From Vulcanimicrobiota bacterium (lineage in GTDB: Bacteria > Vulcanimicrobiota > Vulcanimicrobiia > Vulcanimicrobiales > Vulcanimicrobiaceae), in the NCBI GenBank assembly GCA_003135555.1, contig PLCF01000098.1, forward strand, positions 11,121-27,080: 15,960 nucleotides of DNA, given 5' to 3'. The translations under genes and the position numbers were made by a program. The first letter of the stretch is position 1. Each line of letters starts with the position of its first letter. The notes below the pieces were generated by a model. That model worked only from the letters and a program-made list of their open reading frames with translations. It was not told the origin of the DNA and ran no database searches. Positions 1 to 15,960 of the stretch are shown here, piece by piece.

Positions 1-335
1 CCGAACTCGGCGGCCGAGCCGGCGGTAAACAAGACGTAGACGAGCAGTAGGGCCCAGCCCGACAGCCGACCCGCGAACGGCCCGAGGCCGCGCGCGTTGA
101 ACTCGCCGACCGACGCCGGGCTCGCATAGACGCGGGCGAACGTGACGAAAGCGAACGCGACGCAGGCGATCGTCGCGAACGCCAGCACGAAGGCGAGCGG
201 GACCGCCCCATGCGCATACGATGCCGCGAGCGCGCCGTTAAGCGCCATCGCCGCCGTCGGCGCCATCATCGCCACCGAGACGCCGGCGGTTTCGAAGAGG
301 CCGAGCGCGCGCCTCAGGCGCCTGTCGCCGCTCAC
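1..335 (-). CDS. APC-family amino acid/amine permease, N-terminal part (runs off the window edge)
   Basis: Not in the ORF track; translated by hand from GTG at 335: MSGDRRLRRALGLFETAGVSVAMMAPTAAMALNGALAASYAHGAVPLAFVLAFATIACVAFAFVTFARVYASPASVGEFNARGLGPFAGRLSGWALLLVY... This matches the APC TM1-3 pattern (LRRxLG, GLG..G...GW). The GTG overlaps the acetamidase TGA (GTGA). Confidence 0.85.
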   Translation of the reverse strand, partial: MSGDRRLRRALGLFETAGVSVAMMAPTAAMALNGALAASYAHGAVPLAFVLAFATIACVAFAFVTFARVYASPASVGEFNARGLGPFAGRLSGWALLLVYVLFTAGSAAEF

Positions 336-1240
336 GCCAGAAGCGCGGCGTCGATATGCAGCGAGACGACCCAGTTCGGAGCGTCGACCACTTCGCTGAT
401 CTTCAAATCGGCCGCGACGCTGGCCAGCAGGTAGGCATCGATCTCCGATAGCGTCGTGCGGCGAACGATCTCGGCGATCATCGCATTGGTCGCGTCGCGT
501 GCCGCCGCGAACAGATCAGGCCCGATGCCGGTCGTCACCAAGGCGCGCCCCGTGCGCTGCGCACGCGCGTCGGTCACGAGCATCGGCGCGGGCAGCGGGC
601 GGTCCCGTTCGAGGGTTACCCGCAACGTTGCGACCGCCGTCGTTTCGATCGCCGTGCCGCACACTTCACCGTCGCCCTGGGCGGCGTGAGCGTCGCCGAG
701 CGAGAGCAGCGCCCCCTCGACGGCGACCGGAAAGAACATGGTCGCGCCCGCCCCGGCATGGCGAATGTCCATGTTCCCGCCGTTGCGCGTGGGCGGGATC
801 ACCGAGAACGCGCCGGCTTCGGCCGGCGCGACGCCGATCGTGCCGATCATCGGGACGCTCCGCAGCTGCATCCCCGCGAAGAGTTCCACGCGACCGTCCG
901 CGATGCGCGAGATGCGCAACGCCGGCTCCGCAAAACGGTCGGCTAGCAGGCCGAACCCCGGAATGTTCGCCGTCCAGCCCCACTCGTCGACGTCGAGTTC
1001 GAGGATCTCGACGACGAGGGCGTCGCCCGGCCGCGCGCCCTCGACGAAGATCGGGCCCGTGACCGGGTTGACGCGGGCGAAATCCAGCGTCGCAAGCGCG
1101 CTCGCGTCGGAATCGGCGTGCAGCTGGCCACCGGAAGCGTTTTCGAGTTCGACGACGAGCGAGTCGCCGGGCGCGATACGGGCAACAGGCGCGATGGACC
1201 GATCCCAGACGTTATGGGTCTGCGTGCGCTTGATGTGCAT
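332..1240 (-). CDS. Acetamidase/formamidase family protein (FmdA/AmdA)
   Basis: Motifs HNVWD..IAPV, NPVTGPIFVEGARPGD, GGNMD, GDAHAAQGDGEVCGTAIE and AYLLAS..ADL.I.EVVD are characteristic of the family. Confidence 0.93.
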   Translation of the reverse strand: MHIKRTQTHNVWDRSIAPVARIAPGDSLVVELENASGGQLHADSDASALATLDFARVNPVTGPIFVEGARPGDALVVEILELDVDEWGWTANIPGFGLLADRFAEPALRISRIADGRVELFAGMQLRSVPMIGTIGVAPAEAGAFSVIPPTRNGGNMDIRHAGAGATMFFPVAVEGALLSLGDAHAAQGDGEVCGTAIETTAVATLRVTLERDRPLPAPMLVTDARAQRTGRALVTTGIGPDLFAAARDATNAMIAEIVRRTTLSEIDAYLLASVAADLKISEVVDAPNWVVSLHIDAALLA

Positions 1241-1274
1241 GCGCTCGCCTTCGGTCAGTTGCCGTCATGGCCAT
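1166..1274. repeat. Repeat A copy 1 (first 25 codons and leader of the acetamidase gene)
   Basis: Hand alignment with 4031-4140: 95/110 identical columns, direct orientation. Confidence 0.95.
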
Positions 1275-1289
1275 CCCGTTCACGATGCT

Positions 1290-3710
1290 CTACGTCGGAC
1301 CGTTATCCGCGTAGCGAATGACAAACCGCGCTTTTTCAAATGTCTGGACGTTCAACCGTCCCGAGAATGTGTACGCCGTCTCACCGTCTCGACCGCTGCG
1401 TTCTAGCGATGTCGTCTCCGACCAGGTCTCGATATACCGGTGATTCTGATCGAAGAAGGCGAAGCTGAATCGGACGCGGCATGTCGAACCGCCCGCGCTT
1501 ACGGCGCTCCCCACGACTGCGACGACTCTCAGCGAAACAGTGTTGTCGGGAGACCGTTCGGCGATGAGTTGCTCCCACGTTACCTGGCAATTCCTGCCAA
1601 CCGCCCAGTGACCGTCGCTTGACGGCCAAACGGAGAACGCCGCATCCCCCGCTAGTGGCACGACAGGCTTGACCCAAAGTGGGTACCACGAGCTATCCGC
1701 GGCGTTGGACTCTACGGCGTCCACCTTCACAGCCGCATGAGTGATGAATGGTATTGACATCACGGACTGCAGCGCCGCGCGGGCATCGGGGCCGGCATCC
1801 AAGGCCTGGAAGGCTTCGTAAGCGGCAAGTTTCGAATATTCGTCGGCTAAGAGTCGCGAGGCGGGGGACCCGACCGCTATGAGTTGCTTAACAGCGCTTC
1901 GATACGCGCTCGCGGCAGACGAAACTTGCGACAGGTTGGCATAGGCGTCTCCTAAACTGTCCTCAGCCTGCGCGATGCGCAAGGGCGAGCGGAGACCTTG
2001 ATGTTCCGAGAGACGAACGCGGTCCGTCGCGTACTCAAGGGCTGCCGTATAATCGCCGACATTCGACGCCGCCTGCTGAAGATCGGAGTATGCCGCCTCC
2101 AAGCGTGCCGCAGCACCCGACATCCCGAGGGCTTTCAGAACCCTGAAGGCCGTCTCGTAGTCCAGCTTCGCGTCGGCGTCGCGTTGATAGGCGGTATAAA
2201 TTTGGGCACGCTGTTGCAGCAGCCGTGCCGCAGTGCTCGAATCTGTCAAGCCACCATGCCGCAAGTTGGCCAGTGCCGCATTGACGACGTCAAGCGGGCG
2301 AGTCTTGTCCCAGAACTGGCCCCACTTCAGTATCACGCGCACATAGTCGACCGTAGCCGATGCGACGCGTTCATTATCGTCATTCCCCGTGATGGAACGC
2401 CACTGAAGGACGGCGTCGCGAGCGTACTCGAGCGCAATGTAAAATCGATCGGATTCGTAGTACCCGGTCGCCAGGTCTTGGTAGAGCGCGGCCAGGCGCG
2501 TCGATCGCCCGGCAGGATACGCCGTCTTTGCGAAATCGAGAGCGCGAAGATCGTGCGCAAGCTCGCCGTTCCAGTCATGAAGGTCAGAGCTCAGCGACCC
2601 GAGGTTTTCCTCGAGTTGCATCTGGGCGACGGGGTCGTGAACTCGGGCGGCGATAGTGACGCCGTGCTGATAGGCGGCGTTCGCCTCGTTTACGCGTCCG
2701 AGTTCCTGAAGAGAACCGCCATATATCCGGTCGGCCTCCGCGTGCGCTGCTTGCAAGCCGAGCGGATCCGCTCGCTGCCAGATCGCTATTGCGCGACTAG
2801 CATTTTGGAAGAAGGCGTCCGTCCGCCCCTGCAAACGGTAAATGTCCGCGATCTGGTCATAGGACTCGGCCACGGTGCGATCACCAAGCATCGCTTGGCG
2901 CAGCATTGCATTGGACAGCCGTCGTTGCCCGATGTCCTGCGCTCTCGCATAGATTCCCTCGTCCGCATACAAGTCCGAGAGCGATGTCAGCGCAGCATCG
3001 ATCCGGTCAGCATCGTGCGATGCCTCGGCAGCGCTCAGTTGTGCATTAAAATAGGAGGCGGCGCCGGCCAATGTGCCCCAGGTCCGAAGGTATTCTCCCT
3101 CGTCGACGGCGTATGCGCGGGACTTGCTCGTCTTACTTGAGATCTGGTCGACGAGCTTAACACCGTGAATGACTCGCTGGTCTGCCGGGAGATAGAGTGT
3201 AACCGTGCGGATTATGTTGACGACGCCGCGCGCGCAAGTAAATCGTACGTCGTTCCTTTTCGCATCAACCTTGAACGCTGTTCCGCGCACTGAGGCGGTA
3301 AATTGGCGAAAGTTTACCGTGAAGAAGTCGAGGGCGTGCGGGACGACGTCGAACTCGGCGCTGCCGGTCTTGAGAGCCGCCGCAACGCCGGTGCTCGTCG
3401 TCGAGATCAAGGTGAGATTCGAACCTGGGTGTACTGTGATCGTCGATTTATTGTCGGAACGCGAGATCACGACCGCAATGCCGACGGGTGCTTGGATCTG
3501 AGTACCATCCGGTAAAGGATCGCCGACCTTCGGCTTCGGGTAAAGTGGCTTCCCATTGGTGACGAACGTCACGAGCAGTGCCGCGTTGGGCTTTGGACGT
3601 CCGTTCTCGAGCACGCTAGCGAGGATGTGTCGAGGGACGGCAGCAGCGGCGCTCGTCGGCAGGAACGCTAGAATCGCGGCTAGCGGAAGAAGCCTCAACC
3701 ACAAGTTCAC
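1290..3710 (-). CDS. Secreted FecR-like beta domain + tetratricopeptide repeat protein with an unassigned C-terminal domain
   Basis: Probable start is GTG 3710, giving a signal peptide (MNLWLRLLPLAAILAFLPTSAAAA); the track start at 3848 adds a non-protein-like extension. FecR-like pattern (VGD.L..G..I, L..G...F.V, ASVRGTAFKV), then many TPR-like helical pairs (LTSLSDLYADEGIYARA, LGDAYANLSQVSSAASAYRSA). GC is lower than the neighbouring acetamidase gene. Confidence 0.75.
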   Translation of the reverse strand: MNLWLRLLPLAAILAFLPTSAAAAVPRHILASVLENGRPKPNAALLVTFVTNGKPLYPKPKVGDPLPDGTQIQAPVGIAVVISRSDNKSTITVHPGSNLTLISTTSTGVAAALKTGSAEFDVVPHALDFFTVNFRQFTASVRGTAFKVDAKRNDVRFTCARGVVNIIRTVTLYLPADQRVIHGVKLVDQISSKTSKSRAYAVDEGEYLRTWGTLAGAASYFNAQLSAAEASHDADRIDAALTSLSDLYADEGIYARAQDIGQRRLSNAMLRQAMLGDRTVAESYDQIADIYRLQGRTDAFFQNASRAIAIWQRADPLGLQAAHAEADRIYGGSLQELGRVNEANAAYQHGVTIAARVHDPVAQMQLEENLGSLSSDLHDWNGELAHDLRALDFAKTAYPAGRSTRLAALYQDLATGYYESDRFYIALEYARDAVLQWRSITGNDDNERVASATVDYVRVILKWGQFWDKTRPLDVVNAALANLRHGGLTDSSTAARLLQQRAQIYTAYQRDADAKLDYETAFRVLKALGMSGAAARLEAAYSDLQQAASNVGDYTAALEYATDRVRLSEHQGLRSPLRIAQAEDSLGDAYANLSQVSSAASAYRSAVKQLIAVGSPASRLLADEYSKLAAYEAFQALDAGPDARAALQSVMSIPFITHAAVKVDAVESNAADSSWYPLWVKPVVPLAGDAAFSVWPSSDGHWAVGRNCQVTWEQLIAERSPDNTVSLRVVAVVGSAVSAGGSTCRVRFSFAFFDQNHRYIETWSETTSLERSGRDGETAYTFSGRLNVQTFEKARFVIRYADNGPT

Positions 3711-3966
3711 CCGTGCGACTGGCGACGTATAATGCTGAGGATTACCTCCAACATCGAAGCGCGCTGTCGGTGCCGCGCGGGTCCGCGCTACTGTTGGCAG
3801 CCTCGGCCAGGGGTGTCTACGCATCAACGTCCACAGCACGCGTTCCAAATCTTGTCCCGGCGCGAAGTCAGGCGCTCGTTCGGCGGGCGGCGCTTCCTCG
3901 CCTTGTCGATCGGTTCACCTCCGCGCACCGCTCGACATTGGAGGGTGCGGCGCCGCTGGGACATCC

Positions 3967-4027
3967 TTAATCGATCCTGTGCGCTTCCTGGTAGTTCAAG
4001 AAACCCAGCGAGTGCACGGGTTCCGGA
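3967..4027 (-). pseudogene. Repeat B' - remnant of the 3' end of the DUF5069-like gene
   Basis: 53/61 nt identical to 5034-5094. Encodes PEPVHSLGFLNYQEAHRID* versus intact PELVYSLDFLDYQEAHGLD*. Confidence 0.92.
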
Positions 4028-4030
4028 GAA

Positions 4031-4140
4031 GCCGGGCGCGATACGGGCAACGGGCGCGATGGAGCGGTCTCAGACGCTATGCGTTCTGCGTCCGCTTGAT
4101 GTGCATAGGCTCGGCTTCGGTCAGGTGCGGGCGTGGCCAT
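4031..4140 (-). pseudogene. Repeat A' - remnant of the acetamidase 5' end and leader
   Basis: 95/110 identity to 1166-1274. Keeps ATG CAC ATC AAG but has a 1-nt insertion and a TGG>TGA nonsense change. Abuts B' with only 3 nt (gaa) between. Confidence 0.92.
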
Positions 4141-4162
4141 GCCCAGGCCCGAAGGAGGCATC

Positions 4163-4975
4163 GTGAACGAGGCCTACGTGCACGGCTACAATCTTCGCGC
4201 CTATGAACGCCTGCAAGATCAGGCTGCTGCGCTCGTCGAGCTCCTGCACGCCGACACCGCGTACCCGTCAGGGAGCCTGGTGCTCGAGGTGGGGTGCGGC
4301 GTCGGGGCCCAGACCGTCACGCTCGCTGTGCGCAGTCCCCTCGCGCAATTCACGTCGATCGATATCTCCGCCGATTCGCTCGCAAAGGCCGAGCAGGCAA
4401 CGGACGCCGCCGGCATCGCCAACGTGCGCTTCCGGCAGGCGGACATATTCGCCCTACCCTTCGCCCCCGCGTCCTTCGATCACGTTTTCGTCTGCTTCGT
4501 GCTGGAGCACGTGTTGCGGCCGGTTGAGGCGTTGAAGACCCTCCAGAACGTGCTCAAACCGGGCGGGACCATGACGGTCATCGAGGGTGACCACGGATCG
4601 GCGTACTTTCACCCCGACAGCGACGCCGCACGAACGGCAATCCGCTGCCAAGTCGAGCTACAACGGTTGGCGGGAGGCAACGCGTTGATCGGCCGGGAGC
4701 TCTACCCGCGGATGGTCGAGGCGGGCTTCGAGCGCGTTCGCGTGTCTCCGCGCATGGCGTACGTGGATTCGAGTCGGCCCGACCTGGTCGACGCGTTCAC
4801 CAAGAAAACGTTCACCGCGATGATCGAGGGCGTTCGCGACGCGGTGATCGACGCCGGTCTCACCGATCCCGCGACCTTTGACGCGGGCATCCGAGATCTC
4901 TACCGAACTGCTGAGGCGGACGGCGTCTTCTGCTACACCTTCTTCAAGGGAGTGGGCACGAAACCGCAACCCTGA
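4163..4975 (+). CDS. Class I SAM-dependent methyltransferase (UbiE/Methyltransf_31-like)
   Basis: Motif I VLEVGCGVG, acidic IDIS, ADIFALPFAPASFDHV, LKPGG. Shine-Dalgarno GAAGGAGG lies just before GTG 4163, preferred over the track start 4133. Confidence 0.92.
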   Translation: MNEAYVHGYNLRAYERLQDQAAALVELLHADTAYPSGSLVLEVGCGVGAQTVTLAVRSPLAQFTSIDISADSLAKAEQATDAAGIANVRFRQADIFALPFAPASFDHVFVCFVLEHVLRPVEALKTLQNVLKPGGTMTVIEGDHGSAYFHPDSDAARTAIRCQVELQRLAGGNALIGRELYPRMVEAGFERVRVSPRMAYVDSSRPDLVDAFTKKTFTAMIEGVRDAVIDAGLTDPATFDAGIRDLYRTAEADGVFCYTFFKGVGTKPQP

Positions 4976-5033
4976 CGCCTGCGTCTGACGCGCTCTCACG
5001 GTGCCGGCGACCGGACGAACATGCGGCCCCTCT

Positions 5034-5094
5034 TTAGTCGAGCCCGTGCGCTTCCTGGTAGTCCAAGAAATCCAGCGAGTACACGAGTTCGGGA
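5034..5094. repeat. Repeat B (3' end of the DUF5069-like gene)
   Basis: Direct repeat of 3967-4027, 53/61 identical. Confidence 0.92.
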
Positions 5095-5450
5095 TGATCT
5101 GCGAGGTACGGATAGTCGGCGATCGCCTCGGCGCGGTCGCCGTTGTAGATCTCGCGGTTGTTGGCTAAGTGGATCCACGCATCGACGCCGCCCGGGGTCG
5201 CGTGCGACCGCACCCACGCTCCGACGTCATCGTCGGTCGCCGCGTCGCGAACCGCTGCGACGAAGTCGTCGACCACGATGCCGAAATTCTTCAACATCGT
5301 TTCGGTGAAGCCGGGGATCGTGTAGTCGCCCAGGTTGCCCCCCGGCAGCATAGCCCGCGCCTTATCGATCGAGCGGGGCAGGAAGACGATGCCGGCAACG
5401 GCGTCGCGCGCCTTGCGCGGGCGGCCGGCGGTGAGATCGAGCGGCGTCAT
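5034..5450 (-). CDS. DUF5069-like protein
   Basis: From ATG 5450: MTPLDLTAGRPR...AGIVFLPRSIDKARA..G.LGDY...FG....DF...V..A.TDDDV..WV, matching the DUF5069 pattern as I recall it. The N-terminal extension to 5549 looks spurious. Confidence 0.75.
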   Translation of the reverse strand: MTPLDLTAGRPRKARDAVAGIVFLPRSIDKARAMLPGGNLGDYTIPGFTETMLKNFGIVVDDFVAAVRDAATDDDVGAWVRSHATPGGVDAWIHLANNREIYNGDRAEAIADYPYLADHPELVYSLDFLDYQEAHGLD

Positions 5451-5538
5451 ACGAGTCGAGAACCACCTTGCCGGCGCACGGGTTGCCGGACGCCACCTGG
5501 AGGTGAACCGGGAGGGGCCTCGGCGGCGTATGGGGGTC

Positions 5539-5725
5539 GTGAAAGACACAACCGCCGCCGTTGGAAAGCTCCTAACGGTACTTCTCGGCCGGCTTCAACA
5601 TCAAGTCGATCGTCGGCGACGATCTTGCGGAGGGCGAAGCCGCCATATTCAAGCCGGATAGCAACGGGGGCTTCGTGCTGGTCGCGCGCGTCCTGGCGCA
5701 GGATTGGGCCAAGCTCGGCACCTGA
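5539..5725 (+). pseudogene. Small hypothetical gene split by a frameshift near 5587
   Basis: GTG 5539 frame reads MKDTTAAVGKLLTVLL. After one extra G (5587) the +1 frame reads AGFNIKSIVGDDLAEGEAAIFKPDSNGGFVLVARVLAQDWAKLGT* with GC-rich third positions. Confidence 0.5.
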
Positions 5726-5741
5726 ACTCTTGCCCCTCGCT

Positions 5742-5900
5742 TCAGCGGCGGCGACGCCGCGAGAGCCACGCCGAGAGACGGACGAGTCCGGAGAGGATCG
5801 CGACGGCGATAGCCAGTCCGATCACGACCAGGAGCGGCTGTTCCCACCACGGCATCCCAGCGCACACGTCGCAGTAGCGGGAGCCGAGTAGCGCCGGCAT
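5742..5900 (-). CDS. 52-aa single-TM small protein with an N-terminal CxxC
   Basis: Hand translation MPALLGSRYCDVCAGMPWWEQPLLVVIGLAIAVAILSGLVRLSAWLSRRRRR*: hydrophobic helix followed by a positive-inside Arg tail. Confidence 0.6.
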   Translation of the reverse strand: MPALLGSRYCDVCAGMPWWEQPLLVVIGLAIAVAILSGLVRLSAWLSRRRRR

Positions 5901-5938
5901 GTCGCAGCGTTTCGCCGGGTGGGCCGGACCAATCCCGT

Positions 5939-6088
5939 TTACTTCGGATCCAAAACTCGCGGACGCTCGTCCAGAAGGCGAACCGCTCTTCGGGTGGACT
6001 CCAGCAGCAAGCTTAGTGCTGCGGTGAGCTGCAAGAGGCGACTCTCGGTTTGCTCCGCTTGTTCGATGTCTCCGACGGCAACGCTCAC
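5939..6088 (-). CDS. 49-aa helical hypothetical protein, possibly leaderless
   Basis: MSVAVGDIEQAEQTESRLLQLTAALSLLLESTRRAVRLLDERPRVLDPK* from GTG 6088; amphipathic helix pattern; an ECF-like promoter lies immediately upstream. Confidence 0.5.
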   Translation of the reverse strand: MSVAVGDIEQAEQTESRLLQLTAALSLLLESTRRAVRLLDERPRVLDPK

Positions 6089-6093
6089 TTGAT

Positions 6094-6118
6094 GACGCAC
6101 CAGGACAACGACGATTCC
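6094..6118 (-). promoter_or_regulatory. Putative ECF sigma-factor promoter
   Basis: Minus strand GGAAT-N16-CGTC, ending 5 nt before GTG 6088; fits the GGAA(C/T)-N16/17-CGT(C/T) ECF consensus. Confidence 0.45.
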
Positions 6119-6126
6119 GACGATGA

Positions 6127-6176
6127 CGGGTCGAGCTGCGAATTCCGGCCGCACCCTGGGCCGCTTCCGCCTGACC
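6127..6176. repeat. Repeat C copy 1 (left flank of the defence-like operon)
   Basis: CGGGTCGAG(C/T)TGCGAATTCCGGCCGCACCCTGGGC is 34/35 identical to 11017-11051, and 46/50 over the extended span. Confidence 0.95.
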
Positions 6177-6197
6177 CTCGCCCGGCGTTGAGGTCGC

Positions 6198-6758
6198 CTA
6201 GCGAGCGGGTTCGTGGTCCTCGAGAATCGGCACCGACTCAACGCGAATTCCGCGAACGCGTGCAGCCTCCACGAAATCGGCCGTGTAGTCCGTTCGGCCG
6301 CTGAGCGGGCCGTCCCACACCGCGATCGCGAGCGTGCTGGCCGAATCGCCGTTGCTCAGCGACACCGCCTTGTCGAGGATCGCCGCATTCGTCGCCGGAT
6401 ACGCGTTGTCGTCGTCCACCGACAGCCCGAGTATGGAGAGTCGCCCCAGTTCTTCGGCCTGCTCGACGGCCGTGTCGAATAGGGCTCCCCACTCCTCCCC
6501 GCGATCGACCACCGACGACCGGCGAAACTCTGCCACCGCGTACGGCAGCACGACCCACGCGTCGATCCCGCACCGCTGCGCGACGCCGAGCGCGACGAGG
6601 TCGGCGCCGCAGGCCGCCGCGCAAACGAGGGCCGAGCAGCCGGCGTCGCGCAAAACCGCCTCAACGCGCTCCTCGACCGCCGCCACGAGGCGTCGCGGGA
6701 AACGCGCTTGGGCGGCATCCGCGGCATCGACGCGGCGCCCGGCGAGGCCGGCGGTCAC
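6198..6758 (-). CDS. Stand-alone SLOG (SMF/DprA-LOG, YspA-like) domain protein
   Basis: Rossmann-like order GLAGRRVD, AACGADL, VVLPY..EF..SV, Y..TN..IL, AIAVWDG, T..FV..AR..G. GTG overlaps the patatin stop (GTGA). Confidence 0.75.
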   Translation of the reverse strand: MTAGLAGRRVDAADAAQARFPRRLVAAVEERVEAVLRDAGCSALVCAAACGADLVALGVAQRCGIDAWVVLPYAVAEFRRSSVVDRGEEWGALFDTAVEQAEELGRLSILGLSVDDDNAYPATNAAILDKAVSLSNGDSASTLAIAVWDGPLSGRTDYTADFVEAARVRGIRVESVPILEDHEPAR

Positions 6759-7936
6759 GCGCCGCCGCGAGTCGGGTCGAACGGCCCCAGATCGGCAATC
6801 TGAATTTGCTTCGCATAGGCCAAGCCGACTTGCTCGAGCTCGGCCACGTGCCGCGGCGAGTCGAGCGGCTGAACGTCCTCCGTCGCGATATCCTTGAGGC
6901 CGAGCTCGTCGAGCCCTTTGCGCGTGAGCTGCGGATTGTACCGGACGTAGGTGAACTTCTTTGGTTGGAACGCGGGCGCGGTGCTGGCCACCTGCCCGTC
7001 TTCGCGCTCGAGAAGATCGCCGATCTCTCCATCGATGCTGTCACCGAACCGGCAGCGCCCGAACACGCGGCAGAGCAGGTCCTGCTCGACGAGCGCCGCG
7101 TCGATGAGCGCCGACGGGATCATGCGCGCATTGTAGAGCAGGGTCATTTGCGACGGCTTCAGATTCGCCGACGCCTGCCCGATCGCGCCCGTCCCGACCG
7201 ACACCAGCAGCAACTGATCCTCGCCGACCGGCCATTCCAGGCGATATTCCGGCAGCGTCGCCATCAAGAACAAGATGAAGGCCGGGTTGTTGTATACGCT
7301 TATCGCGCCGTCGACGAACACGAACTCCTTGGTGCCGACCTGTACCACCGCCGGTGCGAAGTACGTGGGGGCCGCGGTGCTGGCCCGGATCAACTGCCAG
7401 AGCGGGAGCTTCGAGTTGCAGCCGTCCTGATTGGGGTCGTTGTAGCGCGCCTTGGGATTGTTCGACAGCGGCCAGGGGGAGTCGGTGGTGGCGTTTTTCA
7501 TCACCAGAAGGAGTAGCGTTCGCAGGTCGGGATCCCCGAGCTCGCGGTCCTTGCCGACGACGTCACGCAGTTTCGCGGAGAGCAGGCCGTCGACGTTACG
7601 GTAGTACCACTGGCGGAAAAACGGCGCTTTCACGAACATCGCCGTCGCACCCTGAACGAAGAAATCGCGCAGTTGCGCCGTGGACATCCCGAGCGCTATC
7701 CCGGACGCGATGACCGCGCCCGTGCTCGTCCCGCCGACGTAATCGAAGTAGTCGCTCAAGACGAATGACTCGTCGCCGCCGCGGGCCTCGCGGAGGAGCG
7801 CCTCGAGTCGGGCCAAGATCTCGATCGTGATGAGACCGCGGATTCCGCCGCCGTCGAGCGAGAGCATTCGCTTCGGGCCATTCGCCGGAACCTTATGCAG
7901 GAAGCTGTGCGCCGGCGCGCCGTTCGTGTCGCTCAT
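6755..7936 (-). CDS. Patatin-like phospholipase
   Basis: Oxyanion DGGGIRG, nucleophile GTSTG, RASTAAPTYF, catalytic FVDGA..YNNP and LVSVGTG. ATG 7936 overlaps the upstream TGA (ATGA). Confidence 0.93.
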   Translation of the reverse strand: MSDTNGAPAHSFLHKVPANGPKRMLSLDGGGIRGLITIEILARLEALLREARGGDESFVLSDYFDYVGGTSTGAVIASGIALGMSTAQLRDFFVQGATAMFVKAPFFRQWYYRNVDGLLSAKLRDVVGKDRELGDPDLRTLLLLVMKNATTDSPWPLSNNPKARYNDPNQDGCNSKLPLWQLIRASTAAPTYFAPAVVQVGTKEFVFVDGAISVYNNPAFILFLMATLPEYRLEWPVGEDQLLLVSVGTGAIGQASANLKPSQMTLLYNARMIPSALIDAALVEQDLLCRVFGRCRFGDSIDGEIGDLLEREDGQVASTAPAFQPKKFTYVRYNPQLTRKGLDELGLKDIATEDVQPLDSPRHVAELEQVGLAYAKQIQIADLGPFDPTRGGA

Positions 7937-9414
7937 GCGGCGCTCGTGTAGACGATGCTGATCGGGCGCTCGCGTTGCGAGAGCAGCCACTCGGCGTGCT
8001 CGGCGAGCGCTTCACGACCGAGCTCGCGGGCGAGCTCGCGCCGCGCGAGCGGGTCCGGCGGCGGCGATTGGTCAAGCACCCGGTGGGCTTCCTCGAAGAT
8101 CAGAAACATGCGTTGATACCTGTTCGCGTTCTCGGAGAACGCGCGAGTGCGAGTGTAGCTTGTAACGATGGCGATGACCAGGGCCGCGAGCCCTGCGAAC
8201 ACGCCGGCGGCGTAATCTACGGCGGGACGATGCAATTCGACCGACGCGCGCCACCCGCCATACCAGTTGGGAGGCAAAGCGAAGGCAGCCAGCAGTAGCA
8301 GCCCGAAGCCGAGGTTCAACGGCGCGAGGATACCGACGATGCGACCGAAGCGGATCTTCTTGCGGTTTTGAGCGCCTGAAGCGTCGTGGAAATAAAGACG
8401 CTGCTCCTCGACCCATTGACGCAAGGCCGTAATATCCTGCGCATCGTCCGCCCCGACCGACTGCAAGAGTCCCACGGTTCGAAGCGCGCCGCGAATCCAC
8501 AGGAGCTCGCTTTGCTGCATTCGCAGGTAGCTCGAGTCGACGGCGTCGGGCACCCCGGCATGCGTCCAGGCCGATTGCACGCGCAAGCCCTCGCCGAGCG
8601 CGCGATAATCCTGATAGCGGTTCTGATAGTCGGAACGGCGCACGATGACGTACGCCAACAGTGTCAAAGCGACGGCGACGACCTTGAGATACGGGCCCGA
8701 CGGACCGATTTCGCCACCGGCGATCTGCATCGCCGCCGCTACGAACGCGATCGTGTAGAGTGCGCGCTGCCAGAAAAACAGCCGGCGCTGCAGGCCGTTC
8801 GCCGCCGCGTCGACCGCGGCGAAAAAACGCTCCGAGAGCAACGATCCCGACGCCGGTACCGCGATCGCCGCGATGTCCGCATTGAAGCGGTCGAGCCGAT
8901 CCAGCGCCGCGGCAAAATCCGCGCCGCTGCGCGGATCGTCCTTGAAGCGGTGCGGATAGATTCGCCGTATCTCGAGCGGCGCGCCGGCCGCGGCGTCGGT
9001 CGGAATGGCGACGTGATAGGTCGTCGCAACCTCCGGCGGCTCGAGCAGCCGGCGGTGCTCGCCAATGCGCCCCGTCTCGCGCAACGCGATCACGGCCGAC
9101 GTCTCCGCGCCGTCCGCCGGCGCGGCGGGATCCTCAAAGACCACCAGAATGTCACTGAAGTGCGAGACCCTGGCCAGCGAGCGCTCCTGTGCGATCGGGA
9201 TCTGCTGCGACCGCGCCGCTTCGAGCGCGGGATCGTCTCGCGCCGGCGACTCCGTTGAAAGGACCAGCAGCGGCGTGTGCGGGTACTCGGCTCGGAGCTC
9301 GCCGATGATCTCTTCGAATGCGGCATGGACGGCTTCACGGATCGCCGGGCCATGAACCTGCTCGCCCGTGACGCCGACAACCAGCGGCACCGCGCACGCC
9401 GGTGCGGGAGTCAT
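7933..9414 (-). CDS. Degenerate SLOG-like N-terminus + two SLATT/DUF4231-like 2-TM units (4 TM); candidate membrane effector
   Basis: From ATG 9414 (ATGA overlap): PLVVGVTG...YPHTPLLVLS...DILVVF; TM pair ALYTIAFVAAAMQI / LKVVAVALTLLAYVIV then YQDYRALGEGLR; WVEEQRLYF; second TM pair then ANRYQRM...LGREALAEHAEW. Confidence 0.72.
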   Translation of the reverse strand: MTPAPACAVPLVVGVTGEQVHGPAIREAVHAAFEEIIGELRAEYPHTPLLVLSTESPARDDPALEAARSQQIPIAQERSLARVSHFSDILVVFEDPAAPADGAETSAVIALRETGRIGEHRRLLEPPEVATTYHVAIPTDAAAGAPLEIRRIYPHRFKDDPRSGADFAAALDRLDRFNADIAAIAVPASGSLLSERFFAAVDAAANGLQRRLFFWQRALYTIAFVAAAMQIAGGEIGPSGPYLKVVAVALTLLAYVIVRRSDYQNRYQDYRALGEGLRVQSAWTHAGVPDAVDSSYLRMQQSELLWIRGALRTVGLLQSVGADDAQDITALRQWVEEQRLYFHDASGAQNRKKIRFGRIVGILAPLNLGFGLLLLAAFALPPNWYGGWRASVELHRPAVDYAAGVFAGLAALVIAIVTSYTRTRAFSENANRYQRMFLIFEEAHRVLDQSPPPDPLARRELARELGREALAEHAEWLLSQRERPISIVYTSAA

Positions 9415-10799
9415 CCGCCGATCAGACTCGCTAGCCGGTCGTGCATCGCGGCCAATTGCTCGAGATCGATCGCCGGCGGCTTGAGGGCGAGCAATCGCTC
9501 GAGCTGTTTGAGCGTCGCGGGCAGCATCGTCGCATCGGCCTCCGCTAGTCTGGCCATCTGAATCGTCGCCTGCGTCGCCGTCGGCCAGTCGTTTCCCAGC
9601 ACCGCGAGCTCGAACGCCGTCGCGACGGTCCAATAGTCGTTCGCGCCGATGCCGCCCAGTCGTCCAACGGCGAAGACAACCGCCGGGAGCGTCCGTGCCA
9701 GCTCCTCCTGCGACTGCTCGCTACCCTCGATCGCGAGCAGCGTGCACAGATTGACGCCCGGGTAGAAGTCCCGTGGGTCGGCGAGGAAACCTTTGCGATA
9801 CCATTCGATCGCTTCATCTAGGAAACTCTGTGCCAAGAGTTCCTTCTTCTGTGCGCGCGCATCGTCGGCGCGGTTCTTGCTGATGCTGCCCAGCAGCCCC
9901 GCGGTCTCGGAGGACAGCCCCTTCGACCCGACGAGCTCCTGGAGCAGGTCGGTCGCGCGCTGACGGTCGCCCCCGGAGTTGCGGCGGTTCAACGCCGAAG
10001 CATATTGCTGCACGATTCCGTCGTTCTTGCTGCGCAGCGCATCGGGGATCCGCTCGACGAACGCGATGAGCGCGTCGTTCGCGCCGACCGCGCGATAGGC
10101 CAGCAGCACTTCGACGGCGAGCTCGATGTTCACATCGGTGATCGAGCCGACGTCCCGTTCGACCACGCCGATCGCCGCGACCGCGGCGGTGTTGTCGTCC
10201 GGCTGACGCAGTTGCCGAGCGGCGGCCAAACGGTCCCGCACGCTCTTGAGGTCGTCGGCCAGACCGCGGAAGGTCGAGATGTATTCGATCGGCAGCGTGA
10301 TCCCGGGGAAGCCCACGATCATTTGAAAGAGCGGGCTGTCGGCCGGATCGGGGGTCGCGAGCGTCTCCTGGACGCGCGCGGTCAGTGCCGACCGCAGGCC
10401 GGCGGCCGACGCGTCGTCGAGAACGCCATCGGTGAGTTTGTACGGAATCGCCCGAATCATGGCGATATCGAACGGCAGCGCGCCGTCCTTGCCGCTGATG
10501 ATGATCGTCGAACGGGGACGCGCGGCGTGGCGCACGCCTAGCTCGTAAAATACGTTCGCGTTGTCGATCGTCACGTCGACGATGGCGACCTCCGCCAGCA
10601 GCAAGCGCTCGAACATGGACAGGTGGATGATCCCGCCGGTGCGTTCCTGATCGGCGCGGATGAAGTCGACGTCGCACGCCTGGAGCGCCGGCGTGATCGC
10701 CTTCTCGTAGATCGCATCGAAGTCGATCATGCGCGCCCGTGTTTCGTCGGGCTTCAAGCCGAACGGCATGGCGACGAAGACCAACGCGCGGCTTGTCAT
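9411..10799 (-). CDS. Nucleoside 2'-deoxyribosyltransferase-like (DRHyd) domain + MAP3K TRAFs-binding/DUF4071 (TPR-S) domain protein
   Basis: N-terminal VFVAMPFG..DFDAIY..IRADQE..GIIH..MFERLL.AE.AIVDVT.DNANVFYELGVRHA with the putative catalytic Glu in YELG. C-terminal ALNRRN..GDR..A, ETAGLLG...K, AIEWYRKGF..DP.DFYPGVNL.TL, DYW..AT..E. Start is ATG 10799. Confidence 0.88.
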   Translation of the reverse strand: MTSRALVFVAMPFGLKPDETRARMIDFDAIYEKAITPALQACDVDFIRADQERTGGIIHLSMFERLLLAEVAIVDVTIDNANVFYELGVRHAARPRSTIIISGKDGALPFDIAMIRAIPYKLTDGVLDDASAAGLRSALTARVQETLATPDPADSPLFQMIVGFPGITLPIEYISTFRGLADDLKSVRDRLAAARQLRQPDDNTAAVAAIGVVERDVGSITDVNIELAVEVLLAYRAVGANDALIAFVERIPDALRSKNDGIVQQYASALNRRNSGGDRQRATDLLQELVGSKGLSSETAGLLGSISKNRADDARAQKKELLAQSFLDEAIEWYRKGFLADPRDFYPGVNLCTLLAIEGSEQSQEELARTLPAVVFAVGRLGGIGANDYWTVATAFELAVLGNDWPTATQATIQMARLAEADATMLPATLKQLERLLALKPPAIDLEQLAAMHDRLASLIGG

Positions 10800-10911
10800 G
10801 GCGGTAGCGCACCACACGAGATCGCGCGCGTACCGGTCGTGTCGAAAACGGCGATGACATACGGGGCCGGCTTCATCATGGTTGGTTTCACCGCGTTTTC
10901 GAGCGGCCGCC
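10796..10911 (-). pseudogene. Repeat D' - remnant 3' end of a homolog of the 11937-12362 gene
   Basis: 10802-10911 is 91/111 identical to 11964-12074. Reads GGRSKTR(1-nt deletion)KPTMMKPAPYVIAVFDTTGTRAISCGALPP*; its TGA overlaps the ATG of the DRHyd gene. Confidence 0.92.
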
Positions 10912-11016
10912 GAACCCCTTCACCGGGTGTGAGATGCCGGAAGCGTCATCGTGCAGCGCATCGCGCAGCGTTACGGGGGCTCCGTTGCGCTCTGGTCGTC
11001 GCTCGGCGCGGGCTGC

Positions 11017-11066
11017 CGGGTCGAGTTGCGAATTCCGGCCGCACCCTGGGCAGCGTCGGCCTGACC
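11017..11066. repeat. Repeat C copy 2
   Basis: Direct repeat of 6127-6176, 46/50 identical. Confidence 0.95.
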
Positions 11067-11200
11067 GCCCCGGCGGCGAAGGACGGGCAGGCTGACGGCT
11101 AATACATAGAAGGAGCCTGGGGGTTACAATCTACGAACATCGGCCAAGCACTCGAAATCAAGACCGCTCAGACGTTGCTGCCGCAGTTGTAGCGCCGCAC

Positions 11201-11899
11201 GTGATCGCGCCTCCCGCGGACCGGACATGGCGATTCGGGACCAGCATGCGCATCATGCTCGGATTCGCTGCGGTATTCATGTTCGCCGTCGCCGCCGTAC
11301 TCTTCAGCTTGCCGCTCCTCGTTGGCGGAGGCGACCCAGGCGCCAACAGCATCGTCGCGATCACCGGCATCATCATGGTCGGATTCGGTCTGTTCATGAC
11401 GTTCGGGCTGATCGGCGTCGTCCGGACTCAGATCGGTATCAAGGGGCCGAACCTCGAGGCGACGGTGCCGCAACACCACAGCCGGCTGCTCGTGCCGACG
11501 TTCCGCGTGATCGCAGTTCCCCTCGCGCAGATCCGGGCCGTTGAGACGCGCCAGGAGGCGTTCCGGTCCTTCGGCTTGGTCAACCTCCGACAATCGTTGT
11601 CCATCGTGACCAGCAATGGTGAACGGATCGGCCTCTTCAGCAACACCCTTGGTCCGGCGGCACAACTCCCTCTGGATGAGATCGCCGGCGCCATCGCGGC
11701 CGGCGCCGGCGTCGCGGTGACCGACGCCGGTACGGTTTGGACGACGGCGCCCGGGCTCTACGGTGAAGCCTCCTCAGCGTGGCGCGAACAGCCACTTGAC
11801 CAAGCCGGCGCGATCAAGGTCAGGGGAGCGGCGTTGCGGACCGCCCAAATCGCGGGAACGCTGATGCTGCTCGTCCTCGCGCTCCGGGCGTGCAGCTGA
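11201..11899 (+). CDS. Hypothetical membrane protein (2 N-terminal TM, beta-rich PH-like soluble part, C-terminal TM)
   Basis: Hydrophobic IMLGFAAVFMFAVAAVLFSLPLLV and IVAITGIIMVGFGLFMTFGLIGVV; VPLAQIRAVETR resembles bacterial PH domains; C-terminal IAGTLMLLVLAL. Start uncertain (11201 or 11246). Confidence 0.75.
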   Translation: MIAPPADRTWRFGTSMRIMLGFAAVFMFAVAAVLFSLPLLVGGGDPGANSIVAITGIIMVGFGLFMTFGLIGVVRTQIGIKGPNLEATVPQHHSRLLVPTFRVIAVPLAQIRAVETRQEAFRSFGLVNLRQSLSIVTSNGERIGLFSNTLGPAAQLPLDEIAGAIAAGAGVAVTDAGTVWTTAPGLYGEASSAWREQPLDQAGAIKVRGAALRTAQIAGTLMLLVLALRACS

Positions 11900-11936
11900 C
11901 CCGCTAACAAATCAGTACAGCACGTCGAGCGCTCCG

Positions 11937-12362
11937 CTAGTGGGCGTGTTCGTGGTGCATCATCGGCAGTGCGCCGCACGACATGGCACGTGTACCGGCG
12001 GTGTTGAACACGGCGATGACGTACGGCCCCGGCTTCATCGTGGTGGGCTTCAACCGCGTCTTCGAGCGGCCGCCCATCACCGGCGTTAGACGGTATTCGG
12101 GCGTCGGGCCCGGATTCGCGCACGTCGCGTGGTAAACGCCGGCGGGGTACTGGTTTTCGGGGATGAACACGCCGTCGAGGACGATCGTCACGTCGACGAC
12201 CGGCGGGTCCAGCGCGACGTGTGCGATCGTCGCGGTCCCCGCGATCTTCGAGCCTGGTTGCGGCTCGAGCTTCACTACGACGTTCGGCGGCGGCGAAGCC
12301 GCGAACGCAATTCCGGCGGCAGCGAGCGCGGCCGCGAAGGCCAGCGCAGAGATACGGACCAC
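11937..12362 (-). CDS. Secreted beta-sandwich protein (Cu/Zn-SOD-like or CHRD-like fold) with His/Met tail
   Basis: SD AAGGAGG 6 nt before GTG 12362; signal peptide MVRISALAFAAALAAAGIAFA; G.ATI, YHATCA, SCGAL Cys pair; ends MMHHEHAH. The fold call is inference. Confidence 0.72.
   Translation of the reverse strand: MVRISALAFAAALAAAGIAFAASPPPNVVVKLEPQPGSKIAGTATIAHVALDPPVVDVTIVLDGVFIPENQYPAGVYHATCANPGPTPEYRLTPVMGGRSKTRLKPTTMKPGPYVIAVFNTAGTRAMSCGALPMMHHEHAH
11964..12074. repeat. Repeat D (within the 3' part of the intact secreted-protein gene)
   Basis: Direct repeat of 10802-10911, 91/111 columns identical. Confidence 0.92.
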
Positions 12363-12373
12363 CGTCAACCTCC

Positions 12374-12442
12374 TTACCCGACGTGAATCGCCGGGAGCGT
12401 GATGACAACCCATACGGCCACGATGATGAGAACCTGGGTCAT
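12374..12442 (-). CDS. 22-aa hydrophobic peptide
   Basis: MTQVLIIVAVWVVITLPAIHVG*; AAGAAGGAG SD upstream; its TAA stop is part of the next gene's TAAGGAGG SD. Confidence 0.55.
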   Translation of the reverse strand: MTQVLIIVAVWVVITLPAIHVG

Positions 12443-12461
12443 GCTAGATGCGCTCCTTCTT

Positions 12462-13226
12462 TCACCAGCCGCCGTAACCCGTCCAGCCGCCGTCGACGTA
12501 GATATGCGTGGCGTTGACGTACGACGCCGCGTCGGAAACGACGAACGCGATCGTGTTCGCGATCTCAGCCGGCGAGGCGAGTCGTCCGAGCGGCGTGCGC
12601 CGTGCGATGTCCGCATCGCTGAAGCTGCCGACCGACATGGCGTGCTCCACGAGCGCCGTCGCGGTGTATCCCGCATTGACCGACACGACGCGCACGCCCC
12701 GCCGTCCCCACTCGACGCCCAGCGTCGCGGTGAGGCCGTCCAAGCCGTGCTTGCTGACGCTGTACGCGAGACGTCCGGACATGCCCAGACGTGAGTACAC
12801 CGACCCGACGTTCACGATGACGCCCTTGCCTTTGGCGAGCATGACCCGGCCGGCCGCTTGCGCGCACAAGAACGGCGCGGTGAGGTTCAACTCGAGGACC
12901 GCGCGCCAGTCCTCGACGCTCAGGCTCTCGGCCGGCGTGACGCTCGGCATTCCGGCGTTGTTGACCAGCACGTCGATCGTGCCGTACGCCGCAATGGCGC
13001 CCGCTACGAGCGCCTCGACCCCGGCGGCCGACCGGAGATCGGCGCCGACCGCAGTCGCTTCGAGGCCGTCGTCACACAGCGAGCGCGCGACGCTGCCGGC
13101 GCGTTCGGCCGAGCGCGAATTGATGACCACCGCTGCGCCCAGTTCTGCCAACCGGCGCGCCGTCGCCAAGCCGATCCCGTCCGACGAGCCGGTGACGATC
13201 GCAACACGGCCCGCGAGTTCGCGCAT
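12462..13226 (-). CDS. Classical SDR family NAD(P)-dependent oxidoreductase (FabG-like)
   Basis: TGSSDGIG, NNAG, catalytic S and YSVSK, TPLGR, VDGGW. ATG 13226 has a GGAGAG SD; the longer track ORF runs through a terminator and another gene. Confidence 0.93.
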   Translation of the reverse strand: MRELAGRVAIVTGSSDGIGLATARRLAELGAAVVINSRSAERAGSVARSLCDDGLEATAVGADLRSAAGVEALVAGAIAAYGTIDVLVNNAGMPSVTPAESLSVEDWRAVLELNLTAPFLCAQAAGRVMLAKGKGVIVNVGSVYSRLGMSGRLAYSVSKHGLDGLTATLGVEWGRRGVRVVSVNAGYTATALVEHAMSVGSFSDADIARRTPLGRLASPAEIANTIAFVVSDAASYVNATHIYVDGGWTGYGGW

Positions 13227-13273
13227 ACGAATCTCTCCACGGGCCGCCCCGTCAGTCCTGCGCCGCCTATTGG

Positions 13274-13312
13274 AAATGAAAAACCCGCCGCGTGGTTGTC
13301 CACGCGGCGGGT
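13274..13312 (-). terminator. Rho-independent terminator after the S53 peptidase
   Basis: Perfect 13-bp stem ACCCGCCGCGTGG / CCACGCGGCGGGT (13283-13295, 13300-13312) with a 4-nt loop; the minus strand continues TTTTCATTT. Confidence 0.88.
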
Positions 13313-13333
13313 CATTCGGGTGGGTTCTGCGAT

Positions 13334-14488
13334 TTAGAAGGCGCCCAGACCGTGGGGGGTACCGGGCGTCGGATAGCGCCCCGCCGCGTCGACGGGGTTG
13401 AGCGACCCGAGATTCGCGTAGATCGACGGCGCACCGCCGGCGTTCGCGCCGAAGTCGTGAGCCTGGGTGTAGAGCCCGGCCACGAACGGCGCGCCGGCGC
13501 TGGTTCCACCGAGCACGATCCAGCCGCCGTCGTTGCTGTCGTAGACGGCGATTCCGGGGCTCAGCGCCGCGACGAACGAGACGTCGGGTACCGAACGGGT
13601 GCTGCAACCGCTGCCCGTTTGCCAGGCCGGTGTCGGCGTCGTCGCGCTGCAGCCGGCGCCGGACTTGTCCCATACCGCTTCGTGCCAGCCGCGCGAGCTC
13701 GTGTCATGTGTCAGCGTGGTTCCGCCGACCGCGGTCACGTGCGCGGATGAGGCGGGATACTGGACCGTGCCGTCGTCACCGGTGCTCGCGACGATCGCGA
13801 TCCCCGGATGATCGTAGTGGCCGTCTTGGTTCGCCGAACTGCTTCCCTCGGGGATGCCGTAGCTGTTGCTGATCGCGGCCGGATTGAGCGCGGCGGCGGC
13901 GTCGACGGCTGCCGCGAGGACGTTGGGGTTGCCGTTTTGCGCCTCGATCAGCGCTAAGCGGCAAGTCGGACAGGCCGCAGACGCCATGGCGAGGTCGAGC
14001 GAGATCTCCTCGACCCAACTCTGATGCGGGAGCTGCAAGACGTTGCCGGGGGCTGTGACTTTCGTGAAGCAGCCGCTGGCCGACGTGCACGGGGGAAGCC
14101 CGAAGCGATGACGATAGATTGCGAGGTCGGCTTCGGCGCTGGGGTCGTCGTACGCGTCGACGATCGCGATCAGCGGCCCGGTCGCCGGCGTGCCGTCCAC
14201 CGGAGGCAGGCCGTACGCAGAGCGTAAGTCGGCCGGCGTGAAGCCGGAGATGGTCGCGGCGTTCGGGTCGGCGATCGGCAGAATCGCCACGTTCACTTGG
14301 ACGTAGCAGCCGAGCTCGCCCAGCTGGACCGTGCACACACCGGGCAGAGCCCGCGAATACAGCGGGGTTCGTTGCGTTGCTTGGGCCCCGGCAGCGCCTT
14401 GCGCCGGCAGTGATGGGCTGACGGCGCTGCCGCCGCCGCACCCGGTCAAGAGTGCGCCGGCGACGGCGATAGATAGTGTGCGGTTCAC
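13334..14488 (-). CDS. S53/S8 (sedolisin-like) serine peptidase, lipoprotein
   Basis: GTG 14488 (GTGA overlap), lipobox LLTGC, IAIVDAYD, catalytic EISLD (E-xxx-D), SNSYG, oxyanion STGD, VGGT, PDVS, nucleophile GGTSAGAP. Confidence 0.9.
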   Translation of the reverse strand: MNRTLSIAVAGALLTGCGGGSAVSPSLPAQGAAGAQATQRTPLYSRALPGVCTVQLGELGCYVQVNVAILPIADPNAATISGFTPADLRSAYGLPPVDGTPATGPLIAIVDAYDDPSAEADLAIYRHRFGLPPCTSASGCFTKVTAPGNVLQLPHQSWVEEISLDLAMASAACPTCRLALIEAQNGNPNVLAAAVDAAAALNPAAISNSYGIPEGSSSANQDGHYDHPGIAIVASTGDDGTVQYPASSAHVTAVGGTTLTHDTSSRGWHEAVWDKSGAGCSATTPTPAWQTGSGCSTRSVPDVSFVAALSPGIAVYDSNDGGWIVLGGTSAGAPFVAGLYTQAHDFGANAGGAPSIYANLGSLNPVDAAGRYPTPGTPHGLGAF

Positions 14489-15501
14489 GGTGTCGTGTGC
14501 TCGTTTCGTTGGAGAGGGGTGGTTGTGACGACGTCGATCATCGCATCGACGACGATGGGGTCGAATTGTGTGCCGCGTCCTGAGACGAGGCGCTCGAGCG
14601 CCTCCGACGGAGCGATTCCGGAGCGATACGGGCGCCGTCCGATCATCGCGTTGAAAGCGTCGGCGACGCAGACGATCCGCGCCGACGACGGGATGTGCCG
14701 CGCGGCCAAGCCGTCGGGGTAGCCGTTTCCGTCCATTCGTTCGTGGTGGTTGCGAACGGCCGGCAAGAGGTGCGCCACCAACGGCAGCGCCGCGACGATC
14801 TCCGCACCGTCCGCGGCGTGCTGTCGCATGACGACGAACTCGTCCGGGGTCAGCCGGCGCGGGGCGTTCAAGATCTCCAGCGGCGTCGAGATCTTCCCGA
14901 TGTCGTGGATCAAACCGCTGCGCGCGATCTCGATCGTGTCCTGCTTGCTCAACGACAGCCGTTCGGCCAGGCGGGCGCACCAGGCTGCGACCGCCCGCGA
15001 GTGCTCCGCGGTCAGCTCGTCACTTTGGTCGAGCCGGGTTATCAAGTCGTCGAGGGCGACGTCGACTTCGTCGATCGCTTCGCGATGGACGGCCTGGACG
15101 AGGCGGGGCAGCGCGATGAGCCGTTCGACCTCGCCGCGCAGCCGGCCGAGACGCGCGTCGGTGAGCCCGGTGTTCGACACGCTTCCGACGAGGTCGCAAA
15201 CGGCGTCGAGCGTGACGGAGATCAGTTCTGACATCGGCAGAATTCCGGCGTAGCGGCGGCACGACGTGTCGACGAATACCAGCAGCGGCGCCCAGTCCTC
15301 GGACCAGGTCGAGGCCGCGAAGCGCTCGATGAAGCGCATCGCGACGATCTCCGCCGCGACGGTTCGGTGACGCGGCGCCATTGCGCCCAGAGCGCTGGCA
15401 GCGACATCGTGGATACGCGCGTTCAGCGCCGCACCCAATCGAATGTCGGCATCCGGAACGCTGCGAAGCGTCTGGTACACAGGGGCCTTTCTGAGCTGCA
15501 C
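14485..15501 (-). CDS. HD-GYP domain phosphodiesterase with an unassigned helical N-terminal domain
   Basis: EHSRAV, HDIGK, HHERMDGNGYPDGL, VADAF, RPYR, GTQFDP. Exact start uncertain. Confidence 0.92.
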   Translation of the reverse strand: MQLRKAPVYQTLRSVPDADIRLGAALNARIHDVAASALGAMAPRHRTVAAEIVAMRFIERFAASTWSEDWAPLLVFVDTSCRRYAGILPMSELISVTLDAVCDLVGSVSNTGLTDARLGRLRGEVERLIALPRLVQAVHREAIDEVDVALDDLITRLDQSDELTAEHSRAVAAWCARLAERLSLSKQDTIEIARSGLIHDIGKISTPLEILNAPRRLTPDEFVVMRQHAADGAEIVAALPLVAHLLPAVRNHHERMDGNGYPDGLAARHIPSSARIVCVADAFNAMIGRRPYRSGIAPSEALERLVSGRGTQFDPIVVDAMIDVVTTTPLQRNEHTTP

Positions 15502-15524
15502 CGGCGCATCGCACCGTGCATCAC

Positions 15525-15959
15525 CTACGGAGCGTATGAGATCGCCGCGATCCGCGCACTACCCGCAATGGGGTAGTGACGTGTAAGAGGGTCTCCTCCT
15601 GGGCGTCGCGCAAGCTTGCGCCGCTCGTCGATCAGGCCGGAATTGACCGCAAAGCCGACGGCGCGGCGGCGCCCGCTGCAGCCCAGCTTTCGGCAGATCG
15701 TGCGAACGTGCACGTCGATCGTCTGCGAGCTGCGACCGAGCTCTGCTCCGATCTCTTTACTCGTCTCCCCGGCGGCGACGCGCCCGAGAATCGCCTTCTC
15801 AAGTTCGCTCAGCAAGGCCACGCGCGCTTGCGGCGAGGTTGGCAGCGACAGGGCTTCGATGAAGCGCGCGATGCCGCCGAACTCGACGCGCTGCAGCTTT
15901 TCGAGCGCGTCGGGCAGCGAGAACGGCTCGTCCGAGCCGCCGCTCCAGCGAGCGTAGAG
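15525..15959 (-). CDS. C-terminal part of a LuxR/NarL-type HTH transcriptional regulator (starts beyond the window)
   Basis: Frame open from the window edge: LYARWSGG...FGGIARFIEAL...LSELEKAILGRVAAGETSKEIGAELGRSSQTIDVHVRTICRKLGCSGR, a GerE/LuxR HTH signature. Confidence 0.88.
   Translation of the reverse strand, partial: LYARWSGGSDEPFSLPDALEKLQRVEFGGIARFIEALSLPTSPQARVALLSELEKAILGRVAAGETSKEIGAELGRSSQTIDVHVRTICRKLGCSGRRRAVGFAVNSGLIDERRKLARRPGGDPLTRHYPIAGSARIAAISYAP
15557..15578. promoter_or_regulatory. Palindromic operator (NarL/LuxR-like 7-2-7) upstream of the HD-GYP gene
   Basis: CACTACCC-gcaatg-GGGTAGTG is a perfect 8-bp inverted repeat; a TAnnnT -10 candidate (TACGCT, minus strand 15531-15536) lies 20 nt downstream. 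Confidence 0.5.
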
Positions 15960-15960
15960 T

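Follow-up and report, generated by a model that had tools for sequence, protein, structure and literature searches.

Signalling of the Thoeris type, currently regarded as widespread, is defined by its TIR protein, yet a locus from an uncultured soil bacterium holds effectors of this kind with no TIR gene beside them. The window examined (the whole stretch of 15,960 nt that was analysed) includes four tightly coupled genes, here designated A to D, that form a conserved operon in which a predicted nucleotide hydrolase, membrane pore and phospholipase are stacked, together with a separate sensor but without a TIR. If this operon works, one possibility is that its effectors respond to a signal produced by another part of the genome, which would represent modular immunity in trans; the other is that a DRHyd enzyme takes the place of the TIR.

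Gene structure and boundaries of the operon

All four genes are on the minus strand and together span 10799–6198. Gene A (10799–9411; 462 aa, start ATG) encodes a DRHyd/NDT-like (TIR-class) head followed by an ASK1-type TPR-S region and is ThsI-like, gene B (9414–7933; 493 aa, start ATG) encodes a decayed SLOG domain and a four-helix membrane region of probable SLATT type, gene C (7936–6755; 393 aa, start ATG) a patatin-like phospholipase, and gene D (6758–6198; 186 aa, start GTG) a free-standing YpsA-like SLOG domain. The four reading frames are open, and alignments showed that the start codons are consistent with the N-termini of homologues. The initial annotation had described a same-strand four-gene operon with 4-nt overlaps, and these are present at all three junctions (ATGA at 9414–9411 for A/B and at 7936–7933 for B/C, GTGA at 6758–6755 for C/D). 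The GC3 of the cassette is that of the neighbouring genes, and no promoter-like site was found in the region 5800–11300.

The operon is bracketed by repeats, as had also been stated. A 53-nt direct repeat begins 21 nt past the stop codon of D (6124–6176) and a second copy with 91 % identity lies at 11014–11066 (blastn E 4.5e-12), and the 3.57-Mb assembly contains no further copy. The folding of either copy was no better than that of shuffled sequence (z 0.20 and 1.55). A feature that had not been recorded previously is a frameshifted 3′ remnant at 10802–10918 (minus strand), derived from a paralogue of the 158-aa gene at 11937–12413 (82 % over 111 nt), the reading frame of which closes with a TGA that overlaps the ATG of A. 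As the homology of the remnant stops at this ATG and the left repeat lies so close to the end of D, there is hardly any non-coding DNA that belongs to the cassette itself. The neighbouring genes encode a formamidase, a methyltransferase, a DUF5069 protein, an SDR and an HD-GYP protein, and no recognisable defence island was seen in the window when the eight flanking ORFs were searched with Pfam. A gene for a FecR-TPR protein is 2.3 kb away from D, within the window.

Domains of the four proteins and the loss of a sensor from B

The C-terminal part of A (residues ~190–462; 9414–10232, minus strand) is a TPR-S/MAP3K TRAFs-binding helical repeat domain, identified by Pfam (MAP3K_TRAF_bd, 1e-40; TPR-S, 4.6e-22) and by comparison with the ASK1 structures 8qgy and 5ulm (E 2e-15). 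The head (residues 1–150; 10350–10799, minus strand) is Rossmann-like and of the nucleotide N-glycosidase type, and its predicted structure (pLDDT 81) is closest to DNPH1 (Z 11.9, rmsd 2.4, 124 residues aligned), followed by TIR domains (Z 11–11.7), the CMP N-glycosidase MilB (Z 11.0) and NDT (Z 10). Since TIR folds score as well as hydrolases, the class assigned is TIR/DRHyd. Residues 49–126 also gave a weak PADLOC match to a CBASS TIR effector (4.3e-7). In an alignment of 43 sequences, the motifs MPFG.K, RAD.E..GG, NxNVFYELG, RH and PFD and residue D75 are invariant, including Glu86 of the YELG motif, which had been noted as intact. Profile comparison aligned FYELG with GYELG of DNPH1, placing Glu86 at the nucleophile motif, in a match that is weak (E 0.5). 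The catalytic residues are identical in members that are linked to a TIR and members that are not. A is matched by no NCBIfam model, and by no ThsI model in NCBIfam or PADLOC. The N-terminal region of ASK1/MAP3K5 (thioredoxin-binding domain and TPR) resembles A in its TPR-S region and the head is in register with it, in a weak match of FYELG in A to FYHLG in ASK1. However, ASK1 has His where A has Glu and runs on into PH and kinase domains, while A is a stand-alone bacterial protein. In A, the regulatory head of ASK1 from humans has a bacterial counterpart that keeps the catalytic residue.

In B, a SLOG-derived domain (residues 1–190; 8845–9414, minus strand) was recognised by alignment, though the motifs of the family (GHRD / GAD / WDG..GGT) are lost. 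The motif score is 3 of 9, with GEQV in place of GHRD, SPARDD in place of AAGAD, FEDP in place of FWDG and AETSA in place of GGTAD. The N-termini of relatives of B are still matched by a profile of D (1e-10 to 1e-34). The SLATT-like region (residues 197–420; 8155–8826, minus strand) consists of two hydrophobic helix pairs (~213–258 and ~362–417), with hydropathy peaks at 240–258, 362–380 and 399–417. Matches to SLATT models fall below the cut-offs, namely Pfam SLATT_3 (2.3e-5 on residues 197–285; 25.1 bits against 26.3), NCBIfam SLATT_3 (27.2 bits against 45) and SLATT_1, and DUF4231 was matched at 1e-3. Several of the 216 homologues of B carry PF18184, PF18181, PF14015, PF10686 or PF02481. 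The domain assignments made initially (DRHyd-TPR, SLOG-SLATT, patatin and SLOG) were therefore supported by the tools, with the reservation that the SLOG domain of B is without the conserved motifs of its family, and the proposal that this domain reads the signal is undermined by their loss.

C retains the Gly-rich oxyanion motif (DGGGIRG), the Ser of GTSTG and the Asp of DGA and, thus, an intact catalytic dyad. It matched Pfam Patatin (2.9e-21) and the PADLOC CBASS phospholipase (6.7e-36). Like CapV of CBASS, a cGAMP-activated patatin phospholipase, it has a Ser-Asp dyad, and its best PADLOC and NCBIfam matches are CBASS lipases. However, at 101.8 bits against an equivalog cut-off of 200 (CBASS_lipase, NF041079) it falls below the CapV threshold, no CD-NTase is present, and in relatives the sensor of C is a fused SLOG domain.

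D belongs to the SLOG superfamily. Its motifs AGRR, AACGAD and WDG..G..D.T are intact, the columns GRR.D, ACGAD and W.G..G..D.T are invariant in the alignment, and the predicted structure (pLDDT 92) is closest to YpsA (2nx2; Z 17.4, rmsd 2.5, 154 residues aligned), followed by DprA (Z 13.6), ShosA (Z 12.7), Moco-carrier/LOG-like proteins (Z ~10) and the SLOG domain of ThsA (Z 7.3–7.6). ThsA of type I Thoeris (SIR2-SLOG, which binds 3′cADPR) is similar in that a SLOG domain, the presumed ligand sensor, is attached to an effector and the D model aligns to it. It differs in that D is nearest to YpsA and DprA, is free-standing or fused to a patatin and not to SIR2, and there is no ThsB here.

C and D are a single ORF in three loci (L003, L004 and L006). 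Among 11 long D-containing proteins that were scanned, D-like SLOG domains are fused to a patatin (one), a SLATT region (one), TPR-S or TPR (four; TPR-S in P0420, P0468 and P0502) and an ECF sigma factor (one). When loci in which D is free-standing or fused were compared, B had decayed SLOG motifs in 11 of 11 (score 0–7 of 9, mean 2.8), a count that overstates independence as these loci come from related lineages (perhaps 4–5 clades), whereas the mean score for 75 B proteins without D was 8.3. Two loci (L061 and L027) each contain one decayed and one intact B. Hence, sensing appears to have moved to D. The pair is a clear and testable case of a sensor domain that would have been split off and shared between effectors, and this hand-over predicts complexes of D with C and of D with B. 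No description of the pairing was found in the literature text searched.

Recurrence of the gene set and location of TIR genes

Co-occurrence elsewhere had been proposed as a check on the system, and the full set of A, B, C and D was found in eight of 80 B-centred genome loci (L003–L007, L012, L015 and L019) and one of 80 A-centred metagenome loci (L126), in the orders ABCD, BCDA and BA..DC. D is present in eight of 24 genomes of the same genus and is broken in two of those.

Apart from the weak PADLOC match of the A head to a TIR effector, no TIR was detected in the window with our own TIR profile, with Pfam and PADLOC on A–D or with Pfam on the eight flanking ORFs. A search of the genome with PF13676 found none on the 27-kb contig of the window and six on other contigs, and a PF08937 search gave no match. 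Contig C11 of the same genome carries a second copy of B (B2) together with genes for CHASE2-TIR and FecR-TPR proteins, and this trio lies between A and D/C in L012, L015 and L019. TIR genes are absent within ~8 kb in L003, L004 and L006, and also in L116 and the shorter L005 and L007. Several diverged genomes (43–60 % identity) retain this arrangement without a TIR, so that it looks stable, which dependence on a distant TIR explains poorly.

A coexists with a TIR gene in eight loci (L012, L015, L019, L126, L115, L024, L041 and L046) and hence does not appear to be a stand-in for one. Homologues of A on plasmids lie next to TIR and toxin-antitoxin genes, directly adjoining small TIR genes in Pseudomonas pA7J1, E. 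coli pKMi029_2 and an A. baumannii plasmid, and on Rhizobium and Agrobacterium plasmids they adjoin DUF4231/SLATT genes plus TIRs. Among A-centred loci, neighbouring TIR genes, of the ThsB_TIR type or others, were seen repeatedly. When the 20 metagenome loci with at least 4 kb on both sides were considered, a TIR gene was within 4 kb of A in eight and none was found in 12, although the TIR profile used, our own, could overlook divergent TIRs. A TIR gene (TIR-STAND-TPR, TIR+nSTAND1-WD40 or CHASE2-TIR) is present in 38 of 80 B-centred loci, and in most loci a B with an intact SLOG domain is beside a TIR and without A. A is followed by a SLATT gene in the window, L003, L004, L006, L115, L133 and the Agrobacterium and Rhizobium plasmids.

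Relationship to Thoeris and other readings

Comparative-genomic predictions of networks of SLOG, SLATT, TPR-S and DRHyd domains were reportedly made by Burroughs et al. in NAR in 2015 and by Burroughs and Aravind in J Bacteriol in 2020, which are said to have in common with the operon the domains concerned and the broad concept of conflict systems that signal through nucleotides. We know of no experiment on any SLOG-SLATT, patatin-SLOG or Eremiobacterota system. The operon is neither CBASS nor canonical Thoeris, as had been concluded initially. No TIR (other than by the weak match of the A head), CD-NTase/SMODS cyclase or sirtuin was matched by Pfam or PADLOC among A–D or by Pfam among the eight flanking ORFs, and PADLOC, which had been suggested as a check, has no model that covers B or D.

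The closest published systems are in a recent preprint (bioRxiv 10.64898/2025.12.03.692087). There, type VII Thoeris is a TIR with the SLATT effector ThsH and type VIII is a ThsB TIR with ThsI, a 'CMP hydrolase'-TPR effector that is made toxic by cADPR and is abundant in Pseudomonadota, with a TPR 'predicted by Aravind and colleagues'; type III combines several TIRs with a SLOG effector. Both VII and VIII answer the same cADPR signal with no converter, and ThsI is sometimes in one operon with ThsH, such dual-effector operons being rare. The combination of domains, of which no test had been known initially, was thus credited with more novelty than it has, as TIR with SLATT, TIR with 'CMP hydrolase-TPR' and dual-effector operons have all been described there. 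Compared with that description, A has the two-part build of ThsI, a nucleotide N-glycosidase-type head and a C-terminal TPR (Pfam TPR-S), and has Pseudomonadota plasmid homologues beside small TIR genes. It differs in that no TIR is in the operon or contig and A is coupled to three further genes. B resembles ThsH in having a putative SLATT/DUF4231-type membrane region next to a ThsI-like gene and relatives beside TIR genes, but has an N-terminal SLOG domain (decayed here), two 2-TM pairs, a Pfam SLATT match just below the cut-off and no significant similarity to a DUF4231 protein that partners A on a plasmid (E 0.07). Ligand-sensing modules of the kind attached to Thoeris effectors are present, in the SLOG fold of D and the TPR-S of A.

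By domain content, A–C are three putative enzymes or pores of the cell-killing type and D is a small sensor of nucleotides; Thoeris anti-phage immunity employs components of each of these kinds. From the gene structure, folds, motifs and co-occurrence determined here, we infer the identity and maker of the ligand, contacts of D with C and with B and any role in defence. The reading we favour, with about even confidence, is that the operon is a Thoeris-related cassette of effectors and a sensor that answers a nucleotide signal (NAD-derived) but does not include a TIR to make it. A is more likely to be an effector than a signal maker, given its fit to ThsI as far as the preprint describes it and its plasmid homologues beside a TIR and a SLATT, the type VII effector. 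A cADPR-like signal would lead to membrane damage by B, a four-helix effector whose own sensor has decayed, and C, an active phospholipase as predicted from its motifs, and to nucleotide depletion by A, the head of which would attack the nucleotide or NAD pool under the control of TPR-S, so that the infected cell would be stopped. D would be an intact ligand sensor that probably serves C and replaces the lost sensor of B. The signal would most likely come from a TIR protein encoded elsewhere, the best candidate being the CHASE2-TIR beside B2 on contig C11. The mechanism suggested initially, in which the TPR of A senses an invader, its hydrolase makes the signal and the SLOG of B reads it, stands as regards the operon, its domains and the lack of a TIR in cis. 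The roles given to A sit poorly with its resemblance to the cADPR-activated ThsI, as described in the preprint, and with homologues that adjoin or coexist with TIR genes; that given to B was dealt with above.

A could instead be a gated signal maker or converter, with D reading the product of the head and firing the patatin and the SLATT pore, which we regard as unlikely. If true, it would define a branch of Thoeris-type immunity that is independent of TIR (or two-tier), and would also provide a working model, in bacteria, of the DRHyd-TPR head that is enzyme-dead in animal ASK kinases. A self-contained system, in which TPR-S senses the invader, DRHyd replaces the TIR as signal maker, D reads and B and C kill, is similarly improbable. 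TIR-less operons of the ABCD type do recur (the window, L003–L007 and L116), A is the first gene and translationally coupled to B, and its strongly conserved head has the invariant Glu86 aligned to the nucleophile of DNPH1 and a fold about equally close to that of TIR, its sister (Z 11–12 to both). Moreover, a published review counts ADP-ribosyl cyclases among the members of the DRHyd superfamily, with ADPR derivatives as the expected products of some DRHyd domains (PMC9503650). However, if A is a ThsI as the preprint outlines it, it is switched on by a TIR product, and the adjacent TIR genes on plasmids, the eight loci where both occur and the shared catalytic residues all argue against A as an alternative to TIR. 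A cascade in which A is a converter, its TPR-S switched on by TIR-made cADPR or by an invader and its head freeing a second molecule through which D fires C and B, is less probable again. The tight coupling of A upstream of B, C and D, the recurrent adjacency of A and SLATT genes, the two types of ligand module (TPR-S and SLOG) and the fusion of D-like SLOG to TPR-S are consistent with it, but types VII and VIII are described as needing no converter and B with an intact SLOG domain works beside a TIR without A in most loci.

Somewhat more doubtful still is a physiological or envelope-stress circuit deciding cell fate, in which NAD-derived signalling would be fed by outward-facing CHASE2-TIR and FecR-TPR sensors. 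These are conserved partners in L012, L015, L019 and contig C11, a FecR-TPR gene is near D, and the neighbourhood is metabolic. Nevertheless, the spread within the genus is patchy with broken copies of D, A homologues are plasmid-borne near TIR and toxin-antitoxin genes, the effectors (patatin and SLATT) are of a lethal type, and the relatives published in the preprint are anti-phage. We consider it very unlikely that the cassette is an orphan that lost its TIR during recombination into the slot and no longer functions. The lack of a TIR in cis and of a promoter-like site, the abutting pseudogene remnant with no upstream non-coding DNA of the cassette's own and the decayed SLOG of B would fit, but none of the four frames is interrupted, A, C and D retain their catalytic and ligand motifs, diverged genomes keep the same layout, and GC3 does not differ from that of the neighbours.

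The four-gene cassette and its proteins

The genes A, B, C and D lie in this order on the minus strand from position 10799 to 6198, encode proteins of 462, 493, 393 and 186 aa, overlap at successive stop and start codons (ATGA, ATGA and GTGA) and have a repeat at both ends, which confirms the initial annotation. They form a tight cargo of approximately 4.6 kb. The source assembly (67.9 % GC, 98 contigs) is 84 % complete, and the nearest named relatives of the window's proteins are from Eremiobacterota/Vulcanimicrobiota MAGs. As the GC3 of A to D (0.80–0.855) is comparable to that of the neighbouring genes, the four genes carry no compositional trace of recent transfer. Scans of positions 5800–11300 for promoter-like sites (none versus 0.6 expected) and terminator-like sites (four versus 3.7 expected) were uninformative.

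Protein A matches the Pfam models MAP3K_TRAF_bd (1e-40) and TPR-S (4.6e-22) and the ASK1 structures 8qgy and 5ulm (2e-15). Residues 1–150, the head, are the most conserved, and among 43 sequences M11, P12, F13, G14, K16, R48, D50, E52, G56, D75, N80, N82, Y85, E86, G88, R90, H91 and PFD109–111 are invariant. The model of the head (pLDDT 81) resembles DNPH1 (Z 11.9), TIR domains (Z 11–11.7), the CMP N-glycosidase MilB (Z 11) and NDTs (Z 10), and the best PDB sequence found with the head profile was DNPH1, at an E value of only 0.5, with FYELG aligned on GYELG. The structural match lists (VIA and Foldseek) did not separate TIR from DRHyd, the Z scores being within 1 of each other, and DRHyd was favoured by the motif alignment alone. 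On these grounds we place the head of A in the TIR/DRHyd class with a predicted hydrolase-type Glu, in agreement with the class originally proposed.

The A family is far larger than that of B (at least 1,327 matches). Among 80 metagenome loci centred on A, only nine also include B, C or D, and the other genes found near A encode small ThsB_TIR-type proteins (nine loci), TIR-WD40 proteins (eight), LSDAT-type SLOG proteins (seven), other TIR proteins (six), TPR-S-patatin fusions (five) and α/β-hydrolase-TPR-S fusions (three). Of the 20 loci in which each flank extends for 4 kb or more, eight have a TIR gene within 4 kb of A. Fusions of TPR-S to patatin, α/β-hydrolase or D-like SLOG (L189:1342–3903, L135:6628–7992, P0420, P0468 and P0502) show that TPR-S is a module which different output or sensor heads have in common. 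The window's genome has a further A gene on contig C54 (L196:7958–9481), whose product is 38 % identical; this lone copy adjoins a 2OG-Fe(II) oxygenase gene.

Protein B, for which 216 homologues were found, matches SLATT and DUF4231 only below threshold and includes pairs of hydrophobic helices at about 213–258 and 362–417; pairwise BLASTP against the Agrobacterium DUF4231 protein gave no significant match. Distant members have a canonical SLOG head (GVTGHRD, AAGAD, FWDG..GGTAD), and at these positions the B of the window reads GEQV, SPARDD and FEDP..AETSA. Protein C, a patatin in which none of the three catalytic motifs is missing, is nearest to the CBASS lipases though under the equivalog cut-off. 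Protein D has no family match in Pfam, PADLOC or NCBIfam. Its model (pLDDT 92) resembles YpsA (Z 17.4), DprA (Z 13.6), ShosA (Z 12.7) and the ThsA SLOG (Z 7.3–7.6) and its conserved motifs are GRR.D, ACGAD and WDG..G..D.T, identifying D as a predicted SLOG domain. A complex prediction for B(1–195) with D scored 0.00, which carries no weight for or against contact.

Co-occurrence of the genes and the putative SLOG sensor

That the same genes should recur together in other genomes was borne out. In the 80 genome loci that the B profile recovered, with partners detected by iterated profiles, the complete set of A, B, C and D is present in eight (L003–L007, L012, L015 and L019), in three orders (A-B-C-D, B-C-D-A and B-A...D-C), and in L003, L004 and L006 C and D form one reading frame, joined exactly at the GTGA overlap of the window. 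The patatin C, usually with the Cys-, Pro- and Trp-rich protein c2, is present in about 35 of the 80 loci, TIR-STAND-TPR in 14 and a TIR protein followed by nSTAND1-WD40 in 11; CHASE2-TIR is also a recurrent neighbour, and a profile built from the TIRs adjacent to B matches 38 loci. D was found in eight of 24 same-genus genomes, in two of which the homologue is split over two frames and probably broken (G021:C1:307370–307874 and G003:C11:457109–457646), in none of five genomes from the next genus and in one (G036) of 11 further genomes. Among viral contigs D was absent and loci of the B type were limited to two weak ones; hence, as far as that collection goes, the system is not phage-borne.

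The c2 protein (approximately 340–480 aa; for example L049:5328–6776, L006:5398–6552 and L023:10837–12300) is encoded beside C in 28 of the 35 loci with C and in one of the 45 without it, and found no match in Pfam, NCBIfam, PADLOC or the ESM Atlas. The C of the window has no adjoining c2, and a c2 homologue lies in a metabolic context on contig C50 of the same genome.

The SLOG heads of 86 B proteins were scored at nine positions within the motifs. In all 11 loci with D, free or fused to C, the B motifs are decayed (scores 0–7, mean 2.8), though these loci are related to one another and do not represent 11 independent events; the mean score of the 75 B proteins without D is 8.3. The low-scoring B proteins without D fall into three kinds. 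Those of L039, L041, L020 and L070 are represented by rows with truncations or gaps, and that of L046, a locus with A and TIR, scores 6. The third kind is from L061 and L027, in each of which a B gene with a decayed SLOG head is accompanied by another B gene whose head is intact, the same complementarity as that of B and D. As the D profile picks up B heads at 1e-10 to 1e-34, D is a paralogue of the head domain of B.

The D-like SLOG family comprises 1,502 cluster representatives at E values up to 1e-3, mostly of about 180 aa. Scanning of 11 longer members revealed fusions to patatin (one), SLATT (one), TPR-S or TPR (four) and an ECF sigma factor (one), and the remaining four had no match. A function of the D-like SLOG in ligand sensing agrees with the diversity of the outputs to which it is fused, among them a lipase, a pore and a sigma factor. 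In the sigma factor fusion, P0504, regions 2 and 4 of an ECF-type protein are followed by a C-terminal D-like SLOG, which suggests control of transcription by a nucleotide signal. The possibility that D substitutes for a TIR was rejected, since D is found both with TIR (L011, L012, L015, L019 and L126) and without it.

Possible source of the signal and relationship to Thoeris

No TIR gene is present on the contig of the window, and the six PF13676 genes of its genome are all on other contigs. One of the six is on contig C11 (L195:1984–8187), where B2, a second B (33 % identical to B, with a head of the L015 type), is followed by CHASE2-TIR and then by a FecR-TPR gene whose product shares 69 % identity with its L012 counterpart. 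As this trio is together with A, D and C in L012, L015 and L019, the genome of the window has these parts distributed between two loci. This supports, but does not prove, the action of a TIR in trans. FecR-TPR genes follow CHASE2-TIR, next to B, in L012, L015, L019 and C11. The window also includes a FecR-TPR gene (852 aa, 1290–3848, minus strand) with a GC3 of 0.68, lower than that of its neighbours, and the relationship of its product to these is limited to the FecR part (35 % identity, E 1e-28).

According to a preprint (bioRxiv 10.64898/2025.12.03.692087), type VII Thoeris consists of a TIR and the SLATT effector ThsH, and type VIII, abundant in Pseudomonadota, of a TIR and ThsI; canonical cADPR triggers both, added cADPR halts the growth of carrier cells, ThsH and ThsI in one operon are rare, and its supplementary tables list 29 putative types. 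A agrees domain for domain with this published description of ThsI. On annotated plasmids, small TIR genes follow or flank A homologues: Pseudomonas pA7J1 carries an A homologue with a small TIR, Escherichia coli pKMi029_2 the same pair with another TIR gene and a DUF4231 gene adjoining, and an Acinetobacter baumannii plasmid a TIR-A-TIR arrangement. On plasmids of Rhizobium and Agrobacterium a DUF4231/SLATT gene comes after A, and TIRs, QueC and a glycosylase are encoded close by. In NZ_CP104156 (Rhizobium) and NZ_CP045855 (Agrobacterium) the genes adjoining the A-DUF4231 pair encode QueC, a carbohydrate kinase, an HhH-GPD glycosylase and two or three TIR proteins, a layout resembling the Cap9/10/11-associated Thoeris operons that the same preprint mentions (bioRxiv 10.64898/2025.12.03.692087). 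The system in the window has parts in common with types VII and VIII but lacks the defining trait of Thoeris, a TIR gene in cis, and we do not class it as a member.

The reading we prefer, held at about even confidence, is that of a Thoeris-related cassette with three effectors and a sensor but without a TIR of its own. The self-contained system of the initial annotation, with A as the maker of the signal, is unlikely, though it is kept alive by the TIR-less layout retained in L003, L004 and L006, whose flanks extend for about 8 kb, and in L116, L005 and L007. Against it, in the loci examined A is found with TIR (L012, L015, L019, L126, L115, L024, L041 and L046) as often as without, and so does not act in place of a TIR. 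A role for A as converter of a signal is less probable again, and we rate a signalling circuit unconnected with defence slightly lower. Least probable is that the genes are an orphaned remnant. In the texts searched, the preprint among them, no description was found of the four-gene set, of the fused and split forms of C and D or of the complementarity of B and D.

Repeats and remnants around the cassette

The 53-nt direct repeat has a copy on each side of the cassette (L, 6124–6176; R, 11014–11066; 91 % identity) and no further copies in the assembly. Neither copy folds better than shuffled sequences, so the repeat is not a structured element. The left copy starts 21 nt after the stop codon of D. 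A frameshifted partial duplicate of a 158-aa gene (11937–12413), corresponding to its 3′ end, lies immediately 5′ of A (10802–10918), and the homology terminates at the ATG of A. Searches for both cassette flanks in 40 relatives found no syntenic site, filled or empty, because the genes of the two flanks are dispersed there.

Read along the minus strand, the series is the 158-aa gene, a first cargo (a plus strand gene for a 232-aa membrane protein, 11201–11899), repeat R, the 3′ remnant related to the 158-aa gene, A-B-C-D as second cargo, and repeat L. The same two flanks (in 10802–12413 and 6124–6176) bound each of two different cargos, as though the slot were variable and two of its diverged alleles had come to lie in tandem. 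Another such junction fragment (3964–4143, 1161–1277 and 5031–5094) consists of a copied formamidase 5′ end (86 %) joined to a copied 3′ end from a DUF5069 gene (86 %). It parts a methyltransferase cargo (4133–4975) from the FecR-TPR cargo, and both of these sit between intact DUF5069 and formamidase genes.
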